Positions 1 through 64,000 of a DNA stretch of 64,000 nucleotides are shown one piece after another (the stretch's first letter is position 1; each line of letters begins with the position of its first letter). This stretch comes from a virus (lineage: Duplodnaviria; Caudoviricetes). Location of the stretch: positions 1-64,000 of IMG/VR virus record IMGVR_UViG_3300033120_000461; one strand, written 5' to 3'. The translations under genes and the position numbers were made by a program. The notes beneath the pieces were generated by a model, which saw only the letters and a program-made list of their open reading frames with translations, ran no database searches and was not told where the DNA came from.

Positions 1-1
1 A

Positions 2-256
2 AAACTCCCTCTCGGACACAACATCAATCTGAGGATTGTAGGTTGGGTCTCGGATGAGAGGATTCAAGCGGTTGTAGTGCAGGGTCTCCCTTCGGATCGT
101 TTGGACCCACACATCACGATAGCCCTCGCCCATGGGGTAGAGCCCTCCTACAGCAAAGAACTACTGGCAAAAGGCCACACAGAAACCCAAGGTCCCTCTA
201 TCACAGGGAAACTTGGATATTACAACGGAAAAGTCCGTTTCGTACTTGAGACCTAA
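2..256 (+). CDS. 5'-truncated 2H phosphoesterase-like protein (C-terminal part)
   Basis: Frame from base 2 is open to TAA at 254-256 and reads KLPLGHNINLRIVGWVSDERIQAVVVQGLPSDRLDPHITIALAHGVEPSYSKELL...; PHITIA followed by GVxPxYSxELL resembles the second HxT motif of tRNA-ligase-type 2H phosphodiesterases. Not in the ORF track. Confidence 0.6.
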   Translation, partial: KLPLGHNINLRIVGWVSDERIQAVVVQGLPSDRLDPHITIALAHGVEPSYSKELLAKGHTETQGPSITGKLGYYNGKVRFVLET

Positions 257-272
257 AACCAAAGGAACCAAC

Positions 273-869
273 ATGACAAATACAAGCAAGACCCCCACTG
301 GAATTGAGTTTTTGGACCGCAAAATTGGAGGGTTCCCTCAAGGATCCATCACACAGTTGGAAGGAGACGAACCTGACAGCCCCACACTCTTTGCCTTGAA
401 TGCGATTGGCAGCTGCCAACGTAATGGGGGGGTGGCGGTGTTTATTGATGTGGGGTTCAACTTCGATGTGGGTCTTGCGAAGTCCTTTGGGCTCAATACG
501 AAAGACCTTGTGACTCAGGTTGAGACCCGCACAGAGGCCTTCTCCGTACTTGAGCAGCTCTTGAGTCTTGGGGTCTTCGACTTGATTGTAATTGGGGCGT
601 CTTCGTACTCAGAAGTTGCTGACGGAAAGGCCATCAATCTCAGAACCCTGAATGCTGTGTCAGCAGCATCTCGGTGTTCTGTTGTAGTGATCCACCGCCG
701 CTCGCAGCATCCTGCTATGGATGCTGCCCTCACTCATGGCTCAAGGCTCATCCTCCAAGTGTCTCCAGGTTCCTCTGAGAAGGAAGTGGTCACACAAGTC
801 ACGAAGAGCCGAGACGTCAACATGAATTTCGCTTCTCAATTCCCTGTGTCCCTGAACAAGACCTCCTGA
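273..869 (+). CDS. recA: RecA-like protein with degenerate Walker motifs
   Basis: TPTGIEFLDRKIGGFPQGSITQLEG, GGVAVFID, LAKSFGLNTKDL and LLSLGVFDLIVI track the RecA core. Start moved to ATG 273 (AAGGA upstream) because the TTG-started extension overlaps the upstream gene. Confidence 0.7.
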   Translation: MTNTSKTPTGIEFLDRKIGGFPQGSITQLEGDEPDSPTLFALNAIGSCQRNGGVAVFIDVGFNFDVGLAKSFGLNTKDLVTQVETRTEAFSVLEQLLSLGVFDLIVIGASSYSEVADGKAINLRTLNAVSAASRCSVVVIHRRSQHPAMDAALTHGSRLILQVSPGSSEKEVVTQVTKSRDVNMNFASQFPVSLNKTS

Positions 870-904
870 GGAGCAAGCATGCGCAAAGTAGAGAAGACCA
901 GAGG

Positions 905-939
905 TCTAATCACCCCATCTACAAGGACGGGTGGTTAGA
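905..939 (+). terminator. Possible intrinsic terminator
   Basis: TCTAATCACCC / GGGTGGTTAGA 11-bp stem (one G-U), 13-nt loop, followed by CGGTTTATATTTT, between the recA-like and collagen-like genes. Confidence 0.4.
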
Positions 940-964
940 CGGTTTATATTTTCGCATTCTTTGA

Positions 965-2116
965 ATGCCTAACCCCAACTCACAAAGAGTCCTTTTTCCG
1001 GTTGGGGCCACTCCAGAAAGCATTCGTGCTCAAATCGGAGCCTTGGGTCCAGTACCAGACCCAGAATCTATCCCAGAACCAAACATTGGGGATGTTCCTA
1101 CTTGGGATGGTACATCATACATTCCACTAGCTGGAGGTGGTGGTGGAGGTACACCAGGACCACCAGGACCACCAGGACCACAGGGGATTCAAGGATTTCC
1201 AGGACCCCCTGGTGATGATGGTATTCAAGGGCCCCCAGGAGCAACTGGGGGCCCTGGTCCTCAAGGACCTCAAGGACCCCAAGGTCCTCCTGGGGCAACG
1301 GGAGCAACAGGAGCACCTGGAGCTGATGGTGTTGATGGCGCAACCGGACCACCTGGTGCTCCAGGTGCCACAGGCGCAACTGGGCCAGCTGGGGCTGATG
1401 GAGCCAATGCTAGCCCGTACTCAGGATTCCAGTCCTCGGCATCAACTGACTTCTACAGAGCTTCAGCAGCTCTGGTGTGTCCTGGTGCTGATGATTTTCT
1501 TGTTGTGGCGTTGGCAGTACCTTTCACAGGTAGGAATCTAGCCAAGATCCACACAATTGCAGAAAATGTGTCAGGTTCTTCAGGTTGGCGCCTTACATGG
1601 GGTTATGGGGCCGTGTTGTGTAACGTGTTTGATGCCACCAACGATTTGGTAGCGGCATCAATACCCACAGCTATTTTTGACCCCGTCCGTGAAGCTGGGA
1701 GGATGCTTATAGCAGCTCTACGGGTACGTCAGGTTGGCGGGTTCACTCAAGTCAGTTTGTGGGTTGGCCCAGCACAAAAAGCAGTGACAACAGGCCCAAA
1801 CCCAGGAGTTGCACCATCAACCGCAGGTTTACTTGCGGTTGGTTACGCTGACCTTTTTGGTGAGGGGGTAGCTCTTGATGCTGGTGTGATGGGTCTTGGG
1901 TACTACGAGGGAACTGTTACGGACGACACTCTGCGTGTATTGATGGGCCGGTGTGGCGCTGATGGGGCGTTGCCAACTGACGTCATTACGTGGACCACAG
2001 CTTGGTTGGGTTCAGATCTCGCAACAGTCTCATCCACAGTCAATGCTTCTGTTGGTACTGGGACCCTCAACAGACAAGGAAGCCCTACAACTATTACAGG
2101 GTTCTTTCCTTGGTGA
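965..2116 (+). CDS. Collagen-like protein with a C-terminal beta-rich (LamG/ConA-like) domain; probable virion fibre
   Basis: Uninterrupted Gly-X-Y run followed by a ~240-aa globular domain. Confidence 0.75.
1148..1408 (+). repeat. 29 consecutive Gly-X-Y collagen triplets
   Basis: [15 protein letters not shown] ... GAD GAN counted from the translation. Confidence 0.9.
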
Positions 2117-2912
2117 TGAGAAGCTCTTGCATCTTCTCATGATGTGTTGACCTCATCGATATCGACCCTACCTGAAAACCATACTTCAGACTCAAAATAC
2201 GCACTTCAGGAGTGTCGTCGTACGTGAGTAGCACAGAGCCATTCACGGAAGACATCCGTTGAAAGAGACGCTCATGGTCTACTTGGTTGTGGGTGTATAA
2301 CCGAGCACCAGCCTTCTTTCCTCCAACAGTGTATGGTGGATCAACAAAGAAAAAGGCACGAGAGTCCTGGGCATATTGGTCAAGAACTTCGAACGCATCC
2401 GATTTCTGGAACGTGATTCGATTTCGGATCTCCCACAGGTCTTGAATCCTCCGACACAAGGTTTCTGGGTACCAGCGCGATTTCAAACCCTGTCCAGACT
2501 CTCCAGCTTTCAATAGACCTGCCCCCGCAGCTAGGATTCCACCTCGTTGCATTCTGTTTTTCACGATGGTGCGGAAAGCCTGGCTTCGAGTGTCTTGTGG
2601 TATGTCATCCAAGACTGCTCGCACATCCTCTAGCGTGACATTGAAGGTCATTATCCGACCACACAGCCATTCAATGTCCGCAAACTCTCCTTGAAGGATG
2701 GTCTGCCAGACAGAGGCCACGTCGTCATCCAGCTCACCTAGGAAGACATGGTCAACTAGACCCTCATACGCTGCTGTCAGGCCCACCATCGCCCCGCCAG
2801 CAAAGGGCTCCACAAGTACAGACACCCGAGGTGAATCCAACAAGCGTTGGCGAACCTCGGGTACCAGCCAGGACTTCCCCCCAGGGTATCGAAATGGGCT
2901 TAGGTGTTTCAA
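2094..2912 (-). CDS. dam: D12-class N6-adenine DNA methyltransferase (Dam-like)
   Basis: [17 protein letters not shown] (motif I) and FFVDPPY (motif IV). Confidence 0.9.
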
Positions 2913-3175
2913 CTGTGGTGTCGGGGCAAAATCTTGAGGATTCGTTCTGAGGCGATGAGCCTTGGCTCATCTTCCCCGTCCACTCGAACAGGTATTGTTC
3001 GCCATACGAAATGGATCCCCATTTCTGACTTCAACGTCTCTTTGTGTAATGGTCCTTGAACCACTGCCACATGCTGAGATTCAGTCTTGTTTGCCCCAAG
3101 CAAGACAAGCAGCTTTGTACCCACAGGGAATTTTGGGTCGATGGAGTGGATAGTTCCGTACTGGTGTTTCGTCAT
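2909..3175 (-). CDS. Hypothetical protein
   Basis: 88-aa ORF, overlap-coupled to dam. Confidence 0.65.
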   Translation of the reverse strand: MTKHQYGTIHSIDPKFPVGTKLLVLLGANKTESQHVAVVQGPLHKETLKSEMGIHFVWRTIPVRVDGEDEPRLIASERILKILPRHHS

Positions 3176-3180
3176 TTTTC

Positions 3181-4098
3181 CTAGAGGTCTCTGGGCATGA
3201 GTTCACGGGCTAGGGTCTTGTCCCATATGTCCGAGCACTCCCACACAACTTTCCTTGTCTTGTCGTATCTGTTGGAGCCATCTCCAGGTGCATCCATCCA
3301 GTTCCCGTACTTCTTCTTCCCTAGTGCTCGGATCAACCCACGGCTGAAAGCCACAGGGTCTTTGATTCTCAACATAGGTGCGAGACACCCACGAGCAGTG
3401 CCTGGAGCATTCACGCTGAACGCGTGATACACACACATAGCAAGTTCCACTTCGGGTGGGAGGTCCTTGGCGGGTAGTCTGATGATGGAATCAGTCTTCT
3501 TTGGTTTCGGAAGAAACGCATTGTAGATGGATAGTTCGTCTGCACTATTTCCTTCTGCAAGCCATTTCGCGGCGTAGTTAGACTGAGCCGCAAAGGTCCT
3601 TGGAGAGGAGAGGAGAGTGGCAAATCGGAGCGCCCACTTCTCTGCGGACACGGCCGCTTGCCCTCTACGAGGTACTGCCCCGCTCTCTGAGCCGCTCAAA
3701 GCCAATCGAATGGCTTTTCCTGGCACAAGCTTCCCAGTTTGGGTGAAACGGAGCTTCCCATCTTGAGCGAGGACCCATCCAAGTTTGTTGAATTCATCCC
3801 AAACAGGGAGGAATTCCGTTGGTGCTTGAACAGAAATGTCGTGAAGGAGGGCAAAGAATGTCCCTTGGGACAAATCTTTTGGAGACACTGAGATGTTGTG
3901 CAGCAGACCTCCACTCATGCCACATCCATCATAGCTCTGGACAGTTCCCCAGGCTCCAGCCTCGATGCGAGCTGCCAAGTAGACAGCTCGATCTGAATGA
4001 ATCTCTGCATCTACGGGGGTCATAATCTTGGGTCCTCCTCGGGTAAGGAAACCAGAGAAGGACTTGTATTGGACCCAGCGTGCAGTGATGTTTTCCAT
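3181..4098 (-). CDS. Lysozyme-like muramidase (putative endolysin or virion lysin)
   Basis: RIEAGAWGTVQSYDGCGMSGGLLH fits the lysozyme-fold E...YD...SxG..H/Q pattern. Start moved to ATG 4098 (MENITARW), just after the upstream stop. Ends in TAG. Confidence 0.5.
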   Translation of the reverse strand: MENITARWVQYKSFSGFLTRGGPKIMTPVDAEIHSDRAVYLAARIEAGAWGTVQSYDGCGMSGGLLHNISVSPKDLSQGTFFALLHDISVQAPTEFLPVWDEFNKLGWVLAQDGKLRFTQTGKLVPGKAIRLALSGSESGAVPRRGQAAVSAEKWALRFATLLSSPRTFAAQSNYAAKWLAEGNSADELSIYNAFLPKPKKTDSIIRLPAKDLPPEVELAMCVYHAFSVNAPGTARGCLAPMLRIKDPVAFSRGLIRALGKKKYGNWMDAPGDGSNRYDKTRKVVWECSDIWDKTLARELMPRDL

Positions 4099-4099
4099 C

Positions 4100-5854
4100 T
4101 CAGACCTTACCCTCCTCAGAGCGATTCTGGGCTTCAATGCTTTCCCATCTGGCGCAGAGGAACTGGTAGTATTCAAAGGGGGAAAGTGCATTTTCGTACA
4201 AGCCAATAGCCCATGCGTCGTTCACCTCCACAAGGGCAGTCTCACCCGTGGACAGGACGCCTACGTCAAGGGCAAATGGGTGGCCCAACTCTTCAAACAG
4301 AAGACGCGCCATCTCTTCCACAATAGCCATGTCGGGCTTAGGTGCGTCATCCTCACCATCCTCATCATAGCGACCTGATTTCAGGTTTCCAGGACCTGAA
4401 ACGTAGTATCGGTACTCAGAGACAAAATTGACTTTTGAGGAAACCCACAACATGGTCTGAGGCGGAAGGGAGTCAAAGACCTCTCTTTCCTTCGAATCAG
4501 ACTGCAACAGAAATCCTGTGAAGGTCTTGAGTTTGTCTGCTGGCTTCACGAACACGTCCTCAGACATGTTCAGATTCTCCTTGGTTGTCTGTTGGACATC
4601 TCGAAGCAAGAACCTTTGCAGCACATCAGGATAGCAATTCCAGACTGGTAGTTTCAGACCGAGTCTCGCCATGACTGCTTGAACAAACTCGACAGTCCCC
4701 ACAGGAACTCCATCAAGTTTGGACGTGTCTAGGGTAGGCACATCTTCAAGTTTGCATTGGTAACGGACGATGGTGTCATGGAGCATAGATGCATGATGCA
4801 CCTTGCTGACCTCGTAGGATCTCCCTTCCTCCATGCTTTGGAGGAGGACACTTCTAAGCTTTGGGCTCGGCACTAGTCCTGAGGCAAACTTGAGTGCTCC
4901 AAGTGCGCCCTTCACAGAGTGGGAGAACCACCAGACTTCCTTTCCAATAATCAGCTTGATGGGCCCCTTGAGCTGACCTATCTGTACCTCAACCGAAGGT
5001 TCACTGGATCCTTTCGGAGGGGTGTGGATCGTCCAATTGACTCGATTGTCTGGCTCCTTGAAGTACGGACACCAGTCATCGAAGACCACTCCCAGACCCA
5101 AATGCTTGGCGGGTTCAAAATGCTTGGGGATGTTCTCTTTGATAGCCAGAAAGATGGGGTCTGAGGCCTTGTATGCTGCCCATTCTTCATCTCTCTTCCG
5201 AGATGCAGCGGCACTCCTCTCCCGTCTTTCTTTCTCAGCAGGTTCCATCCATCTTTCCAGAGTCACCAAAGACATCCCCTCTCGTCTGTACTTGACCCAC
5301 GCGACTACCTTGTCTTCTTCATCCGACTCTTCCCCAGCCTCATCGTAGGAGTAGCCCATTTCGAAACAGGTGATTGTTCCGTCTGGGCTGATGTCAGGTT
5401 CCTTTGAGCCTGACATCAAAGGTTCCTCTTCCTCGTTGGCTGGTTTGATCTCCGGCCACCCTTCCATAGGGTTCGAGAAGTCAAAGAATCGATTCTCATA
5501 GGGGCAAGCCCAATGACAACCATCTACGACCAAGCACTGAAGTGTTGGACTCCACTTTGAACTTGCCCAACAAAATCCATCAGGTGACATGATGTCGACC
5601 CTCTTTCCAGTGTCTAGTTCAATGACTGTCTGCCCCATGTAGTGAGAACCACACACCAGGTAGTCATGCCCGTTGGGGTGCCCTTCTACAAAAGCGTAGG
5701 GGAAACTCCCATAGTTTCGGTTCACAGTCTCAATGACTTCACCATCAGAGCGACTCACAACTCCTGTTGCATAGTCCCAACACCCAGGCCGAGTCGCTTG
5801 CTTTGAGACCTCCAATTGGTAGTGGCCACTTGGACTCATGATTGTCTTTGTCAT
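4100..5854 (-). CDS. Fusion of an unknown N-terminal domain and a C-terminal ATP-grasp domain (R2K/DUF4343-like)
   Basis: C-terminal FVKPADKLKTFTG, SEYRYYV and ALDVGVLSTGETALVEVNDAWAIGLY. Start moved to ATG 5854 because the track's first 26 codons coincide with the tRNA. Confidence 0.75.
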   Translation of the reverse strand: MTKTIMSPSGHYQLEVSKQATRPGCWDYATGVVSRSDGEVIETVNRNYGSFPYAFVEGHPNGHDYLVCGSHYMGQTVIELDTGKRVDIMSPDGFCWASSKWSPTLQCLVVDGCHWACPYENRFFDFSNPMEGWPEIKPANEEEEPLMSGSKEPDISPDGTITCFEMGYSYDEAGEESDEEDKVVAWVKYRREGMSLVTLERWMEPAEKERRERSAAASRKRDEEWAAYKASDPIFLAIKENIPKHFEPAKHLGLGVVFDDWCPYFKEPDNRVNWTIHTPPKGSSEPSVEVQIGQLKGPIKLIIGKEVWWFSHSVKGALGALKFASGLVPSPKLRSVLLQSMEEGRSYEVSKVHHASMLHDTIVRYQCKLEDVPTLDTSKLDGVPVGTVEFVQAVMARLGLKLPVWNCYPDVLQRFLLRDVQQTTKENLNMSEDVFVKPADKLKTFTGFLLQSDSKEREVFDSLPPQTMLWVSSKVNFVSEYRYYVSGPGNLKSGRYDEDGEDDAPKPDMAIVEEMARLLFEELGHPFALDVGVLSTGETALVEVNDAWAIGLYENALSPFEYYQFLCARWESIEAQNRSEEGKV

Positions 5855-5855
5855 A

Positions 5856-5930
5856 TGGTCTTGGTGGGGTTCGAACCCACGGCTGTACTGGTTTAGAATC
5901 AGTTCCCTTGGACCACTCGGGCACAAGACC
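5856..5930 (-). tRNA. tRNA with CUA anticodon (amber suppressor)
   Basis: GGTCTTG TG CCC GAGTGGTCCAA GGG A ACTGA TTCTAAA CCAGT ACAGCC GTGGG TTCGAAC CCCAC CAAGACC A: 7-bp acceptor stem, D-arm with GG, anticodon loop TT-CTA-AA, perfect 5-bp T stem, A73, CCA not encoded. Confidence 0.9.
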
Positions 5931-5959
5931 ATGTCGGCTTCAAGGTGCCGAACAACCTG

Positions 5960-6271
5960 TCAACTGAAAGCTAGGGGGAGATCTTGAACTAACTTACGCC
6001 CTGAAGGGGCAATTGCGATTGCCGCAAGTTCATTACCAAGGTCAGGTTCTGTGAAAAGGGAAACTGGCACGCCAGCTTCCCTCGTACGTTCTGCAAGAGA
6101 GGTGAGAGAGGTTAGATCATCCGTCTCCAAGAGTACAAGGGTGTTGGATGTCCGATACCACTCATCGTCAATCGTGCCAAACCCCGCTCCGAACTCACGA
6201 AGAGCATGACACAACATAGCAGCCCGAAGACCTTCCTTGAGGTCCTTGCGGGAAACAAGGAAGAGCTTCAT
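5960..6271 (-). CDS. pth2: PTH2-family peptidyl-tRNA hydrolase-like protein
   Basis: KLFLVSRKDL...GLRAAMLCHA...W...NTLVLL...FTEPDLGNELAAIAIAP matches the PTH2/PTRHD1 layout. Confidence 0.75.
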   Translation of the reverse strand: MKLFLVSRKDLKEGLRAAMLCHALREFGAGFGTIDDEWYRTSNTLVLLETDDLTSLTSLAERTREAGVPVSLFTEPDLGNELAAIAIAPSGRKLVQDLPLAFS

Positions 6272-6702
6272 GCAGCCTCCTGGACAAATGGCTTTCGTCC
6301 CTGACGAACCTTTGCCGCTGCCTCAGCAAGATGCTTTGCAAACTCCTTGCTTTCTTCCTCGGAGGGTTTCACTGCCATCCAGAGAGCTACTTCATCCTTC
6401 AAACCTGGGTTCCCAGCTGCGGCTGCGATGGCCGATGCTGAGACACTTGGCTTCTTGGTATTGCGCTCGACTTCCCAGTATCTTGCTCCACGCAGGAAGG
6501 CGTAAGCCAGTGCGAGAGTTCGGATCTGGTTCTTGTGGAACCTACTCTGGTACCAAAAATTGGTCAGAGTCTTCAGACGAGATGGCTCGCTGATAGGTGT
6601 GGATTTCTTGTAGGCCACACGTTCCTTGGTGGTCTCTTGCTTGTTGTGGACGGTCTCAGCAAGCGTTGTCTTCAGCACTACGATCTGGTTGTTCTTTTCC
6701 AT
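6268..6702 (-). CDS. Conserved phage hypothetical protein (LAYAFLRGxxY motif)
   Basis: RTLALAYAFLRGARYWEVE motif, AGGAG SD upstream, ATGA overlap with the pth2-like gene. Confidence 0.8.
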   Translation of the reverse strand: MEKNNQIVVLKTTLAETVHNKQETTKERVAYKKSTPISEPSRLKTLTNFWYQSRFHKNQIRTLALAYAFLRGARYWEVERNTKKPSVSASAIAAAAGNPGLKDEVALWMAVKPSEEESKEFAKHLAEAAAKVRQGRKPFVQEAA

Positions 6703-6815
6703 GGGGTATCTCCTAAAGGTTTGGTTGGTTCACGACGAAATGTTGTCATGGCCAAGTCCTTGGGAGGTCCACGGGGGAGATTTACCTACGTGTGGTGCGA
6801 GATCATTCCCAACAT
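6678..6815 (-). promoter_or_regulatory. Putative leader peptide ORF with in-frame amber (codon 10) and RGPP motif
   Basis: ATG TTG GGA ATG ATC TCG CAC CAC ACG TAG GTA AAT CTC CCC CGT GGA CCT CCC AAG... = MLGMISHHT*VNLPRGPPK...RS*, overlapping the SD and start of the 6268-6702 gene. Confidence 0.55.
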
Positions 6816-6909
6816 CTAAACTGGATTTCGAGTTTGTCTAGGGTCACTGTGGAAAAAAAGCGTAACATGAGACGTTAGACCCTCGGACCCCAACCAAACC
6901 CAGAAAGAA

Positions 6910-7260
6910 ATGGCAACTGTGTCTGAACCTACAATGGACCAATGGGAGACCCTATCCTACGAGGATCGTGTCACCTACCTCCGAAAACACGGCCAGTCTG
7001 GGGGTTTGGACCTGACAATGGACCAATGGAAGACCTCTATAGGTCAGATTCTGGGGGTCAACTCAGAATACAAGGACCGTGTCATCCACATCAGGAAACA
7101 GGGTCAGTCTGGAGGACTGGAACTGATCCGCGTTGAGAATAGGAATCCAGTCCTCATATGGACTGCTCAAGGAGAACTCATTCGTACTCACGGTGAGTTC
7201 AGGTTCGTCAAGGATCATATCCTGAGGCAGATGTCTGAAAACCCAACTTGGGTCCCCTGA
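6910..7260 (+). CDS. Hypothetical protein with an internal duplication
   Basis: Two MDQW...DRV..RK.GQSGGL.L units. Confidence 0.7.
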   Translation: MATVSEPTMDQWETLSYEDRVTYLRKHGQSGGLDLTMDQWKTSIGQILGVNSEYKDRVIHIRKQGQSGGLELIRVENRNPVLIWTAQGELIRTHGEFRFVKDHILRQMSENPTWVP

Positions 7261-7263
7261 AGT

Positions 7264-7578
7264 ATGAGCAAGCTAGGACTCAGCAAGTCAGACTCCGAAC
7301 TACTGGAAGAGATTCGGGGAGTACCACGACCAAGAACTCAGGGTTTTGGGTACCGAAATCCAAATCAACCCATGAACCCCAGTTACGTAGTAGATCCTGC
7401 TGTGGGCGCTCGTTGGGTGTCCAATAGGATCTACCCAAAGCCTTGCGTGATTGAAATCCTAGAGGTAAGCCCTCAAGGAACAACCATTACCGCAAAAACA
7501 TGTGGGTCTAACCGGACACGGAAGATCCACATCATCACCCTTCGTAGCCACTACAAGCCAGAACCCTTGGAGACCTGA
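7264..7578 (+). CDS. Hypothetical protein
   Basis: 104-aa ORF in a tightly packed plus-strand run. Confidence 0.65.
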   Translation: MSKLGLSKSDSELLEEIRGVPRPRTQGFGYRNPNQPMNPSYVVDPAVGARWVSNRIYPKPCVIEILEVSPQGTTITAKTCGSNRTRKIHIITLRSHYKPEPLET

Positions 7579-7580
7579 CC

Positions 7581-8072
7581 ATGAGTGTAGACACCAACAT
7601 TTACCTTGGCCCGTACGCTAGGTTTCCATACACCCCGAAGACTCATGCAGTGCCGGTCCAACGCTGCTCTAACGTCACATGCACACGTCATGTTGATAAG
7701 TACGCAAACTACAACTCGTACTGCTCAGACTGTGGCGCTCCAGTTACAAAGCAATTTCGTACCTCTGATCCACAATCACCTGATGTGAACTCTCTCCTAG
7801 ACCGGAAAGAGAGAGTGGTTGAACTTCACGTCGACCCTAAGAACAACATCCTATATGTGTGTTCGAATTTGGTGCGACCCAAACCAGACCGCTCACTCAT
7901 GCTCGATTTCACGGATGGGTACACAAATGGTCCGGTGCCCATTACCCCAGAATTGATTGAGAGTGAGAAGGCCTACTTCGAGAAAGAGTTCGAAGAGGAG
8001 CTTGCCACACTGGGGAAAGCATTGGGCAGTCCTGCTGAAATCATGTGGGGATACCACATGTACCATAGTTGA
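7581..8072 (+). CDS. Hypothetical protein with a zinc-ribbon-like motif
   Basis: CSNVTC...YCSDCG. Confidence 0.7.
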   Translation: MSVDTNIYLGPYARFPYTPKTHAVPVQRCSNVTCTRHVDKYANYNSYCSDCGAPVTKQFRTSDPQSPDVNSLLDRKERVVELHVDPKNNILYVCSNLVRPKPDRSLMLDFTDGYTNGPVPITPELIESEKAYFEKEFEEELATLGKALGSPAEIMWGYHMYHS

Positions 8073-8075
8073 ATC

Positions 8076-9143
8076 ATGAAACCCGTACTTCTCACACGAG
8101 ATCAATTTCGCTCAGGTGTTTTCGAACGAGACTCCAATAGGTGTGTCGTGCGCAATGCACTTGGTGTTCGCTGCGAGCAAGAAGCAGCGGACGCTCACCA
8201 CATTCTTGAACGCCGTCTTTGGTCTGATGGTGGCTACTACCTGGACAATGGTGCTTCGGTATGTCCAGACCATCACATTGAGGCTGAGCAGACCTTGATA
8301 GGATGCACAGACCTGCGTGAGTGGGCTGGGATCACAAACCTAGTCATCCCCGACCACCTTTACAGAGATCAGGGCTACGACAAATGGGGGAACCCCCTTC
8401 TTCCGAATGGCTCTCGGATGTGTGGTGAGCTTTTCTACGACGAATCTGTGCAGAAGATCCTGGCCCCTGTGCTGCACCTGTTCACGGTACGAGTAAAGTA
8501 TCCGAGGACGTACCATCTCCCTTGGTCTCCTGGGGTCACCAAAGACGATCGTGTCATCGCTGCCAAGGACCTGGATGCTCTTTTGAATATGGAGCTAGTC
8601 GTGACGGCCAAGATGGACGGGGAAAACACAACCATGTACCGAGATGGTCTTCATGCCCGCTCCTTGGACTATGAGCCTCATGGGTCTCGGGACTGGGTTC
8701 GAGCGCTCCATGCTCGGGTGGCTCATGAAATCCCAGAACGTTGGCGTATTTGTGGGGAGAACCTTTTCGCAAAGCACTCGATCCACTACTCCAATCTGGA
8801 GTCTCAATTCTTGGTCTTCTCCATCTGGGATGGTCTTCGCTGCCTGTCTTGGGACGACACTGTCGAGTATGCAGGAATGCTGAACCTTCCAGTTGTACCT
8901 GCCCTCTCAAGAGGCTCGTACCTCAGGACCCAACTTCAGGCCTTGGGCCCAACTCTGGTGAAGGATGGGTACCAGGGAGACCCCTGCGAAGGCTTTGTTG
9001 TTCGTCGAGCAGATGAGTTCCAGTATGGGGATTTCAGACGTTCAGTGGCCAAGTACGTCCGAGCCAACCACGTACAGACACACGGACACTGGATGCGCAA
9101 TCAAATCACCCCCAACACAACCCGCCGTGATGACAAGCACTGA
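8076..9143 (+). CDS. HNH domain fused to an ATP-dependent RNA ligase
   Basis: N-terminal VFERDSNRC...DAHHI...LDNGASVCPDHH (HNH); C-terminal KYPRTYHLPWS, VTAKMDGENTT (motif I), ICGENL, CEGFVVR, VAKYVR. Confidence 0.85.
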   Translation: MKPVLLTRDQFRSGVFERDSNRCVVRNALGVRCEQEAADAHHILERRLWSDGGYYLDNGASVCPDHHIEAEQTLIGCTDLREWAGITNLVIPDHLYRDQGYDKWGNPLLPNGSRMCGELFYDESVQKILAPVLHLFTVRVKYPRTYHLPWSPGVTKDDRVIAAKDLDALLNMELVVTAKMDGENTTMYRDGLHARSLDYEPHGSRDWVRALHARVAHEIPERWRICGENLFAKHSIHYSNLESQFLVFSIWDGLRCLSWDDTVEYAGMLNLPVVPALSRGSYLRTQLQALGPTLVKDGYQGDPCEGFVVRRADEFQYGDFRRSVAKYVRANHVQTHGHWMRNQITPNTTRRDDKH

Positions 9144-9435
9144 TTTCCGCCAAGATGAACACCGTCTTCATATCGGACGGCGTGTGCTCTCAATCCTTCG
9201 AGCGCGGGAGCAGGGAGTGCCTGTCGAGGGGCTGCTTCCATCCGTTGCTGATGTACGTGATGCATTCGAAGGCCTGGTGTGGTTCAACAATTGCGACGAG
9301 CCGACCAAGACTATGTTGGTTGCCGCAGTAGCTGACACAGGTGATTGGTTTGTGTTTGAGGACCTTGAGACTCTAGTTGAGGAACTCACAAGCACCCTTG
9401 ATGCTGAGGAGCAGCTCCTTGCAGCCGGATTCTAG
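9130..9435 (+). CDS. Hypothetical protein
   Basis: ATG 9130 overlaps the ligase 3' end; ends in TAG. Confidence 0.6.
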   Translation: MTSTDFRQDEHRLHIGRRVLSILRAREQGVPVEGLLPSVADVRDAFEGLVWFNNCDEPTKTMLVAAVADTGDWFVFEDLETLVEELTSTLDAEEQLLAAGF

Positions 9436-9466
9436 CTGAGCACCTCGGGAAGTGGAGCCAAGTGCG

Positions 9467-9640
9467 ATGAGCGAAGAGAACGTATACAAGGTTGGAGATA
9501 TCGTACGTGTTGTGCGTGGGGCATACCTTGGAAGCGTCTGCACAGTCACTGAGGTGAGAGGTCAGATGCTAGTCCTTGCTGGAGTATTGGTCATCGCACC
9601 CGATGGGGTTGAGATGTGCCCCACTGAGGAGAAACCATGA
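9467..9640 (+). CDS. Small KOW/SH3-like hypothetical protein
   Basis: YKVGDIVRVVRGAYLGSVCTV. Confidence 0.6.
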   Translation: MSEENVYKVGDIVRVVRGAYLGSVCTVTEVRGQMLVLAGVLVIAPDGVEMCPTEEKP

Positions 9641-9942
9641 AACTAATTTCTCCAGAGATGAGACGAATCAAAAGATGGAGGCCTCGGATCAATTCAATGC
9701 GTCCCAGAGAACACAAAATGAGCTTCTGCTTGCTTTGTGAGTGCTACATGATGATCTGTGGAGCTTGCGGAAACAACACTTGCAATGGCGGATATGGCCA
9801 GAGCAAGAAAGGCAGAAAGTGCAATAGGTGTCCTTCTGCATACATAGCTGCCGAAAAAATCGAACAAGAAAGTCAGGTCGACGGGGAAGCTATGATCAAA
9901 TGGCTGAAAGAAGGTGGGAGTCCACCATGGGAGAAAACATGA
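9637..9942 (+). CDS. Cys-rich hypothetical protein
   Basis: CLLCEC...CGACGNNTCNGG...CNRC; ATGA-coupled on both sides. Confidence 0.7.
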   Translation: MKLISPEMRRIKRWRPRINSMRPREHKMSFCLLCECYMMICGACGNNTCNGGYGQSKKGRKCNRCPSAYIAAEKIEQESQVDGEAMIKWLKEGGSPPWEKT

Positions 9943-10511
9943 AACTGATTCAGGTTGGAAATGAAGACACTCAAACCAAGCCCACACCAATGGTCTACAG
10001 AGAACGTGCTGGGTGGTTCTATGGGTGGAAGTTCTCTGAGCACTTTAGGGATAATGGAGGGAATGAGCTTTTTGTCGGAGAAGGCCCGTTCAAGTCGTAT
10101 CCAGAGACCATCATGGAAGCTCGCCAAGCAGGCTATGAGGTTAACAACCTCGGTTGGAAACATCGCTTGGTTTCCGCCAACTGGTACAACCACACGATTG
10201 ATGGTTATCCAGGTTGGGAGCTTGTTCCTGGGTCCAAAGACCCAGCCTTCGTGAAGTTGTCTCACCCCACTGACGACCCAACTCACGACCCTCAGGGTCT
10301 CTGCAACAAGTGGGACGATATCGCCACAGTCGACTTCTACAAGCGAGATTGGACTGAGGATGGTATTCCCCTTCTACGTAAGGGGGAAACCTACTGGTCA
10401 GGGTGGTGGTTTGAAACAATCGCAGAACGAGACCAATTCATTGCTTGGGTCATGCAACAACCTGGTGGACATCAGGTTGTGTGGATCGACGCGAAGGAAG
10501 TAGGGCAATGA
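9939..10511 (+). CDS. Hypothetical protein
   Basis: Start moved to the coupled ATG 9939 (MKLIQVGN). Confidence 0.65.
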   Translation: MKLIQVGNEDTQTKPTPMVYRERAGWFYGWKFSEHFRDNGGNELFVGEGPFKSYPETIMEARQAGYEVNNLGWKHRLVSANWYNHTIDGYPGWELVPGSKDPAFVKLSHPTDDPTHDPQGLCNKWDDIATVDFYKRDWTEDGIPLLRKGETYWSGWWFETIAERDQFIAWVMQQPGGHQVVWIDAKEVGQ

Positions 10512-10514
10512 CCT

Positions 10515-10542
10515 TTGTTGCTGATGGGTTGAGTCAGCACAC
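10515..10542. repeat. Dispersed palindromic element, copy 1
   Basis: TTGTTGCTGATGGGTTGAGTCAGCACAC; 26/28 identical to 57510-57537. Confidence 0.8.
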
Positions 10543-10609
10543 CATTTGTAACGAGAAGTATACCTCACTCACAGATAGGTGCGAGCAAAATGGTCACTAG
10601 AACGACGGC

Positions 10610-10885
10610 TCAACCGTTAGAGGCCCTACCCAGAAAAGTCCTTCGAATAAATCTCACATTCGAAATGGGTTCACGGGGTTCTTCTACCAATCCTAGTCTT
10701 TGAGCATCTGAGCAGGAAGACTTACCTGGACAACTCTTCCGACTGGGGCATCTCAAACACAATCGAATCAAAGCAGCCTCTCTTTTTAGAAGAGAGGTAG
10801 CAGGGATGTACTCCGCTACAGAGGTCTTTAGGCGAGCCCTGGCCGCTTGAAACTCAGATTCATAGTCCTTCAGCACGGAACCCAC
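10610..10885 (-). CDS. Hypothetical Cys-containing protein
   Basis: GTG start directly after the upstream TGA, same frame. Confidence 0.5.
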   Translation of the reverse strand: MGSVLKDYESEFQAARARLKTSVAEYIPATSLLKREAALIRLCLRCPSRKSCPGKSSCSDAQRLGLVEEPREPISNVRFIRRTFLGRASNG

Positions 10886-11170
10886 TCACTTCTTAACTAG
10901 GTGAAGTAGGGGGGGGAGAAAGCCAGGTCTGGAAGCCATACGTGTACGTCTAGCTTCCAAAAGCAAAGCCCGAGCAGCATCTTCTGATGAAGCCGTTGCT
11001 CCTCGAAGAATGTTTACTGCATCGGCCAAGTCTGTTTGAGACTTTGAAGCAGCCCGAGTCAACTGATGTCGGATGGTGTCATCACCCTCCCTCTCACGTC
11101 TACGTCGAACTGCTTCAGACTCCTCTTCGACTACACGGATTTTTGGGGTTCGGGGGCTCTTTTCGCTCAT
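10886..11170 (-). CDS. Hypothetical protein
   Basis: ATGA-coupled to the holin-like gene. Confidence 0.6.
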   Translation of the reverse strand: MSEKSPRTPKIRVVEEESEAVRRRREREGDDTIRHQLTRAASKSQTDLADAVNILRGATASSEDAARALLLEARRTRMASRPGFLPPLLHLVKK

Positions 11171-11562
11171 GGTCTTCTCCGAATGTCATCACCAATTTCC
11201 CGCATTGTGTCACGCACCTCGATGAGGGCCTCCTTGTTCTGGCCAAGGAGTTGAGCAATGTTGGTCATTGATGTTGTGGCTTGCTTCGTGAGATCTACCA
11301 GCTGAGCCTGGTAGGATTTTGCGTCATCAATCCGAAGCTGTTGAAGACGCTCAATGGCCTGCATGTAAGCTGCATGCTCATGCGCTCTGTGCTCTTCGTA
11401 CTTTCTTCTCTCCTCGTCCCGAGAGGCCAGAAGTTCTTTCCGTTCCTTGCTCCATTCTCGATACAGGTACCCAATCACCCAGCCAAAAACTATGACTAGG
11501 ATCCCCAGTATCCCGTACTGAAAGAGGCGTTCAACGGAACCTGTGATTACCTGATCTGGCAC
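11167..11562 (-). CDS. Holin-like membrane protein (BhlA-like topology)
   Basis: LFQYGILGILVIVFGWVIGYLY single transmembrane helix followed by a charged coiled coil. Confidence 0.6.
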   Translation of the reverse strand: MPDQVITGSVERLFQYGILGILVIVFGWVIGYLYREWSKERKELLASRDEERRKYEEHRAHEHAAYMQAIERLQQLRIDDAKSYQAQLVDLTKQATTSMTNIAQLLGQNKEALIEVRDTMREIGDDIRRRP

Positions 11563-11614
11563 TGATTCTAGCTCCCGTGATTCAAGCTACTCTCAACCCA
11601 GAGGTATCGGAAAG

Positions 11615-12496
11615 TTAGGGAGACAGGGCTGAAGGTTCGATATTGAAGTCCTTTTGAAGTTTAGCCCAATCGAACTTGAACCCACTCCCTGTCCAATCCA
11701 CATACCGCATCCCAATCACAAAGGATAGCCGAGCAACCAGAGCGATTGGCAGGAAGGTGAATGTGCCTGACCCCAAGGTCATGTTGATCAATAGCCCAAG
11801 AACACTTCCTGGGAGACTCGACAGGAGATCAAACAACGATAGCTGCCCGCTCAAAGCTTCCAAAAGAGACTTCAAGTCCCACTCAAACTCTGCGACGTTC
11901 ACCCAGATGAAGATGTAGATGCCGACCAACACGACCTTGCTGATCGTAGGAACACGTTCCTTCAACCACAGGTCGAATTGCTCAACATGAGGTTTCACAT
12001 GAGACCCAATGAACTTCTCGAAACTGGGGGATACCTTCATCAGTCTTTCCAGAATCGAGTTGACACTGAACAACTTTGATTCTGGCAGCGTGAAGAGCTT
12101 CATTGGAAGCGTCTGAAAGATGTGGTGCATGACCTTCTTCAAGGCCCCCATTCCGTCTTTAGCTAGTTCCTTCAGCTTTTCCGGTAGTTGACCGAGTGAC
12201 TCAACTCCAAGGAACTCCTTCACACGACCCCAGAGTTTTGGGAACTTCGTGGCAGACATCACAATCTGCTTGAACTTTCGAAGCAGGTTTCCCACACCCG
12301 CTACATGCATCACACTCTCCAGGAATAGGCTTTCACCCATAGCTACAAGAGCCCTCTCCAGAGGTCGTCTAGCACTTGCTGTTCGACCATATGAGGAACA
12401 CGCAAGACGAGCTGCATTCCGAATGTGAGTTCGGGCAACGACTCGTGACACCATCCCTTCTTGGAGAGTCTGGGAAATCATCTCAGAAGGTTTCAT
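11615..12496 (-). CDS. Hypothetical protein, possibly virion or membrane associated
   Basis: 293 aa with hydrophobic C-terminal segments; coupled to the upstream structural gene. Confidence 0.7.
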   Translation of the reverse strand: MKPSEMISQTLQEGMVSRVVARTHIRNAARLACSSYGRTASARRPLERALVAMGESLFLESVMHVAGVGNLLRKFKQIVMSATKFPKLWGRVKEFLGVESLGQLPEKLKELAKDGMGALKKVMHHIFQTLPMKLFTLPESKLFSVNSILERLMKVSPSFEKFIGSHVKPHVEQFDLWLKERVPTISKVVLVGIYIFIWVNVAEFEWDLKSLLEALSGQLSLFDLLSSLPGSVLGLLINMTLGSGTFTFLPIALVARLSFVIGMRYVDWTGSGFKFDWAKLQKDFNIEPSALSP

Positions 12497-15400
12497 GTGA
12501 CGACTTCAATCCCAACAAGACCTCGAACATCTCTTGTGGGGTCTGTTGCGGGCACATTTTCCCAGTTGAGTGCACGTCCTGTAGGGTTGTCTCGAATACA
12601 TACCTTGACCAAGACAGGACACTTCCCCTCAGAGTTGAGGAAGAGAGTTGCAAGAGGTCCTGTGCTGACTTCGATTTGTGTGTAGAGGATCTGAGACTCA
12701 GGGTCTATCAGTTCAAAGGTATTTGGTCCGGATACCATACACCCAGCACCGTCCAAAATAGGGTCTTGCTTGGATGGGCCCGATCCATCTACACGACCAA
12801 CGTCAAGCCATGTCGTAAGACCAGGAATCTTGATGGCTGCATACACACCAACACCACCTAGTCCAGATCCTGCAAAGGATAGGTCCGAGAGAGAAAGACC
12901 CCAGAATCTGAGGATGAGGCTTGTGGCGCCAACATTCGCAGCCCCAGCGTCAAAGCACCTTTGGTAAACACGATCTCCAACAGCACCAGAGTAGTCTGGC
13001 CCAGTTGGGTTGTATCCAGTGGAATAGTCTGTCTGCGGGTAGACCAACAAGCCCCGAGAAGGGAAAGGTGAAGTGACCCCGTCTGTGTACGGAGCATTTC
13101 GCGCAGGCAACCCCGCAACCTGAAGTTCTGATTGGATTCCAGGGACAACACTCGTGACCAAGTTTTCAACTGAGAGGTTCGAGAAGTAGAATCCAGGGTA
13201 GTTTGGGTCTCCAAGGATGGGACGCACAGGAACTTGGATAGGTGAGAACCCTAGTGGCAACCCTGGTCCGCTAAGTGTTGCTCGGGTCTCCACAGAAAGC
13301 GCTGAAGGCAACCAAGATTGAGGATAACGATAGATCTCATCAAGGAAGCGTTCTTCCTTGTCCTTAGTTGCGTTTTGGACAGCGTTTGTGTTGTGAACAG
13401 GATTTCCATAGGTGGGTTTGATTCCTCCTGCTGGAACGTTGTTCTCCTTCATCGAGTGGTAGAGGGTTTTGACTGCTGTGTTCAACGGCAAGTCCAGACC
13501 ATCTCCAGGAGATGCAGGCAGAGGGTATCCCGTCATCACATCTGTGTTCAGAGGACGACGAGCAAACAGACGTACTTTTGCGTCTGTTGTGAAGGATGGT
13601 TGGAATTGGTCTCCCTCAAACCGAATCCCATTTGCAATTGTGAACCCCGTAATTTGGATGACTGCATTGTCTGATGGGGCAGGGTCTGTATCCCCACCAC
13701 GCAAGTCTGCATATCCAAACTCAATCCTTTGACGTCTCACTTGACCGAGTTCGGCTGGAAACAATGAACTCCCAACTAGAACTCCACCCAGAGAAATTGT
13801 AGTTCCTGGAGTAGGATTGTTCTCATCCCCCTCAAAACTGAAGGAAGAGAGAGACATGAACAGAGGGTTTTGATTTGTTGCACGGAAACGAGAATCCCCA
13901 AGAAGAGGGCCTGCTGTCGGAAGTTGGTCATGAGACCTGTAGCTTTCCGAGAACACATCTGTCACCTGAGCAGATATGTCTGTGATCCCAAGATTGTAGG
14001 AGAGCGTGTTTGCTACTGCAAAATTCGGATCACGAGGAGTGAAGTACGAAACACCAGACACACTGGTACCTGTTGCCCCACCCTTTACACTCAGTGTGTA
14101 ACTGTTGATCCCAAAGAGGGCTGGAACCCCAGAACTTGGGTCTTCCATGATTTCTGAGCAGTTTACAGAGTAGGCACTAGAAATGCTAGGTTTTGGATCT
14201 ACCTGTTCAATCAAGTTGGAGGTTTGGGCTGACCCAGACCAATTCACCAAGTTAACGGAGTAGACCTGAGATGCTATGGGAGCCACACCATCTCGAACAT
14301 AGCTCTCAAAGTCAGCTTCTCGGCGAAAGTGTACGAGAGCATATGAACCATCACGTCTCAAACTGGAAGCAGTGCCAAGGGCAAGCACAAATCGATGTCT
14401 GTACCTAGCGATTTGTACTGCCCAGTAGTTTGCAGTGAAATCATCATATCCCCCACCACTATCGGAGGAAAAAGTGGAAGATGGAGCTAGATTGATGAAG
14501 TATCTCGATCTTTCCTCTGTCGGGGTATACGGCAAACCTGTGAGACTGTTCGAGTAGTCCATCAGGTAAGGGAGTCTGTAAGCGAGGAAATTCCCATCCG
14601 TTCCAACTCCACCACGTGAATTCGTGGTAGCTCCAAAAACTGGGATCCCATCTGCATTTGTAGGCGGGGAGAAGGTTGCGGCCGCAGGATCTGTCAGTAG
14701 ACGAACTTGGCCTGCTGATGGATTTCCAGTGGGGGCAGGTCCTGGTGTCCTAGAGAATCCTCCTTGGATTTCATCCAGGTCGTACTGACCTGAAGCTTGA
14801 CCAGGAAAGTCATAAGGAGTTGGAGTACCCAAAGAGAAAATGCCCCCTGGATCTCCATCGCAGCCCGCTCCCCCACTTGCAATTCCACGGCCGAGAAGCA
14901 CTGCTGCAATACAGCGATTCTCCACGTCGGAAACAGAAGTGGCTGGAACAGGTGCTGATAGGTCTCCTGTGTCCCAAGTTACAAGAGCGAGGACTCCTCG
15001 GTCAGCTGGGGACACGATTCCAGAAACAACAACAGCAACATCACCACCAACAGATAGGGGTATTGCAGGGAGAATACGCCATGTTGGGAACCCATCTGCT
15101 GGGTTCCCATTCACAGAGGATGTTGTGAAACCAGCATGGGCTTTGCCACTACCACCACCAGTGTAGACATTGCTTCCATCCACAACGTTGAACACTGGAT
15201 CCGTCACTGGGTCAACACCTGTACCCGACCTAGACACTGCTGATCTCCAGTAGTATGGGAAGATAGCATTTGGGTTGTTGACAGAAGACAGATTCAATGC
15301 GCCATCCCAGAGCTTGAGAATACCCCAGTCAGGAATTCCTGAGTTGGTTGACCCAAGCCAAGGTGGTCCCGCTGAACCTACAGGTCCTGGAGATGGTGGG

Positions 15401-15636
15401 ACAAGTGCTGCCAGTTCGCCAAAAGCCCCTTCAGCGTCCCCAGACAAGTAACGCTCAAAGACGTCTTGAATTGAGATAGATGTGGCTGTGTGGGCCCCAA
15501 AAGAAGCTGCAAGGTGTGCATCCAAAGCACCACTAGAGCCAGCCTCACTTGGTGGAGTGGCTGATGCAGACACAGATCCTGGGATAGCAGACCCAGCACC
15601 TACAGAGATCAAAGAAGGGTCAGTACGAAGTGGCAT
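12493..15636 (-). CDS. Large putative virion structural protein
   Basis: 1047 aa, Gly/Pro/Ser/Thr-rich and beta-like, inside the baseplate block. Confidence 0.75.
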   Translation of the reverse strand: MPLRTDPSLISVGAGSAIPGSVSASATPPSEAGSSGALDAHLAASFGAHTATSISIQDVFERYLSGDAEGAFGELAALVPPSPGPVGSAGPPWLGSTNSGIPDWGILKLWDGALNLSSVNNPNAIFPYYWRSAVSRSGTGVDPVTDPVFNVVDGSNVYTGGGSGKAHAGFTTSSVNGNPADGFPTWRILPAIPLSVGGDVAVVVSGIVSPADRGVLALVTWDTGDLSAPVPATSVSDVENRCIAAVLLGRGIASGGAGCDGDPGGIFSLGTPTPYDFPGQASGQYDLDEIQGGFSRTPGPAPTGNPSAGQVRLLTDPAAATFSPPTNADGIPVFGATTNSRGGVGTDGNFLAYRLPYLMDYSNSLTGLPYTPTEERSRYFINLAPSSTFSSDSGGGYDDFTANYWAVQIARYRHRFVLALGTASSLRRDGSYALVHFRREADFESYVRDGVAPIASQVYSVNLVNWSGSAQTSNLIEQVDPKPSISSAYSVNCSEIMEDPSSGVPALFGINSYTLSVKGGATGTSVSGVSYFTPRDPNFAVANTLSYNLGITDISAQVTDVFSESYRSHDQLPTAGPLLGDSRFRATNQNPLFMSLSSFSFEGDENNPTPGTTISLGGVLVGSSLFPAELGQVRRQRIEFGYADLRGGDTDPAPSDNAVIQITGFTIANGIRFEGDQFQPSFTTDAKVRLFARRPLNTDVMTGYPLPASPGDGLDLPLNTAVKTLYHSMKENNVPAGGIKPTYGNPVHNTNAVQNATKDKEERFLDEIYRYPQSWLPSALSVETRATLSGPGLPLGFSPIQVPVRPILGDPNYPGFYFSNLSVENLVTSVVPGIQSELQVAGLPARNAPYTDGVTSPFPSRGLLVYPQTDYSTGYNPTGPDYSGAVGDRVYQRCFDAGAANVGATSLILRFWGLSLSDLSFAGSGLGGVGVYAAIKIPGLTTWLDVGRVDGSGPSKQDPILDGAGCMVSGPNTFELIDPESQILYTQIEVSTGPLATLFLNSEGKCPVLVKVCIRDNPTGRALNWENVPATDPTRDVRGLVGIEVVT

Positions 15637-15638
15637 GC

Positions 15639-18600
15639 TCAGTCTCCAACGGAGAGAAGAAGATTTTTGGTTCGGTACAGCGCAGCAGCTGTTCGAATCT
15701 CTGGAAGGTCCGTGAAGGCAATCTTGTTGTCTGAATCCAAGGCCGCAAAACGACTCAAGACAAGGAGGAGAAGCTCACCACGCCTGAAGAGTCGTGTGTC
15801 TTGTAGAACACGAACAAGCATTGGTTGAAAAACCTTGTGCCGAGTTGCTCCAAATAGAGGTTGACTCATGGCAGTTGGCTTGTACCCGTCTCTGTTTCCA
15901 AAGTCGTAATATGCTCGGAACTCTGGATCCTGAACAGGACCTCTTCCAAGAGCTGTTGATCCAAGTGTGATAGGAGCTGTTCCATCCACTTGGACAAACG
16001 AATGCAAACTGATCAACCCTGTAGCAGCAGAAAAGTCTGCAACCGATACTTCAGCAAGCGCTGAGAAATACCACTCTTTGGGTGCAGATACTGGAGGGTT
16101 GCCTGTCGCAATTGCGATTTGATCAAGTGGTGAGGCATAGGGGAATCCGAGGTCTGTAGATCCCTTACCAGCTTGACCTGTCCACAACTCAGAGGAAACA
16201 CTGACGGGCTCTACTACCAACTCCACAGGAAGTTCGGTCACAGGCACCCCACCAGCTTGAGTCCCTGCTGTTTGAGGAGCGTTTGACCTGTAGTAGATGG
16301 AAGTCTGGTATCCAACGGCCCCAGAGCTAGGGACAGCATCCTGTGGGTAGTAAACCACCGAGACAAGGCTCTGGTTTGGCACTGATGCCGCAAGGTTTAC
16401 ACGTCTCTCTGAACTCCCATACGTGGTTCCTGAAGCTGGAGCCAATCCATTTGCAAGCATCGAATCCGCAAAGAATCGTCGTGGAGGATAGACCGTAGAC
16501 CCTGTCCGAGTCACGATGTTGTCTGTGACTCTAACACCAGCAGGCGCAGATTTCTGTTCGAGCTTGACCTCGCGATAGCCTGCCCTGAACTTTGGGTTTG
16601 GAACCCATGTGGACAGCATCTCACTTGGACGTTGAGCAGTGGTGTTCTCAACAATGGGGCCAGCTTGATACCCGGCATACCCAGAGGCCAGGTTGGGCAC
16701 GACCTCAAGGTCTGGTGTCTGCGTCAGACCCACACCCGTTGGGTATGTGATCTCCAACTCGACAAACAACCTTCGTGGAGATCCATTGTCGTTGATGGGA
16801 GTGCCAATGACAGGATGGTCTGCGACGGCTCCACCACCATTTACGACTGATGGGTTGGCGTCCAGTGTCAAGGTCACAGTGGTCGTCCCGATACCAACCA
16901 CGCTAGCCAATTGGGTTCTCTGGTCTATGGGCGTTCCACTGTGGCCATCATCATGGTAGACAGATAGAACGTCTGTGACCTTTGTTCCCACTGGCCAGAA
17001 GCTGGCCACATCTGCAACAATGCTAGGAGTCAACCAACTCTGAAGCGTAGATGGGTTCAGACCTGAAGCACCAGCAAAGGTGAACGTGATTGAGTCCCCT
17101 TCAACCCAAGTGTTGACTGATGGTGGGGCCTTCGTGACTGTGATTCCAGTTGGGTACACCCCAGTTGGAAGGACCTCGAAGACAACTCTCTCAACTACTG
17201 ACTGTGCTCCAAAACGTCTGGCGATGTGGTCATAGTTGCGGATGGGGTTCCCTCGAAGAGTGGTTCCAGAAGCTGGGGCAGTGCCACCCTGAGCAGCAAG
17301 ACGACCAACCTCATCACAGAGCAACGGGTATGTGGACTGGTCTCCAGAACCCGAGGCGATCGTGGTGTAGTCAGAGCCATCGACTTGCCAGGTTGCATTT
17401 CTCTTGTCCAGAAGACTCTGGGTCTGGTACTTCAGCTCGGAGCCAAAGTCATATCCAGGAGGTGTGACATGGCGTCTGAGGTCAAGCAGGTCTGTTGCAG
17501 CTATGATGTCTGCGAAGAGACCATCAGGACGATCGGACTTCACTGCTGCAATGGCGTATGGTCCTCCAGGGTTGAGGTTCGCATTCAAGAACCCCGCAAC
17601 GTGGGAAACTGGAAGACCTCCATTTGCATTCGCAACTGGGGAGAAGCCTCCTGTTGCTGTTGCATCATTGCGTCGAAAGACGAATCCGATTGGGATCGCA
17701 TACACGAACCCATCCACGGTGCCTAGAGCAAATGCAGATGCCTGGCTGCCATCTCCAGAGATGTACAACCCATTGTCCAAGAAGCCGTAAGCTGAAGCAT
17801 CCGAGTTTCCAGATACTGAGGTGGTGTTGGCAGGCACGAAAGGATAAGTGGCAACCGGGGCCCCTTGTGTTCCTTGTGCAAGGATGGCTGTGTTCGAGAA
17901 CCCATCTGGCTGTGTCTTGGGGTTGATGCCAGAAGCTGTGGGGGAAACTCGAATGCGATACTGGATCTGAATCCTCTGTGCGCTTTCCGCATTGAGAACA
18001 GGATCTACAAGCTCATCAGCCAACGCCACACCAGTTGGGCTGCTGACATTTCCATGTCTGTAGACAGTGCTCTGCGATGGCTTGTTAGGCCTGTTTGCGC
18101 CCCCCAAGAGAGTTGCGGCACTCAAGACAATGGAGCCTGCAACAGCTTGTACCCGAGCTAGAGAGATCGTGTTGCTCGCTGTGCCTCCCGAGGTGGCAGA
18201 GACCGTAACCACAGTCGTCCCACTTGTGTCCGCAGCCACATAGCTTGGGTACAAGAGATTGACTGGGTTGTTGATTGCTGCGGCAAGGTTTGCTGCTGCG
18301 GCCGCGCCACTCACCCCAAGAGCGAACCCAGTTGGCCCACCTCCATTGACTGTGAATGTGACACTGGGGCCTCCTACTGAGGTCGCGTCGATCGTAACTG
18401 TGTCACCAGCTGTCAAGGTGAATGGAGGATCTGTTATCGAAATCGTCCCCATAGCTCTTGGGCTAGGAGCAACGAGACAACGCCAAACTTCAAGGAAGAT
18501 GAAATCTGTCCTCTTCACATCTGGTGCAACCCCTGATGAAGCTGAGGGTGCAGGAAGAAGAATGATGTTCGTGTCTGGCGTTGTGGTGTTTGTGTACTCC

Positions 18601-18926
18601 ACAACGATTGGCATTCCTGCAACAACCGCAGTCCTTTTGGCCAATGCAAACAGGTTCTCGTTTCCTGGCAATGCAGGAGGGAACGTGAAGTCCTGGAACG
18701 CGTCTCGGCTACCTTGTCCTCGGATGAAACCCGAAGGCATGGTCTTGTTGTCCAGCAAGAGCTTGGTGTATTCCGCTGCCCCTTGAGAGAGCTGAAGCTC
18801 TGCATCTAGGACAGGACGCCCGCTCTGAAATACAACCGAATCCCATGAGTATTCCCCTGGGGGTACGTCTCGGGAGACAGTTGTTGGATTCGCCGGATCG
18901 TTGAAGTATCTTTTGAATTCAGGCAT
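15639..18926 (-). CDS. Virion structural protein (DUF4815-like N-terminus)
   Basis: WDSVVFQSGRPVLDAELQLSQ N-terminal motif; DFIFLEVWR. Confidence 0.7.
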   Translation of the reverse strand: MPEFKRYFNDPANPTTVSRDVPPGEYSWDSVVFQSGRPVLDAELQLSQGAAEYTKLLLDNKTMPSGFIRGQGSRDAFQDFTFPPALPGNENLFALAKRTAVVAGMPIVVEYTNTTTPDTNIILLPAPSASSGVAPDVKRTDFIFLEVWRCLVAPSPRAMGTISITDPPFTLTAGDTVTIDATSVGGPSVTFTVNGGGPTGFALGVSGAAAAANLAAAINNPVNLLYPSYVAADTSGTTVVTVSATSGGTASNTISLARVQAVAGSIVLSAATLLGGANRPNKPSQSTVYRHGNVSSPTGVALADELVDPVLNAESAQRIQIQYRIRVSPTASGINPKTQPDGFSNTAILAQGTQGAPVATYPFVPANTTSVSGNSDASAYGFLDNGLYISGDGSQASAFALGTVDGFVYAIPIGFVFRRNDATATGGFSPVANANGGLPVSHVAGFLNANLNPGGPYAIAAVKSDRPDGLFADIIAATDLLDLRRHVTPPGYDFGSELKYQTQSLLDKRNATWQVDGSDYTTIASGSGDQSTYPLLCDEVGRLAAQGGTAPASGTTLRGNPIRNYDHIARRFGAQSVVERVVFEVLPTGVYPTGITVTKAPPSVNTWVEGDSITFTFAGASGLNPSTLQSWLTPSIVADVASFWPVGTKVTDVLSVYHDDGHSGTPIDQRTQLASVVGIGTTTVTLTLDANPSVVNGGGAVADHPVIGTPINDNGSPRRLFVELEITYPTGVGLTQTPDLEVVPNLASGYAGYQAGPIVENTTAQRPSEMLSTWVPNPKFRAGYREVKLEQKSAPAGVRVTDNIVTRTGSTVYPPRRFFADSMLANGLAPASGTTYGSSERRVNLAASVPNQSLVSVVYYPQDAVPSSGAVGYQTSIYYRSNAPQTAGTQAGGVPVTELPVELVVEPVSVSSELWTGQAGKGSTDLGFPYASPLDQIAIATGNPPVSAPKEWYFSALAEVSVADFSAATGLISLHSFVQVDGTAPITLGSTALGRGPVQDPEFRAYYDFGNRDGYKPTAMSQPLFGATRHKVFQPMLVRVLQDTRLFRRGELLLLVLSRFAALDSDNKIAFTDLPEIRTAAALYRTKNLLLSVGD

Positions 18927-18989
18927 GTGGTCTTAATCCAACCCCAAGGGGCTCTTGCCAAGGGTTGACATAGGATGAAACGCGCCCAA

Positions 18990-19622
18990 TCAAAAGGTGA
19001 GCCGCCACGTTATCGAGAGCTGTGAGTTGTTCGGTTTGGAGATTGCCCCAAACTGTAGGCTATTCACCTGAATGTCGTAGAGAGTCAAATCAATCGTCGG
19101 GTCGTACGTAGGAAACGTAGAGGGCACAGGGTTGGTCACCAAAGGGTTCATTGAGATGGTTCTCATAAGACCCATCTCATTCAGTGGGCCCACGGCCTCA
19201 CCCACCCCAAAGATGGTGGTGAAGTCCACAATGTTGGTGGAGACTGCTGAGACAGCACCCGCTGAGGTGCGGAATGTCACTGCTGAGAATGGCTTTCTCG
19301 CAATCTCTGCAAAGAGATGGCGAGTTCTTGGGTCAGGTGCGTCTGGGTTGAATACAGGGCCAGGTGCCCCTGTCCCGATTGCCAACATGGTGATGCCAGA
19401 CGTGCCTGTAGCTCCAGCAGCAAACATCATTGCAGCAAGCACACCACCATCCAAAACCACAAGGTTCTTCTTCTCCCAGGTGGTGCGTTCGCCATCAATC
19501 ACTTGGAGATCGAAGAACACATCACCCCGAACCTTGTAGGTCTGAATTTCCTCTTCATACTCACAAGCGAGTCCGAATTTGAAGCCTTGTTTGGGGTGAG
19601 CCATTTTTTCCTTGAAGTTCAC
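18990..19622 (-). CDS. Tail/baseplate-associated protein (tail-collar-like)
   Basis: KKNLVVLDG, MLAIGTG, LFAEIARKP, FTTIFGVGEAVGPLNEMGL, LSITWRLTF. Confidence 0.6.
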   Translation of the reverse strand: MNFKEKMAHPKQGFKFGLACEYEEEIQTYKVRGDVFFDLQVIDGERTTWEKKNLVVLDGGVLAAMMFAAGATGTSGITMLAIGTGAPGPVFNPDAPDPRTRHLFAEIARKPFSAVTFRTSAGAVSAVSTNIVDFTTIFGVGEAVGPLNEMGLMRTISMNPLVTNPVPSTFPTYDPTIDLTLYDIQVNSLQFGAISKPNNSQLSITWRLTF

Positions 19623-19689
19623 GATTCTCTCCGTCTGTCTCAGGCCCTAGATAGGCGTCGTAGCGAACTAAACACCTTACCTGAGTTGG

Positions 19690-22600
19690 TTATGCGGGCT
19701 GCAAGACCCAAAGGATTTCTCTATGGACTGCACCACCACCCGAACCAGGTACGACCCCTGCTGAGGGTCCAACTGGAGTAAGGATGGCAGCTCGAAGTCC
19801 TGTTTTGGCTGGGTTGGGGCCTGCATATGGTGTGGTGTAGCTGGCTGGACCCAGCAAACCACCAGGTCCTGCTGCGCCTGCCAATCCCCCTGAGGCATAG
19901 AGGTAAGGTCCAAATCTTCCAGGACCTCTATTGAAGTTCGAAGCGAATGAGGATGTGACTGGAGAGAAGTTCTCAGTGAAGAGGGCTCCATCAAGGCTTA
20001 TGTCTCGAAGACCTCCACCCAAGCCTGAACCATCACAGAATGTGGCTATTCTACCTGTTTCCCCGCCATCTGGGAGTTGGAAGAACTCCATTTGTTCGTA
20101 GAGGACATCAGGGTCATTCTCAAACTGTCTGACGAGGTACTGATCTCGCAGGAAGTAGTTTGGATTCGCAGGTAGTGCAGGAGGAAATGCTGGTGTGGGC
20201 CCACCATCACCAGAAACCGTAGATACGGTAGCCGTCCCAACTTGACTCATTGGGACAGGTGGGGTGCCCTCATTAAGGATGGTCTGGGACTCATCGAGAG
20301 GTTGAGTCTGTAGATACGTGGTTGTGACTGGCTTTCCAACAGCGAAAACCACTGTGACTGGAAATCCTGCTGCTGGGAGAGCTGAGAAGAGAATGATCTC
20401 TTGGCTGTCCGAGTTGAATCTCCAACCACTTTGAGCAAGAGGTACACCCTCTACGACCACTTGGAAGACCCTGGAAGCAAAGATGTGCGTAGGCCGGAGA
20501 CTCACACGAGTTGGAGTCAGAGCAGCTACCACGACTTGCTCGGGAGAGACATCCTTCAGGTAATCCCCCGAGGAAATCACGTTCCATTGATTGAGTGCCA
20601 TCCTCTGAGGTGCGCGGTAATCAATGGACGTGTGCGTGAAAACCCTGTACCGAACTTCGTTCCAAAACTGGAGAGACGAAGCTGCTGGGTTGAGATTCCC
20701 AAAGTGGACGCTTCCGAATCGGGTGTAGCCCTCGGCTCTTGGAAGGCGCGAGTATTCCACTCGGGCCCAAGCAGCTGTTGGGTCCAGAGACTGTGTGGCA
20801 AAATTGCCTGTGTAACCAGGTGGGGGCGACAGGTCTGGACGAAGTAGGACTGCTCCAAATGTTGGGTCTACAAAGAGACGAACCCAACATTCTAGGGTCC
20901 AATTCATGTCTGTGATGATTGATGTCGGGTCAGAGTTTGGTACCCCAAGGCCGTCTGATCGTGGAATCTCCCAGTTGTCAATGTCTCCAGCATCCCCACC
21001 CACCCAAATCCCAAAGGTTCGGTGTAGGTTTGGGACCCCATCAAGGTCCTCCATGAAACAAAGACTGCTGAGCGAAGCCTCAAAGGCCTGAGACGGATCT
21101 GCTGGGTCTGCAAAGTACCCGAACGAGACGCCATCCAAGGAAGGTGAAACAGGGAAACTCAGGTATGGGGCAGAAACTTCAAGATCCGCATCCACATACA
21201 AATCAACAACGTTGATTGACGGCCGGATATCAACCCTGTAGGTGCGTTTAGCTCCATCACTCCAAGGCACCGTTGCTGTAGCCAAGACACCAAAGGTTAG
21301 GTCAACCAAATTCACATCATCAGGACCTGTGAAGGACAAGGCGATAGTGCGCCCCCCAACGTCTGCCAAAAACACAAGGCCAGTTGAATTTGCAGTGCCT
21401 AACGTGAAGGAGTCAACAGAAAGACGGAACTCCAGAATTCGATCGACACTGGGGGATGCAGATACAGCCAAAGACTTCTGCAAAAGCCAGTTATCCAAAC
21501 CAAAACCGGAGAGGGAAGTGGTTGGACCATCTGCAAAAGACACTGATGGGCCGAAACCTACCGCTTCGACATCTACCCAACCCTGATCTCCAGCCGTGGT
21601 TGCACCCACAAGAGAGATTGAAGTCTGAGGGTAGATGGTCTTCCCACCAACACCGTTGTCTTGAAAGAGAAGGTTTCCCAACCGAGCTTCACGGTGAGTG
21701 TCCTTCAACGACAAAGCTGCACCGCCAGCTCCAGAGGTATCTCTCAAGACGCTGAGTTTTGCATCGAAGGCTGTGACTCTTCGCCCATTCAAGAAGGGGT
21801 CGATCAGCCCATACCCGTAAGTTGTATCAAGACTCGGCTCTGAAGGAGTAGCAGTGATGCGAAGTTGGCTTACCGCAGTAGCAGAGTCACCATAAGAGGT
21901 TGTCCTGAACCACTGGGCATCCTCAGGGTCGCCCGTCATTGTCGTGTCAACAACTGTTCCTCTGGTGAATTGAGTTCCACCATCTGGGGTGGACAGGTAG
22001 CGAACAAAGTCCCAAGTCGTTGAGTTCTTGGCACGACGAGAGAAGGATCCCCAGAGGTATCTACCAGACCCTTCAGGCAACACGTCTGGACCCAGATAGG
22101 CTGGAGATGCGAGAACAGGTCCACCAGACATCGTAACAAGAGCACCGCCTGTGGCTCCGCCAAAGAGGAGTTGCACAGAGTCAGACCGTGTGTTTCCGTA
22201 CAGACGCCAGGTACACAGACCGATGTCCCAACGGGTCTCAAAGACAAGGTCTGCAAGTCTGTTGCCCCAAAGGTTTGGGTTCGCTGGGAACCCAATTCCT
22301 GAGACGGTGAGAGTGACTAGGTTCCGTACTCGGTCAATGAAGACTTGGTCGACTACGTACACACCAATTTGGTTCCCAGACAAGATCTGGAACCTATGTC
22401 CACTACTGATGAGTTTTGGAGCTTGTGCTAGAGGACAAGTCACAATGTTGGTTGCTAGGATGGTCCCGTTTGCCAGAGGACCGACAATCCAGGAACTCAC
22501 ATCCCGAAGCTCACCAGGACGAGCAAGAAGACCAATGTGCTTCAGCCCATTCACTACAAGAGCGCCCGCGAGATACAGGCGTCGATTGTTCTCTACTCCA

Positions 22601-24876
22601 AACCCAACTCCCGTGAACACTCCATCCAAGGTGTGGGATTCAATTTGAAAACGTGCAGCTGTCCCAACCATGGATGAGACAGGAAGCTCGAAGTCTCTAC
22701 TCCAATACCCAACCTGAGTGTCGCTTGCATCAATGAGCTTGTAACGGTCCCCATCAGAGGTTCCTGTTGGAGCGCCCTTAGCAATCCAGGGACTGGAGGG
22801 AATAGCTGTGCCCTCATATTGGATTGAGGTTCCTACAACATCAGCCTCTGCATAAGGAACCGAGATTCTCCCAGGAGCCTGATTCAAGAGCAATGTCGTG
22901 GGGCTGTTGATAGCCGCTGTGTAAGCCCGCTCAAACGCAAGGTACCTGTGAGCGATTTTGACTGGAGGCTTCCGCGATGGAAACCGACCAAGACCCAACG
23001 ATAGCGGGAACTTGCTCGTGGAGGCGCCGCCAAGAGTCCCACTTGCTGAGACAGGTGACGTTGTGTTTCTGCCTCCTGCTAGGCTCCACCTATTGAGAGT
23101 CACACCCTGTGTGTTGAGCCCAGAGAACCCCATCAAAGGAGAAGAGAACCATCGGTAGCTCACAGTTACTGTGTGTGCTCCTGGGAGGAATCTGGTGATA
23201 GGGGCAGCGAGTGTGATTTCCCCTGTGTATGGGTTCAGGCTCGCTACTGAGACAGGAACACCGTCGTAGAGAACCACTACGTCAGAAGGTGTGGCAGGAG
23301 TAGCATCACCCCATGAACGAACCAAAGGCCCAAACGTTGTGTTGAGGACAATTTGTCCCCCTGCTGGAGGTGCGAAGAATTGACTGGAGGCATCTTCGTT
23401 GGTGACCTGAACTGGAGACCGAACACCTAGGCGATCTACCTCAACAGTGTAGGACACCACGCCCGCAGCAGGGAAACGTGGAGCAACACGTACAAAACAC
23501 AGAGCTGGACGAATCTCTGTAGCTGGGCCAAGAGCCACACCAAGAGGACCACCATTTGAACCCAAGACAGTTTCTAGGAGGTAACGTCCTGCGTTGGGGC
23601 CTGTGGAGAAAGTCAGAATTTCCCCTTGAGTAGCCAGAGACCAATCCTGAGCTAGGTCTCTGAAGGACCCATTCACCACACTGGCAGTACCAACCAATCC
23701 TGATGGGGATGTTGTGTAGGCACGTGCAACAGGATCATCCCCAAATGGGAATGCAAGAACATCTCTGACTACGTAGCGACCAGCATTTGGACCGCTTGCA
23801 ACAACAAGAGGTGCCCCAACTCGGACAGATCTGAAACTCAGGGTGTCGTTGAGTGTGTACCTGTCGGAGAGTACATTTCCTGCTACTGAGGATATCTCCT
23901 TGACACCAGCACAGTATTTCCTGAAGTCCTCGTAGTAGAAGGCATCCAAGTCAAACTTCTGGAAATCATCTGTGAAAACGTGGCGGTAGGTCTCCCGAAA
24001 GAGGTTCCTGTATTCGTAGAGAGTGTGCGCGGGCCTCAGTGCTCGCAATACGATCTTGACATTGCTCTCCAAGAGGATCGGCAAGTCTGCAAAGTCAGAA
24101 AGAAGGTCATGAGTGTGTGCCGGAAGTCCTGTTGCAGAGGTCTCTGAAACAAGGAAGTTCTCGATGGTGTGGCTGTGATCTACTCCTGAGCCATCGTCCC
24201 ATGTTGTACCTGTTGTGACTCCTGTGCCTTGAGCATTGATCTTGACTGTGTGGTAGTGGGGATCAACAAGACTTCCAGATGTGGTCCGTTTCGTGGAACT
24301 TACGTTGACCTCAAAAGTGAATCTGTCCGCAATTGTCCAACCAATTCCGGGCTGCCCAATAAACTCGGACTTGTCGAGGATGGACACCTCGGCATCAGTC
24401 AACGCTTCAACACCTTCAAGAAGAGTGAGGGTCTTGCTTCCCTTCAGCAGGAGCGAGACCATCTTCTTCAAGAAGGTTCGGTAGGACACGTCCCCATCAA
24501 TGACAGGGAGGCCTGTGATGTCCGAGTTGGGGAAGATCAAGTCTGCAAGGAACTGGAAGAGGACTTCAGAACGGGTGAAGTCGTAGTCGTTGTCTTCGTA
24601 GGCGTCCTCAGCCGTTACCTGGATTCGCGCAAGCTCTTCCGCAGCAGCCTGGAATTGTTGTACGTAGAATGGCCCTTTGGTCTGGGATACGTAGTTGGAT
24701 GGGAGAGAGTTGAGGAATACTCGGACAATTTGATCTGCAACGGCACGAACTCGGCTCTCGTCTACCTGACCTTCTTGCTCAAAAGGGGCAGGATTCTGAA
24801 CTTTGGGGCCTGTAACAGAAGTTGGGAGAACAGTGATAAGACCGTTCGCTGACCTTGATTTTGTGTCCTCAGGCAT
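19690..24876 (-). CDS. Large baseplate wedge-like protein (P2 I / T4 gp7-like N-terminus)
   Basis: YRTFLKKMVSLLLKGS and ALRPAHTLY motifs; 1728 aa; downstream of baseplate J. Confidence 0.7.
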   Translation of the reverse strand: MPEDTKSRSANGLITVLPTSVTGPKVQNPAPFEQEGQVDESRVRAVADQIVRVFLNSLPSNYVSQTKGPFYVQQFQAAAEELARIQVTAEDAYEDNDYDFTRSEVLFQFLADLIFPNSDITGLPVIDGDVSYRTFLKKMVSLLLKGSKTLTLLEGVEALTDAEVSILDKSEFIGQPGIGWTIADRFTFEVNVSSTKRTTSGSLVDPHYHTVKINAQGTGVTTGTTWDDGSGVDHSHTIENFLVSETSATGLPAHTHDLLSDFADLPILLESNVKIVLRALRPAHTLYEYRNLFRETYRHVFTDDFQKFDLDAFYYEDFRKYCAGVKEISSVAGNVLSDRYTLNDTLSFRSVRVGAPLVVASGPNAGRYVVRDVLAFPFGDDPVARAYTTSPSGLVGTASVVNGSFRDLAQDWSLATQGEILTFSTGPNAGRYLLETVLGSNGGPLGVALGPATEIRPALCFVRVAPRFPAAGVVSYTVEVDRLGVRSPVQVTNEDASSQFFAPPAGGQIVLNTTFGPLVRSWGDATPATPSDVVVLYDGVPVSVASLNPYTGEITLAAPITRFLPGAHTVTVSYRWFSSPLMGFSGLNTQGVTLNRWSLAGGRNTTSPVSASGTLGGASTSKFPLSLGLGRFPSRKPPVKIAHRYLAFERAYTAAINSPTTLLLNQAPGRISVPYAEADVVGTSIQYEGTAIPSSPWIAKGAPTGTSDGDRYKLIDASDTQVGYWSRDFELPVSSMVGTAARFQIESHTLDGVFTGVGFGVENNRRLYLAGALVVNGLKHIGLLARPGELRDVSSWIVGPLANGTILATNIVTCPLAQAPKLISSGHRFQILSGNQIGVYVVDQVFIDRVRNLVTLTVSGIGFPANPNLWGNRLADLVFETRWDIGLCTWRLYGNTRSDSVQLLFGGATGGALVTMSGGPVLASPAYLGPDVLPEGSGRYLWGSFSRRAKNSTTWDFVRYLSTPDGGTQFTRGTVVDTTMTGDPEDAQWFRTTSYGDSATAVSQLRITATPSEPSLDTTYGYGLIDPFLNGRRVTAFDAKLSVLRDTSGAGGAALSLKDTHREARLGNLLFQDNGVGGKTIYPQTSISLVGATTAGDQGWVDVEAVGFGPSVSFADGPTTSLSGFGLDNWLLQKSLAVSASPSVDRILEFRLSVDSFTLGTANSTGLVFLADVGGRTIALSFTGPDDVNLVDLTFGVLATATVPWSDGAKRTYRVDIRPSINVVDLYVDADLEVSAPYLSFPVSPSLDGVSFGYFADPADPSQAFEASLSSLCFMEDLDGVPNLHRTFGIWVGGDAGDIDNWEIPRSDGLGVPNSDPTSIITDMNWTLECWVRLFVDPTFGAVLLRPDLSPPPGYTGNFATQSLDPTAAWARVEYSRLPRAEGYTRFGSVHFGNLNPAASSLQFWNEVRYRVFTHTSIDYRAPQRMALNQWNVISSGDYLKDVSPEQVVVAALTPTRVSLRPTHIFASRVFQVVVEGVPLAQSGWRFNSDSQEIILFSALPAAGFPVTVVFAVGKPVTTTYLQTQPLDESQTILNEGTPPVPMSQVGTATVSTVSGDGGPTPAFPPALPANPNYFLRDQYLVRQFENDPDVLYEQMEFFQLPDGGETGRIATFCDGSGLGGGLRDISLDGALFTENFSPVTSSFASNFNRGPGRFGPYLYASGGLAGAAGPGGLLGPASYTTPYAGPNPAKTGLRAAILTPVGPSAGVVPGSGGGAVHREILWVLQPA

Positions 24877-24922
24877 CTCTACCTCTGTTTACGAGAGGAA
24901 CTCTACCGGCCCCCAACTCGAA

Positions 24923-25333
24923 TCATCCGAAGGAGAACTTCAGGCTCCTTTGTCTCTTGGCTCGAAGCCCTGAACACAAGCCACAGAACCATCCCTCTTT
25001 TGTCAACTCACATCGATTCGCGTTTAGCGTACCTGGTGTAATGACATCACCACATTGACTACACTGGCTGAATTGTTTCTTAGCAACCCAACTTTGCCCA
25101 TCCCAAGTAAGGAGATCTTCAATTGGGGGTGTCAGGAGGTCCTTCAGTTGAAGGCGAATCGCACGAATGGCTGTGGCATGTATGTCCCTACGCTTACGTA
25201 AGTCTTTACGTTTCCAGGGCTCATGCCTGTGGCGCTCGCGTAGTTCCCACCACTCTTTGAGAAAGAAAGCTTCGCTGTGTCGCAAAAGTCTCAAACGTTT
25301 CTCAATGGTGGGCTTCTCTGGTTGTGTCATCAC
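24923..25333 (-). CDS. Hypothetical protein with a C-terminal zinc finger
   Basis: CSQCG...CGLCS. Confidence 0.65.
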   Translation of the reverse strand: MMTQPEKPTIEKRLRLLRHSEAFFLKEWWELRERHRHEPWKRKDLRKRRDIHATAIRAIRLQLKDLLTPPIEDLLTWDGQSWVAKKQFSQCSQCGDVITPGTLNANRCELTKEGWFCGLCSGLRAKRQRSLKFSFG

Positions 25334-25354
25334 TAGATATTACACCCAGAAACC

Positions 25355-28300
25355 CTACCTCACGTCCTCGTCATACGTGAATTCCACGATGCCCAAAGAC
25401 AGGTATTCCACGCCTGTTGGCACGATGTCATGGTCTCCAGTTTCCACACCCACAGTGTAGGTTGCCCAGTATTTGTGGTTTGAAGGAGCATCACCAACAG
25501 CCAGACTTAGGAGCACTCGGTTCTGAGTGATGAGAACTCTCCGAGCCAGGATGTCTTGACCTGTTATGTACCCTTGGGAGATCAGAGTGTTGTCGTCGCT
25601 GTACCCTGGAATGACAAGACCTTCATTTCCGATGATGTAGGACCGGCCAGATGCCTCTACCAACCTTTCAGGAAGAGAGGTCTGAAGTGTAGTGGGCTCG
25701 TCATCTTGGAAGACACCTCTGAAGTCCCCCTTAGGCCCACCACCCGTTGTTGTGGCAGCGGTCAGAGTACCTGTGAGCAACCATGTCTGGACTGTCGAGT
25801 TAGACCAAAGTGGGATGCGGAATGAATCCCCAATTTGAGTTGAATTGAGTTCATCCTTGGCAACTTGTGACCCAATCGCCCGCACCATTTTCACAAGTGG
25901 GGTTGCCACATAGGAGACTCCTGTGGTGGCGTCAATGACACGAATCACGTCACTTCTACGAAGGGCAATACCCTGCCTCAAATTGGAGACTAGAAGACCA
26001 AGATTGGCCCGAATCGAGTTGTCAACAACACTCTTCACGAACCCCTTCTTTAGGATGACTGTGGCTTCAATGTCTACAGGTACTGAGATAGAACTCTTGC
26101 CAAGTACGTCTGCTGTCGCATGCTTTTTTTCATCCAAAGCCTGCTGAAGAGCACTCGTGACTAGATTCACCCGATATGTGACGACGAAGTTCTCATCGTA
26201 TCGGTAACTGATGAGAACGCTCTGGCCATCAGCAATCGTGCTGGTAGAAGTCCTCTTGATTCCAAGGGGGTTTGTCTGGTCCCCCTCAATGATTGTGTAG
26301 TCTGGGGTCGTAGTTGAGAATGGGCCTGCATAGGTCACAGTTCCTGCAACATTGGTCACGACCACAGTGAGAGAGTCTGCCCCTAAGCGAAGAACGTACT
26401 CCACATATTCACCTACGATTACATGCTCTTCGTTGGTGACTGTGAGGATGTCTCCTGTGGGGATAGAGAGTGCGGGGTCTGCACTTCCAACAATCTGAAT
26501 GTAGTCCCCTGCTTTGGTGGACCGCCCAAGAGAAAGAGGGCTGTTGGGGTGAACCAGGCTGTAGATGGAATTGTTGAGGTCTCCAGTGGACTCACCAACT
26601 ACAGACACCACAGATTCTACAGGCTGTCGAGTCAGGGTGAACTTTTCACCTGTTCTGTATCTGTAGTCTCCTAGGATGACGTCTGTGAGAGTTGGGACAA
26701 CCCATGGCTGAGACACATCCAAGTCAAGTTGGATTGTGTTGTAGTTGAGGATCTGCACTCCGCTCAAGTTGAATGAAATCCCAGTTGTCGCGTTACGCAA
26801 CCCAAGGCCAATGCTGGGGTAGTCCAGCATCTCTGCAATGGGGTTCTCTGGGGACAAATCTGAATCCAAAGCTTGGAAACGATAGGCCTCTGGGTTTCCC
26901 ACAACCACGAACTGGACCTCTCTCTTTCGCACAAACGTGAAAGCAAAGGTGTCCGTTACAGTGGCGAACCGTGTGCCTTGCTCCCAGACATCAACCTTTC
27001 CACCAATGTGAGTCTTGGTGATGGGGTCGAAGTCACGTTGCATGAGAGGGTTCCCGGCCTCTACAACCTGGGCTTGGATGACTCCGGGTACCCCAGCTGC
27101 AATCTGGTAGCACCCTTGGGTCGTGCCTGTGTCCACTGCGGAGAGTGCTCCCCGAGCTTCCGCTGCAAGTTGCGCATTGGTCTGTGAGTTCGTTCCTCCA
27201 AAGAAGGGGGAATCATTGACAACAGCGAGACCAAAAGGAGCCCCTGAGGAGATCTGACGAGAGCCCACATTCCCAGCCACACCTGGGGAAACAGCCTGAG
27301 CTGGGACCGTGATCGAATACTGACCCGTCGAAGGATTGAAGTAGCTTGCGAGCCTAGCTACATTGATTTCCGCAGCCCTTGTGGTTCGGAATGTTGCCCC
27401 TCCCCCAGTGATCAAAGTCCCAAGCAGGATTTGACGGGTTGCATTGGGGGCAGTGGATGTGAAGAATCGAACCTCTCCAATAGACCTGAATCCATTGGTA
27501 CGGACCACACCCACATTGGCCGCGAGCTTGTCGAAGGCACCATCAATCACAGTCTGGACAAGAGCTGTGTTGGCCATGTACAGAGCCTTCGCAAGAGCGA
27601 TCTTGTAGGCACTGCCAGTCACTGGAATTGAGTTCCCAGTGTTGTTGGGGTCGTCGATCTCCAAAAGGGTGTCAAAGGACGATGCTCGGTAGATGAAGTC
27701 GAGCAGGAACCGAACTCTCTCAGCCTCCTGGGAGAAAGGATCCAGGAACGTGTCTCGAATCACGGCTCCAGGCTGGACTGCAATATCCTGGTCTTTTCGG
27801 TAGATTGAAGAGATTGCGTTCTGCAAAATCTGTTGGCGACTCACTGAAGGCAGCACAGAGGTGCCAACTCGAACGTTGATTGGGTTTGCTACAACCTCAG
27901 GGGAGAAAGAGGACTCGAATTCAACCTGAGCCAGAGAATCGAAATACACAGCAGTGACTGTGTAGTACAAAGGTTCAGTTGCTGGGAGAACTGCAAAAGA
28001 GCCCACAGATATCGTGCTAGGCACACTTGAAAGATTGAACTTCCGGTTGTGCTTGAACTCAAAGTAGCTGACGTGTTCGATTGAGGAAATCGCCACGTCA
28101 ATCTGGATTTCTGACACCGTGTCAGGGATGCTCACCGTGGAATCAACATCGGTCTCCAAAGTGACTTGATTGAAGTCCTCTTGGGAGATCTGAGCCCGAA
28201 CAAACAAGGGGTCCGCGCCCGCTGTGTTGTTCTTGCTGACTAGATTGTAGAGAGGTCGAACATTCTCGACGAAGACTGGAACCGTCACAGGTTGTGCGTT

Positions 28301-28771
28301 GATTCTGGAGTACCCTCTCGCACCTCCGCCTGCTGTAGCTGAGGCGTAGAAGTTGTACCCAGTGATCCGAGAATCTGAAATTCCACGCGCACTGACATTC
28401 ACGAAGTCATCGAATCTCTCGACTGAGATTTCGGTTGGTGGCAAGACAACCTGAGTCCCAGACAAGAGCAGAACAGTCGCTTTTACAGGAGCCGAGGATG
28501 GGCCAGAGAGAGGTACTGAACGCACCTCGATTGTGTTCTCTCCTGCAAACAGCTCTAACCCGTTTGGGTATGAGGTCGGGTTTGGGACAATCCAGCCTCC
28601 CGAGGAGAAGGACACAAGCGATGGGTCAGTGGAGAATGCTCCCCCACGGATTGAGACTTCCAGATCTGCTGTGTCTACATTGATTGTCCCAGAAAAGAAG
28701 CGTGTCGTCGAAGTAGTCGAGAAGACCACTTCGTTTGCATACGTACCATCGGGACCTTGGACTTTTAGCAT
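25355..28771 (-). CDS. Baseplate J/gp47-like wedge protein (T4 gp6-like), extended
   Basis: QPGAVIRDTFLDP, FDKLAANVGVVR, VPAQAVSPGVAGNV, FFGGTNSQTNAQL. Ends in TAG. Confidence 0.85.
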   Translation of the reverse strand: MLKVQGPDGTYANEVVFSTTSTTRFFSGTINVDTADLEVSIRGGAFSTDPSLVSFSSGGWIVPNPTSYPNGLELFAGENTIEVRSVPLSGPSSAPVKATVLLLSGTQVVLPPTEISVERFDDFVNVSARGISDSRITGYNFYASATAGGGARGYSRINAQPVTVPVFVENVRPLYNLVSKNNTAGADPLFVRAQISQEDFNQVTLETDVDSTVSIPDTVSEIQIDVAISSIEHVSYFEFKHNRKFNLSSVPSTISVGSFAVLPATEPLYYTVTAVYFDSLAQVEFESSFSPEVVANPINVRVGTSVLPSVSRQQILQNAISSIYRKDQDIAVQPGAVIRDTFLDPFSQEAERVRFLLDFIYRASSFDTLLEIDDPNNTGNSIPVTGSAYKIALAKALYMANTALVQTVIDGAFDKLAANVGVVRTNGFRSIGEVRFFTSTAPNATRQILLGTLITGGGATFRTTRAAEINVARLASYFNPSTGQYSITVPAQAVSPGVAGNVGSRQISSGAPFGLAVVNDSPFFGGTNSQTNAQLAAEARGALSAVDTGTTQGCYQIAAGVPGVIQAQVVEAGNPLMQRDFDPITKTHIGGKVDVWEQGTRFATVTDTFAFTFVRKREVQFVVVGNPEAYRFQALDSDLSPENPIAEMLDYPSIGLGLRNATTGISFNLSGVQILNYNTIQLDLDVSQPWVVPTLTDVILGDYRYRTGEKFTLTRQPVESVVSVVGESTGDLNNSIYSLVHPNSPLSLGRSTKAGDYIQIVGSADPALSIPTGDILTVTNEEHVIVGEYVEYVLRLGADSLTVVVTNVAGTVTYAGPFSTTTPDYTIIEGDQTNPLGIKRTSTSTIADGQSVLISYRYDENFVVTYRVNLVTSALQQALDEKKHATADVLGKSSISVPVDIEATVILKKGFVKSVVDNSIRANLGLLVSNLRQGIALRRSDVIRVIDATTGVSYVATPLVKMVRAIGSQVAKDELNSTQIGDSFRIPLWSNSTVQTWLLTGTLTAATTTGGGPKGDFRGVFQDDEPTTLQTSLPERLVEASGRSYIIGNEGLVIPGYSDDNTLISQGYITGQDILARRVLITQNRVLLSLAVGDAPSNHKYWATYTVGVETGDHDIVPTGVEYLSLGIVEFTYDEDVR

Positions 28772-28810
28772 TTCAAGACTCTCCAGGGATAGACAAGATC
28801 AGCACGTAGG

Positions 28811-29926
28811 TCACCCAAAGTTCCCTAGGGACAGCCTGTTCGTTCCAGGTAGCGCATAGGCTCCTGGGGCAGAGTAAACGATGGAGATTGAGATCGGTTC
28901 GAAGCTGTAATTCCGAACAGTGATGTCTGCGAGATAGACCGTAGGGTCGGAGGGGGATTGACGCACGCCCACATTGTCAATCGAGTACAACCTCTCTTTT
29001 GGCGAGATTCTCTGGTACTTTGACTGCAAAGCCTGTTGATTCTGAAGGTTTTTGAGAGCTTCACGAATCGAAGTACGGATGCTCTCCTCTGTGGCAGGGT
29101 TCGACTTTGAGCCAATCAGACTCATGAGGCTTGCCCCGTACCACGAGTAGTAGATGTTGGACTTCAACTCTGTGAGGAGAATCTTCAAGCATGACTGGTA
29201 GAGCAAATTCTCATTGTCAATGACAATGGACTGCCCCTCTGTGCCAAATCTGACGTCGTTCTCTACCTCTGTGCCTCTACACCTGAGACACTGGTTCCAC
29301 AACACCATGTAGGTTAAGGAGAAGTAGTAGTTGGACCGAATAGGGCGATCGAATCGAACGAAGTAGCCCTCTTCAAGACTCTCCTCTGCCCCCTGGTAGG
29401 AGATGTTGTAGAGGTTGAATGGTGGCACAACCTCTTGGCCACAAGCCCCTACTTGATTTAGGAACCCAATCCCTTCCTTCGCATTCCCACTGATGTGAAC
29501 CTGAGAGGAAGCCCCAAAGGCCAAGTTCTCAGTCAGATGAAGTACCCCGTCTGTCACCGTGGATAGCAGCCAAGGTCTCTCTGATGGATTCAGGACAGCC
29601 GAGTTGATGATTCCAGAGATCCTTTCCGCAGTCATGTACCCCACAGGGAGGTTCAACGATAGGGTTCGGGCCTGAGTTCGAATCGTCAGGTCTGTAAGAC
29701 CCGGAGACACCAAGTAAGGTTGAGCCTTGCTTGAAGTGAGTATCGCAGACGACTGGATTCCTTGAGATGGGCTGACTGTGAACTTGTCATTCAACACCAT
29801 CTGGAACAGACCCGTCCCAGAAATTGGCTTTTGAGTACGGAGTGTCATTCGGTCAGCTGAAAGCTGAGTGCGCTCTTCTCCGATTACATGGGGGCAAGAC
29901 CACCCGAGTTGAAAATCTTTGCTCAC
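28811..29926 (-). CDS. Baseplate protein with a C-terminal gp25-like domain
   Basis: YYSWYGASLMSLIG...IREAL...ERLYSIDNVGV...PTVYLADITVRN; directly upstream of baseplate J. Confidence 0.75.
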   Translation of the reverse strand: MSKDFQLGWSCPHVIGEERTQLSADRMTLRTQKPISGTGLFQMVLNDKFTVSPSQGIQSSAILTSSKAQPYLVSPGLTDLTIRTQARTLSLNLPVGYMTAERISGIINSAVLNPSERPWLLSTVTDGVLHLTENLAFGASSQVHISGNAKEGIGFLNQVGACGQEVVPPFNLYNISYQGAEESLEEGYFVRFDRPIRSNYYFSLTYMVLWNQCLRCRGTEVENDVRFGTEGQSIVIDNENLLYQSCLKILLTELKSNIYYSWYGASLMSLIGSKSNPATEESIRTSIREALKNLQNQQALQSKYQRISPKERLYSIDNVGVRQSPSDPTVYLADITVRNYSFEPISISIVYSAPGAYALPGTNRLSLGNFG

Positions 29927-29964
29927 GGTATCTCCTCAGGTTTGGTAATAGGGGAGGCACCGTA

Positions 29965-30834
29965 TCAGCCCAATCCAGTCCACTTCTCCTCACCTGTCTC
30001 AGCATCTTCGAGCAGGACAGGATAGGGAGGTGTTGACACGCTGGCGCGAGGAAGAGAGAAGTCGTACTCCCCTGTGTCCCCGATTGGATAGAACACGGCA
30101 TCAATGCTGTTCACAACCGACGAGAGGTTGAAGGAGATCGCAAAGTCTTCCCCATACGGGATCCCAGATATCACCCCACCTACCGCAGAGGGGAGGATCT
30201 CATCCCTCTCCAACATCAGCTGCTCTCTCAAGTCACACAGCTTGAGAATCCGAGCTTCGATGTCGTTACGCTTGGTGCGTATCTCTTTGGAGATCCAGTG
30301 CCTCGCACTGTGTACCACTGGAGCCATCTCCGCCGCCTCTGAGACGTACGTGATGTTGTTCCCGAACTTTCTAGGCGGGTATCTCCAGAGTGGGAGCCAT
30401 CCCCCTGTGTACAAACCAGAGGTAATAGGATCCGCCGACCGTGGTGAAACGATGCCCCCATACGGTTCGGTGTCTCGAATCACTGAAGTAGTTGACCCAT
30501 CTTCGGACGTCTCCTCACCCACAATCTCAAAGGAATCTGGGTGGAGGAACATCGAGATGTCAAATGGGTTCCCGCCTTGAGCGATGTACGCCTGAAAGAG
30601 TCGTTCCAGGGACGTATTCTGAGCCACGTCAAGACCTATCCGACGTTCAGACATGGGAGAGTTCGGGTTGCTAGGGTCTGTACGTTGGTACAGGACTCTG
30701 ATTTCCCCAATCCGAATCAACTCCGCATTGATGGCCCGGATTCTCGCAAGAGTGTCTCTGCGTTCATTCAGTGCAAACTTCCGAAAAGCTTGCCATGCGC
30801 CTTGACGAAAGAATCCTTGGAAGTTGAAGCTCAT
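29965..30834 (-). CDS. Hypothetical protein, probably structural
   Basis: 289 aa at the head of the baseplate block. Confidence 0.7.
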   Translation of the reverse strand: MSFNFQGFFRQGAWQAFRKFALNERRDTLARIRAINAELIRIGEIRVLYQRTDPSNPNSPMSERRIGLDVAQNTSLERLFQAYIAQGGNPFDISMFLHPDSFEIVGEETSEDGSTTSVIRDTEPYGGIVSPRSADPITSGLYTGGWLPLWRYPPRKFGNNITYVSEAAEMAPVVHSARHWISKEIRTKRNDIEARILKLCDLREQLMLERDEILPSAVGGVISGIPYGEDFAISFNLSSVVNSIDAVFYPIGDTGEYDFSLPRASVSTPPYPVLLEDAETGEEKWTGLG

Positions 30835-30858
30835 AGACCTATGACCTTACCACCTCAC

Positions 30859-31389
30859 TCACCAGATAGGAAAAAGTGACGCCTCTTGTATTGGAAGAGA
30901 GTCAATGACGATACTACATTGAATCTTGCCATTGACATCTCTACCTAGGTAGAGCGTCCTGAACCTCATGTCTGTTCTTGCATTTTTTCGGTGTCTGAGC
31001 TTGAGGAGTTTGGACAAGAACACTCCATTTGGGGTGCTCAGAACTCGTCCCTGGATATGATTACAGCATCTCTATCCATTTCAATTTTCTCGACGAGCAC
31101 AGCTGCATTGAGTGCAGATGAAAGGCTCTGACTAGATAGTTCTGAGTCTGGCCTGTGGCAAAAGGCCATCAGTTTTCGCTTGTTGCAGTCTTCTTCGAGC
31201 CGACTCAAGAACTCCTTGACAATATCTGTCTCCAAGTCGGACTCACTTTTCGCCTGCATGCAAATGCCAGACAAAGTGACAGAGCCGTTAGGGTGGATAG
31301 TGGCCGAGATGTTTGGGTCTCGCGCTGGACTCTTGGGGGTCACACGCATGTCAATCATGCGGATCAAGTCTTCTTTCTGTAGAGGTCAT
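30859..31389 (-). pseudogene. Disrupted paralog of 31416-31880 (prohead-protease-like)
   Basis: 34-nt insertion after ATG ACC TCT ACA GAA and a 2-nt AT insertion at 31057-31058. The homologous C-terminus (IQGRVLSTPNG...MRFRTLYLGR...IVIDSL) continues in the -1 frame to TGA 30859. Confidence 0.75.
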
Positions 31390-31897
31390 TTGCTCAACTT
31401 TCGAGTTCGTTCGCTTCAACCACCAATTGAATCAATGATGAACCCCAAAACAATTATGTCGGAATCCCTGTGCCTGCCAAAGGCTATCGTCCTGAACATG
31501 ATGCCTGTTGGTTCGTTGGCTTGGCTACGGTGCTTGATGATTTCGGCCAGGGATTTCCCACACGGGGTGTCCAGAACGGTTCCGTGTGCGATTGCAGCGT
31601 CCCCATCCAGTTCGACCTGATCTATGAGCACAGCCGCGTTGGCCAGACGAATCTGATTGTATTCGAAGAAGACGTCATTCTTCAGGAATGCCAGTGACGT
31701 TCTTTCGCCAATCTTTTCTTGGATCTGACTCAGAAGTGTTGCGACGATTTCTTCCGTGAAGTCTCCCGCGCTGTTCGCCTGCATGCAGATGCCAGACAAC
31801 TTGATGGATCCATCTGGATGAATAGTGGCGGAGATGCTGCGATCTCGCACCGGATTCTTGGGAGTTTCTGTAGAGGTCATTTGCTCAACTTTCGAGT
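31374..31897. repeat. 33-nt exact direct repeat (31374-31406 and 31865-31897) marking a ~491-bp tandem duplication
   Basis: TTTCTGTAGAGGTCATTTGCTCAACTTTCGAGT twice, each followed within a few nt by CGCTTCAACCACC. Confidence 0.9.
31416..31880 (-). CDS. Degenerate T4 gp21-type prohead protease-like protein
   Basis: LSGICMQA, NAAVLIDQV and VLDTPCGKSLAEII resemble gp21 (IEGIFMQA, LxTPxG), but the His and SSRG catalytic motifs are absent. Start at ATG 31880 (ATGA overlap). Confidence 0.55.
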   Translation of the reverse strand: MTSTETPKNPVRDRSISATIHPDGSIKLSGICMQANSAGDFTEEIVATLLSQIQEKIGERTSLAFLKNDVFFEYNQIRLANAAVLIDQVELDGDAAIAHGTVLDTPCGKSLAEIIKHRSQANEPTGIMFRTIAFGRHRDSDIIVLGFIIDSIGG

Positions 31898-32329
31898 ACG
31901 CTTCAACCACCGAACAAAAGATTGGTTTCCCAGAGCATTCTTCCGTTTTGACTGGATGTCAGCAATCACTGAATCCGGGTCGCCACCTTGTTGGATCAGG
32001 TACTCAGCAACGACCATGCTGGACCTATTGAAACCCGCGTAGCAGGTCACAAGGCATGTGCACCCTCTGGCATGTGCTTCTGTCAGAAGAGCTACAGCCC
32101 GGAGGATCTCGGATCTCTGGTCCTTCACACTAGCCCAGTCCGCAGTGTCATCTAGCCTTGCATGAACAAGGCCTTCCACATGAGAGATCATCTCTTTATG
32201 GAATTGGGGTACCTCAAAGGCGACATTCAAGAGGAACGTGAAATCTGAGAGTCCCTTCTCTTTGTAGCTGTGGATACCTCCGATTGCGAGTCGGGGTTGG
32301 ATGTAGTCGAACAAGTACAAGGGCTCCAT
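31877..32329 (-). CDS. Dual-specificity protein phosphatase
   Basis: CLVTCYAGFNRSSMVVAEYL (CX5R P-loop) and C-terminal NQSFVRWL. Confidence 0.85.
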   Translation of the reverse strand: MEPLYLFDYIQPRLAIGGIHSYKEKGLSDFTFLLNVAFEVPQFHKEMISHVEGLVHARLDDTADWASVKDQRSEILRAVALLTEAHARGCTCLVTCYAGFNRSSMVVAEYLIQQGGDPDSVIADIQSKRKNALGNQSFVRWLKRTRKLSK

Positions 32330-32336
32330 GTCCGTC

Positions 32337-32522
32337 TCAACTCAGGTGGGTTTGGCCAAGACTGACTTCGAGTCCAGTGATTCTCAAGTAAAGACCAAAC
32401 GGGCCCTCCCACCTCTCGTACTCTCCCCAGAACCATGGTCTTTGAACCATGATGCAGCAGCTCCCATAGTCCACAGCTGACCAGGAATTCCATTTTGAGG
32501 GGCTTGTCCACTTCAATTTCAT
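32337..32522 (-). CDS. Small Trp-rich hypothetical protein
   Basis: 61 aa, ATGA-coupled. Confidence 0.55.
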   Translation of the reverse strand: MKLKWTSPSKWNSWSAVDYGSCCIMVQRPWFWGEYERWEGPFGLYLRITGLEVSLGQTHLS

Positions 32523-32893
32523 ACGAACTCAGACGGTAAGAGGTTTTGATTTAGACCGGGGGCTTCGAGGGCTTCTGGGAAGACTCGTCGGAGGAGAGGC
32601 TCAAGGTAGCTGGAGTTTGAGCGGCAATTTTCGATCTCATCCAACGGGAAATCTTTAGGGAAAGTGACGATCCTCATTCCCATATCTCGATTCGAAGGTT
32701 TTTTCACCCACGGATCGAGTTGTTCACGAGAGCCTACTCGCACAAGAGTGACTCCGCCATCCCAGATTTGGATGACAAATGAAATGTCATCCATCATTGC
32801 AAGGATACGTTTTCCATCAGGAGCCAACATTGATGGGGTTGTTGACTCAACGAGGTAGAAGCTTCCGTTGCGTAGTTCAATGAATGAGGACAT
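32519..32893 (-). CDS. Hypothetical protein
   Basis: 124-aa ORF in an operon-like run. Confidence 0.65.
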   Translation of the reverse strand: MSSFIELRNGSFYLVESTTPSMLAPDGKRILAMMDDISFVIQIWDGGVTLVRVGSREQLDPWVKKPSNRDMGMRIVTFPKDFPLDEIENCRSNSSYLEPLLRRVFPEALEAPGLNQNLLPSEFV

Positions 32894-32903
32894 GCACGCT
32901 CTG

Positions 32904-33062
32904 TTAGTTGTTTACCCATGCGTGGTATTGCACACGTGAGTAAAGACCGCGCACATAGCACCAACCACAGTAACCATTCGTCTTCCGAATGCCGCTACAG
33001 CCGTGAGCAGCATTTACGCACGAGCCGTAAACCTGCTTCTTCAACCTTGCAATGAGGGTCAC
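32904..33062 (-). CDS. Small Cys-rich protein (52 aa)
   Basis: GTGA overlap with the ARH stop; MTLIARLKKQVYGSCVNAAHGCSGIRKTNGYCGWCY...; below the ORF-track cutoff. Confidence 0.55.
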   Translation of the reverse strand: MTLIARLKKQVYGSCVNAAHGCSGIRKTNGYCGWCYVRGLYSRVQYHAWVNN

Positions 33063-33973
33063 GTCTTCTCCCCTGCCCACTTAGATGTGCGAGTTCCTCT
33101 TTCTGGGATGAGGAAACCTTCACTGAGTTTGCGAAGGAACCTACTTCCGTAAGAGCCATTTTCAAGTGAGTGGTACAGATGTTCTGGGAAGACCCTAGGG
33201 TTTTTCATCCAGCTCAGTTCTTTGGACTGCATGCCTGCTCCATAGGCAATAGCTGCAACCGTGTCTGTGTCCCCGCCAAACTCCACACACAACTGGAGGA
33301 GGAGATTGGGTTCAGTGGCTCGCTTCAACACTGAGACAGCTGCCCGCACACACGCGATCCCGTCACAAGGCACACGTCCTGACCAGTCTCCACACCAATC
33401 GTATCCTGAGATATGTTGACTCAAGAAGTAGGGGAGGTCTTTGTTGGGCCCCAGAGCGTAGTAGCAGTAGTGAAACATCAAGGCAGCCGCCGCAGCGCTG
33501 TCTCTGCCCTCTGGCGTGTCATGAGTGACTGATGCCTGGAGCATTGAGAACTCGACTACATCAAACACTGAAGCAAAGATCCCACCTGGCAAAGCTCGCA
33601 TAGCGGCGCCTGATCTTGTGCTGTCTGGTTTGATCTCATCAAGGAACTGCTGACCAGTTTTCACACTGCACAGAAACTTGTAGAAACCCTTGGCGTATGT
33701 TTCTCGTGGGTCCCGCTCGAAACACCTTACAAAAGCATTGGCGATCTCAAGCTTTGTGATTGGTGTTCTTCCATTTGCTGCCTCATCCCTGTACCGCTGA
33801 ACTACTTCAGCAATGGCGATAGACATTTGGGTGTCATCCGTGTACACCCCTTTATCCTTGTTCGATAGAGCATGGGGGCGGTAGTACAGGTCGTTGTTTT
33901 TTTGAATGAACTCGTCATCCTTAAACTCAAACCCTGCTCCATAGGCATCGGCTACAGCGATATCAAGTAACAT
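33059..33973 (-). CDS. ADP-ribosylglycohydrolase (DraG/ARH family)
   Basis: AVADAYG, YTDDTQM, SGAAMR and GGDTDTVAAI metal-binding motifs intact. Confidence 0.92.
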   Translation of the reverse strand: MLLDIAVADAYGAGFEFKDDEFIQKNNDLYYRPHALSNKDKGVYTDDTQMSIAIAEVVQRYRDEAANGRTPITKLEIANAFVRCFERDPRETYAKGFYKFLCSVKTGQQFLDEIKPDSTRSGAAMRALPGGIFASVFDVVEFSMLQASVTHDTPEGRDSAAAAALMFHYCYYALGPNKDLPYFLSQHISGYDWCGDWSGRVPCDGIACVRAAVSVLKRATEPNLLLQLCVEFGGDTDTVAAIAYGAGMQSKELSWMKNPRVFPEHLYHSLENGSYGSRFLRKLSEGFLIPERGTRTSKWAGEKT

Positions 33974-34829
33974 TGGGTTCTTTCATGGTGAGAGCCTTCC
34001 GCACTCTTTCTTCAGATTCTGGGGTTGGGAGATTCAAGATGGCATCCGAGACTCCGGACAGGAGGATAGTTCCAACTCTAGCCCCCAGGTCATAAGCGGC
34101 TTCAATCGAAACCCCCAAGCCATCTTCAGTTTGTGGTTCCACAAAGATGCCTCTTAGCTCCAGGAAGAACTGGATCCTCTTCGATTCACTGATGAGGTGT
34201 TCCGGGTTGTCTACAACGATCACCACATGTGGGAAATCAAAAACTCTCTCGTTTTTGGGTTTTGAAACCCCATCCCCTGAGTCCGTTGTATGGAATCCCA
34301 AACCTTGAAGCCAACCTACTGTTCGAGTGATTCCAGGATCAAGAGTGGATTCTTGGACTGGATCTCGGGGCTTTGGTGGGGCGTCCTTGTCAACGAATGG
34401 CCTCAACAGATTGTCTGTCCAGCCGTCCTCGTTGATAACACGTATTGTCGAACGATACTCCCACCCATTGCCTTGAAGAAGATGGCCCCAAACCTCCTGA
34501 CGGTTGTGCCACTCCTGCTCAGAGACATCTTCTGGGCCCTCTGTGTTGTTCCAATACGAAAAGTCTTCCAGGTAGGAAGGCAAACTCTCTTTTGAGACCC
34601 TGGCTCGTGCGTCTTTGGGGCCATAGGCCACCATGTACACGCTGCCTTTGTGAGGCCAGAAGTGAACCCCACACCCTCCGATGTTCTCCCGCTCCCTACG
34701 TAGCTCTCCCATTGTAGCTGGAGCAAAACGCTCTGTGTACCCGCTGAACAACTCGGTTCTAAGCCAAGTCAGAGCGTCTTCAAAGTGGAGTATGTCGCAT
34801 CGAAACCCGTTGTAAATCTTGGTGCTCAT
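33963..34829 (-). CDS. Hypothetical protein
   Basis: 288 aa; MSTKIYNGFR start and FSYWNNTEGPEDVSEQEW motif. Confidence 0.7.
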   Translation of the reverse strand: MSTKIYNGFRCDILHFEDALTWLRTELFSGYTERFAPATMGELRRERENIGGCGVHFWPHKGSVYMVAYGPKDARARVSKESLPSYLEDFSYWNNTEGPEDVSEQEWHNRQEVWGHLLQGNGWEYRSTIRVINEDGWTDNLLRPFVDKDAPPKPRDPVQESTLDPGITRTVGWLQGLGFHTTDSGDGVSKPKNERVFDFPHVVIVVDNPEHLISESKRIQFFLELRGIFVEPQTEDGLGVSIEAAYDLGARVGTILLSGVSDAILNLPTPESEERVRKALTMKEPNVT

Positions 34830-34835
34830 AGGTGC

Positions 34836-35339
34836 TCACGCATATTCGCCATACCCTCGAAGCGCCACAATGCAGTCTTGCTTCGTTTCCTCGATGATGC
34901 CCGCAGCTTTCTCTTCAACCTCTTTTGACGTGGCCCCATACGTTGTGACATGAAAGTGCGCATTGACGTGGACATCAAGTGCCCACTGCTCATCACCCCA
35001 TCCATCAGCTTTCCTGTGCTTGAGTGAGATTGTACCACATTCGCTGCGCATGATGCTGGCATCGTCTGGTGTGGCTACAATGTCGTAGCCAAGGATTTTC
35101 AAAGTATTGGCGTTGATGGCCCGTAGTTCAGTGGTCTGTCCTCTTCGCCATGCCATGAACTCAGCAACAAGTTCCTTTGCGTCCTTTGAGGACATGCTCG
35201 GGTTTTCCATCAAAGCCTCCCGAACAAGTTCCGCTTCTCTTTGTGAGGTATTGCGCCCATCCTGTTTTTCATCCGAGACACCAAAAGTACCATCTGGGTG
35301 CAGGTAAGACTCGTCATCGTTGTCAAGCTTGCTGTTCAC
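34836..35339 (-). CDS. Hypothetical protein
   Basis: 167-aa ORF with GGAGG SD upstream. Confidence 0.65.
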   Translation of the reverse strand: MNSKLDNDDESYLHPDGTFGVSDEKQDGRNTSQREAELVREALMENPSMSSKDAKELVAEFMAWRRGQTTELRAINANTLKILGYDIVATPDDASIMRSECGTISLKHRKADGWGDEQWALDVHVNAHFHVTTYGATSKEVEEKAAGIIEETKQDCIVALRGYGEYA

Positions 35340-35366
35340 AGAGCCTCCACTTTCACGTAGTTCATC

Positions 35367-35813
35367 TCAGTCCTCCCTGACGTAAAGGTCAAAGTTCTTG
35401 TACTCACCTTCTCGGGAGTTCTCAACAAGCCCAAGAAAGACGGCTTTGACTTGGGTTGAGGGGAGGACCAAGGCAAAGAACGAGTCACACACAACTCCAG
35501 TCAAGAACATGATGTTGTTGGACTCAAGGTTTGTGGCCCGAATCAGATGCTGCTTGTACTGGCCATACCTGCCCTCAACGATTCGAGCCCCCAGATACAG
35601 ACCTTCCATAACCTCACCCACTTCAGGTTTCCAAGGCTTTGGGACTTCCAGCTTTCTCCAGGTCTTAGCTGGGGCATCTCTGGTCTCAGGGGTCTTGGAG
35701 ACTGTGTCCTTCTCAGACACAGTCTCTCTCCACGAGCAACTGTTACAGGAGTATGTAGTATCTCCCGAGGACTTGAAAGAAGAGGTGCTGGATTCACACT
35801 GGGGGCATAGCAT
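35367..35813 (-). CDS. Zinc ribbon plus OB-fold-like protein (possible ssDNA-binding)
   Basis: CPQC...CNSC, then WKPEVGEVMEGLYLG...YKQHLI...VKAVFLG...YKNFDLYV. Confidence 0.5.
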   Translation of the reverse strand: MLCPQCESSTSSFKSSGDTTYSCNSCSWRETVSEKDTVSKTPETRDAPAKTWRKLEVPKPWKPEVGEVMEGLYLGARIVEGRYGQYKQHLIRATNLESNNIMFLTGVVCDSFFALVLPSTQVKAVFLGLVENSREGEYKNFDLYVRED

Positions 35814-35987
35814 TCTTCCTCTTACGCTTTTTTGCGTTCCTTCAGCTTTTGATTTTAGAGTGGCGTTCGGAGGTTCCTAATGAAGAAGCGTTCAACCCTT
35901 GAAGAAGTTGTCACCCTAGCCGTGAACTTTGGCACCCTAAACGCACAGACTCTGAGGTTCTCTGCAAACTACATCAGGGACCGAGAC

Positions 35988-38630
35988 TCAGGATGCAACG
36001 AGAAGACTGATCAGATCCGTGATCAACGCAGGGACCCCGCCAGCCAAGACAACTAGACCCCCAGCATGGGATTCAGGCCCATCAGTTGGTTGGTTGGTGG
36101 CTGAAGTCAGACCAGAAACTATGCCATCAACGCCATTTCCAACAAGCACTAGACCTACAGCATCTGGGATTGTGATGGAAAGTGGGATCGAGAGATAGGC
36201 ACGGATACGTCTCAGGATTTCCTGAATCTCTCGAACTCTCTGCTCCAACATGCTGATGAAGGACAAGATGAGGTCTGCCCCACCTTGCACACCAGCTGCG
36301 ATCGTCTCAAGGAAATCCTGGATGAACGTAGTCACATCTGGGAGGCCAGAGAGATTCCCAATTGACTGGAAGGGCCTGACTGCAATCCAGCCGCCCGCTG
36401 CTGTACTCTCTCCTGCTGCAAGTCCTAGGACTGTTGCAGACAGCCTGTAAACCTCGGGTGTGAAGAGTTCTCGCGCATACCAAGCTCGTGTTGGTGTGGT
36501 GTTCCCTGTCATCCGAGGCACCACAACAGGGGACTGGAGTTGCAGTCGTGTCTCTATCCCGAGAACGCCCCACCCAAACCCAGGTGGGTTTGTCTTGTAT
36601 GAGGCAATCACACCCAAATCCCTAGCTATGCCCTTTGAGCGAGTGGGTTCTGTGCTCAACCCCTCAAAACAAGTTGGGTTCTTCGCCACGTACATCGTGT
36701 GTGGGTTACCCTCAGGGTCTGTGACCGTAAGACTCTCCAAGATGGACAAGTTGAGAGACTCAAGACCTGAAGCACCCGCTGTAGTTGTCTTTGACCATGT
36801 CCATTGAAGCAGTTCATTGAACGCAGAGGATCTCAACTCAAGCACAGACTGAGGCAGATTCCCTTGATGCTCGAAAATTTGATCCGCCAAGACTGCAATC
36901 TTGGTTCGGAGATCACTCCCAAAAGACATGGGAGTCGCTGAAGTAGTGAAGTAGTCCTCAATGTCACCAAAGATGGGCAACAGGTTCTGTGCGAAAGTCT
37001 CAAGGCCAGTCTCTCGATAGGTCGACCTTCTTGTGACCTCCTCGCCATAAGAAGAGGTTACGAGTTCTGTGTATGAGGCCTTCAGGGCAGGATTCAAGTT
37101 CACGCTTGGCAGGAGAACATCGCTCCGAGACAACACCATCACAGCCAACGCTGTGTTAAGTGCTTGAAGATATGTGTCTGCCTCTGCTGTAGGGAAAGAG
37201 ACTGAGACAGCGCTGGAAGCCAAACTTCTGTCTGTGGTCTGCAATCCCTCGGCTGCTGGTACGATGTTCACTGACTCAGGGGTAGTCTTTTGGACTATGT
37301 TCCATCGGAATCCTGAGGCGGACGTAACCTTGTTGCTCACAGAGAGAACACGCACGTAGACTGATTGAGGCTTTCTTGCGTTCCCAAAGTCTGGAGTTCC
37401 ATCCGGAAGGAATGGGGTTATCCAAGGGAGATCGTCGGCTAGCAACTCAAACGAGTATGTCCCGCCAACCAAAGATTGTGAAAGCACTTCCTCATGTGAG
37501 ATGTAGAAAGTGCGTCCGTTGAAGAATCGGCTGTCTCCAGCAGGGCCATCAAACACATTCGTGTGGATAAGCTGAGTGGAATCCAAGTTCTGAAGAAAAA
37601 ACGCTGGTTTCGCACCTGGTTTCAGAGACCCTGATTCTTCAAAACTGTCTTCCCAGTTCACCCCTGGGTCCAACTTGATGGAATCCCGACCTCCAAAAAT
37701 CTGAAGCGGACGACCCGTGTTCCCCTCTAGGTAAAGGCCTGTGGAGTAGGAAGAAGGTGTCTCCGAGCTTCCAACACTAGGCACCCCATCCACTCCACCA
37801 GTGCTTCCCTCAACAGGAGCAAGGTAGCCAACATACAGACCTTCTGGGAAGCAAGAGACTTCGACAAGGAAGCCATCTGGGGGGACCAGTGGAGATGGGA
37901 CTGTCGTGTTGGTCCCAGGACTAGGGGAAAGACCCCACTGTAGAATCGTGCTGGTTCGACCAAGCGTCCTAGATAGGGATGCTCGGAATGTTGCAACGGA
38001 TGAGGCAGAGGATCCACCTGTGGGCAGTCTGGTAGAGCCCCCCACGAAGTTGGCCTGCAAACCACTTGGTGTAGGTAGTGGGTTGGCGTTGATCGAAAAA
38101 CCAAAGAAGGTAGCGAACCCAGACACAAGCTGGTTGAGGAGATCAAACTGCGCGAAGTCTGGAAGGCCTCCAGGTACTGTCACCCCTCGAACACCATCCA
38201 CAAAAGATACGTCAACCCCAACGTACAAGAACAGAGCGAGGACAGAAGTAGAGGGAGCAAAGGTTGGACGTTGCAGGTCTGTTCGATCCATCAGGCGAGT
38301 GAGCATTCGATTCTGGTAGCCCACGTACCCGCCAAGAAGCTGGTTCCGAGTGCTGTCATCCAGCAGATACCAGTCCCCATGTACATAGAAGCCTGCTTTT
38401 CGGAAATCCAGAGAGAGTTTCTGCAAGACTGCAATTAGCTCTTGGATGATGGCTTGAATGGGGTTTAGGAGACTCGGGGTGAAACTCTTGATGATGCTGA
38501 GAACACTCAGAGCAATGTCCAATGCTGTGATGACCAGGTCGAAAATTCCATTGACCACAGACACGGCGTCTGTGATCTCGGGAATCTCGAACCGTATTTG
38601 CAGCCCGCCCCATTCTCCTGTGGTTGCCAT
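35988..38630 (-). CDS. Large hypothetical protein, probably virion structural
   Basis: 880 aa with amphipathic helical termini and a beta-rich centre. Confidence 0.75.
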   Translation of the reverse strand: MATTGEWGGLQIRFEIPEITDAVSVVNGIFDLVITALDIALSVLSIIKSFTPSLLNPIQAIIQELIAVLQKLSLDFRKAGFYVHGDWYLLDDSTRNQLLGGYVGYQNRMLTRLMDRTDLQRPTFAPSTSVLALFLYVGVDVSFVDGVRGVTVPGGLPDFAQFDLLNQLVSGFATFFGFSINANPLPTPSGLQANFVGGSTRLPTGGSSASSVATFRASLSRTLGRTSTILQWGLSPSPGTNTTVPSPLVPPDGFLVEVSCFPEGLYVGYLAPVEGSTGGVDGVPSVGSSETPSSYSTGLYLEGNTGRPLQIFGGRDSIKLDPGVNWEDSFEESGSLKPGAKPAFFLQNLDSTQLIHTNVFDGPAGDSRFFNGRTFYISHEEVLSQSLVGGTYSFELLADDLPWITPFLPDGTPDFGNARKPQSVYVRVLSVSNKVTSASGFRWNIVQKTTPESVNIVPAAEGLQTTDRSLASSAVSVSFPTAEADTYLQALNTALAVMVLSRSDVLLPSVNLNPALKASYTELVTSSYGEEVTRRSTYRETGLETFAQNLLPIFGDIEDYFTTSATPMSFGSDLRTKIAVLADQIFEHQGNLPQSVLELRSSAFNELLQWTWSKTTTAGASGLESLNLSILESLTVTDPEGNPHTMYVAKNPTCFEGLSTEPTRSKGIARDLGVIASYKTNPPGFGWGVLGIETRLQLQSPVVVPRMTGNTTPTRAWYARELFTPEVYRLSATVLGLAAGESTAAGGWIAVRPFQSIGNLSGLPDVTTFIQDFLETIAAGVQGGADLILSFISMLEQRVREIQEILRRIRAYLSIPLSITIPDAVGLVLVGNGVDGIVSGLTSATNQPTDGPESHAGGLVVLAGGVPALITDLISLLVAS

Positions 38631-38729
38631 GCTTTGCTTTCTTCTTTCTCCTCTACTTTACCCATCGTCAAGAAAAAGAGCCTCAGGGAGTAAATTGGGA
38701 AAAGAGGCGTGGCCAAACGTTAGCGACAC

Positions 38730-39101
38730 ATGGAACAAGAGAAGAAGCAAGAACTCCACTGGATGCCAATCCACCCAGATGGGCGAGGCCGAGGTCAAAT
38801 TCCTATTGTGGGATTTGGCCCAGACTTTGTCTGGACTCTCGGGAGACATCGGAATGAGGCTGAGAAGCCAACACTTCCATTCGTGCCTTCGCATGGACAC
38901 AACGCTTTCCTGGAAGACCCCATCTACGACTACGTTTCACGACATGGAGAGTTTCACTACCACTCTCGGATCATCGACCTCACCAATTCTGGCGTTTGGC
39001 TCCTCTTTGAGTACAAGAATCGAACCCCAGACTACTTTGACAAGAGGTCTCTGGGTGAACTCCACATCAAGAGATTGCTGAGCCCCAAGAAAGTCGGGTG
39101 A
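38730..39101 (+). CDS. Hypothetical protein
   Basis: First gene of a plus-strand island. Confidence 0.65.
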   Translation: MEQEKKQELHWMPIHPDGRGRGQIPIVGFGPDFVWTLGRHRNEAEKPTLPFVPSHGHNAFLEDPIYDYVSRHGEFHYHSRIIDLTNSGVWLLFEYKNRTPDYFDKRSLGELHIKRLLSPKKVG

Positions 39102-39454
39102 ACAATGGACTGCCATTTGAACTGCCATGGAGAACTCAATCACCTCGCAATGGTCATACCATTCCTAGCCATGGGCTGGCTCCGCCTCCGCCTCTGGTGG
39201 CGCGGGCACGTCTGATGGTGAAGGACGACGACTTGCTCTCCCCAGTCGTCTCAGTGGGAGACGTGACTCAGTACAAGGTCAATCCTGTAGACATCACCAG
39301 AATTGAAAAACCACCAGGTAGGCACACTGTCATAACTCCTGAACGAGAAGCCGAACTCCGAGCAATTCGAGCTAGGGAGCGGAAGGAGTTTGGTAGTGAC
39401 TACAACGTCATAGACGGGCTCTTGGACTTGATCTCCGAACTGAGAAAGACCTAG
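39098..39454 (+). CDS. Hypothetical protein
   Basis: GTGA-coupled; ends in TAG sharing CTAG with the convergent gene. Confidence 0.6.
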   Translation: MNNGLPFELPWRTQSPRNGHTIPSHGLAPPPPLVARARLMVKDDDLLSPVVSVGDVTQYKVNPVDITRIEKPPGRHTVITPEREAELRAIRARERKEFGSDYNVIDGLLDLISELRKT

Positions 39455-39717
39455 GTCTCATCATCAGGAGACTTCTCATCCAAACCTGGAAGGAACTTTC
39501 CTGAGAGGAATTCAATACCTTCTGAGAGGTGGTCCCGTGCTGCCACAAAGTGTTGGACAGCACCACCCACCGCAGGTAGCGAACTAGAGGAAATTCTCTT
39601 GGCTCTAGCGAGAGATGCACGGACCCTGCGCCATGCCTTTCCAGCTCTTTCCGAGTTTGAGTCTGTTTGACTCAGAAAGTACCCATCAAGGGTTGCAATG
39701 TCTTCGTGGTCGCTCAT
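39451..39717 (-). CDS. Hypothetical protein
   Basis: GAGGA SD upstream; 88 aa. Confidence 0.6.
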   Translation of the reverse strand: MSDHEDIATLDGYFLSQTDSNSERAGKAWRRVRASLARAKRISSSSLPAVGGAVQHFVAARDHLSEGIEFLSGKFLPGLDEKSPDDET

Positions 39718-39777
39718 CTCGTCCTCACCATTGAGTTTCGATAAGGTCGAAACCTAAGTTGCTACCTGGAGCCAACC

Positions 39778-40143
39778 TTGTTCATTACCGCTCTCTGTCT
39801 GTTTCTGACCTTCCTTGTGGTTTCCAAAACCATAGGTCAGCTAGGCAAGCCTCTATTGGTTTTGGTTACCGCTCGGGCCAAGAGACTGAGTGACGAACAA
39901 GAACACCGCCAGAAGATGGAGCGAAGCCGTGCAAAGGCTGAGCTAGAACTACTCACTGCCTCTAAATTGGAAGACGTCCTAGGTGTTCTGATTGCAGACC
40001 GCTCAATGAGTGACAGCGTCCGCGAGCAACTAGACCGAATCCACCCACCTCCTATCAAGGTTCGTGTAGACGATCCCGATAGCCGTCCTCAAGAGAAAGA
40101 GGAAGTCAAAGTGGTGCGGAAGAGTAAGAGAAGGAATCAATGA
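39778..40143 (+). CDS. Membrane-anchored coiled-coil hypothetical protein
   Basis: Hydrophobic N-terminus, charged remainder. Confidence 0.6.
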   Translation: MFITALCLFLTFLVVSKTIGQLGKPLLVLVTARAKRLSDEQEHRQKMERSRAKAELELLTASKLEDVLGVLIADRSMSDSVREQLDRIHPPPIKVRVDDPDSRPQEKEEVKVVRKSKRRNQ

Positions 40144-40173
40144 CTGAACCAAGGTCGCCGTCAAGGAATACTC

Positions 40174-40584
40174 ATGAGACATCTACAAGTTGACGCTCCA
40201 AACAAGAAATGCTCCTGCGATGCGTTTGGGGACGGACCTTGCCCAGTTCATGCGGAGGAATGTCGTCTCCAAAACGAACGTTTGAGGCAAGAAGCGGAAG
40301 AACTGAAAAAGACGGGTGTACGTTGCTACGTCATCGGACGACTCAATTACGTCATCCCACATGGCTCTAAGACCGGATCTTTTGTTCTCTCGTATGTGTT
40401 CACAAGTTCAAGAGATGCTTTGAATCAGAGGACTATCCCACTGACTGGAGAGACATTTGTGAACATTCTCCAGACAGATCCACATCTGGACTACCCGAGT
40501 GCAATGAAATCAGCGAAAGAGACGTACTTCAAGTGTTTTCCGGAACTGAGCATGGACCTTGGGATTGAATCATCTTTTGGTTGA
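40174..40584 (+). CDS. Hypothetical protein
   Basis: AAGGA SD; CSCDAFGDGPCPVH motif. Confidence 0.7.
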   Translation: MRHLQVDAPNKKCSCDAFGDGPCPVHAEECRLQNERLRQEAEELKKTGVRCYVIGRLNYVIPHGSKTGSFVLSYVFTSSRDALNQRTIPLTGETFVNILQTDPHLDYPSAMKSAKETYFKCFPELSMDLGIESSFG

Positions 40585-40593
40585 GGATAGAAC

Positions 40594-40815
40594 ATGAAGA
40601 AGATTACGTTGGAGATCCTCAACAGAACTCAGTGTCCCTTCAGGGAGGAATCCAACTGGACTGGAAATCCTTTCTGCATGCACCCCCTCCGGGAAGAACG
40701 CAAGGGGAACCCCATGTGTCAGCCGAAACACAAAGATATTGTCCCTGGAGACTTTCCACCATTGTGCCCTCTTACAGAGGGCGAGACAGTTCCTGGTGGA
40801 TCACTTCTTTGGTGA
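40594..40815 (+). CDS. Small Cys-rich hypothetical protein
   Basis: CPF...CMHP...C...PPLCPL; GAGGA SD. Confidence 0.6.
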   Translation: MKKITLEILNRTQCPFREESNWTGNPFCMHPLREERKGNPMCQPKHKDIVPGDFPPLCPLTEGETVPGGSLLW

Positions 40816-40878
40816 GGAGAAAAGACGACATGACTTTCGTTATCTGGGTGTCGTCCCTCTCAACCTCAAGAGTCCGCC

Positions 40879-41157
40879 ATGCGAGCAAGAGTCCTTGATA
40901 ACAAGTCCATCTGTAACCAACACGTAGAGTTGATTCTCGAAAATGGGGAGCACCTCTACATCACAATCCGAAGAGTCAACCTTGAACACTATCAGGGCCG
41001 AAGCCTTGAAGTCTCCATGGGTCAGAATGAGAGTCGGTCCTTCGATATCAAGGACTACCCACAAATCCAAGAGGAACTAGTCTCTGAGGACTTTAAGGTC
41101 CTGAAACACCTCTCATTTGAGGGTCAGTTTGTCGAGATTCCATCCGAGCTTCTGTGA
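40879..41157 (+). CDS. Hypothetical protein
   Basis: 92-aa ORF. Confidence 0.55.
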   Translation: MRARVLDNKSICNQHVELILENGEHLYITIRRVNLEHYQGRSLEVSMGQNESRSFDIKDYPQIQEELVSEDFKVLKHLSFEGQFVEIPSELL

Positions 41158-41183
41158 GTGGGTAGAGTTGGGTTACGAAGGAG

Positions 41184-41381
41184 ATGACCATGACAGGAAG
41201 TTTTGACAAAGTCTTGATGGATATGGCACGCGATGAGCGTGAACGTGCAGCTGAACTCATTCGTGAGGAGAACGAGCAGAGGATGCTTGGGAACACAGCC
41301 CCAGCGAAGGATCTTGGGGATCTTGCTGCGCACACTCTGTCTTGTGCATCAGAGTTGGAACGCGCAGCAGTGTTGTCGTGA
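41184..41381 (+). CDS. Hypothetical protein
   Basis: AAGGAG SD; 65 aa. Confidence 0.6.
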   Translation: MTMTGSFDKVLMDMARDERERAAELIREENEQRMLGNTAPAKDLGDLAAHTLSCASELERAAVLS

Positions 41382-41382
41382 G

Positions 41383-41616
41383 CTAAGCTCCACCGCCTCG
41401 GTTGAGACGAGACAACGCTTCCCTGAGCGTTAGAATCTTCTCCTCATTGCTGCTTTTCTGAGCCTCCAAAAGGTCTGCCACCTTTTGGAGGCTTTCACGT
41501 TGGTGCTGGATGAATGGGAGTTTGCCCAAATCAATGGACTTCGTCTTAGTCCAGTTTGGGCTCTCTGGGTCCAACCCAAGCTTGATGAGATTCTCCCGTA
41601 GTTCCTCAGGTGTCAT
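41383..41616 (-). CDS. Hypothetical protein coupled to the giant gene
   Basis: ATGA overlap at 41613-41616; ends in TAG. Confidence 0.7.
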   Translation of the reverse strand: MTPEELRENLIKLGLDPESPNWTKTKSIDLGKLPFIQHQRESLQKVADLLEAQKSSNEEKILTLREALSRLNRGGGA

Positions 41617-44600
41617 ACCTTCTCAGTACCCTTCACCAAGGTCAAAAGACGCTGTTGCTCGGCCTTACGGCGTGGTGCTTCTTCGTCGAATCGACGGATG
41701 CTCGCCAAAGTACCAGACACTCGGTCTGTGCGAACTGTGAGCCATGCCCAACGAGAGTTTCTGAGTTGGTCACGCTGCTCAAGAGCTTCTTCGATCCTAT
41801 CTGGCAACGTGGGTCGACCAACGCCATTTTCAAAGTCAGCATATGGAGGGTCAAGTGGGGAGAATGGAGGGCGAAGATAGTCAAGTCTGAAGTCAAGACC
41901 CCAAAACCTGCGGTCCAGAATAGATAGACAGTCAGAGGAATTCGCGAAAGGGGACTCTCGAACAAGTCCCTCAAGGCCTGCGATGTAGGCATCGAAGAGA
42001 ACACCAAGGCCATCCAAGGGATCTGATGTGTCTCCAAGGTCTGCAATGTGTTCATCTCTCTGGAAGACGAAGTACGACCCAGATTTCTCAGCCTCGAAAA
42101 TCCCTCTGAGTTCTTCCATCCAAGAGAGCATTCTCTCTCGGGTAGCTAGAATCAGCTCCACAGTCTCCTCAGTGAGGAATGTGGTAGGTCGAATCACCTT
42201 GTACGCAAATGGAGCAATCGAGAGCCAATTGGACGCAAAGGAGTTTGTCCCATCCGCATAACCCGTTGGACGCAAATCCATTTGACCTTCCAAGCCTCCT
42301 GACAAGAGAGACCCGTGAACCGTTGGGTAAACAGCATACTGCCCATCTATGATGGCATCTGCTGATGTCCGATTACCTGCCAGGACTCCGCCCAAAGGCA
42401 CAACACCAAGTGTTGTGGGTGTCACGGTCAGGACCTTGTAGTACCCTCGATTGTCATCGATGCGATGTGGTGAGCCTGGGACATAGGTCGGAGCCCCTCG
42501 TGGGAGAACAGAAGTGTCCCCAAACGGTCGAACACCACGTTCTGGAGTAGGTGCAAAACCCGTGGGTCCTCTAAGAGGTCCTGCTGGGTCAACAACCAGA
42601 ATGTCCCCCTGTTGAATCCCAAGGGCTCCGAAATCGAGTGTGTCAGTCAGTATGTTGACGCTTTGGTCGTAGGCTACTTGAGGATCTACGTCGGCCACAT
42701 AGGCGACTGAACCTCCTACTTGGGTGATAAGGTCAGCTGGTCTGTCCAGAAGGATCCGGTCTGTCGCAAGTTCCAGGAGTTCTGCACAAGACTGCTCATG
42801 TGGCACTGGTGCAGACCTCAGGTAGATCTCAAATCTAGTGCCTGGACCCACCAAATTCAGAGCATTCTTTGAGAGCGTGAGGGTTCTACCAGTCTCTACT
42901 ACAAGAACCTCGGCTACAGCCACAACTTCACCACTCAAGTTGGACAAAAATCTTACAGAGTCTCCAGCACGGATCCCAATGTTCGAGTTTGTGAAGTCCC
43001 CAAGCTGAGTAGCCCGACCACCTACAAGTGGTTGAGGCGGGTTTTGTGTGTCCACGGGTTGTGCAACGAGAACTCCAGTAGACCCTGAACCTGTGAATGT
43101 CTGAACGATTCCACGACGAATCTCGTAGACAAATCGTAGGTCACGCAGTGAATCCGCCAGTGCTCCGAAGGAGTCATGGAATCTTCGAATCCGACGCACC
43201 TCAACCTGACCTACCTCCAAAAGAGACCCTCCACTTGGACCTACGCCTGAGATGTAGGATGAGATGTTTCGAGTCCCAATTTCAGAGGTGAGAAGAGAGT
43301 GCCCTGCATCAACAACGTTGACTCTCGTAGCAGCCAGATCATTCCCCGAAACAGGAAAAGAGGGCTCCACAAAAAGTCCATTTTGAGCATGGTAACGAAG
43401 TTCAAAGATGTCGTTGGGGTAGAGGCATGCTGGTCCAGCACCGTGAATCGTCGTCCAGGAGAAATTGCTCAAATCCAAACCACCTGGGATGTTGTCGTAA
43501 ACAGGCTCATCAAGTTGGAGGAACGATGTCGAAGCCACCTTCACTTTTGAGTACACCGAGATCTGTGCAGGTCCTGGTGGTACGCCCACCAACGTTGCAA
43601 TTCCAGCATCGTAGGTGACGGACCCAAATGAGCTACGGGATGCAGTCACTTCCCTAAACCCAAAGTAGAATTCTGTTCCTAAAGGAGGGCTTGGCCAGAC
43701 TGTGTACCCTGGGAGATTTTGAGCGACTGACCCTTCCTGCCAGACATTTACAGGGAGAATTGTCATCCCAGACACACGAACACCGAACGCGGCCGCGTTC
43801 TGGAACGCTGTGAGTGTGATTGGGTTTCCAACCGCATCCTGAAATCCTGAAAGGCCTAGGAACCTGGAACCAGGACCATCCAGAGAGGAGTAAGCAGCAG
43901 AGACTGCGCTTCCAGCACTCCCCACCAAAGACTCATTCAAAATCAGGAACACACGTCCTGAAGATGGGAAGGCAAAAGAAGAAGCGACAGGTGCAGCATT
44001 CAGGTCTTGAAGTGGGCTCAAGGGAAGAAGAGATGAGACCGTTAGGTCTGATCCAACCATGCTCACAACCGTTGGGAATCTGAAGTCGAACCACCCTGCA
44101 TCCCCCACAGAAACCGTAAGGTCCAGTCGATGTCCTGGAAGGTCCAAAGGCGTGCTTTCTACAGCTGCCCGAACAAGATACGTCCCCACTTTTCCAGAAC
44201 CCACAGGGGCAGAAAGAACCAAAAAGGGATCATAAACTCCCTTCATGATGGCCACATCACCAGGTTGAACCCGACCCAAGCTACCTGTGTGTGTTGTAAT
44301 TGGGATGAATACGTTCTCCCCCACTATGGAGAATGGAGCCCCTGGTCCCTGTAGCTCTCCAACGAAGAACGTCCCATTGAGAATTGGGCCTACACCATCT
44401 TGGCGAGAGGATGGAATTGCCGTGAAAGTAATGTCAGTGGCATCGATTGGGATGTTGCCCTGACCTTCAAACCCAAGAACCCTGAGCGAACCAACTCCAG
44501 CCGCCCAAGTCCCAACCCCGTTTACAGAAGGTGTCAAATTTCGAGTTGGGAGGGTGAATGGGAGTCCGTCATTGATGTTGTCTATGTCGTTCACCAAGTT

Positions 44601-47600
44601 GGAGCGAGCAACTAGAGTTGCTGTGGTCGTGTCAAAAAGAGTGGCTCCAAAGAATCTAGTCGAGAGTTGGCATTCCATGAGGGACCCTCCAGGGAAGGGA
44701 TGTACGAACCCTCTAGGCAAGGCAGATCGAAAGTCGATTCGGTCTTGGAAAGTCACTCGATCAGAGTTGATGGTAGCAAACTCAGAAATGTTGCTGAGCA
44801 CAGAGAACGTGAAGTCATGGAAACCACTTGTTGTTGTGGTGCCTGGTGGTCCAACTACTGGGTTGTAGGGTCCGAAATTGAAGAATGGGGTGTTCGTCTT
44901 GATGACGACTCGATCTGGTAGGAAGTAGAATCCCCCTGGGGTGACAGGCACGGCTGTGACTCCGTTGTCCCCAGAAACCTCGAAGACTGATGTGAGGATG
45001 TCTGCACCAGTTGAGATCTTCTCCACTCGGACTGTGCTTCCAGGCACGAACTGACCTGTGGCCTTGTTTATCAGACGAATCCAGAGAACTGACCCCTTGT
45101 CGTTTGTTCCAAACACGTCATTGAGACCGCCTACAGGTACCGGAAGCAGGCCTCCGCCTGATCCGTCATCAAGCACAATCGAAGAGGACCCAACCGAAGA
45201 CAGATCGAAAATGGTCTCGTCTGGAGAAAGAGTCGTGTCCTCTTGAACGACAATCCCTGACCCGTACAATGGGTAAGCAACCCATGCAATCCCATGGTCT
45301 ACCTGGTACGTGAGGTTCCCATTTACAGGAGTGACAAACCGAGGAAGGTCAATCTGGTTTGGGGCACCTGGTTGAATTCTCGCAATGGAGTGCACTCCAG
45401 TTGACCCCAACGGGAATCCTGCAACTCCAGGTACTCCTGTTGGAGCCTGGATAAGCAAGAGGTCATATGGGTTGACATCACCAACCCCAGCATGACCTGG
45501 AGGAGGTGGATAAGCGCCCGATGAAGTACCACGGAACAAGTCCTCGAAGGTGGTGAGCGTAGATCGCTCTGAGGGTGGCGTGGTTTGAACTCGTCCAGCA
45601 GAACCCAAGGTCTCATCTGGGAAAACTGCCTCTGTGAAATAAGCAGGGACAGATGGAGGGGCAACTGGTGGTGGGTTTGGGCTGTCCGACCTCACAAGAG
45701 TGGAGATCAGGGAGGCAGCGGAGCCCAAGATCTCCAACTCGTTTGTTGGAGACCCGTAGTATGGAAGGGAGTAATCCCCTGAGTCCAGAGTCTTCTCACC
45801 CTTGAGTCCTGGGAACAAAACTGGAAGTCGTGACCCGTTCTGGAACGAAACAACGGCTTCCAACGTCGAGAGTGGGGCTGGTGGATGCTGGCCTGTAATC
45901 TCCTTCAGACCAAACAGAGTAGGGTCTGAAAACGATGGGAGAGTGGCATCAGTCAACTCACCTGTGCGAGCTGTGAAGTTGAGGTCTGTACCAGTCCTAT
46001 AGGTCGGGGTCGTGCTCGTGAAAGCCTGGAGTTCAGCAATGGTGGGAGGATCCGAAGTTACAGGGAGGACAGAACCAGTCCCTGGAATAGCAAAGACTGT
46101 GTCCCCACGAGAAGGATTGAGCACAGAACCGTTAGTTGGAGAGGACAGTGACAAAAGCAAGAGGGCATCAAGAATGGGTACATCTGCTCCGGATATGTCC
46201 TTGCTCTTGAGGGTGATCACACACCCCTTCAACACGGCGTCAACAAAGACCCCTGCGTAACGGGATTCAGGACCTACTGGGAATGTGGTTCCGGCATACC
46301 CAAGTTCGGTTGAACTTCCATCTGGGGAACCTACTGCCAGCTGCATTCCAGGCGCAAAGGGAGGCGTGTGTAGTTCAGGAGATCCCGTGAGGAGGTCATT
46401 CAGCCCCGTGGGCAATGGACCTCCACTCTCCGACGCCAACTGTGTGGTGTCTGGAAGACCTGTGTCTGACAGGATTGGGAATTCCACAAGAGAGAGTGGG
46501 GTCGCGATGATGGAAGGCCTACCTGAGGAAAGAGCATCAACCTCAGGGAAACCTGTGGGGGAGTAAGCCCAGACCCGAGCCCTAGCTCGACGATCCCGAG
46601 CCTGGACACCCAACACATTCTGTATCTGTCCCAGGACCGGGTTTTCTAGTTGCCCAATCGTGGTCCCTGTAGTCGAACGTAGAGAGAATGGAGCGCCAAA
46701 AAGGAAACCAAGAGGGTCAAGCCCAAGCTTTCCTGCTGAGTAGACTCCTGGAGCCCCTGTTGCCTCATCCCCATCAAGACCTGGACTGAGGGTTGTGAAA
46801 CCCATGGTCTTTTCTGGGAAGAGTCTGGAGAAAGGACTTGCTTGACTCAAATCTGAGAACTGGCCGAAGGATAGAACTCGGAAGGTGATGAACCCACTCA
46901 ATTTTCGTTCTGTCCGAATACGAGTCGTCAACACCACATCATCAATGTCATTCTTCACAAGGATTTCTTGATATCCTGTGAGAGCAGAGAAAGAAGATGG
47001 GTCTTGGTATGCTCCGAAGGGCCTACCGTTTGAGTCCACCTGGGTGTTGAGAGGATCTGTTACAGGATCCGTCGTCAACAGCTGAATCATCGGAAGACCA
47101 GAGCGAGCTGAAGTCCAAGCATCAAACCAAAGCACCCTTGGATTGAGTGCTCCAGTGATCTGGTCTTCGTATCCAGGAGGCGTCCAAGGATCATCCTTGC
47201 CCACGTAGAGACGAAGCTTCCCGTCCTTCTCCCCAACCAACTCTCCACTCAGAGTCTCTGTGATCTGCTCAAATGAAGAGATTGTTGAGTTGAAGAACCC
47301 CAGGAAGGCACGCGCCGCCCGGTCTTTGTCTATGAGGTTTGATCTCTCTGAAGAGATACCCACCCTACCAAAGTCGCCATTGGACTTGACTTCGCCTGTT
47401 GAGAGGGTTGGACCCAAAGAAGGCTCAGATGCTGTAGCCTGCTTCTGAATCTCCAAGGCCACATCCCCCACATAGGATTTGAAGGACTTGGCCTGTACGA
47501 AGAATGAGTCCGGGCTTTCAAAGGTGTAGGTGCCTTGAAGCAGCCCGCCTTCTCTTCCATTCTGCTTTGAAGGAGGGTCTACGAACAAGAATCCTGAGGA

Positions 47601-50600
47601 CACTCTAGGGTACTGAAGTGCTCCCTTTGACGCGAAAGGACTCAAGGTCCTGGTGTCTGTTCTGGAGAACACAAGCTTCTGAGTTGACCGCACACCTCCC
47701 TGACGAGGAGAGATGAAGGCTAGGCTCCCATTCCCAGAGGTTGCGTTGTAGTCCTTACCTGAGACCAATGTACGTCCTGGTAGAGGATCTCCCCCCTCGG
47801 ACAGTTCACCAAAGAGGATGACCTCAAAGGGTTCTGTAGGGAGGAACGGGCTGACTCCTAGGAACTGAGTAGCCCCTGATGGGTAAATTGGGCGAGCAGA
47901 GATCTTGGCATCGCTGTCAAGCATGGTCGAAGACCATTCAAATGTGCTCGGAAACGGGCTGGCCACAGTGATGGTTGTGGTGCGTCCATCAGAAGAGAGA
48001 CCCCCCTTCACAATCGCAAATGGATGTCCGAAGAGTTCGAGGAGATGGCCCGCCACTGTGTAGCGAGTCAGGTTCCCCTCAATCTTGATTTCGACTTGAC
48101 CTTGGGTCACAGGCTCAAACTTTGGAGTGTTTGGGAGACCTAGGGCTTCCGCAAGTGTAGGCAAGAAGCTCGAATCTATGGGCAGATTCGAGATCAAGCT
48201 CAGGGCATTCTGTCCTGGGTTGAGAGATCCCGCGCCATAGTTGGTGGGCGGAAACACTGTCACCTCAGTCGTGTCACTCAAAGCATCGTACACAGAAGAG
48301 GTCACGTAAGTGGTGAAGGCCCCAACTCTCAGTGCCTTTCCCGCTACTACATCACTCGTCCTGTCCGAGTCCAAAAGGAATGAGGTCTGGCCCTTAGCAA
48401 GACTGAATGGAGGCCTCCAAACAGGTGGTGCAGAGACCGTGTATGAAGTCTCCCCACCAAAGGCCTCGAAGACAGCATAGGAGATTGTTACCTTCGTTCC
48501 CGCCACCACTTCTTCGTTGAGAGAGATGGTGTTCCGCGTGAAATCCACAGAGCAACCCAAAGGCAGGCCGTAAGTTTGCTGTTTGGAACCTGTGTAAACG
48601 ACAGGTGAGACCAGAGGGTCGGCTGTCCTCCCTGTTGGGTTGAAGGAGTAGAGTTGGCTGGATATGCGGGTTGCAACCTCTGCTCTGATGTAGAGAGGGA
48701 GGAACTCACGAATTCGAACAGGGTTGTTGTCCGAGTCCAGGTACAAAGCCCCTGTACTTGGATTGGCTCTGTAGTACGTGACCTCTACCAGTTGATAGGG
48801 GCGAATCGGGTTCGCCAGGAAGGTGAACGTACCCAAGATTGGGTTGACCACACAGTCTGTTGTGCCCTCCACCGAGAGCTGCTCAACAAAGTAGATTGGG
48901 TCTCCAACAATCAAGTCAGCTGCGGATACCGCAAGGTCCCCTGTATCTGGATCGATTTCGGCATCTCCAGAAGCCAAGTCTGACCCAGCCAACAGCGTTT
49001 CCACGTACTGAACACTTGCACTCTGGTACTCGGCCAGGACCCCACTACCGAATTTCAACTCCCCTGTTGTTGTCAGATACTCCACAAACACTGGGTTGAT
49101 GGAGAACGAAGCCACGGGGAGAAGCCCAACTCCCTGCACGAACAGAGTGCTTCCGATTCGAAGGTCAAAGGCCCCAGAAGTGAACCGAACACCTGAATTC
49201 GGAACAAAAAGAACCCCATTTGAGACGACACCAAGATTCTTCCTGGATAGGATTCGAAGGGGAATGTCAAGTCCTATCTGGCCAACACGAACGAAAATAG
49301 GGCGCTTCTGTTCGATGCTCTTAGCGGCATCCGCAGAGACCAACACCCCTCCCCCAATACCCTGATTCGTCAGGACCCGAATCTCGAAGGGTTCTTCAGC
49401 CAGGTGGTCAAACTCCTCATACAGAACATCTGCCACAACTGCGGGGTCAACCAATCCTGGAGACACACCTCTGAAGACTTCGTACGAGACATTCACCCCT
49501 TCATCCCCCACAAGGAATGGAGGGGATACTTGAAGACTGGTTACGTTTACGGTTTCGACTGTGTATGAGCCTTGATCTCCACCCGAGATGATCTTCAGAC
49601 GGTCTCCTGTGGACACCCCAAGAGCAAGGAAGTCCACGGACACATCCGTAAGAATCGACCCAACTGGGAACCTGCCACGTGAGCCCTCAAGAAACCGAGC
49701 CCCAACTTGGTCAACGAGAATGGCCTCACCTGTTGTCCCACCACCAACTAGGATGAAGTCAACACCAGGTTCCAGATACGAGAACGGACCACCATCGGCG
49801 GAGACCTTCAGGAAACCATTGAGAGGTGCAATCAGGCTCTCGGGCAGCACACCCGCTACCCCCAAGTTGACTCCTGCAACAGGAGATTGGACTTGGAGGG
49901 TGGATCCACTTGAGGAAACCCAAGCGAACTTCTTCTCCTCAAAGAGGTACTTCACATCCTCCCAAGGCTGAAGCGGACGGGCTACAATTGGCGATGCTCC
50001 TGGAGCCCCAGCAGCAGATAGAGCAAAGAAGACGCCCTCATCGTAACCAGCGATGTCCTCGCGAGGGGCGAAGTCCAAGAACTGGAAAGTGACTGGGCTG
50101 ATGTTTCCAGTAAGAGTTCTGGACTCCAGACGGTACTTGTCGCGAACATCTGGAATCGGTTGGGACCCATCCAAGTCCCGAGGTGACCTGTAGAATCCGA
50201 ACTCACCACCGTAATCAGCAATCCAGTTGGGGTCCGTGGCGCTGAAGTCACCACTCGGGGAAGTCAACCAACCAGGTACAAAACCAAGAGCCGCACAGCC
50301 AGAGAGTTCAAACCCAATGCTGACCAGACCTGATGATGTGTGGGAGATTACAACTCTGCCTGAGATCTGAGTGCAAGAACCAGGTGCCCCTGCCAGGGCA
50401 ATCCTTGCCTGAATCGATGCTGCAATGATGGTTGCGGAGAATGTTCCAGCTCCCAGTGCACTCGCCAGCCAAACTACAGAGGTAGCTCCCAATCTGAATC
50501 GAAACACTTCAGACCCATCGAGGACAAAGGTGTCCTGCACACGGGAAATGAGACGAGACCTCGTCGCATAGCTGGAGGGGACGAACTCTGCTTGGCGGAA

Positions 50601-52412
50601 GTACACGGGAAGTCCCGCGAGGTCCTTCCTGGGAACACTCCCAAAGAACACAAGGGAGCCTGCACCTGTCCTCTTTTGCAAAGAGACGTAAGCTGTGTCA
50701 CCAGGAACACGGTAAGGGTCTGTGGGAAGTTCGTCCTCGAAAGAGATGGGGACGACTGAGGTAACTGTCCGACCCTGCGTGAATAGGAGTACATCGCCAA
50801 TCCCGGAAGACAGTCTGCGGACGAGGCCTGAGCTTCCTGGACGTGGGGAAACAGCACCTACGACGGGTGGGTTACCAACCCCGTCAGGCACATTCAAAAT
50901 CCCTGAAGAACCAAGACCTGGAAGTGCTCCTCCATCTGGGATGAAGACCTCTACGCTCGGATCATAGCTTGTGACTGGCGTTCCTGTGGAATCTACCAGA
51001 AGAACAGGAGCTTTGAGAGGCTGAGGGTAGAGGTTGAGAGAGACTCCATCGTATCGAACAAGAGCCCCTAGGTACCCCTTATCGAAAGATGGGTTTGGGG
51101 CCAACCTTGTTCCAGGGTCTGCCTTTGAGATGTCCGCAGACGAAAGACGGATTCTGCCTGTTGAAATAGAGAATCCAACTTCGCCTTCTGAGATCACTGC
51201 TGCAAGAAGTTCAGTCTCTGTGTCAAAGGGAAGAGCTGTAAGAGGTTGTCTGTTCCCAAGCCTGATGATTGGACGCTCCCCCAAACTTGGTACTGGAGCC
51301 AAGAATAGAGAACGTGTCTTGGCTGAGAGCAAGCTTCCAACAACACCACTCGATTTCTCAAGGAAGGTGCGTGGGTTGTACCAAACTTCAAATCCTTCGT
51401 AGGCTTGGATGAAGGCAGGGTTCCAGACGATCTCCCCTGCTGCTCTACCCATCACACCAGCCAAAGGAGGGCTGGAACTTGCGAAGTTGTAGCTGGAGTT
51501 TGCGAGGTCATCCTCCACAACTAGGATGCCCGAGAAGTCACCAACGGTGCGTTCGACCACTGCATATGAGCTAGCATTGGGTGATGAACCCAGTCGGATA
51601 CTGGCGTATGAATCACCAGTATTACCTGGCAACAGACTACCAACAGGGGTTGTGGGTCTTGGGGACAGAACGTATCGAACCCCAGAGCTTGAGAGCTTTC
51701 CTAGATTGATTGGAGCCCCACCACGATAGGGCTCCCACTTTTGAGTGGCTCCATTCCATCCGAAACGAGTGGAGTACGAGTCATTACGTGTCCACCAGAA
51801 ACGGGCTGCGGAAACCCAGTACAACACCGAGACAACCGAGTCACCTCTGGACTGAGACAGAGCAGGCCCAGCTACTGGATTCGTGACAGCCAAAGTGTTG
51901 GCGGTGGGGAGAAGAGTCAGGACTCCAGATCCTGGAACAAACGAGAAGTCACCACCGATAAGAGTGTACGTGAGACTTGAGCCACCACGTTTGACCTCAA
52001 TCGCTACAATCCCTGCAATGTCTCGTCCACCATTGTCCGTGACTACGATTCGCGGAGAACCATCAGTTGAAAGTCCAGATGGGGATGCTGGATTGAAAAC
52101 TGAGAGCCCTCCCTTTGGAATAGCACCCTGACCATCATCTACAACCCAGTCAGGCCCCTCAAGGGTTGTGACTGAGCCCGTATTTGCAGCCCAAACAAGG
52201 AACTCCTGTTCGCCAAGAACTGAGTTCAGGACAGCAGAACGGTATTGATCAGCGCGTGCCTCAACAAGACCTGGACTCCCTGATGGGTAGATCGTGGAAC
52301 TCGGAGCAACAACATCCCGTGCCACACCTGAGTCTGCGGGGGCAGTCGTAGTTGCGTTTGTTTGGGATGTCTTCGCACCACGAAGAACGAAACCGTCAAA
52401 GAAGTTGGTCAC
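41613..52412 (-). CDS. Giant (3599 aa) putative virion/baseplate-associated protein
   Basis: 10.8-kb uninterrupted ORF, Gly/Pro/Ser/Val-rich with recurring beta-sandwich-like motifs. Confidence 0.85.
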   Translation of the reverse strand: MTNFFDGFVLRGAKTSQTNATTTAPADSGVARDVVAPSSTIYPSGSPGLVEARADQYRSAVLNSVLGEQEFLVWAANTGSVTTLEGPDWVVDDGQGAIPKGGLSVFNPASPSGLSTDGSPRIVVTDNGGRDIAGIVAIEVKRGGSSLTYTLIGGDFSFVPGSGVLTLLPTANTLAVTNPVAGPALSQSRGDSVVSVLYWVSAARFWWTRNDSYSTRFGWNGATQKWEPYRGGAPINLGKLSSSGVRYVLSPRPTTPVGSLLPGNTGDSYASIRLGSSPNASSYAVVERTVGDFSGILVVEDDLANSSYNFASSSPPLAGVMGRAAGEIVWNPAFIQAYEGFEVWYNPRTFLEKSSGVVGSLLSAKTRSLFLAPVPSLGERPIIRLGNRQPLTALPFDTETELLAAVISEGEVGFSISTGRIRLSSADISKADPGTRLAPNPSFDKGYLGALVRYDGVSLNLYPQPLKAPVLLVDSTGTPVTSYDPSVEVFIPDGGALPGLGSSGILNVPDGVGNPPVVGAVSPRPGSSGLVRRLSSGIGDVLLFTQGRTVTSVVPISFEDELPTDPYRVPGDTAYVSLQKRTGAGSLVFFGSVPRKDLAGLPVYFRQAEFVPSSYATRSRLISRVQDTFVLDGSEVFRFRLGATSVVWLASALGAGTFSATIIAASIQARIALAGAPGSCTQISGRVVISHTSSGLVSIGFELSGCAALGFVPGWLTSPSGDFSATDPNWIADYGGEFGFYRSPRDLDGSQPIPDVRDKYRLESRTLTGNISPVTFQFLDFAPREDIAGYDEGVFFALSAAGAPGASPIVARPLQPWEDVKYLFEEKKFAWVSSSGSTLQVQSPVAGVNLGVAGVLPESLIAPLNGFLKVSADGGPFSYLEPGVDFILVGGGTTGEAILVDQVGARFLEGSRGRFPVGSILTDVSVDFLALGVSTGDRLKIISGGDQGSYTVETVNVTSLQVSPPFLVGDEGVNVSYEVFRGVSPGLVDPAVVADVLYEEFDHLAEEPFEIRVLTNQGIGGGVLVSADAAKSIEQKRPIFVRVGQIGLDIPLRILSRKNLGVVSNGVLFVPNSGVRFTSGAFDLRIGSTLFVQGVGLLPVASFSINPVFVEYLTTTGELKFGSGVLAEYQSASVQYVETLLAGSDLASGDAEIDPDTGDLAVSAADLIVGDPIYFVEQLSVEGTTDCVVNPILGTFTFLANPIRPYQLVEVTYYRANPSTGALYLDSDNNPVRIREFLPLYIRAEVATRISSQLYSFNPTGRTADPLVSPVVYTGSKQQTYGLPLGCSVDFTRNTISLNEEVVAGTKVTISYAVFEAFGGETSYTVSAPPVWRPPFSLAKGQTSFLLDSDRTSDVVAGKALRVGAFTTYVTSSVYDALSDTTEVTVFPPTNYGAGSLNPGQNALSLISNLPIDSSFLPTLAEALGLPNTPKFEPVTQGQVEIKIEGNLTRYTVAGHLLELFGHPFAIVKGGLSSDGRTTTITVASPFPSTFEWSSTMLDSDAKISARPIYPSGATQFLGVSPFLPTEPFEVILFGELSEGGDPLPGRTLVSGKDYNATSGNGSLAFISPRQGGVRSTQKLVFSRTDTRTLSPFASKGALQYPRVSSGFLFVDPPSKQNGREGGLLQGTYTFESPDSFFVQAKSFKSYVGDVALEIQKQATASEPSLGPTLSTGEVKSNGDFGRVGISSERSNLIDKDRAARAFLGFFNSTISSFEQITETLSGELVGEKDGKLRLYVGKDDPWTPPGYEDQITGALNPRVLWFDAWTSARSGLPMIQLLTTDPVTDPLNTQVDSNGRPFGAYQDPSSFSALTGYQEILVKNDIDDVVLTTRIRTERKLSGFITFRVLSFGQFSDLSQASPFSRLFPEKTMGFTTLSPGLDGDEATGAPGVYSAGKLGLDPLGFLFGAPFSLRSTTGTTIGQLENPVLGQIQNVLGVQARDRRARARVWAYSPTGFPEVDALSSGRPSIIATPLSLVEFPILSDTGLPDTTQLASESGGPLPTGLNDLLTGSPELHTPPFAPGMQLAVGSPDGSSTELGYAGTTFPVGPESRYAGVFVDAVLKGCVITLKSKDISGADVPILDALLLLSLSSPTNGSVLNPSRGDTVFAIPGTGSVLPVTSDPPTIAELQAFTSTTPTYRTGTDLNFTARTGELTDATLPSFSDPTLFGLKEITGQHPPAPLSTLEAVVSFQNGSRLPVLFPGLKGEKTLDSGDYSLPYYGSPTNELEILGSAASLISTLVRSDSPNPPPVAPPSVPAYFTEAVFPDETLGSAGRVQTTPPSERSTLTTFEDLFRGTSSGAYPPPPGHAGVGDVNPYDLLLIQAPTGVPGVAGFPLGSTGVHSIARIQPGAPNQIDLPRFVTPVNGNLTYQVDHGIAWVAYPLYGSGIVVQEDTTLSPDETIFDLSSVGSSSIVLDDGSGGGLLPVPVGGLNDVFGTNDKGSVLWIRLINKATGQFVPGSTVRVEKISTGADILTSVFEVSGDNGVTAVPVTPGGFYFLPDRVVIKTNTPFFNFGPYNPVVGPPGTTTTSGFHDFTFSVLSNISEFATINSDRVTFQDRIDFRSALPRGFVHPFPGGSLMECQLSTRFFGATLFDTTTATLVARSNLVNDIDNINDGLPFTLPTRNLTPSVNGVGTWAAGVGSLRVLGFEGQGNIPIDATDITFTAIPSSRQDGVGPILNGTFFVGELQGPGAPFSIVGENVFIPITTHTGSLGRVQPGDVAIMKGVYDPFLVLSAPVGSGKVGTYLVRAAVESTPLDLPGHRLDLTVSVGDAGWFDFRFPTVVSMVGSDLTVSSLLPLSPLQDLNAAPVASSFAFPSSGRVFLILNESLVGSAGSAVSAAYSSLDGPGSRFLGLSGFQDAVGNPITLTAFQNAAAFGVRVSGMTILPVNVWQEGSVAQNLPGYTVWPSPPLGTEFYFGFREVTASRSSFGSVTYDAGIATLVGVPPGPAQISVYSKVKVASTSFLQLDEPVYDNIPGGLDLSNFSWTTIHGAGPACLYPNDIFELRYHAQNGLFVEPSFPVSGNDLAATRVNVVDAGHSLLTSEIGTRNISSYISGVGPSGGSLLEVGQVEVRRIRRFHDSFGALADSLRDLRFVYEIRRGIVQTFTGSGSTGVLVAQPVDTQNPPQPLVGGRATQLGDFTNSNIGIRAGDSVRFLSNLSGEVVAVAEVLVVETGRTLTLSKNALNLVGPGTRFEIYLRSAPVPHEQSCAELLELATDRILLDRPADLITQVGGSVAYVADVDPQVAYDQSVNILTDTLDFGALGIQQGDILVVDPAGPLRGPTGFAPTPERGVRPFGDTSVLPRGAPTYVPGSPHRIDDNRGYYKVLTVTPTTLGVVPLGGVLAGNRTSADAIIDGQYAVYPTVHGSLLSGGLEGQMDLRPTGYADGTNSFASNWLSIAPFAYKVIRPTTFLTEETVELILATRERMLSWMEELRGIFEAEKSGSYFVFQRDEHIADLGDTSDPLDGLGVLFDAYIAGLEGLVRESPFANSSDCLSILDRRFWGLDFRLDYLRPPFSPLDPPYADFENGVGRPTLPDRIEEALEQRDQLRNSRWAWLTVRTDRVSGTLASIRRFDEEAPRRKAEQQRLLTLVKGTEKV

Positions 52413-52461
52413 TGGCTTACATTACCCTTTTGTGTTCACCCTGTCGTTGCTGAGAGGTGAA

Positions 52462-53160
52462 TCACCGCCTTCGCCTAGCAGCTTCAGGTGGCACAGGGTT
52501 ACCATCTTCTGGATCTACAGCCCATGGCATCATGTAGTCCCTAAGGGATTCTTCCAGGTGGAGTTCAGCAAGGTCAAAAATACGACGGGCAATCAAATAC
52601 CGAAAGCCCAAGGTGGCGACCGGACGCTTTGAGGGGTCCTGCTTCCAACTCCCCTCACATGCATCCTCGTTTGGGTCCTTCTTCGACCTCAAGATCTCAA
52701 AGAATGGTTTCAAAGCCTCACATTGAGGATCCAAAGCGATCGCTCCCCCCCGCCCAATGTCAGCAGGGAGGTACCTGGCTATTGAGTCCGGAAGATTCCG
52801 GATTGCCTGACGGTTCCCGCTCTCAGTGGCTATGCTCGGGTGCTCTTTCCCCTCATAGGCTGAAATGGACCCACCATGTTCCAGTGGGATTTCGCACTGG
52901 TTCTCCAGTGCGTCTGCTGAGTCAAGGAACATGAGTGCCAAATCTCGAAGCTGATGGGATGTAAGACCCTTGGAATCATTCCCTCGGATTTCCAACTCTG
53001 TGTGGAAGGCACCAAAGGCACTGTTCTCCACAATCAACTCTGCTCGGTCCACTCTCCGTACGTCTCGAAAGATTGAGAGTTTGACACCGCTATTTCCAGT
53101 GTGGATATAGCGGGATGCGAGGCGAAGCCTTGATTCATTTTTAGACATATTAGACTCCAA
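52462..53160 (-). CDS. Hypothetical protein
   Basis: 232-aa ORF. Confidence 0.7.
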   Translation of the reverse strand: MESNMSKNESRLRLASRYIHTGNSGVKLSIFRDVRRVDRAELIVENSAFGAFHTELEIRGNDSKGLTSHQLRDLALMFLDSADALENQCEIPLEHGGSISAYEGKEHPSIATESGNRQAIRNLPDSIARYLPADIGRGGAIALDPQCEALKPFFEILRSKKDPNEDACEGSWKQDPSKRPVATLGFRYLIARRIFDLAELHLEESLRDYMMPWAVDPEDGNPVPPEAARRRR

Positions 53161-53227
53161 ATGGGTGCTCGCCGGTTGTGGTGAGTTGAACCCTTTCAGA
53201 CTCTACCTTACACCTTGCTCCAACTAC

Positions 53228-53437
53228 TCATGAAGGAATTGATTTTCCCCAGATGAGTTCAATTGATTCTTCTTGAACCTGGGCTGTTGTTCCGCGAGCA
53301 CGTTCGTCAGCGTGCTTCCTTGTGTGATAGAGACCCAACAACACCAAGTCTCGGTTCTCTGGGGTGTCTGGAAGGTGTGCAGCACCCATGAAGATGAAAA
53401 CGTTGCGGATGAATTGTTTGTCCTCAGGTTCAGTCAT
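53228..53437 (-). CDS. Hypothetical protein
   Basis: 69-aa ORF. Confidence 0.55.
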   Translation of the reverse strand: MTEPEDKQFIRNVFIFMGAAHLPDTPENRDLVLLGLYHTRKHADERARGTTAQVQEESIELIWGKSIPS

Positions 53438-53461
53438 TATGGCCTTTTTGGATAGCGACAG

Positions 53462-54064
53462 TCAGACAATGAAGGAAGTGGATGTCCCGACTGTAGAGCC
53501 TGGACCAACAGGTCCAGCAGGGGTTACAACTCCTGTCCCTGGAACTGTCACAGCAGTCTGAATGAGACTGGAAATTCCGACAGCGAGCGCGGTGTAAAGA
53601 GAAGGAAGAGCAGACCCACTACCACCTAAGGCAGATGTGGCTGCAATGTGAGCCAGCTGTATGGCAGATGCTAGGGTGCTAGGGTTTGCACTTGCTACGA
53701 AGCTTACGTCCAGACCTACTGCCACTCCTGCGGACACACCTTGATAGAGGAGTGTCCCACTGAGAGAAGTCAGAATCCCAGAACCTATGGCGGACCCGAC
53801 TTGAGCTACAGTCGCACCAGAGATACCTCCGGCTGTCAGCCCCGCAACGACAAGAGAAGGACCCCCTGTCAGTTGCAGGGTACCCAGTACCTGACCAGAC
53901 CCAACAGCACCTGTAGTCACACCCTGAATTACGATGTTACCTGGGACTACAGACCAAGTTGCGAGAGCATTACCAACAGCATCAGCCAACAAAGACCAAG
54001 TCGGGCCTCCTGGAAATGAGGAAGACCCTTGGATGGCAGCAGATATGACTGAAGCAGGAACCAT
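53462..54064 (-). CDS. Gly/Ala-rich putative structural protein
   Basis: 200 aa dominated by small residues. Confidence 0.7.
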   Translation of the reverse strand: MVPASVISAAIQGSSSFPGGPTWSLLADAVGNALATWSVVPGNIVIQGVTTGAVGSGQVLGTLQLTGGPSLVVAGLTAGGISGATVAQVGSAIGSGILTSLSGTLLYQGVSAGVAVGLDVSFVASANPSTLASAIQLAHIAATSALGGSGSALPSLYTALAVGISSLIQTAVTVPGTGVVTPAGPVGPGSTVGTSTSFIV

Positions 54065-54285
54065 CAGTCGTCTTCGTCAAGACTACCTGATTCGTCTTCT
54101 TCCTCTTCGTCAAGTTCTTCCGAGTCCTCTTCTTCGAGGTCATCGTCCTCTCTTGCGATCTCCAACAGGTTCTTGGAGAACTTCTTCAGCCACTGTTTCA
54201 GTGATCTGTCTTGCTCAGGAAGCCTCTCGATAGCTTCAGAGACTCCATTCTCCATAACCCAGATCTCAAACTCTTCACGTGTCAT
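54064..54285 (-). CDS. Small protein with an acidic tail
   Basis: EDDDLEEEDSEELDEEEEDESGSLDEDD. Confidence 0.7.
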   Translation of the reverse strand: MTREEFEIWVMENGVSEAIERLPEQDRSLKQWLKKFSKNLLEIAREDDDLEEEDSEELDEEEEDESGSLDEDD

Positions 54286-54300
54286 TCCCGTACTCCTTCT

Positions 54301-54723
54301 TCACAAGTCCCGCAGTCCCGCAGGGTTGTACTCGCCTTGTAGTGCCTTCTTGTCGCTGAGTGGTTGGATCAGCGCATCCATTTTGGAGCGGATTTCCGCT
54401 TCCACATTCTTGTGGACTGCGAAGGTATAGGCAAGAATGAAGTCCTCAGTGTCTTCAGATGGCCCACCCATTGAAATCATGGACAAATCTTCAGGAAGGT
54501 TTGTGCCTGTGTTCAAGATCTGAGGAAGTGGGGCGAAGTTATGACGATGTGTAATCCATCGGTCAATTTCACCAGAAATGAGTGGGAGCTTGGTGTTGAC
54601 ATTGTGTTCCGATGGCCACCAATGGATGGTCCAATGCCCACGATGACAGAACCCAAACAGCATCCCCGGATTCCAACCGAAAACTGCCGGGGAAAAAGCT
54701 GCAACACAGAAACGTGGCTTCAC
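54301..54723 (-). CDS. Hypothetical protein
   Basis: GTGA-coupled to the 54720-54899 gene. Confidence 0.6.
   Translation of the reverse strand: MKPRFCVAAFSPAVFGWNPGMLFGFCHRGHWTIHWWPSEHNVNTKLPLISGEIDRWITHRHNFAPLPQILNTGTNLPEDLSMISMGGPSEDTEDFILAYTFAVHKNVEAEIRSKMDALIQPLSDKKALQGEYNPAGLRDL
54349..54384. repeat. Dispersed palindromic element, copy 2
   Basis: CTTGTCGCTGAGTGGTTGGATCAGCGCATCCATTTT; 32/36 identical to 57473-57508. Confidence 0.8.
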
Positions 54724-54899
54724 TTTCGTTTCGCTTTCCGTGCCTGCTTTTCAGCTGCTTTGCGTTTCAACTCCGCTACAAGCTCTGGGCTTCGAAGAGC
54801 CTTGTCTCTTTCAGAGAGGTCCCGAGCCTTGCTTGGACGCCATCCTGCTAAAGAGGCAAGTGCCATAATGGCTGGGATCGTCATGTCTTTGTGGTTCAT
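54720..54899 (-). CDS. Small basic protein (59 aa)
   Basis: GGAGG SD; MNHKDMTIPAIMALASLAGWRPSKARD...KAKRK; below the ORF-track cutoff. Confidence 0.7.
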   Translation of the reverse strand: MNHKDMTIPAIMALASLAGWRPSKARDLSERDKALRSPELVAELKRKAAEKQARKAKRK

Positions 54900-54911
54900 G
54901 TGGATTTCCTC

Positions 54912-55193
54912 CTACCTCAGACCTCGGAGAAGTCGTTCAGCACGTTCTGGGGTTCTCTCTTCAACAATGTCTGCGAGATCTTGTCTCTCGGCCACAAAAT
55001 CATCCTTGTGGCCTCCTGTAATCGTGAGGAGTGCAAGTAGCGCTGATGTTGGTAGGGTCGCTCTTTTGGCATCACAGAGCAACTCCCTCACCTCTTCAAT
55101 GTGCCCTTCAGTGAGTCTGGGACGGACGGTTTGGTACAGCAAGTCTAATGCCTGATCGGTATTACCCGTCTCAAACAGACCCGCAGCGACCAT
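54912..55193 (-). CDS. Hypothetical helical protein
   Basis: TDQALDLLY...LLALLTIT...PERAERLLRGLR; ends in TAG. Confidence 0.65.
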   Translation of the reverse strand: MVAAGLFETGNTDQALDLLYQTVRPRLTEGHIEEVRELLCDAKRATLPTSALLALLTITGGHKDDFVAERQDLADIVEERTPERAERLLRGLR

Positions 55194-55204
55194 GACCACA
55201 TCCT

Positions 55205-55387
55205 TCACTTGATGAGTCCAAGTGGCCACCACCGAGCAATTTCTTCATCAATGTGAGCCTTGGGTGTGTTGAACATATGCATGTCCACTGGAAACGGCCC
55301 GTGGCGGAAAAGCCGTGATGGGTTGGAGTCCAGAGAACCAAAGCACTGACCCTCACGCCAGAGGGTCACCTTGTACTTGGTGGTCAC
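55205..55387 (-). CDS. Hypothetical protein
   Basis: 60 aa, coupled. Confidence 0.55.
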   Translation of the reverse strand: MTTKYKVTLWREGQCFGSLDSNPSRLFRHGPFPVDMHMFNTPKAHIDEEIARWWPLGLIK

Positions 55388-55869
55388 TTGGTGGGAACTT
55401 CCGTGGCCGGAGCTACCATGGACCAGGGGTCTATGGGTTCATTGGAGATGGCCATGTAGATCTGGTGGTTTACGAAGGAGAGTTCTTCACGGCCCGCCCC
55501 GCTCTTCAAAAGCTGGTCTCTCTTGGCTTCCAGTTGTTTCCGCTTTGAGGTGTCTGTGGTGTTCATGGTGTTCTCCACCCCTGTAACGGGTAGGGCCTCC
55601 TCTTTTACCTCAGCCCACTCAATGTCCTGTATCAAGCCATCCATGTCTTGAGGTTCAAATGGCTTGCTCCCCCATTCTCCCCCGACCCCGGACCCTTTGA
55701 TGTGCGCTCCGATTTGAACAGGCTGCTCATTCCAGTCATGGGGATTGATGTTCGTGATGTTCTTCACATGGAGGATTTGAGATGCCTCCTCGCGTGAAGT
55801 TGCAATGATCGCAACGCATCCGGTGCTTCCGAAATCAATCGAGTAGAGAAAGAGTTTGGGGAGGGTCAT
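55384..55869 (-). CDS. Hypothetical protein
   Basis: 161 aa, coupled. Confidence 0.65.
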   Translation of the reverse strand: MTLPKLFLYSIDFGSTGCVAIIATSREEASQILHVKNITNINPHDWNEQPVQIGAHIKGSGVGGEWGSKPFEPQDMDGLIQDIEWAEVKEEALPVTGVENTMNTTDTSKRKQLEAKRDQLLKSGAGREELSFVNHQIYMAISNEPIDPWSMVAPATEVPTK

Positions 55870-56246
55870 TTTGCTGCTTTTGTGTGAGCGTCAACATTGA
55901 GGTAAGTTTTTGAAGCGAGACGCATCCCAAAGTAGACGGCATTGTTCACTGAGGCCTCATAGAAGTCCTCTGAGGTAAGAAAGCGACCAAGCTTACGTTC
56001 GAGACACCCAAAGTGAAGATGTCCTTTACGGTCAGGCATTGCAGCAAGCCAAACCCTATCCTCTACCATGTAAACCTCTCGAACCTCTCCCCCACAATGA
56101 ACGCAAGTACGAGCCGAATGAGAACCTCTACGGGTCAGTACATCGATCAGAAATTCCAGTTCTGGCCCACCGAGTCTGTCTTGCTCCTTGCGCAACCAAA
56201 CGATCACTTCATCCAGCTTATCCCCAATTCGGAAGTTCTGAGTCAC
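55866..56246 (-). CDS. Hypothetical protein with a zinc-binding motif
   Basis: CVHCG...YMVEDRVW...LHFGCLERKLGRFL. Confidence 0.7.
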   Translation of the reverse strand: MTQNFRIGDKLDEVIVWLRKEQDRLGGPELEFLIDVLTRRGSHSARTCVHCGGEVREVYMVEDRVWLAAMPDRKGHLHFGCLERKLGRFLTSEDFYEASVNNAVYFGMRLASKTYLNVDAHTKAAK

Positions 56247-56253
56247 CTTGACC

Positions 56254-56640
56254 CTACGCCCGACACTTGTTCGCTTCGTACTTTTGGAGTCGCTCTTTCA
56301 GGTACTCCAACTGAATGCGGCTGGGTTGAACGACCTGTTCGACCTCTTGGATCATGGCGCGATAGAACAGGACCATCCGACCATTCCGCTTCTGCGTCTC
56401 GATCGCCTGCACTGCTGGTTGATTCGCGAACAGGTCCCCTACGGAAAAGACTGGCTCTCCTGTTGTTTGAAGAACCAGAGCGTCTCGCTCCCTCTCCATA
56501 CAGGCAATCTTGTCCTGAGCCTCCATCTTCGCCTTCATAGCGTTTTCCAGATCACTATTCAGTGCCCTGATTTTCTGGATCAGTTCATCTCGGCTCATAT
56601 CAACCAGGAACTCAGAATTTTTTACGTATTTCTGCATCAC
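56254..56640 (-). CDS. Coiled-coil hypothetical protein
   Basis: 128 aa; ends in TAG. Confidence 0.65.
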   Translation of the reverse strand: MMQKYVKNSEFLVDMSRDELIQKIRALNSDLENAMKAKMEAQDKIACMERERDALVLQTTGEPVFSVGDLFANQPAVQAIETQKRNGRMVLFYRAMIQEVEQVVQPSRIQLEYLKERLQKYEANKCRA

Positions 56641-56649
56641 AATCCTCTT

Positions 56650-57144
56650 TCAGTTGCTAGAAACTGAGGTGGGCTTCTTAGTCTTCCGAGTCCCTTTCTT
56701 AGGGGCTGCGGCCTTGGGGGCTTTGTTGAACTCTTCTGTCTGGTAGGCCTTTTCCAGATCTGGGTTCTCAAATGGAACCTCCAACCCACCTCCAGATACT
56801 TGGTAGCGGAAGTCCGAAAACCACTGTTCCAAGAGATACATGAAGGCAGCCGTCTTGTGTTCGTGCTTGAGACCGAAGTTCATCAACACAACCTTGAGGG
56901 CGTACCAAGCCGCAGTCCCATCCACACCATCACGTGGGAGAAGAGCTAGATTGTGCCCCTCAAGACCCTTGTAAAACCAATTGGTGAAGAGGTTGTAGGC
57001 TCGGCTGGTGGATCCGTAGCTATGGGACTTGTACTGTTCTGGAACGTCTTTCATGGGAGGTACCCATGCAATCCCAGCAGCAAAAGCACAGTTGACCCCA
57101 ACCAGATTTGGTACAGGGAAGGGAGTGATTGTAACCTCAGTCAC
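56650..57144 (-). CDS. Phage hypothetical protein
   Basis: WFYKGL...PRDGVD...FGLKHEHKTAAFMYLLEQWF. Confidence 0.75.
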   Translation of the reverse strand: MTEVTITPFPVPNLVGVNCAFAAGIAWVPPMKDVPEQYKSHSYGSTSRAYNLFTNWFYKGLEGHNLALLPRDGVDGTAAWYALKVVLMNFGLKHEHKTAAFMYLLEQWFSDFRYQVSGGGLEVPFENPDLEKAYQTEEFNKAPKAAAPKKGTRKTKKPTSVSSN

Positions 57145-57464
57145 TTGTCTTCTTCCTCGTTGAGTGCGTTGTCACCAAGTCTTGTCATGGTGACCTGAAT
57201 CTCGGTGATGGCATCTTGAGCCATTGTCAGATCTGATCCTTGAAGAGCAGAAGGGGCTTCAAGACCATATTTGAAAGCGTCAATGGCCACTAGAAGCTGG
57301 TCTAGTGCATTGGTGTTCGCCACTACAGATTCCACCTCCCGAGCCATGGCTCGGATCAGGGGGCCATCTGTGGATTTCTCTTTGTCTCGTTGAGAAGCCT
57401 CCTCATACAGCCAACGGAGAAGTCGTCGACGATCGGTGAAATCGATCTCTGCCCACTTCTTCAT
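57141..57464 (-). CDS. Hypothetical protein
   Basis: Start moved to ATG 57464 (MKKWAEIDF); the track's upstream extension is the tandem palindrome. Confidence 0.6.
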   Translation of the reverse strand: MKKWAEIDFTDRRRLLRWLYEEASQRDKEKSTDGPLIRAMAREVESVVANTNALDQLLVAIDAFKYGLEAPSALQGSDLTMAQDAITEIQVTMTRLGDNALNEEEDK

Positions 57465-57472
57465 TTCGAATC

Positions 57473-57537
57473 CTTGTTGCTGAGAGATTGGATCAGCACA
57501 TCCATTTTCTTGTTGCTGAGGGATTGAGTCAGCACAC
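57473..57537. repeat. Dispersed palindromic element, tandem copies 3 and 4 (36-nt period)
   Basis: CTTGTTGCTGAGAGATTGGATCAGCACA (57473) and CTTGTTGCTGAGGGATTGAGTCAGCACA (57509), 25/28 identical. Confidence 0.85.
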
Positions 57538-57605
57538 ACGTCTTGAAAGAATGAAACCATTTGAGTGCCTCTTGCTGAGGGGGTAACGATCCTCTCAGGG
57601 TCTTT

Positions 57606-58142
57606 TCATTTCTGCTTACTCTTTGAGACACTTTTTTTTGAAGCTCTCTTTTTTTTGGTTTCTTGGACAGTGCCTTTTGGTTTCCCTCTGGGAGTAGTGA
57701 ACGCTGCGTTCCCCCAACCAAGACGGATCCTGGCAAGCAGTCTGTCGTAAGAGATCTTCAGCTTCCGAGCCCAAGCTCTCTTGGTGCGGAGAACCCCATC
57801 GACCATGACCATATGGTCAGCATGGCTGTTTAGCCCTTGATTCTGTTGTGACGCTGTCTGCCAACTACACTCTCCGGGGCCATAGTCACTGAAAGGAGTG
57901 AGACGTCCTATGGTCTTGTTCGCAGGTCGTTCACCCATGTCCTGGAGGAAGTTCTCAAACTTGCGCCACCTCTCTACGACACAAACTCCAGCTCCCCCGT
58001 AGTTTTCGTAAGAGGGATGCTTCTTGTCGCAGCACCTTTGGATCATGGCTCTCCACGTGGTGTACGTGGGAGACTCTCTCCGACCATCCTCACGCATGGT
58101 GCGATGGCCATGCAAGTGACTCGGGTGCCTATTCTTCTTCAT
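57606..58142 (-). CDS. HNH-homing-endonuclease-related protein with a basic tail
   Basis: PTYTTWRAMIQRC...YENYGGAGVCVVERWRKFENFLQDMGERP...TIGR...CSWQTASQQ. Confidence 0.7.
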   Translation of the reverse strand: MKKNRHPSHLHGHRTMREDGRRESPTYTTWRAMIQRCCDKKHPSYENYGGAGVCVVERWRKFENFLQDMGERPANKTIGRLTPFSDYGPGECSWQTASQQNQGLNSHADHMVMVDGVLRTKRAWARKLKISYDRLLARIRLGWGNAAFTTPRGKPKGTVQETKKKRASKKSVSKSKQK

Positions 58143-58986
58143 CGAAACCCAGAAGTCCCCCAAGACTTGTTGGGGCGCTAACAACTTGAGGTGTCACAAC
58201 CTCCTCCCACACACCACCTCTCTTTGGGAGCGTGAAGATTTCCCCGAGAGGAGCAAGACGTTCTTTTGCTACCTCCAAGGACTTGGGGGATATGTCGCAG
58301 CCAGCAAAGGACCGGCCGGACTTCAACGCAGCTTCACCACAAGATGCAGATCCCATGAATGGGTCAATCACCAGGTCTCCTGGATTGCTGGAGTTTTCGA
58401 TCAGGGTTCGTAGGAGTGAGACGGGCTTCTCAGTTGGGTATGCCTTATCCACTCTCGGTGCAGGGAGAACATCAGGCCACCCCAGATGGTTGAGTTTCCG
58501 CTTTCCCTTTTCAAGGAAGGAGATCTCCTCCTTCGAGTTCCGCCAATGGTACCCCATACCAATCTTGACATCATCCTCGGACAGTTCCTTTTCAGGATCA
58601 ATGACCTCGCCATCGTCCTTCCCACATACCTTCACCCATGAAAGACTCTTCCAGAAGACAAACCCAGCCTCACGGCCCATGGGCCTGACCACATCGATCA
58701 TGGTCTCTTGGTCAGAAATCATGTAGAGATGGGAGTTCTTCTTCAGAACACGGTAGATTTCTGAGAGCAGTTCAGGAACCCTATGGTTCCTGAAGATCTC
58801 GAACCATTCGTTCGAGGAGCCATCACTGACCTTCAGTCGAGTCGTGGTTCCCTTACTCCGATGCTTCTCCAAGCTCTCATATGCGTAGTCCGTGACACAC
58901 AAGTCTACACTCTCATCTGGTAGAGTTTTCAACCACGCCACGCTGTCCATTTGAGTGAGTGAGAACTTGGAAGGTTTATCAGTCAT
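58129..58986 (-). CDS. Beta-class DNA amino-methyltransferase (N4-C/N6-A) with variant motif IV
   Basis: DSVAWLKTLPDESVDLCVTDYAY, YPTEKPVSLL, VIDPFMGSAS. Ends in TAG. Confidence 0.85.
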   Translation of the reverse strand: MTDKPSKFSLTQMDSVAWLKTLPDESVDLCVTDYAYESLEKHRSKGTTTRLKVSDGSSNEWFEIFRNHRVPELLSEIYRVLKKNSHLYMISDQETMIDVVRPMGREAGFVFWKSLSWVKVCGKDDGEVIDPEKELSEDDVKIGMGYHWRNSKEEISFLEKGKRKLNHLGWPDVLPAPRVDKAYPTEKPVSLLRTLIENSSNPGDLVIDPFMGSASCGEAALKSGRSFAGCDISPKSLEVAKERLAPLGEIFTLPKRGGVWEEVVTPQVVSAPTSLGGLLGFDEEE

Positions 58987-59001
58987 TGCTGTCTCCTAGA
59001 A

Positions 59002-59069
59002 TGGACCTTGACGGAATCGAACCGCCACCCCCGCCAATGCAGGGACGCTCCCAAAATAAGCCTAGGCCC
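59002..59069 (-). ncRNA. tRNA-Ala-like RNA with a collapsed anticodon loop
   Basis: GGGCCT AG GCTT ATTTTGG GAGC GT CCCTGC ATTG GCGGGG GT GGCGG TTCGATT CCGTC A AGGTCC A: G3-U70, A73, D-arm and T-arm present, 4-nt central loop. Confidence 0.6.
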
Positions 59070-59090
59070 TAGAAACCTCAAACTTAGCCT

Positions 59091-59354
59091 ATGAAAAATC
59101 CACACTGGTTCGTGTACGTCTTGCAAGGTTCTGGAAAGCCCGTGTTCTACACGGGCTGCACCACAGACCTATCCAGAAGGATTCTCCAACACAATGGAAA
59201 AATGGAGGGAGGAGCAAAGTTCACCAGACAATACCGACCTTGGGTAGTGGCTAAGATCTACGGACCCTTCCCCGATAGAAGTGCTGCTCAGAAGGCTGAG
59301 TACAAAGTGAAGAGACTTCGAGGCCCCAAGAGACTCCAATGGTCAGGGCTTTGA
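59091..59354 (+). CDS. GIY-YIG nuclease (Slx1/YhbQ-like)
   Basis: WFVYVLQ...FYTGCTTDLSRRILQHNG...GGAKFTRQYRPW...AQKAEYKVK. Confidence 0.9.
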   Translation: MKNPHWFVYVLQGSGKPVFYTGCTTDLSRRILQHNGKMEGGAKFTRQYRPWVVAKIYGPFPDRSAAQKAEYKVKRLRGPKRLQWSGL

Positions 59355-59445
59355 TTCTGGTTGGTCTGGTTGGCTGCAACTCTTTGGTACTGGTTGCGTG
59401 GCAAGGAGACCCGTTGGGGGAGGTCTTTGTTGAGTTTGGTTGTCA

Positions 59446-59811
59446 TCAACCGAACTCAACCCGAGTCAAGAAGAGCACGCCATTTTCAATCCTGGCTTGT
59501 CTCTTCTCGATATTCTCTGGTGGTGGGCTGTAGGTGTCCTCATCTACTGTGGCATTCGCATTCGTCTGAGGTACTTCCGTACCCACACGGCCAGGACCAC
59601 GCTTGTTGACCACACGAACAAGGGCATTGAACTCCAACTGACGATCTCGATCGAACGTCCAGCAATGGCGCCCTTTCCTCTGCTTTGTGGCCTTGTTGTC
59701 GAACTCCGAATGCCAAGCAATCACGCTTCGTACAATGGAACCCAAAGGGCTCTCTTTCCAGACAACACCATTGGAGGCCAAGACCTCAACACCACAGAAG
59801 GCACATTTCAT
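59446..59811 (-). CDS. Hypothetical protein
   Basis: GAGG SD; MKCAFCG start; favoured over the antisense 59440-59817 ORF. Confidence 0.5.
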   Translation of the reverse strand: MKCAFCGVEVLASNGVVWKESPLGSIVRSVIAWHSEFDNKATKQRKGRHCWTFDRDRQLEFNALVRVVNKRGPGRVGTEVPQTNANATVDEDTYSPPPENIEKRQARIENGVLFLTRVEFG

Positions 59812-59820
59812 AGCTGAACC

Positions 59821-60216
59821 TCATTCCTTTTTTGCACACTCAGGTTTCCAGGTAAGCAAACCCTCTTCAGATGTACGCTGGAAACCATTTTTCAGGTAGA
59901 ACCGTTTCTGATCTTCAGGATCCTCGCCATACCCACCAGGTGTGACAACCACCAGTTGTGGTGACTGCTCCCAAGCAGCCTTGAGTGCTGCCTGAAGAAT
60001 CAGGCTACCTGCCCCTTGGCCTCTTCCAAAACTATGAGGCACGTTCACCCGATTGATGTACCAGCACTTCCCAGAGGTAGGCAATCCAGGTACCTTCAAA
60101 ATCTCTGCATCAATGAGGGTCAGGGATGCGATGGCTAGACGATGACCTTTAACCAAGCTTGCCGAAACCTCCATATCGTTGCGGTTGACATGGACTGGTA
60201 GGGCAAGCTCATTCAT
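59821..60216 (-). CDS. GNAT acetyltransferase
   Basis: WYINRVNVPHSFGRGQGAGSLIL and FYLKNGF; start moved to ATG 60216. Confidence 0.85.
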   Translation of the reverse strand: MNELALPVHVNRNDMEVSASLVKGHRLAIASLTLIDAEILKVPGLPTSGKCWYINRVNVPHSFGRGQGAGSLILQAALKAAWEQSPQLVVVTPGGYGEDPEDQKRFYLKNGFQRTSEEGLLTWKPECAKKE

Positions 60217-60727
60217 GTGGATCGCCTTCATCAAGGGCACAGAAACAATCTTGCATGAGCGCTGACTGCTTCTGCACCTCATCATCCTCTTCTGAAATGC
60301 GGAACCCATGAGAGGTCACTTCCACAGGAGTCATCTTACCCCCATTGTAGTCAAACACCCTCACGTTGCTGCGGTGGATGGTCTCTACCGTTGTGTAGCT
60401 GGTTCTCAACCGTAAGTTGGGTAGTTGGTTGAGCATGATGCACAGGGATAGCTCGCGCACCACCACGTCACTCTCTGTGAACAGAAGCACAGGCCCATGA
60501 GTGCACCTCTCTACAGCGGCACGAGTTTCCCTCCGAGCTTGACGAACACTCAACGCGCCCGAGACTTCAAGAGAAACTCTGTTTTGCCCACGTGCGATGT
60601 CAACAAGTGGTGTACACAGCTTCTTCATCCCAAATACGATGACAAGCTGAGCACTCTCCAACGCCTCTCTTAGACTGCTGCTTGGTTTGTGTTCAGAAAA
60701 CGTCCTGGTACCCATGGATTCAATCAT
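60209..60727 (-). CDS. Hypothetical protein resembling the C-terminal part of ABC/AAA_15-type ATPases
   Basis: LLFTESDVVVRELSLCIML...Y...E...VRVF...GFRI..DDEV; no Walker A. Confidence 0.5.
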   Translation of the reverse strand: MIESMGTRTFSEHKPSSSLREALESAQLVIVFGMKKLCTPLVDIARGQNRVSLEVSGALSVRQARRETRAAVERCTHGPVLLFTESDVVVRELSLCIMLNQLPNLRLRTSYTTVETIHRSNVRVFDYNGGKMTPVEVTSHGFRISEEDDEVQKQSALMQDCFCALDEGDPHE

Positions 60728-61665
60728 CGTACGAGCTTACGGAAGGTGAGTGAGATGCGCCCATCACACTCAGTGTGGTGCTTTGGGATCTTGTGGAGGT
60801 GTGTGTCCTGATAACCACCTGGCATCACGAACAGACCACCTTGGGTCATGAGGTACTTTCCAGAGTCTGGGACATCACCCTTGTCGCCCCTCTTCTTGGT
60901 GTAGAGGTAGCGCTCCGCCCCAAACGAGATCACGGCAATCGGGTGTTGCAAGTCCTGCTCTGGCGAGTCATCAGCATGCCAACCAAGGTGTTGGAAGCGG
61001 TCTTTGTAGTAGTTGAGTACGCATACGTTGTACTCTGTACCCCTCTGGTTGAGCTTCTCCATGATGGACAAAACCGCAGGGTGCATCTCTACCGCATGGT
61101 AAGTGTGGAGTGCTTCCCTTGTCTCGTTGTTGTTGCCATACGAGTACGACTGAGGCGCATTCTCCGAAGCCATGAAGCACTCATCTCTGGGTGCAGAACG
61201 GTTCACCCAGGCTACCTCGTCACGAAGAACGGGGAAGAGGTTGAGTGTTACGAACTCTGGTTCGAATGTAGGGGTCGTCATTGGCAAGACTCTGGGGATG
61301 GGTAGATGGTTTTGAGCGATGTCGCTGAAGTCGATCTTGTATACAGAGAGCAACTTCAGATCAATATCCAGTTCGAGAACATGAAGGAAACCACTTCGAA
61401 TCGATGAATACAAGTCGAATTCAAGGAATTCGTCTTTTAGTATGTCAACATCCACCTGGGAGATGGTGGACACAAGAAAGACCAGACAGTCCTTCAGGAT
61501 GTTGCACATGTAGTACAGGTTCAGACCTTGAGGGGTCTGTGCGATGTAGATAACTGGCACCCCATCGTACTCGAATATGACCTCGTGAGGTTCATGTGCT
61601 TCGATACCCTCAAGAGGGTAGACCACGGCATCAGGCTTGAGGTGTGAACTACCTGAGTACATCAT
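60724..61665 (-). CDS. alkB: AlkB-family 2OG-Fe(II) dioxygenase with an N-terminal extra domain
   Basis: CVLNYYKD, LGWHADD (HxD), IAVISFGAER, HLHKIPK, RISLTFR. Confidence 0.9.
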   Translation of the reverse strand: MMYSGSSHLKPDAVVYPLEGIEAHEPHEVIFEYDGVPVIYIAQTPQGLNLYYMCNILKDCLVFLVSTISQVDVDILKDEFLEFDLYSSIRSGFLHVLELDIDLKLLSVYKIDFSDIAQNHLPIPRVLPMTTPTFEPEFVTLNLFPVLRDEVAWVNRSAPRDECFMASENAPQSYSYGNNNETREALHTYHAVEMHPAVLSIMEKLNQRGTEYNVCVLNYYKDRFQHLGWHADDSPEQDLQHPIAVISFGAERYLYTKKRGDKGDVPDSGKYLMTQGGLFVMPGGYQDTHLHKIPKHHTECDGRISLTFRKLVR

Positions 61666-62117
61666 TTGAGCAACGATCCAAAGCGATCAGGCAACTGGAG
61701 GTGCGCTGGCGTTGAGTCAAAGAACTTGCTGTTGAGGTACTGAGCGACCCCTTTGTTGTGGATGAGGATATCGCAACGAAAGATCCCAGCTGCTTTTTCT
61801 TCCTCGGTCTGCTCGACGGCAATCACTTCCCATGCTGGGTGAAGGAAACGTTCCAACGTTGCCTTCACGGCATCATCGACAATCTTAGTGTATGCGGCTT
61901 TGAACCGCTTCAACCTCGCCTTTGACCAAGCCCGCTTGAATGGCTGGCCAACACGAATCAAGTCGATTGTCTTCGCATCGAAGAACTTCGTGCGAGCAAG
62001 CTTACCTAATGCGAGTTTCAAGGCCTCAACATCTTGCTTTGAAGCATGGGTCCTACGTGCTTGACGCACACACCAATGCGCCAGCTTCGAATGCTTCACC
62101 CTACGAAATCGCTTCAT
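61662..62117 (-). CDS. Hypothetical protein
   Basis: 151 aa, coupled on both sides. Confidence 0.65.
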   Translation of the reverse strand: MKRFRRVKHSKLAHWCVRQARRTHASKQDVEALKLALGKLARTKFFDAKTIDLIRVGQPFKRAWSKARLKRFKAAYTKIVDDAVKATLERFLHPAWEVIAVEQTEEEKAAGIFRCDILIHNKGVAQYLNSKFFDSTPAHLQLPDRFGSLLK

Positions 62118-62632
62118 GGGTTCAACTTCATGCCACGCAGACCCATGTCCTTCAGAGCGAGGAATGCTTCAGCATTTCCCCGAGCGTCATCCACAGGGTC
62201 ATGAGTGTGTTTGGTCTGTCGGAGGTGCTTGAAGTTCAGACTCATGTCCTTGACCAAGCCCTTGTAGAGAGAGCCAAGGTTTGTTGATGAGAACCCAAAT
62301 GGGCAGCCTCCTGTGAAATGATGGAAGTACCAGCAGATGAACATCCAATCAAACCCGTTGTTGTCCGAGATGAATCTTGGGTTTGGGATCTGCTTCAACC
62401 ATTCCCCAAATGCGGCCATCGAGAGACTGGGAGAAGGGAATGCAAGTGTCTCTTCTCGGGTGTGTCCACTGATGGACAGAGCCTTCGGGTCCCACTTATC
62501 CGAGATAGGGGCGAGCTTCCTTCCGAAAGACCTACGTAGGCCTGGCTCGACAACAACAGCCCCAAGAGAGATCATCGAGTAGTCCCCAGGAATGGGGCCA
62601 TCGGCTTCAACATCAACCATTACGTATGTCAC
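62114..62632 (-). CDS. DEDDh 3'-5' exonuclease (RNase AS/Rv2179c-like)
   Basis: VMVDVEADGP, SDNNGFDWMF, THDPVDDARGNA. Confidence 0.9.
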   Translation of the reverse strand: MTYVMVDVEADGPIPGDYSMISLGAVVVEPGLRRSFGRKLAPISDKWDPKALSISGHTREETLAFPSPSLSMAAFGEWLKQIPNPRFISDNNGFDWMFICWYFHHFTGGCPFGFSSTNLGSLYKGLVKDMSLNFKHLRQTKHTHDPVDDARGNAEAFLALKDMGLRGMKLNP

Positions 62633-63189
62633 GAGACCACCTTCTTGGGAGTTGGGACTGGAACATCAGCACACACGAACTTTGGCAAAAGACCCAGTGT
62701 CTTCGCAGCTTCAGTCATACGCACTGTGGCATCATCGAATGCCTGACTAACGTTTCGAAGCCCGAGTTCACACGCACAGTCTACTTTGTACGTGATGAAG
62801 TCATGAATCGTGTGGTCTTTGCCAAACGGGGTTTTGCAGATTGGACACTCCACACGACTAGCGTCTCGAAGAGTGATGGCGACATGGCGTTCGGTAGGCT
62901 TCGAGCAACCTTCCACAAGTGTCATTTTTGGGGCGAGCCAGTCAAAAGCGGCGTTAAAAAGCCTGGTGGAGGCTACCACCAATTCTTTCGCCTCCACTTC
63001 TTCGAGTCGGAGAGGGCACCAATCAGGTGGAGAATTGGAAGAACCACCCAAAACAACGGGTCTTTCAGTCAAACTCCCGATTGGGGTTGGGTCTTTCTTG
63101 CAGTGTGCAGGAGCCCAGTAACTCCCATGGTCATCAATCCTACGTGCGTAGTGGGAACAATCGCTACAGGTCTTTGGAAGAGAGTTCAT
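62629..63189 (-). CDS. Cys-rich hypothetical protein
   Basis: CSDCSH...PPDWCPL...CPICK; start moved to the coupled ATG 63189. Confidence 0.65.
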   Translation of the reverse strand: MNSLPKTCSDCSHYARRIDDHGSYWAPAHCKKDPTPIGSLTERPVVLGGSSNSPPDWCPLRLEEVEAKELVVASTRLFNAAFDWLAPKMTLVEGCSKPTERHVAITLRDASRVECPICKTPFGKDHTIHDFITYKVDCACELGLRNVSQAFDDATVRMTEAAKTLGLLPKFVCADVPVPTPKKVVS

Positions 63190-63656
63190 GATTCTCCTTG
63201 TAACGGTTGACCCAGGTCTTTTTCCGAGAGACGATCCTTCAACCTCTGGATTTCCCAAGTTTTCTCTACAAGAAGATCACTCAGCCTAAGGTTTTCCTGA
63301 GTCTTCTCTTCAAGGAGAACTTTTTGTCTCGCACAGGTCTTCTCCGCCTCCAAGAGTTCTTGGACCTTTTGGTCAAGACGAGACTCAAGAGTCTCATAGG
63401 CAAAGTGGTCAACGAGAACGACCGAATCAAAGTGACCCATTCTCCGAGTAGCCCCTTGACCAACAAAGACTATCTGTGGTTTTGCCCCCTCGTTCGAGGG
63501 GTCCTCCGCTGAATTCCAAAGCTGAGAGAACGAGGCCCTATTTTGTCTTGCACTCTCCTCAGTGGCGCACACGAAGAGAACACTCCGGCCAGACTTGAGG
63601 GTCTGAAGTGCAGCTTCGAGTACGACAGTTGTGCTTCCGGTCCTACGACTGGTCAT
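63186..63656 (-). CDS. Hypothetical protein (degenerate P-loop-like N-terminus, coiled-coil C-terminus)
   Basis: RRTGSTT...RSVLFVC...VLVDH. Confidence 0.55.
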   Translation of the reverse strand: MTSRRTGSTTVVLEAALQTLKSGRSVLFVCATEESARQNRASFSQLWNSAEDPSNEGAKPQIVFVGQGATRRMGHFDSVVLVDHFAYETLESRLDQKVQELLEAEKTCARQKVLLEEKTQENLRLSDLLVEKTWEIQRLKDRLSEKDLGQPLQGES

Positions 63657-63999
63657 TGGTTGGGTCCTGGCTTTGGGTCTCAATGAGATGGAGGAGTTGC
63701 CTCAAGGCAGCATGGGCGTGAATCATCGCATTGGAGATCATGAGGCCCTCGGGTATTCCCTCAGAGTCATAGTCGAAGGCGCCATTGTATAGTTCAGTTT
63801 GGATCTCCTCCTTGGGAGTGCACCCAATAGAAGACAGAGCTTCTTCTAGGGCTTCAATCCGGCACTCCCGTTCCTTCGAAACAGAATCAGACTCATCTTG
63901 TTCTTCTTCAGCCCTCGCCTCTTGGATGAGTTGCTCAATTTCTTCGCGGAAGACATCGTCATCGTCATCCCAGATAGTGCTTTTGGCAGTGCCTCCTAT
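63643..63999 (-). CDS. 5'-truncated acidic hypothetical protein
   Basis: Open frame from the window end (IGGTAKSTIWDDDDDVFREE...) to TAG 63643. Confidence 0.6.
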   Translation of the reverse strand: MGGTAKSTIWDDDDDVFREEIEQLIQEARAEEEQDESDSVSKERECRIEALEEALSSIGCTPKEEIQTELYNGAFDYDSEGIPEGLMISNAMIHAHAALRQLLHLIETQSQDPTNDQS

Positions 64000-64000
64000 T

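What the first reader, a model, noticed from the sequence alone, without database searches (positions are those of the whole stretch)
2094..6815. Candidate new system: amber-sensing leader > ORF144 > PTH2 > amber suppressor tRNA > ATP-grasp > lysin > dam
Seen: one contiguous co-directional run with gaps of at most 29 nt, starting with a leader that carries an in-frame UAG before RGPP and containing the very tRNA (CUA) able to decode that UAG, a peptidyl-tRNA hydrolase-like gene and a possible peptide-ligase (ATP-grasp). Established: arrest peptides control downstream genes by ribosome stalling; PTH recycles dropped peptidyl-tRNA; suppressor tRNAs compete with RF1. Inference: a feedback circuit in which the level of amber readthrough (suppressor tRNA versus RF1) sets expression of ribosome-rescue functions, possibly countering host translation-shutoff defences or timing lysis in a genome that is not amber-recoded. 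I know no description of this arrangement but cannot search the literature. The sign of the regulation cannot be read from sequence.
Basis: partly seen in the sequence, partly recalled or inferred. Interest (0 to 1): 0.93.

Follow-up and report, generated by a model that had tools for sequence, protein, structure and literature searches.

The report
Suppressor-tRNA-gated ribosome-stalling leader in phage
A large phage that uses the normal genetic code has a short leader whose ribosome-stalling Arg-Gly-Pro-Pro motif is reached only if a UAG stop is read through, probably by the amber-suppressor tRNA encoded in the same operon; the stall should uncover the start site of two conserved genes, so this looks like a natural, apparently unpublished switch that reports whether stop-codon readthrough is working.

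Summary
On the minus strand a short uORF (ATG 6815, UAG 6788-6786, four codons, RGPP 6773-6762) precedes ORF144, a Pth2-like gene and a tRNA(CUA).

The same uORF-UAG-(3-8 codons)-RGPP leader lies upstream of ORF144-family genes in all 13 lineages whose DNA I could read (ORF144 identity to the window 32-51% where measured; GC 32-64%). Each lineage also has the Pth2-like gene, and all but one locus a nearby CUA-type tRNA. RGPP codons change only at synonymous sites.

In 12 of 12 folded lineages these codons pair with the Shine-Dalgarno and start codon of the ORF144 gene, with compensatory changes. In two lineages RGPP lies in the +1 frame after UAGC or UAGA. One of them has an 8-nt-loop tRNA with anticodon GCUA that matches UAGC.

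No in-frame TAG was found in genes shared by four genomes, and a complete 195-kb relative has the suppressor as its only tRNA.

Best reading: readthrough leads to RGPP arrest, which frees the ribosome-binding site, so ORF144 and Pth2 are translated. Why the phage does this is inferred only.

The ATP-grasp, Dam and small ORF are lineage-specific neighbours; the lysin-like gene recurs in only some lineages.

This scan has already noted the same design on other DNA (32 notes, at least 29 genomes). I found no paper describing it.

The parts
6786..6815 (-). Leader uORF, first part: ATG (6815-6813), 9 sense codons (M-L-G-M-I-S-H-H-T), in-frame UAG (6788-6786)
   Evidence: Sequence and translation with TAG read through. 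A short ATG frame ending in UAG is present in 13 of 13 lineages, although these genomes end most ORFs with TGA (TGA 69, TAG 11, TAA 6).
6762..6785 (-). Post-UAG codons V-N-L-P (6785-6774) and the arrest motif R-G-P-P (CGT GGA CCT CCC, 6773-6762). The same bases form the anti-RBS strand.
   Evidence: RGPP is invariant in all lineages and changes only at third codon positions. RGPP gave the most robust, EF-P-refractory arrest in reporter assays (PMC12992588).
6697..6776 (-). RBS-sequestering hairpin. CUCC (6766-6763) pairs with the SD GGAG (6713-6710). CGUGG (6773-6769) pairs with CCAUG (6704-6700), which includes the ORF144 start codon.
   Evidence: MFE pair list. The same pairing appears in 12 of 12 folded lineages. 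Own-partner duplexes are stronger than cross-lineage ones: -16.7 against -13.7 kcal/mol, 0 of 20000 permutations. RBS accessibility rises from 0.32 to 0.53 with a ribosome placed on RGPP and stays at 0.34 with one at UAG.
6268..6702 (-). ORF144, the first regulated gene: a conserved, basic, all-helical protein of unknown function (motif LAYAFLRGxxYW..ER)
   Evidence: No Pfam or PHROG hit. 126 cluster representatives at E<=1e-3. AlphaFold2 model pLDDT 94.5: a long helical hairpin plus a small helical domain. Fold matches are generic helical hairpins only.
5960..6271 (-). Pth2-like (peptidyl-tRNA hydrolase 2 family) gene. Its ATG overlaps the ORF144 stop (ATGA), so the two are probably translationally coupled.
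   Evidence: PF01981 is hit by 13 of 13 relatives. The family profile hits solved archaeal Pth2 (2zv3, E 4e-10). The gene is present next to ORF144-family genes in every lineage whose DNA was read.
5856..5930 (-). Amber-suppressor tRNA, anticodon CUA, 7-nt loop UUCUAAA, A-C mismatch closing the anticodon stem; the amino acid it carries is unknown
   Evidence: Rfam RF00005, 56.8 bits. ARAGORN. A CUA-type tRNA lies beside the module in 12 of 13 lineages.
4100..5854 (-). 584-aa protein: N-terminal domain of unknown function plus a C-terminal R2K-clade ATP-grasp domain (about 4166-4660). The start codon lies 1 nt after the tRNA. A neighbour, not part of the core.
   Evidence: PF18299 1.9e-26 and PF14243 1.3e-19. 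The N-terminal domain recurs after the tRNA only in L003/L047 and L055. The ATP-grasp part recurs in none of the other lineages.
3181..4098 (-). Lysin-like protein (305 aa; true start ATG 4098, 1 nt after the ATP-grasp stop). A neighbour.
   Evidence: No Pfam hit. Atlas structural neighbours (TM 0.6-0.66) are proteins fused to LysM, PG_binding_1 or SH3_3 domains, some with a GH46 domain. It recurs near the module in L003, L043 and L040 and lies elsewhere in G003.
2909..3175 (-). ORF88, unknown function. Seen only in the window's lineage.
   Evidence: No family hit. No relative in the other loci.
2094..2912 (-). D12-class N6-adenine DNA methyltransferase (Dam-like). Seen only in the window's lineage. 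A terminator-like hairpin follows at 2101-2083.
   Evidence: PF02086 4e-12. phrog_56 2e-31. No relative in the other loci. Terminator-like site.

Best explanation
The leader is a translational switch gated by stop-codon readthrough.

1. Ribosomes start on the short uORF.
2. If release factor 1 wins at UAG (6788-6786), the 9-residue peptide is released. The mRNA keeps a hairpin in which the RGPP codons pair with the Shine-Dalgarno sequence and AUG of ORF144. The state is OFF.
3. If the operon's own tRNA(CUA) decodes the UAG, the ribosome reads four more codons and arrests on Arg-Gly-Pro-Pro.
4. The arrested ribosome sits on the anti-RBS strand, so the ORF144 ribosome-binding site is free.
5. 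ORF144 is translated, and the Pth2-like gene with it through the ATGA overlap. The state is ON.

The module therefore reports whether the phage's recoding tRNA is active and ties two conserved proteins to that state.

Shown here: the anatomy, its conservation, the coding-type constraint on RGPP, the RNA pairing with compensatory changes, linkage to the tRNA, and the absence of detectable genome recoding.

Inferred: that RGPP arrests in this short context, that the phage tRNA is charged and is the decoder, and the sign of regulation.

Most speculative: the purpose. I favour homeostasis or clean-up. The Pth2-like enzyme with ORF144 would act on peptidyl- or aminoacyl-tRNA produced by suppression or by the arrest itself, giving feedback like that in other arrest-peptide circuits.
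For: 1. Conservation. The uORF-UAG-(3-8 codons)-RGPP leader lies upstream of the ORF144-family gene in all 13 lineages read. The post-arrest peptide and the rest of the intergenic DNA are not conserved. The close relatives L011-L013 differ in the leader by one synonymous change (CTC to CTT) and an indel after the motif.

2. Codon-like constraint. In the 12 folded lineages the motif reads CG(T/C/A) GG(A/T/C) CCT CC(C/G/A/T); first and second positions never change.

3. RNA switch. In 12 of 12 MFE folds CUCC pairs with the SD GGAG and CGNGG pairs with the start region.
   - The third position of the Arg codon co-varies with its partner (U-A, C-G, A-U). For example, CGU pairs with AUG in the window and L019, and CGC pairs with a GUG start in L004.
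   - Own duplexes are stronger than cross-lineage ones: 0 of 20000 permutations.
   - RBS unpaired probability is 0.32 free, 0.34 with a ribosome at UAG and 0.53 with a ribosome on RGPP. It rises in 11 of 12 lineages.

4. tRNA link.
   - A CUA-type tRNA is adjacent in 12 of 13 lineages.
   - In L041/L042 RGPP is reached only by reading UAGC as four bases. That locus's tRNA has the 8-nt loop CCGCUAAU, giving anticodon GCUA.
   - L056 also needs a +1 step, at UAGA. Its tRNA lacks U before CUA.
   - All ten 0-frame lineages that have a tRNA have U before CUA.

5. Stop choice. The leader stop is UAG in 13 of 13 lineages, while TAG ends about 13% of ORFs in this genome.

6. No recoding. No credible in-frame TAG was found in proteins shared by G000-G003. 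Coding density does not rise with TAG read as sense. The complete 195-kb relative G003 has one tRNA, the suppressor.

7. Literature. RGPP is the strongest, EF-P-refractory, context-tolerant arrest core and is avoided in proteomes (PMC12992588).
Against: - No experiment exists. Arrest by RGPP after an 18-residue nascent chain with no export signal is untested.
- In the window itself the predicted gain in RBS accessibility is small (0.41 to 0.49). One lineage (L053) goes the wrong way.
- RNAalifold on a MAFFT alignment did not recover the long-range helix, because the 3' registers differ between lineages. The pairing evidence therefore rests on single-sequence folds and my own duplex test, and the lineages are not independent.
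- CCUCC is also simply an anti-SD sequence, so part of the conservation is at the RNA level.
- L039 and L049 have 8-nt anticodon loops yet 0-frame leaders. The L056 tRNA does not match its UAGA or UAGC in a simple way.
- The uORF has a weak or absent SD in several lineages.
- How the arrest is released is unknown.
- The functions of ORF144 and of the Pth2-like protein are unknown. Its DAG-T motif region differs from that of solved Pth2 enzymes.
- Only 14% of this phage genome is in hand.
Confidence: 0.68

Rival explanations
1. The elements are the same, but the main input is release-factor-1 activity or general termination efficiency in the infected cell (for example RF1 depletion, inhibition or a host response), not the level of the phage tRNA. 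The tRNA supplies only a constant competitor.
For: UAG decoding is always a competition between RF1 and the suppressor, so the leader reads their ratio. The base after UAG varies (G, A or C), so no special termination context is kept. The tRNA lies about 1.4 kb away on the opposite strand in L014 and L018, and none was found in L053.
Against: The tRNA is physically linked in 12 of 13 lineages. The +1 variant with a matching GCUA anticodon shows that the leader tracks the tRNA's decoding property, not only RF1.
Confidence: 0.12
2. The leader is a readthrough-gated arrest, but the outcome is repression or transcriptional control. For example, the stalled ribosome blocks Rho or alters termination, or it only slows the mRNA, and ORF144 translation is not activated.
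For: In the window the computed opening of the RBS is small, and L053 shows a decrease. The tRNA lies downstream in the same transcript, so control at the transcription level would also affect tRNA output. The engineered tna-leader UAG switch works through Rho (PMC6412442).
Against: In 12 of 12 lineages the arrest codons themselves are the strand paired to the SD and start codon. This is the geometry of the activating SecM, MifM and ErmCL type of switch. No conserved rut-like or terminator element was seen.
Confidence: 0.08
3. There is no readthrough. An ordinary short uORF ends at UAG just upstream of an RBS-masking hairpin, and expression is set by uORF translation and termination (coupling or helix melting). 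The RGPP reading is a by-product of an anti-SD sequence (CCUCC).
For: CCUCC is the canonical anti-SD. The helix is real and co-varies. The uORF is very short.
Against: This does not explain several observations.
- Only third codon positions vary in CGN GGN CCT CCN across the 12 folded lineages.
- CG and GG never change, although their pairing partners do.
- The stop is always UAG in genomes that mainly use TGA.
- A CUA tRNA is always nearby.
- In L041 a 2-nt shorter spacer is accompanied by a GCUA 8-nt-loop tRNA.
- A ribosome at UAG does not open the RBS in the folds.
Confidence: 0.06
4. The phage is amber-recoded somewhere in its unseen 86%, or it uses programmed readthrough in some genes. 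The leader is then simply one more UAG-containing small gene, not a sensor.
For: Only 14% of the genome is in hand. Recoded phages confine in-frame stops to late genes (Borges et al. preprint). My crude GC3 test showed residual coding signal after TAG stops in the high-GC relatives.
Against: No in-frame TAG was found in proteins shared by four genomes, including giant structural-type ORFs. The complete relative G003 is 93% coding under the standard code. The GC3 signal is explained by antisense ORFs and by same-frame neighbouring genes, against ATGA overlaps after TGA. The peptide after RGPP is not conserved, which is typical of an arrest leader and not of a protein.
Confidence: 0.04

Closest known systems
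RAPP/RGPP-type regulatory arrest peptides (ApdA, ApdP, ApcA, CruR, the Streptomyces uORFs) and SecM/MifM-type switches (PMC12992588, PMC10987492, PMC10951233, PMC7897499)
   Same: An R-(A/G)-P-P core sits at the end of the conserved part of an upstream ORF. The peptide after the core is not conserved. The regulated gene lies directly downstream. The arrest codons sit in an mRNA helix that masks the downstream RBS, so the stall would activate translation.
   Different: Here the motif lies behind an in-frame stop codon (or a four-base UAGN step), so it is reached only by recoding. The peptide is only 18 residues long at the stall and has no signal or membrane segment. The input is therefore decoding by a phage tRNA, not protein export or a metal. 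The host is a phage operon that carries the cognate tRNA.
prfB (release factor 2) autoregulatory +1 frameshift, and tnaC
   Same: A cis-acting short coding element measures the efficiency of termination at one stop codon and sets gene expression accordingly.
   Different: prfB senses RF2 through a slippery frameshift inside the gene itself. tnaC senses tryptophan by blocking RF2 action. Neither uses a trans-acting suppressor tRNA, an RxPP arrest or RBS unmasking. (Own knowledge.)
Engineered amber-codon leader switches (a UAG placed in the tna or trp leader so that suppression controls downstream genes; reviewed in PMC6412442) and suppressor-tRNA feed-forward circuits (PMC7969014)
   Same: The logic is the same: a leader peptide must be translated past a UAG by a suppressor tRNA for the downstream genes to be expressed.
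   Different: Those are laboratory constructs that act through Rho-dependent transcription termination. This is a natural phage element, predicted to act on translation initiation, and conserved across many lineages.
Suppressor tRNAs of stop-codon-recoded phages (crAss-like, Lak, Agate, Jade; Borges et al. preprint 10.1101/2021.08.26.457843, PMC9523058)
   Same: A phage-encoded tRNA(CUA) competes with host RF1. Those authors noted standard-code phages that carry suppressor tRNAs and speculated that phages might sense suppressor tRNAs.
   Different: No in-frame TAG was found in the shared genes of these phages. The only conserved target found for the tRNA is the leader in its own module.
Laboratory UAGN-decoding and frameshift-suppressor tRNAs with 8-nt anticodon loops (PMC4764823; sufD and SufB2, own knowledge)
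   Same: The L041/L042 tRNA has the 8-nt loop CCGCUAAU, whose GCUA is complementary to the UAGC in its leader. A four-base reading puts RGPP in frame.
   Different: This is a natural tRNA paired with a natural four-base site. It concerns relatives of the window's module, not the window, whose tRNA has a normal 7-nt loop.

Membership tests
RAPP/RGPP-type regulatory arrest peptides | R-(A/G)-P-P core conserved at the amino-acid level at the end of the conserved part of a uORF | tested here: met
   RGPP is present in 13 of 13 lineages, with changes only at synonymous positions. The residues after it are not conserved.
RAPP/RGPP-type regulatory arrest peptides | The arrest site is coupled to an mRNA structure that masks the RBS of the downstream gene | tested here: met
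   RGPP codons pair with the SD and start codon in 12 of 12 MFE folds. Own-against-other duplex test: 0 of 20000 permutations. Accessibility 0.32 to 0.53 when a ribosome is placed on RGPP.
RAPP/RGPP-type regulatory arrest peptides | The ribosome actually arrests at the motif (toeprint, peptidyl-tRNA accumulation) | not testable with these tools
   Only literature on other contexts is available: RGPP is robust and context-tolerant (PMC12992588).
RAPP/RGPP-type regulatory arrest peptides | N-terminal signal or membrane segment that lets export release the arrest (the 'monitoring substrate' feature) | tested here: not met
   The leader has only 9 residues before the UAG and 18 at the stall, with no hydrophobic segment. 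It works like an arrest leader but is not a monitoring substrate of the Sec/YidC type.
Pth2 (PF01981) peptidyl-tRNA hydrolase | Sequence-profile membership | tested here: met
   26 bits against a cut-off of 23 for the window protein. 13 of 13 relatives hit PF01981 (best 6e-10). The family profile hits solved Pth2 2zv3 at 4e-10, and also 1rzw, 1wn2 and 1q7s.
Pth2 (PF01981) peptidyl-tRNA hydrolase | Catalytic and substrate-binding residues of characterised Pth2 enzymes | tested here: inconclusive
   The HA motif (H22-A23) is kept and an acidic E-P-D-L-G motif is invariant. The region aligned to the D-A-G-x-T loop of 2zv3 is shorter, and the G-K-G-K lysines are not kept. I could not retrieve the published list of catalytic residues.
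Amber-suppressor tRNA | Complete cloverleaf with anticodon CUA in a 7-nt loop | tested here: met
   Rfam 56.8 bits over model positions 1-71. ARAGORN cloverleaf with loop UUCUAAA and an A-C mismatch at the stem end.
Amber-suppressor tRNA | It is aminoacylated and decodes UAG in vivo | not testable with these tools
   Support is indirect only: co-variation of leader frame and anticodon in L041.
Stop-codon-recoded (code 15-like) phage | In-frame TAG codons inside conserved genes, and higher coding density with TAG read as sense | tested here: not met
   No credible in-frame TAG in proteins shared by G000-G003. Coverage 0.943 against 0.940. Giant ORFs of 3599 and 1728 aa are open under table 11.
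R2K-clade ATP-grasp (PF18299/PF14243) | Profile match over the ATP-grasp domain | tested here: met
   Residues 399-563 of the 584-aa protein: 1.9e-26 and 1.3e-19. Not conserved with the module.
D12-class N6-adenine DNA methyltransferase (Dam-like) | Profile match over the whole domain | tested here: met
   PF02086 4e-12 over residues 9-243. phrog_56 2e-31.

The most novel reading that the evidence does not exclude
Large phages that use the standard code carry a self-contained 'decoding-state' circuit. A non-canonical tRNA (an amber suppressor, or in some lineages a four-base UAGN reader) has as its main conserved target a leader in its own module. Readthrough-dependent RGPP arrest switches on a two-protein unit, ORF144 plus a Pth2-like hydrolase. 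That unit acts back on the suppressor tRNA or on its peptidyl-tRNA and stalled-ribosome products. The result would be a natural homeostat or checkpoint for genetic-code manipulation during infection, and a possible evolutionary stepping stone to recoded genomes.
Probability: 0.3. Interest if true: 0.92.

Novelty: new variant of a known kind. Interest (0 to 1): 0.85.

Why it matters
- It would be the first natural gene switch whose input is stop-codon readthrough by a dedicated tRNA. That is a cell-internal report of 'which genetic code is in force'.
- It gives the puzzling suppressor tRNAs of non-recoded phages a concrete conserved target.
- It extends RxPP arrest peptides beyond secretion and metal sensing.
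- It links a widespread unknown phage protein family (ORF144) and phage Pth2-like enzymes to the control of decoding.
- The relatives with four-base sites point to natural quadruplet decoding.
- The parts are compact, orthogonal and ready-made for synthetic biology and genetic-code expansion.
- The hypothesis can be tested directly with standard reporters.

Tried and rejected
- Complex prediction for ORF144 with the Pth2-like protein: the machine was busy on every attempt, so there is no result.
- blastn of the region against the phage collection found no match.
- ORF144 alone found nothing in viral contigs. The profile found nothing in genome contigs, so there is no prophage or host lead.
- Alignment A2 was too diverse for locus scans.
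- RNAalifold on a MAFFT alignment of 11 leaders returned only a trivial 2-bp helix, because the 3' registers differ. I replaced it with single-sequence folds and an own-against-other duplex test.
- Foldseek against PDB, VIA-align wide and the Atlas gave only generic helical-hairpin matches for ORF144. No function can be inferred.
- The first all-frames search for in-frame TAG was dominated by antisense frames and had to be filtered.
- The GC3 test for coding signal after TAG stops looked positive. It is confounded by antisense ORFs and by gene-junction geometry, so I rejected it as evidence of recoding.
- A search for further TAG-RxPP leaders elsewhere in G000-G003 found none, so there is one sensor per genome.
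- No sigma-70-like promoter was found in 6816-6909.
For three of them the gene tables show a coupled downstream gene of Pth2 size, and for P0019 a PF01981 hit.
- I could not find the published Pth2 catalytic residues in the papers I searched.
- The amino-acid identity of the tRNA was not determined.

Full report
**What the window is**

The window is the first 64 kb of a 73,282-bp IMG/VR virus record that CheckV rates as 14% complete. It is therefore a fragment of a very large phage. It has giant ORFs of 3599, 1728 and 1138 aa that are open under the standard code. Its GC content is 52%. It has one tRNA.

**Checking the observation**

All elements lie on the minus strand with gaps of at most 29 nt.

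- Leader: ATG 6815, then M-L-G-M-I-S-H-H-T, UAG at 6788-6786, V-N-L-P, and R-G-P-P at 6773-6762.
- ORF144: 6702-6268.
- Pth2-like gene: 6271-5960. It overlaps the ORF144 stop as ATGA and hits PF01981.
- tRNA(CUA): 5930-5856.
- 584-aa protein: 5854-4100. Its C-terminal third is an R2K ATP-grasp domain.
- 305-aa lysin-like protein: 4098-3181.
- ORF88: 3175-2909.
- Dam-like methyltransferase: 2912-2094.

One refinement: the first-ATG ORFs that run into the tRNA and into the ATP-grasp gene are artefacts, and the true starts are 5854 and 4098.

**Is the leader more than chance?**

R[AG]PP occurs six times in all six frames of the 73 kb. A single copy would therefore mean little, and the decisive test is comparison with relatives.

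I found relatives through the Pth2-like protein, through ORF144, through an ORF144 profile and through look-ups of individual family members. Every locus for which DNA was available has the same leader in front of its ORF144-family gene:

| Lineage | Leader |
|---|---|
| window / L011-13 | MLGMISHHT-UAG-VNLP-RGPP |
| L003 / L047 | MTLVNHHL-UAG-IRSA-RGPP |
| L004 | MQPHLT-UAG-VRS-RGPP |
| L043 / L044 | MQPHLT-UAG-VRS-RGPP |
| L014 | MRMMVSMIWT-UAG-LHLA-RGPP |
| L018 | MTWT-UAG-LHLP-RGPP |
| L019 (435-kb, 32% GC phage) | MA-UAG-INI-RGPP-UAG |
| L039 / L040 / L045 | MNSHHT-UAG-VCFA-RGPP |
| L049 | MTWT-UAG-ICSPP-RGPP |
| L053 / L054 | MTWQ-UAG-LHLA-RGPP |
| L055 | MIAHHL-UAG-VLPI-RGPP |
| L041 / L042 | +1 frame after UAGC (see below) |
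| L056 | +1 frame after UAGA (see below) |

ORF144 identity between the window and these lineages is 32-51% where it was measured. The intergenic DNA is otherwise unalignable.

The peptide after RGPP is not conserved, and its frame ends at different places. It even differs between the window and its 92%-identical relatives. That pattern is typical of arrest leaders.

The stop is UAG every time, although these genomes end most ORFs with TGA (69 TGA, 11 TAG, 6 TAA). Each genome has only one such leader.

**Peptide constraint or RNA constraint? Both.**

In the 12 lineages I folded, the twelve bases read CG(T/C/A) GG(A/T/C) CCT CC(C/G/A/T). All change is at third positions, and the eight first and second positions never change. 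That is a coding signature for bases that lie behind a stop codon.

The same bases are also the 5' strand of a helix.

- In the MFE fold of each of the 12 lineages, CUCC of the two Pro codons pairs with the Shine-Dalgarno GGAG of the ORF144 gene. CGNGG pairs with the bases around its start codon.
- In the window the pairs are C6766-G6710, U6765-A6711, C6764-G6712 and C6763-G6713, plus 6773-6769 with 6700-6704.
- The synonymous positions co-vary with their partners. The Arg third base forms U-A, C-G or A-U. For example, CGU pairs with an AUG start in the window and L019, and CGC pairs with a GUG start in L004. The Gly and second-Pro third bases behave likewise.
- Each lineage's RGPP segment pairs better with its own RBS than with the RBS of other lineages: mean -16.7 against -13.7 kcal/mol, 0 of 20000 permutations.

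Two caveats apply. The lineages are related to one another, and RNAalifold on a MAFFT alignment could not recover the helix because the registers differ.

**The sign of regulation**

I computed the unpaired probability of the RBS (-13 to +3) under three conditions:

| Condition | Mean unpaired probability |
|---|---|
| Free mRNA | 0.32 |
| Ribosome footprint centred on the UAG | 0.34 |
| Footprint with the first Pro codon in the P site | 0.53 |

The value rises in 11 of 12 lineages. The rise is modest in the window (0.41 to 0.49) and reversed in L053. This is the geometry of SecM/secA, MifM/yidC2 and ErmCL/ermC: the stall means ON.

The literature supports the arrest step. RGPP gave the most robust arrest among RAPP-like cores. 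It works with different N-terminal contexts, is refractory to EF-P and is avoided in proteomes. RAPP/RGPP uORFs precede genes of many functions (PMC12992588). The placement of the P and A sites at the two prolines is from my own knowledge of the RAPP structures (PMC10951233 is listed; I did not read it here).

**Link to the tRNA**

- A CUA-type tRNA follows the Pth2-like gene on the same strand in the window, L003 (two copies), L004, L019, L039, L041, L043, L044, L049, L055 and L056.
- It lies about 1.4 kb away on the other strand in L014 and L018.
- None was found in the 6-kb L053 locus.

The most telling case is L041/L042.

- The spacer is 2 nt shorter than in the related LHLA leaders. The uORF reads M-T-I-H-S-UAG, and RGPP is in the +1 frame.
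- Reading UAGC as one step gives M-T-I-H-S-x-C-T-A-R-G-P-P.
- That locus's tRNA has an 8-nt anticodon loop, CCGCUAAU. The base before CUA is G, giving a four-base anticodon GCUA that is exactly complementary to UAGC.

L056 also needs a +1 step. UAGA gives M-T-F-L-x-C-A-G-L-S-S-R-P-R-G-P-P. Its tRNA again lacks the universal U before CUA (loop CGCCUAA), although the match to its site is not simple.

All ten 0-frame lineages with a tRNA have U before CUA. The split is therefore 2 of 2 against 0 of 10, which gives an exact-test p of about 0.015 by my own arithmetic.

One point is unexplained. The tRNAs of L039 and L049 have 8-nt loops (AUUCUAAC and CCUCUAGC), yet their RGPP is in the 0 frame.

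**Is the phage recoded?**

- Coding coverage does not rise when TAG is read as sense.
- I translated all frames of G000 and three relatives (G001 97 kb, G002 76 kb, G003 195 kb) with TAG read as X and compared them across genomes. After removing antisense frames, no credible in-frame TAG remained inside shared proteins.
- A GC3 test seemed to show coding signal after TAG stops. Inspection showed antisense ORFs and same-frame neighbouring genes, against ATGA overlaps after TGA, so I discount it.
- G003 is rated 100% complete and has a single tRNA, the suppressor.

These phages therefore carry an amber suppressor without an evident set of amber-containing genes. The leader is the only conserved target I found. 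The caveat is that 86% of this particular genome is unseen.

**The regulated genes**

ORF144:
- It has no Pfam or PHROG match.
- It belongs to a family with 126 cluster representatives at E<=1e-3. The invariant residues are basic or aromatic: R61, L65, E79 and W108, with R71-G72 and Y75 nearly invariant.
- AlphaFold2 with 48 sequences gives a confident model (pLDDT 94.5). It shows a long antiparallel helical hairpin (residues 2-70) plus a small helical domain.
- Foldseek, VIA-align and the Atlas return only generic hairpins.
- 79 of 127 family representatives end in Ala-Ala and 17 more in Ala-Glu. This recalls the C-terminal determinant of ClpXP degrons (own knowledge). It may instead reflect the coupled start of the next gene.

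Pth2-like protein:
- It is a true but divergent PF01981 member. 13 of 13 relatives match, and the profile hits solved Pth2 2zv3 at 4e-10.
- H22-A23 and E75-P76-D77-L78 are invariant within the group.
- The loop aligned to the D-A-G-x-T motif is shorter, and the lysines of the N-terminal G-K-G-K are missing. Activity and substrate are therefore open.
- The two genes overlap or abut in most lineages. L003 and L039 have an extra ORF between them.

**What is not part of the system**

- The R2K ATP-grasp domain, ORF88, Dam and the divergent HNH-RNA ligase gene (8076-9143, phrog_24030) have no counterparts near the module in other lineages.
- The N-terminal domain of the 584-aa protein follows the tRNA in L003/L047 and L055.
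- The lysin-like gene is nearby in L003, L043 and L040 but 80 kb away in G003.
- 'Lysin' is a fair lead. The structural neighbours are fused to LysM, PG-binding or SH3 domains, and some carry GH46.

**Mechanism and purpose**

Steps I regard as shown:
- the anatomy
- its conservation
- the dual coding and RNA constraint
- the linkage to the tRNA, and the frame/anticodon match in the +1 variants
- the lack of detectable recoding

Steps that are inferred:
- the phage tRNA is charged and decodes the UAG
- RGPP arrests in this short context
- the stall opens the RBS

Purpose is inference only. In known arrest circuits the regulated product acts on the process being sensed. I therefore favour the view that ORF144 and Pth2 limit or clean up the consequences of suppression. 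Candidate substrates are peptidyl-tRNA(CUA) that drops off very short peptides, the RGPP-stalled complex itself, and readthrough-stalled ribosomes. This would give feedback. A feed-forward 'tRNA is ready' checkpoint is equally compatible with the data. Control of lysis timing is not supported, because the lysin-like gene is not a conserved member of the module.

**Prior knowledge**

Searches of the paper library found no description of a natural stop-gated arrest leader or of a module combining a suppressor tRNA, Pth2 and a leader.

The nearest items are:
- the RAPP/RGPP arrest-peptide papers
- the phage recoding survey, which notes suppressor tRNAs in standard-code phages and speculates about sensing them
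- engineered UAG-in-leader switches (PMC6412442)
- laboratory UAGN-reading tRNAs (PMC4764823)

Within this scan the same design has already been noted on other DNA: 32 notes in at least 29 genomes, including four-base variants. I treated those notes as leads. Everything stated above was tested here independently.

**Verdict**

The wider seven-gene 'system' is not. By mechanism this is a new variant of a known kind, an arrest-peptide RBS switch, but with an input not described before: decoding of a stop or four-base codon by a phage tRNA. Interest is high.

Noticed in passing
window 5852-5856: The start codon of the 584-aa gene (ATG 5854-5852) lies 1 nt after the 3' end of the tRNA. 3' processing of the tRNA would leave an essentially leaderless mRNA, and no SD is visible inside the tRNA. 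The spacing is not conserved in L003 or L055.
   Followed up: partly
ORF144 family (window 6268-6702; proteins P0001-P0127): 79 of 127 family representatives end in Ala-Ala and 17 more in Ala-Glu, against an alanine frequency of 13%. This could be a ClpXP-type C-terminal degron, or a constraint from the overlapping start and SD of the Pth2-like gene.
   Followed up: partly
L041:2915-2955 and L041:3779-3853 (also L042): This relative's leader needs UAGC to be read as four bases to reach RGPP. Its tRNA has the 8-nt loop CCGCUAAU (anticodon GCUA). It is a candidate natural quadruplet-decoding pair.
   Followed up: yes
L039:4443-4516 and L049:4741-4814: These tRNAs have 8-nt anticodon loops (AUUCUAAC and CCUCUAGC, nominal anticodon UCUA), but RGPP in their leaders is in the 0 frame after UAG-G and UAG-A. 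This is unexplained. They may read both triplets and quadruplets.
   Followed up: partly
L056:3399-3450, L056:5644-5719, L056:1335-1862: This locus on a 222-kb contig has a leader with two UAGs (UAGA and UAGC), both of which shift into the RGPP frame. It also has an odd tRNA with loop CGCCUAA (G where U33 is expected, CUA displaced), a second and longer Pth2 gene (175 aa) and a NUDIX gene upstream.
   Followed up: partly
G003 (195,355-bp record behind L018), tRNA at 43676-43746: This phage genome is rated 100% complete, and its only detectable tRNA is the amber suppressor.
   Followed up: partly
window 8076-9143 (+) and 6910-8072 (+): An HNH-RNA ligase fusion (phrog_24030, 8e-121; PF09414 in L011) is transcribed divergently from the leader, after three small ORFs of unknown function. 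It could be a tRNA-repair function. It occurs only in the window's lineage.
   Followed up: partly
window 213-869 (+) and 965-2116 (+): A short RecA-like protein (PF00154, N-terminal part only) and a collagen-repeat protein. The 3' end of the collagen-repeat gene overlaps the convergent Dam gene by 23 nt (2094-2116).
   Followed up: no
L053:445-2828 and L039:88-1365: In relatives, NUDIX and NAMPT/NAPRTase (NAD salvage) genes lie just upstream of the module (L053), and an AcrVA2-like gene lies divergently upstream (L039).
   Followed up: no
window 6776-6781: A second possible anti-SD, AUCUCC, lies in the spacer codons between UAG and RGPP and is complementary to GGAGAU (6713-6708). L014 and L053 have a similar AUCUC. 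A ribosome stalled on RGPP would cover both segments.
   Followed up: partly

Follow-up and report, generated by a model that had tools for sequence, protein, structure and literature searches.

What does a large phage that still uses TAG as a stop codon do with a tRNA that reads UAG? The question is raised by a tRNA gene with anticodon CTA, hereafter tRNA(CUA), on the minus strand of the window, that is, the whole stretch of 64,000 nucleotides of phage DNA analysed here. It comes from a linear IMG/VR record of 73,282 nt, of which it makes up the first 64 kb. An initial annotation, made from the letters of the window, had described the gene as an amber-suppressor tRNA in a genome in which TAG keeps its meaning as stop, and had left its target and its amino acid unnamed.

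Structure of the tRNA gene

The full cloverleaf with anticodon CTA that had been read from the sequence is borne out by three computations. ARAGORN, the program put forward as a check in the initial annotation, makes a single tRNA call in the window, at positions 5855-5931 of the minus strand, and recovers the anticodon CTA. The Rfam model RF00005 aligns end to end at 5856-5930 of the same strand (model positions 1-71) with 56.8 bits, the gathering score being 29 (E=1.3e-9 with the whole window as search space), and the cloverleaf is the minimum-free-energy fold of the RNA from 5856-5930. The cloverleaf has the conserved tRNA positions U8, A14, G18G19, U33, a purine at 37 and a T loop of the form TTCRA. 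The acceptor end has a G1-C72 pair and A73, and CCA is not encoded. The D arm is CCCGAGTGGTCCAAGGG, the variable region consists of 6 nt (ACAGCC), and the T loop has the canonical sequence TTCGAAC. An A31.C39 mismatch closes the anticodon loop UUCUAAA, which is 7 nt long and contains U33, and so the feature by which an amber-suppressor tRNA is recognized, CUA in a 7-nt loop with U33, is present. Every detail of this anatomy that had been claimed before (the D arm, the 6-nt variable region, the A-C mismatch, G1-C72 and A73) is found in the sequence. The gene at 5856-5930 is the only tRNA across the 73 kb of the record. A second, weak tRNA-like element lies at 59002-59069, 16 nt ahead of another gene.

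ARAGORN labels the tRNA as tRNA-Pyl because its anticodon is CUA, and for no other reason. The fold of pylT is atypical and is characterized by a 3-nt variable loop, a 6-bp anticodon stem and a small D loop without G18G19. Assignment to tRNA-Pyl was rejected, as G18G19 and TTCGA are canonical, the anticodon stem has 5 positions and the variable loop has 6 nt. The fold at 5856-5930 is that of an ordinary elongator tRNA.

Table 1 Features of the record and leader mini-ORFs of related lineages (positions are those of the record, of which the window is the first 64 kb)
Feature	Position	Strand	Remarks
orf341	3181..4206	-	distal member of the same co-directional run
Gene for an N-terminal domain fused to an R2K-clade ATP-grasp domain	4100..5839	-	Pfam PF18299/PF14243 at residues ~400-563
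tRNA(CUA), 75 nt	5856..5930	-	anticodon at 5896-5894; ARAGORN, Rfam, minimum-free-energy fold
Pth2-like gene, 103 aa	5960..6271	-	Pfam PF01981, 26 bits against a cut-off of 23
ORF144	6268..6702	-	Shine-Dalgarno sequence AGGAG at 6714-6710
Leader mini-ORF	6762..6815	-	conserved in 7 lineages; here MISHHT-TAG-VNLP-RGPP
Leader of L109			MTLVNHHL-TAG-IRSA-RGPP
Leader of L112			MQPHLT-TAG-VRS-RGPP
Leader of L115			MTKHHL-TAG-ICPS-RGPP
Leader of L116			MHHHL-TAG-ICSA-RGPP
Leader of L117			MNSHHT-TAG-VCFA-RGPP
Leader of L118			...MTWT-TAG-LPLP-RGPP
RNA ligase gene	8076..9143	+	PHROG 24030, E=8e-121; Pfam PF09414; 2 kb from the tRNA
Gene for 1138 aa, ending in TAG	25355..28771	-	TAA back-up stop 4 codons on
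DNA methyltransferase gene, ending in TAG	58129-58986		back-up stop 12 codons on
Gene ending in TAG	69405-69704		back-up stop 2 codons on

Amino acid identity and ancestry of the tRNA

That the amino acid charged onto this tRNA cannot be deduced was part of the initial annotation, and the statement stands, as tests with isotype profiles gave no consistent answer. Profile HMMs were built for each isotype from ~290 phage tRNAs. On tRNA(CUA), the Lys, Ser, Cys and Tyr profiles all score within 4 bits of one another, the Tyr profile, with 17 bits, being lower than the other three, and on the CUA tRNAs of the relatives the same HMMs point to differing amino acids. The best sequence matches are contradictory and comprise phage tRNA-Tyr, tRNA-Cys and tRNA-Gln and one pseudo-tRNA with anticodon GCA. 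Because matches and profile scores disagree, an isotype call is withheld.

The D arm had been called Tyr/Leu/Ser-type. Its sequence is as described, but as a sign of a class II tRNA it fails, because relatives in the same slot have an ordinary G10:C25 pair. Compared with the aligned relatives, the tRNA shows a flip of G10:C25 to C10:G25, a G13.A22 mismatch and A73, which is G73 in several relatives. The resemblance of the D arm to class II thus arose secondarily, within a class I lineage. Assignment to bacterial tRNA-Tyr, a class II tRNA, was rejected: there is no long variable arm (6 nt), and C10:G25 comes from the pair flip. A set of tRNAs that combine a Tyr-like D arm with CUA (L086, L088, L089 and L091-L093) was also considered and set aside, being small and unrelated to the tRNA described here. 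One lineage of that set has versions with a long and with a short variable arm.

The A-C mismatch at the end of the anticodon stem had been suspected of weakening suppression. The mismatch is real, but it does not look like a defect, since a non-Watson-Crick 31.39 pair recurs among relatives, as A.C in L114 and as C.C in L109_b, L116 and mycobacteriophage Myrna. Judged from this recurrence, the pair looks tolerated or selected. Searches with the nucleotide sequence gave no match to the tRNA region in E. coli genomes by blastn, no match to the region in INPHARED by megablast, and no match to exact and degenerate patterns of this tRNA in IMG/VR and metagenome contigs.

Genetic code of the phage

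CheckV estimates the completeness of the record at 14%, and the record is therefore a fragment of a very large phage. Consistently, the fragment encodes giant ORFs of 3599 and 1728 aa, together with a tail-fibre protein and a sheath-initiator domain, the 80 relatives of its RNA ligase sit mainly on phage contigs of 100-600 kb, and the majority of its proteins belong to no PHROG or Pfam family. The GC content is 51%.

The claim that TAG is still a stop in this genome is confirmed. Greedy ORF tiling gives a coding density of 0.951 with code 11 and 0.956 with TAG as sense, so that density stays flat when TAG is read, and three secure genes end in TAG (Table 1). Among 90 tiled ORFs, 71 end in TGA (~79%), 11 in TAG and 8 in TAA, and the read-through extensions past the TAG-terminated genes are short or non-coding in composition. 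In the ~14% of the genome at hand, the fragment does not show the properties of a TAG-recoded genome (code 15). The 73-kb fragment contains no release factor gene. A search across the same 73 kb for other genes with an early TAG found none besides the leader described below. An ATG-GGG-TAG ahead of a RecA-like gene was considered as a UAG gate and rejected, as that gene has a proper Shine-Dalgarno sequence and an ATG at 273.

Organization of the operon and its close relatives

The genes on the minus strand are arranged in the order leader, ORF144, Pth2-like gene, tRNA(CUA) and gene for the N-domain/ATP-grasp protein, followed by orf341 and a Dam-type methyltransferase gene. The stop codon of ORF144 overlaps the start codon of the Pth2-like gene (ATGA). 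A spacer of 29 nt separates the Pth2-like gene from the tRNA on the same strand, and the end of the tRNA lies 1-16 nt from the next start codon; the gene for the N-domain/ATP-grasp protein follows after 16 nt, and its product has 579 aa from the start chosen by the gene caller. There is no in-frame TAG within 5960-6271 or in the 17 codons upstream of the Pth2-like gene. The canonical Pth2 motifs GK and DAGxT are absent from this Pth2-like subfamily, being present in the canonical Pth2 of the phage G010, and the activity of the Pth2-like protein is therefore uncertain. Searches of Pfam, PHROG and Atlas gave no family lead for ORF144, orf341 or the N-domain, and a simple scan for a sigma-70-like promoter of the operon gave none.

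Close relatives of the locus were reached solely by searching with the Pth2-like protein, which retrieved homologues at 52-98% identity; a search seeded by the ATP-grasp protein gave nothing. The genomic contexts of eight homologues (59-98% identical) were retrieved and comprise ten loci from eight lineages. In all ten, one or two CUA tRNAs directly follow the Pth2-like gene, which in the close relatives begins with MKLFLV and has no early TAG. The gene order is maintained as well: a homologue of ORF144, sometimes an extra ORF, the Pth2-like gene, the tRNA(CUA) gene or genes, the N-domain protein and orf341. Homologues of ORF144 are 37-50% identical and occupy the same position in L109, L112/L113 and L115-L118. 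N-domain homologues come after the tRNA in L109, L110, L111, L115 and L116, and homologues of orf341 with 55-58% identity lie downstream in L109, L115, L116 and L117. As judged from this conserved gene order, tRNA(CUA) belongs to a conserved operon with a promoter-proximal leader mini-ORF.

The closest copy is found on L111, a 2.4-kb contig assembled from the reads of another run. Over 574 nt comprising the tRNA and its flanks, L111 and the window are 96.3% identical, and none of the 21 mismatches falls in the tRNA (75/75 identical). The similarity stops exactly at the 3' end of the tRNA, where an Endonuclease VII gene is inserted, and the end of the contig carries a 48-residue C-terminal fragment of an ORF144 homologue. 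Because L111 carries the identical tRNA, the anticodon is not an assembly error. An alignment of 10 lineage tRNAs shows compensatory changes on both sides in 17 of the 19 stem pairs, and TCTAA of the anticodon loop is identical in all 10. A sequencing error in the anticodon, which had been named as one of the findings that would overturn the annotation, is thus excluded by the L111 copy and by the invariance of CUA across diverged relatives. The central claim of the initial annotation, a genuine amber-suppressor tRNA in a phage with the standard code, is supported by that copy, the invariant CUA, the co-varying stems and a conserved UAG within the operon.

In L112-L114, the gene directly after the tRNA is a truncated RF1-like gene, in which GGQ is kept and PAN or PPN replaces PxT. 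A prfB-type +1 shift site, CTT TGA C, lies within this RF1-like gene and is absent from the window. A neighbour of this kind ties the module more closely to translation termination.

A leader mini-ORF with UAG ahead of RGPP

The conserved UAG lies in a short intergenic reading frame that begins with an ATG at 6806-6804, with a further in-frame ATG upstream at 6815-6813. It reads M-I-S-H-H-T, then UAG as codon 7 (6788-6786), then V-N-L-P and R-G-P-P (6773-6762), and R-G-P-P lies ~50 nt ahead of the Shine-Dalgarno sequence of ORF144. All seven lineages examined have the same arrangement, M..HH[L/T]-TAG-(3-4 codons)-RGPP, in the intergenic region ~100 nt before the ORF144 homologue (Table 1). The codons for RGPP differ among the seven (CGT/CGC, GGA/GGT/GGC, CCT/CCC and CCC/CCG/CCA/CCT), and all these differences are synonymous. 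Because R-G-P-P is invariant while third positions vary, the leader bears a signature of selection on the peptide. Alternatively, the CCUCC inside the Pro codons could be kept as RNA instead of as peptide. In this genome, the leader itself has a weak ribosome-binding site.

Among ribosome-arrest motifs, RGPP has been described as the most robust and the one that depends least on context; it is resistant to EF-P and is the most depleted tetrapeptide of bacterial proteomes (PMC12992588); arrest peptides of the RAPP/RGPP type are treated in PMC7897499 and PMC10951233 as well. A RAPP-like leader is recognized by R-[A/G]-P-P in a small ORF that precedes the regulated gene on the same strand, and an ORF of this form is found here ahead of ORF144. 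Because RGPP lies behind the UAG, it is translated only if the UAG is suppressed, and because RGPP is the strongest published arrest motif, the leader UAG is the likely target of the tRNA. The RGPP-coding segment, CGUGGACCUCCC, is predicted to pair with the Shine-Dalgarno sequence and AUG of ORF144 in both single-sequence and consensus folds. This pairing is energetically weak, the single-sequence fold having z=-1.25 and the consensus fold -2.3 kcal/mol, and covariation is nearly absent from it because both sides are conserved.

The Pth2-like gene and tRNA(CUA) in distant phages

The distant set was anchored on homologues of the RNA ligase, near which tRNA genes cluster, and comprises 80 IMG/VR loci with 283 tRNAs. 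CUA is the anticodon of 11 of these tRNAs (~4%). In each of the nine distinct records with a CUA tRNA, a Pth2-like gene is at most 2.3 kb away from it; in most cases the distance is under 600 nt and the two share a strand. Conversely, 11 of the 15 distant Pth2-like genes have a CUA tRNA within 2.3 kb, the exceptions being those of L009, L011, L032 and G010. The linked pair is present, among others, in G007 (complete, 305 kb), in the uncultured phage LR756500 (462 kb) and in the cultured mycobacteriophage Myrna, the latter two of which were found by tblastn of the Pth2-like protein against INPHARED. In Myrna, ARAGORN finds a CUA tRNA 130 nt downstream of gp84, which is 37% identical to the Pth2-like protein of the window; the GenBank annotation at this place is tRNA-Ser. 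In LR756500, the CUA tRNA lies 800 nt after the Pth2-like gene. The CUA tRNA bodies of the distant lineages are heterogeneous and dissimilar to the one described here. Our literature search found no publication that describes a Pth2-like gene paired with a CUA tRNA.

In-frame TAGs occur in seven of the linked Pth2-like genes; in six, the TAG is at codon 2-5, right behind the ATG. No early TAG is present in the gene of the window, in those of all close relatives or in those of Myrna, G003 and G007.

A possible translational switch and its alternatives

The sequence evidence makes it reasonably probable that tRNA(CUA) is a functional amber suppressor with the leader UAG as its dedicated target, and that read-through leads to arrest at RGPP and turns on ORF144 and the Pth2-like gene. 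The tRNA would be transcribed together with the operon and cut out by host RNase P and 3' processing; a host enzyme would add CCA, and a host synthetase would charge it. Its dedicated target would be the UAG at 6788-6786 in the leader of its own operon. Without suppression, translation of the leader would terminate after M-I-S-H-H-T. With suppression, the ribosome would read four more codons and then arrest at R-G-P-P with CCU (6767-6765) in the P site. A ribosome stalled at 6767-6762 would cover CGUGGACCUCCC and so free the Shine-Dalgarno sequence (AGGAG, 6714-6710) and the AUG of ORF144, allowing translation of ORF144 and of the translationally coupled Pth2-like gene. Because the stall would cover the very segment that pairs with the Shine-Dalgarno sequence and AUG, translation of both genes would be switched on. 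We infer the direction of this control, on and not off: activation is favoured over repression by analogy with the lineages in which UAG opens the Pth2-like ORF, where the protein would depend on a suppressor. Those other lineages appear to apply this principle directly, by placing a UAG at codon 2-5 within the Pth2-like gene. Side effects on genes of the phage that end in TAG would be small, as TAG stops are rare and back-up stops follow 2-12 codons on in the three secure genes. As the fragment covers ~14% of the estimated genome, there may be UAG targets besides the leader. As a guess, the Pth2-like protein may handle peptidyl-tRNA arising from suppression or arrest. More tentatively, tRNA(CUA), the leader with its UAG and RGPP, and the Pth2-like gene may make up an autonomous translational switch of a hitherto undescribed type, for which a tRNA from the same transcript would serve as the inducer.

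Other explanations place the target of the tRNA elsewhere. It might mainly serve recoded late or lysis genes in the remainder of a genome of ~500 kb, the leader UAG being incidental. Only 14% of the estimated genome is at hand, class-limited recoding and suppressor tRNAs in standard-code relatives are documented (bioRxiv 10.1101/2021.08.26.457843), and the Pth2-like genes of some relatives contain in-frame TAGs. However, the structural genes within the 73 kb (tail fibre, sheath initiator and the 3599- and 1728-aa ORFs) contain no TAG in frame, reading TAG as sense brings no rise in coding density, the 17-kb loci of CUA-bearing relatives gain little by it, and the conserved UAG-RGPP leader would be left unexplained. 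Recoding elsewhere is thus an unlikely account of the tRNA. The leader would equally lack an explanation, as would the early UAGs (codon 2-5) that other lineages have in their Pth2-like genes, if the tRNA acted globally, reading through UAG stops of the host or of competing phages or rescuing ribosomes when RF1 is limiting, with the Pth2-like protein clearing peptidyl-tRNA. This explanation, to which we give a low probability, is consistent with cultured standard-code jumbo phages that have CUA or UCA tRNAs and no identified target (XacN1, PMC5852040; Atu_ph07, PMC6102473), with the phage's own choice of stops (79% TGA, and back-ups within 2-12 codons after the three secure TAG-terminated genes) and with the release-factor-like gene right after the tRNA in the close relatives L112-L114. 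Global action is also compatible with the leader as target, and the two are not exclusive.

A tRNA-shaped element need not decode at all. It could be a signal for RNase P/Z processing ahead of the downstream gene, or a decoy for host nucleases that target tRNAs, as the 1-16 nt between the tRNA and the next start codon, the similar placement of the weak element at 59002-59069 16 nt before another gene and the nearby RNA ligase gene would suggest. A processing signal requires no given anticodon, yet CUA is invariant while the stems diverge, and UAG codons are conserved in the same operons; a non-decoding role is accordingly quite improbable. Least credible is an artefact or a pseudogene, in which an ordinary tRNA would owe its CTA to faulty sequencing or assembly or to a neutral change, for example from GTA. 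The tRNA was found on a single metagenomic contig, but it recurs unchanged in the independent assembly L111, the relatives keep CUA in ten of ten loci with strong stem covariation, and no sequence-similar orthologue with another anticodon was found in IMG/VR or metagenome contigs.

Several reports of suppressor tRNAs in normal-code phages, XacN1 among them, name no target. The explanation preferred here supplies a concrete candidate for this locus, the conserved leader UAG four codons ahead of the strongest known arrest motif. If confirmed, the locus would represent a naturally occurring circuit that activates genes in response to read-through of a stop codon. It would account for the joint occurrence of Pth2-like hydrolases and CUA tRNAs in many large phages, cultured mycobacteriophages included, and would be a plausible intermediate toward stop-codon reassignment. 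With a tRNA of 75 nt and a leader of ~110 nt, the locus is compact and amenable to cell-free translation.

Comparison with known systems

The classical amber suppressors of E. coli are supF, a tRNA-Tyr with CUA, and supE, a tRNA-Gln with CUA. The tRNA described here has the CUA anticodon with A37 in common with both. It resembles tRNA-Tyr in its C10:G25 D arm, G1-C72 and A73 but does not have the long variable arm. The resemblance to tRNA-Gln lies in the anticodon arm of the relatives, whereas the tRNA itself is without G73, a weak 1-72 pair or G10.

The prfB gene, which encodes RF2, is autoregulated through an in-frame UGA and a +1 frameshift and so senses RF2. The leader described here is similar in that an early in-frame stop would sense the capacity for termination or read-through, and differs in that read-through by a dedicated tRNA is proposed to be sensed here. 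In common with RAPP/RGPP-type leaders (ApdA, ApdP and SecM-like; PMC7897499, PMC10951233, PMC12992588), the locus has a short ORF with R-G-P-P not far upstream of a gene whose ribosome-binding site is predicted to pair with the leader, and arrest would be expected to expose that site. In those systems, arrest is relieved by protein export or insertion, whereas in the leader described here the arrest motif is reachable only after read-through of a stop. Furthermore, the nascent chain is only ~14 residues long and has no signal peptide, and the proposed input is the activity of the suppressor tRNA.

Suppressor tRNAs are carried by recoded crAss-like, Lak and Agate/Jade phages, and both their acquisition by standard-code relatives and a rare use of the targeted stop have been described (bioRxiv 10.1101/2021.08.26.457843). 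As in the recoded phages of Borges et al., a phage encodes a stop-reading tRNA that would operate in a host with the standard code, and the idea of suppression as a timer of late expression applies to both. Unlike in those phages, no genome-wide in-frame TAG is visible in the fragment, and the conserved candidate target is a single leader UAG ahead of an arrest motif instead of sense positions in proteins. The genome also departs from the low-GC, TAA-rich route proposed by Borges et al., having 51% GC and TGA as the dominant stop. XacN1 (PMC5852040) and Atu_ph07 (PMC6102473) are large normal-code phages that have suppressor tRNAs and a peptidyl-tRNA hydrolase, like the phage described here; those papers give neither a target nor a linkage to the hydrolase, whereas in the present locus a Pth2-like gene and a conserved UAG accompany the tRNA, both physically and in evolution. 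Cluster C mycobacteriophages have PTH2-like genes within their tRNA arrays (PMC5966550), and PTH2 is known from jumbo phages as well (PMC7824862). The same protein family is thus found among phage tRNA genes, and its specific pairing with CUA is unreported in these two papers.

A suppressor tRNA in a large phage with the standard code is of a kind already known. What is new, as far as the conserved sequence arrangement indicates, is a tRNA placed in a conserved operon with a specific UAG in cis that would couple read-through to an arrest peptide. The locus is a variant of the module formed by the Pth2-like gene and tRNA(CUA), with the gate in the leader instead of in the hydrolase gene.

Stop codons, leader and gene order around the tRNA(CUA)

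TGA closes 71 of the 90 tiled ORFs of the whole viral record and TAA closes 8 of 90, a stop-codon bias that is extreme given its GC content of 51%. A weak tRNA-like element lies 16 nt upstream of a DNA methyltransferase gene ending in TAG, and this layout echoes the tRNA-then-gene arrangement of the tRNA(CUA) at 5856.

Upstream of the operon, a CCCTAGAC/CCCTTGAC motif is conserved about 30-45 nt before the leader ATG, with the window copy at 6841-6835. It may belong to the operon promoter, either as its -35 element or as an operator. The leader read-through frame is closed by a second TAG at window 6678-6680 (-), 22 nt into ORF144. A ribosome escaping the leader arrest would traverse the ORF144 start site.

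In the close relatives L112-L114, the CUA tRNA is directly followed by the gene of a truncated RF1-like release factor, which retains GGQ and carries PAN or PPN in place of the PxT of RF1. A prfB-type +1 frameshift site, CTT TGA C, interrupts this gene, with a Shine-Dalgarno-like GGAG/GGGGG ahead of it. In L111, a 96%-identical relative, the tRNA itself is the same as that of the window, and beyond the inserted endonuclease gene the match to the window picks up again within the ATP-grasp gene.

Features of the window, its close relatives and other phage loci
Feature	Location	Strand	Remarks
tRNA-like element, weak	window 59002-59069	(-)	Rfam tRNA 17.3 bits, below threshold
Upstream motif CCCTAGAC	L112, L116, L117		position equivalent to window 6841-6835
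Upstream motif CCCTTGAC-like	L109, L115		position equivalent to window 6841-6835
Truncated RF1-like release factor	L112:3911-4838; L113:1619-2546; L114:873-1557		directly after CUA tRNA
Endonuclease VII gene	L111:583-1056	(-)	inserted exactly at tRNA 3' end
In-frame TAGs, Pth2-like gene	L100:10158-10160 and 10038-10040
In-frame TAGs, Pth2-like gene	L101:10114-10116 and 9994-9996
Interrupted Pth2-like frame	L101:8956-10215	(-)	in-frame insertion, ~290 codons, between EPD and TAIA motifs
Long-variable-arm CUA tRNA	L086:7161-7245		85 nt
Short-variable-arm CUA tRNA	L092:1201-1279; L093:1750-1828		79 nt
Myrna gene 86 tRNA	L107:4463-4534 (record 33522-33593)		130 nt after Pth2-like gp84

In-frame TAG codons and CUA tRNAs in other phages

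In other huge-phage lineages (L100, L101, L103, L105, L106, L108), an in-frame TAG is conserved at codon 2-5 of the Pth2-like genes. The second TAG of L100 and L101 aligns with a Trp kept in most homologues, that of the window included, and the insertion interrupting the L101 frame is intein- or intron-like. In L108, the gene after the Pth2-like gene also begins with ATG-AAA-TAG.

Long and short variable arms occur within one lineage of CUA tRNAs, which is unrelated to the tRNA of the window; both forms have G73 and an unpaired 1:72. Therefore, phage suppressor tRNAs do undergo variable-arm loss.

Gene 86 of Mycobacterium phage Myrna is annotated as tRNA-Ser, and ARAGORN assigns it a CUA anticodon. 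Its D arm is reduced and 31.39 is a C.C mismatch.

Follow-up and report, generated by a model that had tools for sequence, protein, structure and literature searches.

The locus considered here raises the question of why a phage should place, directly upstream of one of its genes, a minute open reading frame that is interrupted after six codons by an amber codon and then runs into a motif of the kind that arrests bacterial ribosomes. The window analysed, a stretch of 64,000 nucleotides, is part of a 73,282-base IMG/VR record that CheckV rates as 14% complete, and which is thus a fragment of a very large phage. Within it, a 207-nt intergenic gap separates a divergent plus-strand gene (start 6910) from a minus-strand gene for a 144-residue protein (6702-6268), and this gap holds the small open reading frame (sORF), also on the minus strand. 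The first part of the sORF encodes M-I-S-H-H-T (6806-6789) and is followed by the 'gate' codon UAG (6788-6786), which is read in the sequence, by four spacer codons, V-N-L-P (6785-6774), and by the arrest motif R-G-P-P (6773-6762); the amber codon and the motif lie where a sequence-only reading of the locus had placed them. The distance from the motif to the initiation codon of the 144-residue protein gene (ATG 6702, same strand) is 59 nt, and includes inner hairpins (6761-6716) that lack a U-tract and are not an intrinsic terminator, as well as the Shine-Dalgarno (SD) sequence of the gene, AGGAGA (6714-6709), which is predicted by folding to be sequestered. Beyond the gate the frame ends, as that reading had also held, at a second amber codon (6680-6678) that overlaps the next gene, 24 nt inside it, and this stop is not conserved. 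The whole element occupies approximately 140 nt. Only six residues precede the gate, without any hydrophobic segment, N-terminal signal or transmembrane segment, and their histidine-rich end recurs in one clade of relatives.

The start of the sORF was assigned from the sequences that precede it. A -35-like hexamer, TAGACA (6840-6835), and a -10-like hexamer, TAGATG (6818-6813), are separated by 16 nt, with the latter ending 6 nt before ATG 6806. The same arrangement, with T[TA]GAC at the same distance, a spacer of 16-17 nt and a -10-like hexamer ending 6-10 nt (mostly 6-7 nt) before the sORF start, is found in 17 related leaders, each from a separate lineage. Because a sigma-70 consensus scan of positions 6500-7000 called no promoter, TAGACA being too weak a match, the assignment is made from this conservation only. 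The conserved spacing in the relatives implies that ATG 6806, rather than the in-frame ATG upstream (6815-6813), is the likely start, and the sORF would therefore be leaderless or nearly so; the earlier suggestion of a weak promoter serving a leaderless ATG 6806 has accordingly gained in strength. A longer motif, CCCTWGAC, was also considered as a repeated phage promoter and was rejected, with 4 copies present against 5.6 expected.

On the evidence of sequence comparison and RNA folding described below, the leader is considered likely to be a translational switch that reports decoding of its UAG codon through arrest at R-G-P-P and opening of the downstream SD sequence. In the proposed mechanism, the operon mRNA would begin almost directly with the tiny sORF. 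With release factor RF1 alone acting at the gate, ribosomes would terminate at UAG 6788-6786 and the Gly-Pro-Pro codons would stay paired to the SD sequence and AUG of the next gene, so that the SD sequence would be closed and both the 144-residue protein and a translationally coupled PTH2-like protein would be off. A tRNA with a CUA anticodon, encoded at the end of the same operon, would instead decode the UAG, whereupon the ribosome would advance four codons and arrest on R-G-P-P, the P site being occupied by the first proline codon and the A site by the second. In this position it would cover the anti-SD sequence, the SD sequence and AUG would open, and other ribosomes would translate the 144-residue and PTH2-like proteins. 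Since decoding of UAG competes with RF1, such a switch would report the balance between tRNA and release factor. We infer from this arrangement that arrest takes place in so short a context, that its effect is in the ON direction and that the phage tRNA is the agent of read-through.

The choice of motif is in agreement with what is known of arrest peptides. RGPP has been described by Fujiwara et al. as the most robust bacterial arrest core and as refractory to EF-P (PMC12992588), the arrested ribosome having the third codon of the motif in its P site and the fourth in its A site (PMC12992588). The sequence-only reading had invoked the dependence of Pro-Pro on EF-P, and this part of it is doubtful here because RGPP arrest is reported to be refractory to that factor. 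The same study makes no mention of phage, stop codons or suppressors (PMC12992588). Counted against the proposal is the shortness of the nascent chain, which would be 14 residues long at the stall. Furthermore, several RAPP/RGPP peptides of Streptomyces arrested poorly on E. coli ribosomes (PMC12992588), which implies that arrest depends on the host.

A single genome proves nothing in this respect, because the pattern 'TAG, 2-8 codons, R-[GA]-P-P' is expected by chance about once on the two strands of 73 kb (hand arithmetic) and is found once; the significance of the element derives from its conservation in 18 lineages. Homologues of the 144-residue protein that are 92% identical occur on three contigs of the same synteny and one that is 41% identical on a 196-kb contig, and an exhaustive profile-free search with this protein returned 31 cluster representatives. 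The DNA of ten representatives was inspected, a peptide-pattern scan added 17 loci and a DNA-pattern scan one AT-rich phage; collapsing near-identical contigs left 18 leader lineages. These lineages are related, and the p-values given below consequently overstate their independence. Searches of GenBank phages with the DNA of positions 5800-7300, and by tblastn with the 144-residue protein and a central family member, gave no match, so that these searches yielded no cultured phage carrying the module, and a search of viral contigs for related loci with the 144-residue protein as single query likewise returned nothing.

All 18 lineages contain an sORF, a UAG or UAGA gate, a spacer of 2-8 codons and the arrest motif, which is RGPP in 17 of them and RPPP in the remaining one. 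The element stands directly upstream of the homologue, with one such motif per locus, and the design persists down to approximately 30% identity of the downstream protein. Conservation of the spacing between amber codon and motif had been named earlier as one of the checks, and in all 18 lineages the spacer consists of whole codons or, where the gate is TAGA, of 3n+1 nt. The sequence after RGPP is not conserved and the end of the read-through frame varies among the relatives; in the closest of these (L002-L004) a 5-nt deletion just after the motif shifts the frame. Such freedom would be expected of a sequence that ribosomes, halted at the motif, do not normally translate. The anatomy of the leader and its conservation, as well as the pairing and the matching of frame to tRNA presented below, are what the comparison and the computed folds show.

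In one AT-rich phage (L007:1469-2134, minus strand) the gated leader precedes a gene for a 171-residue protein without detectable similarity to the 144-residue one, followed by genes for an HNH endonuclease and a peptide deformylase, and a tRNA gene is located directly upstream of the leader. From this example, the leader seems to be portable between gene sets.

The candidate agent of read-through is an amber-suppressor tRNA with anticodon CUA in a 7-nt loop (5930-5856, minus strand), identified by ARAGORN and by Rfam (RF00005, 56.8 bits; gathering score 29), and the sole tRNA in the 73-kb record. An A-C mismatch closes the anticodon stem at its base, which is counted against the switch. A CUA tRNA lies no more than 2.5 kb from the leader in 15 of the 18 lineages; two of the others are represented by contigs that are too short, and the last (L022) has an odd tRNA only. 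Also informative is the relationship between the tRNAs and the frame of the motif. Relative to the sORF and its UAG, 14 lineages have RGPP in frame 0, four (L012, L014, L021 and L022) have it in the +1 frame and none in the +2 frame. In all four +1 leaders the gate reads TAGA and the spacer measures 3n+1 nt, and the codons that precede UAGA (CAC, UCG, UGG and UUG) allow no slippery re-pairing in the P site. Where the tRNA of a +1 lineage is readable, as it is in three cases, its anticodon loop is 8 nt long and includes UCUA, whereas the nine lineages with only a 7-nt-loop CUA tRNA, the window included, are all in frame 0. By hand calculation, a random distribution would place all three +1 cases within the five lineages with 8-nt loops only with a probability of 10/364, or about 0.03. 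The match between leader frame and loop type is thus suggestive, though not proof, since the lineages share ancestry and the +1 proteins form a loose group on the tree. Counted against it are two exceptions, L008 and L034, which have only an 8-nt-loop tRNA and yet a frame-0 leader; L015 has tRNAs of both kinds.

Several features of the 8-nt loops can be recorded alongside. The loops AUUCUAAC and CCUCUAGC, present in L008:4443-4516, L034:3241-3314 and L015:4432-4503, go with a frame-0 leader, while +1 leaders go with CUUCUAAU or CCUCUAAU, and the last loop position differs between the two groups, being C in the former and U in the latter. Near the +1/UAGA leader of L022, the tRNA at 4629-4703 shows the odd loop CGCCUAA with G in place of U33; it is called Arg-CCU by ARAGORN and scores 37.7 bits with Rfam, and opening the last pair of the stem places CUA in a 9-nt loop.

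An alternative reading of the same element is that it senses RF1 rather than the phage tRNA, with read-through occurring when host RF1 is scarce or inhibited, perhaps by the phage itself, and the CUA tRNA a mere co-resident. Read-through of UAG is a competition between tRNA and RF1, so that the element would report their ratio whichever of the two varies, and the prfB frameshift site senses RF2 in a like spirit. The tight linkage of a CUA tRNA to the leader at nearly every locus argues against this explanation, as does the distribution of the +1/UAGA leaders, which occur only where there is an 8-nt loop, a restriction that RF1 sensing by itself does not predict. Sensing of RF1 alone is accordingly judged unlikely, and the phage tRNA is retained as the probable input of the switch.

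The manner in which arrest could be relayed to the next gene emerges from the predicted folds. In the minimum free energy (MFE) fold of every leader, the Gly-Pro-Pro codons pair with the GGAG of the downstream SD sequence; in the window, GGAG 6713-6710 is bound by 6766-6763, and the stretch 6704-6699, with the AUG in it, by 6774-6769. Across the 18 lineages, pairing of the SD core with the stall-codon region has a median probability of 1.00. The median probability that the core is unpaired is 0.00 in the free leader and again 0.00 when a ribosome footprint is centred on the gate, where the largest change is 0.012, and it reaches 0.41 once the footprint is moved to the stall (Wilcoxon, 2.7e-5). 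For comparison, the median unpaired probability of GGAG in 68 control genes of the same phages is 0.25 (Mann-Whitney, 2e-4). In the window itself the unpaired probability of GGAG is 0.01 in the free leader, 0.01 with the ribosome at UAG and 0.19 with the ribosome at RGPP, and the corresponding values for the AUG are 0.00, 0.01 and 0.34. The opening modelled for the window is therefore modest, and this is counted against the proposal; an earlier occupancy model with a 6-nt SD window gave no opening there, whereas the 4-nt core and the AUG do open.

The stall/SD duplexes are also specific to their own lineage, with cognate duplexes at -21.2 kcal/mol compared with -15.2 kcal/mol for swapped ones (permutation p 5e-5), a test made conservative by the stall segment of L016, which was mislocated by a regular expression. 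The greater strength of the cognate duplexes implies that the helix co-evolves beyond the CCUCC/GGAG core. In these folds the conserved anti-SD sequence thus consists of the Gly-Pro-Pro codons (GGN-CCU-CC), whose partners are GGAG and, in the window, the AUG as well. A different segment, ATCTCC (6781-6776), had previously been proposed for this role, and while it is indeed complementary to GGAGAT (6713-6708), it is not kept in the relatives, reads ATCTTC in the closest of them and is unused in the MFE fold; it was rejected as the anti-SD sequence.

The same elements might be taken to act with reversed polarity, the stalled ribosome blocking expression, or through transcription, with termination at UAG exposing the RNA to Rho and the control extending to transcription of the entire operon, tRNA gene included. 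The stretch between RGPP and the SD sequence is C-rich in several lineages, and the tRNA gene lies downstream in the same unit with no terminator between, which would suit control of this kind. A ribosome stalled approximately 60 nt upstream, however, leaves the SD sequence uncovered, and the lineage-specific pairing is directed at the SD sequence and AUG, which is the signature of translational control. Furthermore, a search for a terminator-like hairpin in the leader found none, and the leader, which thus has no intrinsic terminator, would offer Rho an untranslated stretch of only about 60 nt. Both variants are considered highly unlikely compared with translational activation by the arrested ribosome.

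Whether the sORF is translated at all can be addressed from the pattern of substitutions in the motif. Were the element composed of RNA only, with the CCUCC anti-SD sequence in a structured 5' UTR serving as a thermosensor or protein site, the sORF, UAG and RGPP would be untranslated. CCUCC can sequester an SD sequence without translation, and there is a trace of selection at the nucleotide level: the first proline codon of the motif is CCU in nine of the ten lineages compared, although CCU accounts for only 0.16-0.33 of the proline codons in those phages, and this over-use implies a second, nucleotide-level constraint on CCUCC. Against this reading, eight codon quartets encode RGPP, in which the Arg, Gly and second Pro codons each end in any of three or four bases, while the residues are kept. 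In addition, the spacer keeps its frame over lengths of 2-8 codons, with none of the 18 lineages in the +2 frame (about 1 in 1,500 by chance, by hand arithmetic), and the start codon is held at a fixed distance from the conserved promoter. An untranslated element is therefore likewise considered highly unlikely. As for coincidence, one motif in 73 kb is close to expectation, but the recurrence of the design in 18 lineages to approximately 30% protein identity, and in L007 ahead of a different gene, leaves practically no probability that a TAG and codons for RGPP came together between two genes by chance. The proposal that only ribosomes reading through the gate reach RGPP, and that their stalling frees the next SD sequence, is thus supported by frame conservation, synonymous change, the link to the CUA tRNA and the folds.

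The genes placed under this control are co-directional, in the order 144-residue protein gene, PTH2-like gene, CUA tRNA and R2K ATP-grasp fusion, and no terminator was found between the leader and the tRNA gene, which belong to the same transcription unit. The 144-residue protein (6702-6268, minus strand) represents a family of at least 31 representatives without a Pfam or PHROG family. Its AF2 model (pLDDT 92) consists of a long helical hairpin and a small helical domain, for which a Foldseek search returned nothing in the PDB at E <= 0.001 and the Atlas no usable match; matches obtained with VIA-align (among them DksA2, the SerRS arm and designed bundles) are generic helical hairpins, from which no function is drawn. 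Among the family members P0001-P0032, 22 of 32 end in Ala-Ala and a further five in Ala-Ala-Glu, usually as R-x-A-A. This C-terminus resembles the end of the ssrA tag and, as a lead only, the protein may be short-lived, perhaps as a ClpXP substrate.

The second regulated gene (6271-5960, minus strand) encodes a PTH2-like protein of 103 residues, the ATG of which overlaps the stop codon of the preceding gene (ATGA). The match to PF01981 spans residues 1-96 of 103 (E 1.1e-5) and exceeds the cut-off by a narrow margin, with 26 bits against 23. Of the 18 lineages, 15 have a PTH2-like homologue. The R2K ATP-grasp fusion begins with an ATG (5854) that stands one base past the discriminator base of the tRNA (5856), and no SD sequence fits outside the tRNA. 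On the other side of the leader, the divergent 116-residue gene (6910-7260, plus strand) encodes a tandem repeat of two units of approximately 35 residues, each with an M-D-Q-W start and a Q-S-G-G end, without a family match, and the divergent operon also contains an RNA ligase (8076-9143, plus strand; PF09414/phrog_24030). The RNA ligase, together with the tRNA/PTH2 module beside it, makes up a cluster of tRNA-related functions.

Two further phages provide a wider setting for the PTH2-like gene. In Mycobacterium phage Myrna (33036-33392), gp84 is PTH2-like and lies amid a cluster of Ser and Leu tRNA genes, a setting which implies that PTH2 accompanies phage tRNA clusters beyond the suppressor module as well; a gated leader of the RGPP type is absent from this locus. 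In a 462-kb AT-rich uncultured phage (LR756500.1:108514-114816), the PTH2-like gene apparently starts ATG-AAG-TAG, with the TAG in frame, and a CUA tRNA is found 800 nt downstream of it. No RGPP leader was found at this locus, and TAG is probably a sense codon in LR756500.1, which is a different situation.

Reassignment of TAG throughout the genome (code 15-like) was considered for the present phage and was rejected, with no sign of it in 73 kb, or approximately 14% of the genome. Long open reading frames are not longer when TAG is read as sense, and the stops of greedily chosen open reading frames are strongly biased, comprising 60 TGA, 8 TAG and 6 TAA. Avoidance of TAG fits a phage with an amber suppressor, but TAA is avoided too. 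A candidate read-through fusion of 1138-residue and 136-residue open reading frames (25334-25357, minus strand) was also rejected, since the TAG is followed in the same frame by TAA four codons on and read-through adds only G-F-W-V.

Compared with known regulatory systems, the leader is closest in construction to the arrest peptides with RAPP/RGPP cores (ApdA, ApdP, ApcA, CruR and the Streptomyces uORFs, with RAGP in SecM), in which the same core likewise ends a small upstream open reading frame and ribosome arrest presumably unfolds an RNA structure in which the SD sequence of the next gene is concealed (PMC12992588, PMC10987492). The known members of this type sense export, membrane insertion or metals by means of an N-terminal signal or transmembrane segment, with force on the nascent chain releasing the arrest. 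The phage leader, in contrast, has six codons before its gate and no targeting signal, takes stop-codon decoding as its input, is viral and is carried on an apparently leaderless mRNA. It is thus a leader that works like those of the arrest peptides, but one outside the families that monitor Sec and YidC. The trpL, hisL, pheL and T-box leaders similarly read the supply of one tRNA and set downstream expression accordingly; these stall when charged tRNA is scarce and act via transcription terminators, whereas the phage leader would reach its arrest only with the special tRNA present and would act on the SD sequence.

The prfB frameshift is another instance in which an early in-frame stop codon gauges termination, by CUU-U slippage in the P site assisted by an internal SD sequence, with RF2 itself as the product. 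The UAGA relatives of the phage leader also change frame at the stop, but without a slippery codon, probably through a dedicated tRNA and with an arrest peptide as the output. In the mammalian AMD1 tail, ribosomes that have read through a stop codon likewise meet an arrest peptide (PMC13025110). The arrest there takes place 384 nt downstream at a second stop codon, read-through is by a near-cognate host tRNA and the resulting queue represses the same open reading frame (PMC13025110), while in the phage leader the arrest would come only 2-8 codons later and is expected to activate the next gene. Engineered decoding of UAGA with UCUA tRNAs, in laboratory constructs for genetic-code expansion, employs the same pair as the +1 relatives (PMC4764823, PMC9122531); the window differs from these quadruplet systems in that its own tRNA has a 7-nt loop and its gate is a triplet. 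Full-text literature searches on arrest leaders gated by a stop codon, on phage sensors of suppressor tRNAs and on UAGA decoding in nature brought up recoding surveys, engineered quadruplets and AMD1 only, and no phage in which the UAGA/UCUA pair occurs naturally.

Many phages with the standard genetic code carry suppressor tRNAs, the purpose of which is, to our knowledge, known to nobody. The element described here gives such an 'orphan' suppressor tRNA a defined target in cis and a testable read-out, and it brings to the arrest-peptide family a new input, the decoding of a stop codon, while the +1/UAGA relatives point to natural four-base decoding. If the full interpretation given below is true, the element would be the first regulatory target found in nature for the orphan suppressor tRNAs of phages, and its relatives would supply the first natural pair of a UAGA codon and the tRNA that decodes it. 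As a part of about 140 nt, the leader could also serve in synthetic biology to report amber or quadruplet suppression. The full interpretation, in which large phages carry a self-contained sensor of the decoding state that co-evolves with their own suppressor tRNA, and in which the leader tests whether the phage's own tRNA reads the UAG triplet or, in some lineages, the UAGA four-base codon, and thereupon turns on a module with a tRNA-directed hydrolase, is one for which the odds appear evenly balanced at present; the link between suppression and a PTH2-like enzyme hints at control of the tRNA and peptidyl-tRNA pool during infection.

Follow-up and report, generated by a model that had tools for sequence, protein, structure and literature searches.

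A 68-nt element derived from a tRNA-Ala gene in front of a DNA methyltransferase gene of a jumbo phage

The locus and the anatomy of the element

The window, i.e., the whole 64-kb stretch of DNA analyzed here, corresponds to the first 64 kb of an IMG/VR record of 73,282 bases. The CheckV completeness of this record is 14%, indicating that it is a fragment of a jumbo phage genome. A tRNA-like element is located on the minus strand between the gene of a DNA methyltransferase and the divergent gene of a small GIY-YIG nuclease, with the following features:

58129..58986, minus strand: N6/N4 DNA methyltransferase gene (Pfam PF01555, E=7e-26; PHROG 67)
58987..59001, minus strand: 15-nt spacer with the methyltransferase Shine-Dalgarno (SD) sequence AGGAG at 58993-58997 (sequence)
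59002..59069, minus strand: whole element, a 68-nt pseudo-tRNA derived from tRNA-Ala (Rfam RF00005 end to end, cloverleaf MFE)
59002..59008, minus strand: acceptor 3' strand AGGUCC, with U70 at 59005 and the discriminator A73 at 59002 (sequence)
59009..59027, minus strand: T arm (U)GGCGG / UUCGAUU / CCGUC(A) (Rfam alignment, MFE fold)
59028..59045, minus strand: remodelled "anticodon" arm, a 7-bp hairpin UCCCUGC/GCGGGGG with the loop AUUG at 59035-59038 (sequence, MFE)
59047..59061, minus strand: D arm GCUU / AUUUUGG / GAGC (Rfam alignment, relaxed ARAGORN, MFE fold)
59064..59069, minus strand: acceptor 5' strand GGGCCU, with G3 at 59067 (sequence; invariant in four of four copies)
59091..59354, plus strand: GIY-YIG nuclease gene, 87 aa, divergent and 21 nt away from the element's 5' end (Pfam PF01541, E=1e-13)

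The cloverleaf described in the original prediction was recovered in all its parts when reading the minus strand from 59069 to 59002: G3-U70, A73, a 6-bp acceptor helix, a 4-bp D stem, the canonical T arm GGCGG-UUCGAUU-CCGUC and an anticodon arm still paired around a 4-nt loop, (U)CCCUGC-AUUG-GCGGGG(G). The acceptor stem, which includes G3·U70 in its 6 bp, is followed by a mismatch at 7:66 (A·A in the window, A·G in the relatives of the element described below). The four pairs of the D stem are invariant in the four copies, and the D loop, AUUUUGG, contains the GG doublet. The T stem includes one G·U pair and is extended to 6 bp by U43-A61, where a U·G is possible in the relatives; in the MFE fold, the acceptor/T stack thus reaches 6+6 = 12 bp. 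The variable region has nearly disappeared, with 0-1 nt between the hairpin and the T stem, and CCA is not encoded, A73 being followed by UUC in the window and by UGA in the relatives. The MFE structure of the 68 nt is the cloverleaf itself (-30.8 kcal/mol, z=-2.34), and 2 of 200 shuffled sequences folded equally well.

The distance of 16 nt to the methyltransferase start was also confirmed, the ATG being at 58986 and A73 at 59002, with the SD sequence AGGAG in between. Since the element directly precedes this SD sequence and has the same orientation as a long series of minus-strand genes, it would probably be transcribed within the methyltransferase leader, together with the rest of the minus-strand operon. 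No sigma-70-like promoter was detected in 58000-60500 with a consensus that phage promoters may not match. A 7-nt direct repeat, TTCTAGG, flanks the element on the minus strand (59068-59074 and 58995-59001); its upstream copy extends into G1G2 and its downstream copy into the SD sequence, and the relatives share CTAGG only. This repeat could be a target-site duplication, an insertion microhomology, or due to chance.

With permissive settings, the Rfam tRNA model RF00005 aligned the element end to end with a score of 17.3 bits, the gathering score being 29 bits. When this model alone was run on the whole 73,282-base record, the element obtained E=0.028 and was the sole match at E<=10 besides the real tRNA. 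Rfam at gathering scores did not call the element, the one tRNA called in the window being tRNA(CUA) at 5856-5930, and default ARAGORN called no tRNA at the element, either in the window or in the relatives; relaxed ARAGORN drew the same cloverleaf. The element was also absent from the all-family Rfam scan of the window at E<=10, because the E-value is then scaled by 4,227 families. Its T-loop 11-mer, GGTTCGANTCC, occurs once in the window for 0.2 expected. No tmRNA was found by ARAGORN, and the best Rfam match for the element within the clan was tRNA.

The short loop, for which the original prediction had called for verification, is not an assembly error, since an independent 302-nt contig from the library of another study corresponds to 58961-59262 with zero differences. 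Identical short contigs over 57.6-59.3 kb, one of them spanning 58961-59262, were present in two wastewater metatranscriptome runs. These runs were selected using this very stretch, their contigs come without strand or end information and phage DNA may be present; they are evidence neither for nor against expression.

The sole bona fide tRNA of the window (5856-5930, minus strand, 56.8 bits, CCA not encoded) has the anticodon CUA and is thus an amber suppressor, labeled "Pyl" by ARAGORN. TAG still terminates 15 of the 71 long ORFs in the window, such that wholesale recoding is not evident. The echo between the two loci noted in the original prediction is real: tRNA(CUA) ends with its discriminator at 5856 and an in-frame ATG is located one base past it, at 5854, opening a 584-aa protein with an R2K-clade ATP-grasp domain. 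There is no SD sequence between this tRNA and the ATG, such that a cut by RNase Z would leave an almost leaderless mRNA. A tRNA-shaped RNA abutting a start codon was thus observed in two cases in the record.

Ancestry and loss of decoding

We collected from viral and prokaryotic genome collections the real tRNAs sharing the 3' half of the element, GGTTCGATTCC....AGGTCCA, 82 of which were recognised by ARAGORN. tRNA-Ala represented 72 of these 82 tRNAs, and the 5' end GGGCCU followed by A or G was present in 59 of them, all tRNA-Ala. Two related jumbo-phage records carry 34 and 2 tRNA genes, respectively, and the best global match of the element among their 41 distinct tRNAs was tRNA-Ala(GGC), with a score of 20 (10 for the runner-up). 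These comparisons support the tRNA-Ala derivation proposed in the original prediction, and we conclude from the sequences that the element descends from a tRNA-Ala gene, from which G3·U70 and A73 are inherited.

The element shares with canonical bacterial and phage tRNA-Ala the GGGCCU/AGGUCC acceptor, the T arm and a D arm with GG. The features of tRNA-Ala identity, G3·U70 (59067/59005), A73, and G2-C71, are all present and invariant in the four copies, and CCA is unencoded as in the real tRNA of this phage. In contrast to canonical tRNA-Ala, the element has neither a 7-nt anticodon loop nor an anticodon, its variable region is reduced to 0-1 nt and its position 7:66 is mismatched; it obtained 17 bits versus 46-69 bits for the above-cut-off tRNAs of related phages. 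No register fits a 5-bp stem with a 7-nt loop and U33, either in the window copy or in the relatives, and the best register around a 7-nt loop gives at most three of five pairs. The non-decoding character originally suggested is thus borne out by the absence of any copy with a 7-nt loop and by the almost complete loss of the variable region.

Compared to the tRNA family RF00005, the element lacks the score, the anticodon loop, the variable region and the 7-bp acceptor, and has the T-arm loop UUCGAUU and the D-loop GG, both invariant in the four copies. Homology to one isotype combined with the loss of the anticodon loop corresponds to a pseudo-tRNA, and the element is a tRNA-Ala relic that cannot decode. 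It has retained the coaxial acceptor/T stack of about 12 bp, with its T loop, of an RNase P or RNase Z substrate. Pseudo-tRNAs, which are usually discarded by annotation pipelines, and tRNA-like relics are already known, and the element is one more case; it illustrates that a match under the threshold can correspond to a genuine derivative of a tRNA, the isotype of which can be traced.

Close relatives, distribution and constraint

Three contigs from other samples (L147, L148, and L149), reached via the neighbouring 121-aa ORFan, whose homologues are restricted to the same clade, contain the same block as the window: the 121-aa gene, the GIY-YIG gene on the opposite strand, the element and the methyltransferase gene. 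The GIY-YIG gene, which is without visible SD sequence, is intact in all four copies. In the relatives, the element is 70 nt long (16.1 bits with the Rfam tRNA model for L148), with two extra bases, GU, in the 3' strand of the hairpin, which folds either with a longer stem and a 6-nt loop or as a bulged stem. As GU is also present in L147, the most distant copy by GIY-YIG comparison, the 4-nt loop of the window is most simply explained by a further 2-nt deletion. The spacer before the methyltransferase gene has 5 extra bases and 2 substitutions in the relatives, with the SD sequence kept. Being of 2 nt (within the element) and 5 nt (next to it), these indels exclude a protein-coding reading. 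The original prediction had named a normal 7-nt loop in relatives and neutral drift of this copy as arguments against it. No relative has a normal loop, their arm being 2 nt longer and non-canonical, and the arm does drift by indels, with the remaining stems staying paired.

The intergenic DNA of the block around the element turns over quickly by indels. The window (59412-59460 region, alignment columns 41-83) lacks 43 nt that all three relatives have in the interval separating the 121-aa stop codon from the GIY-YIG 3' end, and L147 has two more insertions in this interval.

Six substitutions and one indel separate the four copies of the element, whose mean identity is 97%. Two substitutions are at unpaired junction positions and one is at 7:66, where it turns the possible U·G into U43-A61 in the window, bringing the T stem to 6 bp. 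The three pair changes observed among the copies are all in the T stem; two Watson-Crick pairs became G·U and thus stay paired, and one pair is broken to C·A, in L147 only. All other stem pairs are intact. The search for homologs and covariation put forward in the original prediction was therefore successful for the former, with L147, L148, and L149, and yielded no covariation, since the four sequences, with zero pairs changed on both sides, are too similar to yield any.

We compared the proportions of variable sites among the window, L147, and L148 (Fisher p values versus the element). The element has 5 variable sites out of 68, the four-fold sites of the GIY-YIG gene 6/38 (p=0.20), those of the 121-aa gene (o59446) 8/56 (p=0.25), those of the methyltransferase gene 36/129 (p=0.0007), and the two flanking spacers 8/36 (p=0.057). 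The element is thus less variable than nearby neutral sites, significantly so versus the methyltransferase only, and its conservation is average among the 68-nt segments of the syntenic region (72nd percentile with L148 and 44th with L147). Divergence differs strongly from gene to gene around the element, which points to recombination. Given this uneven divergence and the average percentile, the signal of purifying selection on the element is suggestive, not firm.

The divergent GIY-YIG/methyltransferase pair (57606-59354 in the window) recurs without the element in two more distant phage contigs, L414:1172-2789 and L416:2218-3343. In L416, the nuclease is 68% identical, the methyltransferase 75%, and the start codons are 22 nt apart; in L414, the corresponding values are 60%, about 75%, and ~565 nt, the spacer containing two small ORFs and no tRNA-like sequence. 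The length of this spacer is therefore 22 nt in L416, 104 nt in the window, and 565 nt in L414. Together with the HNH endonuclease encoded downstream of the methyltransferase in the window, the pair looks like a small selfish or restriction-modification-like module. Two syntenic loci whose methyltransferase is 80% identical (L002 and L059) lack both the nuclease and the element. More generally, the element was absent upstream of the methyltransferase in 137 other loci, including these two, and a methyltransferase-anchored search covering 41 viral and 80 metagenome loci did not recover it. The element is thus a lineage-specific occupant of the GIY-YIG/methyltransferase spacer, outside the conserved module. 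It is young and confined to a narrow jumbo-phage lineage, in which it was found in independent samples.

Searches by sequence gave a consistent picture. The 3' 25-mer of the element had zero exact matches in viral contigs, and its odd 16-mer arm had 16, about the number expected by chance, none of them in a tRNA-like context. By blastn against 50,697 phage records, the element matched ordinary tRNAs in the T arm only, over 19-33 nt, and its 2.5-kb neighbourhood had no match. A GIY-YIG-anchored search recovered no viral locus, and no tRNA was found near seven relatives of the GIY-YIG protein or near its Rhizobium phage homologues. The idea of a GIY-YIG nuclease family travelling with tRNA genes was dropped, as homologues elsewhere have no adjacent tRNA.

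Upstream of the element, an accessory block on the minus strand (59821-61665) encodes a small, ~130-aa protein that matches GNAT weakly, along with an AlkB-like 2OG-Fe(II) oxygenase (PHROG "alkylated DNA repair"); in L147, most of this block (about 60.2-62.1 kb) is replaced by unrelated genes. At 57473-57536, we observed a tandem pair of 28-nt hairpin-like repeats with a 36-nt period and 89% identity, a 30-nt unit of which has short matches in several other contigs of two runs, indicating a dispersed repeat of this phage group.

Possible roles of the element

We consider it probable that the element is a relic without any trans-acting aminoacyl role, a reading within which a complete lack of function and a cis-acting role, in processing or as a structural element, are about equally likely. 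Among the proposals of the original prediction, a processing signal and a decayed gene whose stems have survived fit the data best. Indels would have rebuilt the anticodon arm and the variable region into a plain hairpin, and the top half has stayed intact, with the 12-bp acceptor/T stack, the T loop and the D-loop GG forming the elbow. This half of a tRNA is the part recognised by RNase P, RNase Z, the CCA-adding enzyme, AlaRS and EF-Tu. The element is thus possibly kept as an RNase P/Z processing element, or as a structural one, in the methyltransferase leader, and any action would be in cis. Cleavage at G1 and past A73 would release a methyltransferase mRNA whose 15-nt leader includes the SD sequence; likewise, a cut at tRNA(CUA) would leave the AUG of the next gene 1 nt from the cut. 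Judging from its anatomy, we infer that a cis-acting processing or structural module would be the most economical functional reading, although four of the six substitutions fall in the top half, whose conservation is needed for processing. It is equally simple to regard the element as a neutral relic that has not had time to decay.

There are several precedents for a tRNA-like module directly beside an mRNA, such as mitochondrial tRNA punctuation, the mascRNA of MALAT1, and tRNA-mRNA co-transcripts, e.g., the E. coli tufB operon. The case of mascRNA, in which a degenerate anticodon arm coexists with an intact top half used by RNase P, RNase Z and the CCA enzyme, is similar to the arrangement described here. 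Processing has been demonstrated in these systems, whereas in the phage element it would be suggested by the anatomy. Another precedent, for a relic gaining a new use, is tRNA-Other, which is also an inactivated tRNA gene, not engaged in translation and located inside or next to a longer transcript. In contrast to the phage element, tRNA-Other is chromosomal, flanks a genomic island, keeps its anticodon arm and has phenotypes and mapped transcripts. At 68 nt, with alanine identity, its top half intact and its anticodon missing, the element is a compact test object that could show if tRNA relics are put to new use by phages, either to direct mRNA processing or to serve as mimics that can be charged. 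The simplest view being that of an ordinary relic, its value lies in such a test and not in a demonstrated new mechanism.

It is rather unlikely that the element matters at the DNA level only, as a recombination scar or target whose RNA would have no role, either because an element integrated into a tRNA gene left a hybrid tRNA or because a piece of tRNA was captured at a break made by the GIY-YIG or HNH nuclease. Two features of the location of the element would be consistent with such an origin: the spacer it fills measures just 22 nt in L416, and the accessory block around it differs between relatives. It would also fit the 7-nt direct repeat TTCTAGG bracketing the element in the window, although this repeat is short, overlaps the SD sequence and may be due to chance, CTAGG alone being shared with the relatives. 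The anticodon arm, in which many integrases cross over, is the oddest part of the element. However, there is no integrase nearby and no second copy of either tRNA half in the 73-kb record, the GIY-YIG homologues elsewhere have no adjacent tRNA, and an origin of this kind leaves the slightly reduced variation unexplained. Prokaryotic genomes commonly contain tRNA fragments that stem from integration events (PMC9897764). The partial or non-canonical tRNAs described there resemble the element in being tRNA-like, in occurring in variable genome regions and in scoring below or near detection thresholds; they usually correspond to halves duplicated at the ends of the integrated element (PMC9897764), whereas the phage element is full length and without second half in the record. 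An integration scar proper is not supported, as the record contains neither a second tRNA half nor an att-like repeat.

The third reading to be considered is a chargeable mimic: the excised 68-nt RNA would receive CCA, be alanylated by the host AlaRS via G3·U70 and A73, and act off the ribosome. AlaRS charges mini- and microhelices with G3·U70, and both CCA-adding enzymes and EF-Tu read the top half only. Accordingly with such a use, G1-C72, G2-C71, G3·U70 and A73 are invariant in the four copies, the acceptor/T stack still has 12 bp (6+6 with U43-A61), the T loop and the D-loop GG are intact and the element varies less than the four-fold sites of the methyltransferase gene. A small GNAT-like protein is encoded 750 nt upstream, though with no more specific match, and no Fem/MurM-like, aaPGS-like or L/F-transferase-like partner was identified. 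G3·U70 and A73 would also be expected in a mere relic, being inherited from the tRNA-Ala ancestor; moreover, 7:66 is mismatched in every copy, and the element is confined to four contigs that are almost identical, being absent from relatives that have this gene pair. The tRNA-like domain of tmRNA has the same alanine identity via G3·U70 without anticodon, but the phage element is a closed 68-nt cloverleaf without mRNA-like domain, tag frame or pseudoknots. A chargeable mimic thus appears distinctly unlikely. Phage tRNA genes are now discussed as counter-measures to host tRNA-targeting defences. The specific scenario in which RNase P and RNase Z would cut from the methyltransferase leader a stable, CCA-tailed and alanine-charged mimic without anticodon is, in our opinion, very improbable, and so is its use off the ribosome, as a decoy for a host factor or a defence nuclease binding the acceptor/T half or as an alanine donor for a transferase.

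Finally, a chance cloverleaf without tRNA descent is hardly credible. The score of the element is under both the Rfam gathering score and the ARAGORN default threshold, but its E-value of 0.028 across the whole record, the exact 11-mer match of the T loop, the acceptor sequence of tRNA-Ala class, and the D-loop GG with the lengths of the four helices all in register argue against coincidence.

A related jumbo phage (G002, the record of L003) carries an array of 34 tRNA hits at 77.9-86.9 kb, including suppressor-type CUA tRNAs, and two hits that, at 28.2 and 27.9 bits, fall just short of the Rfam cut-off may represent additional tRNA genes in decay.
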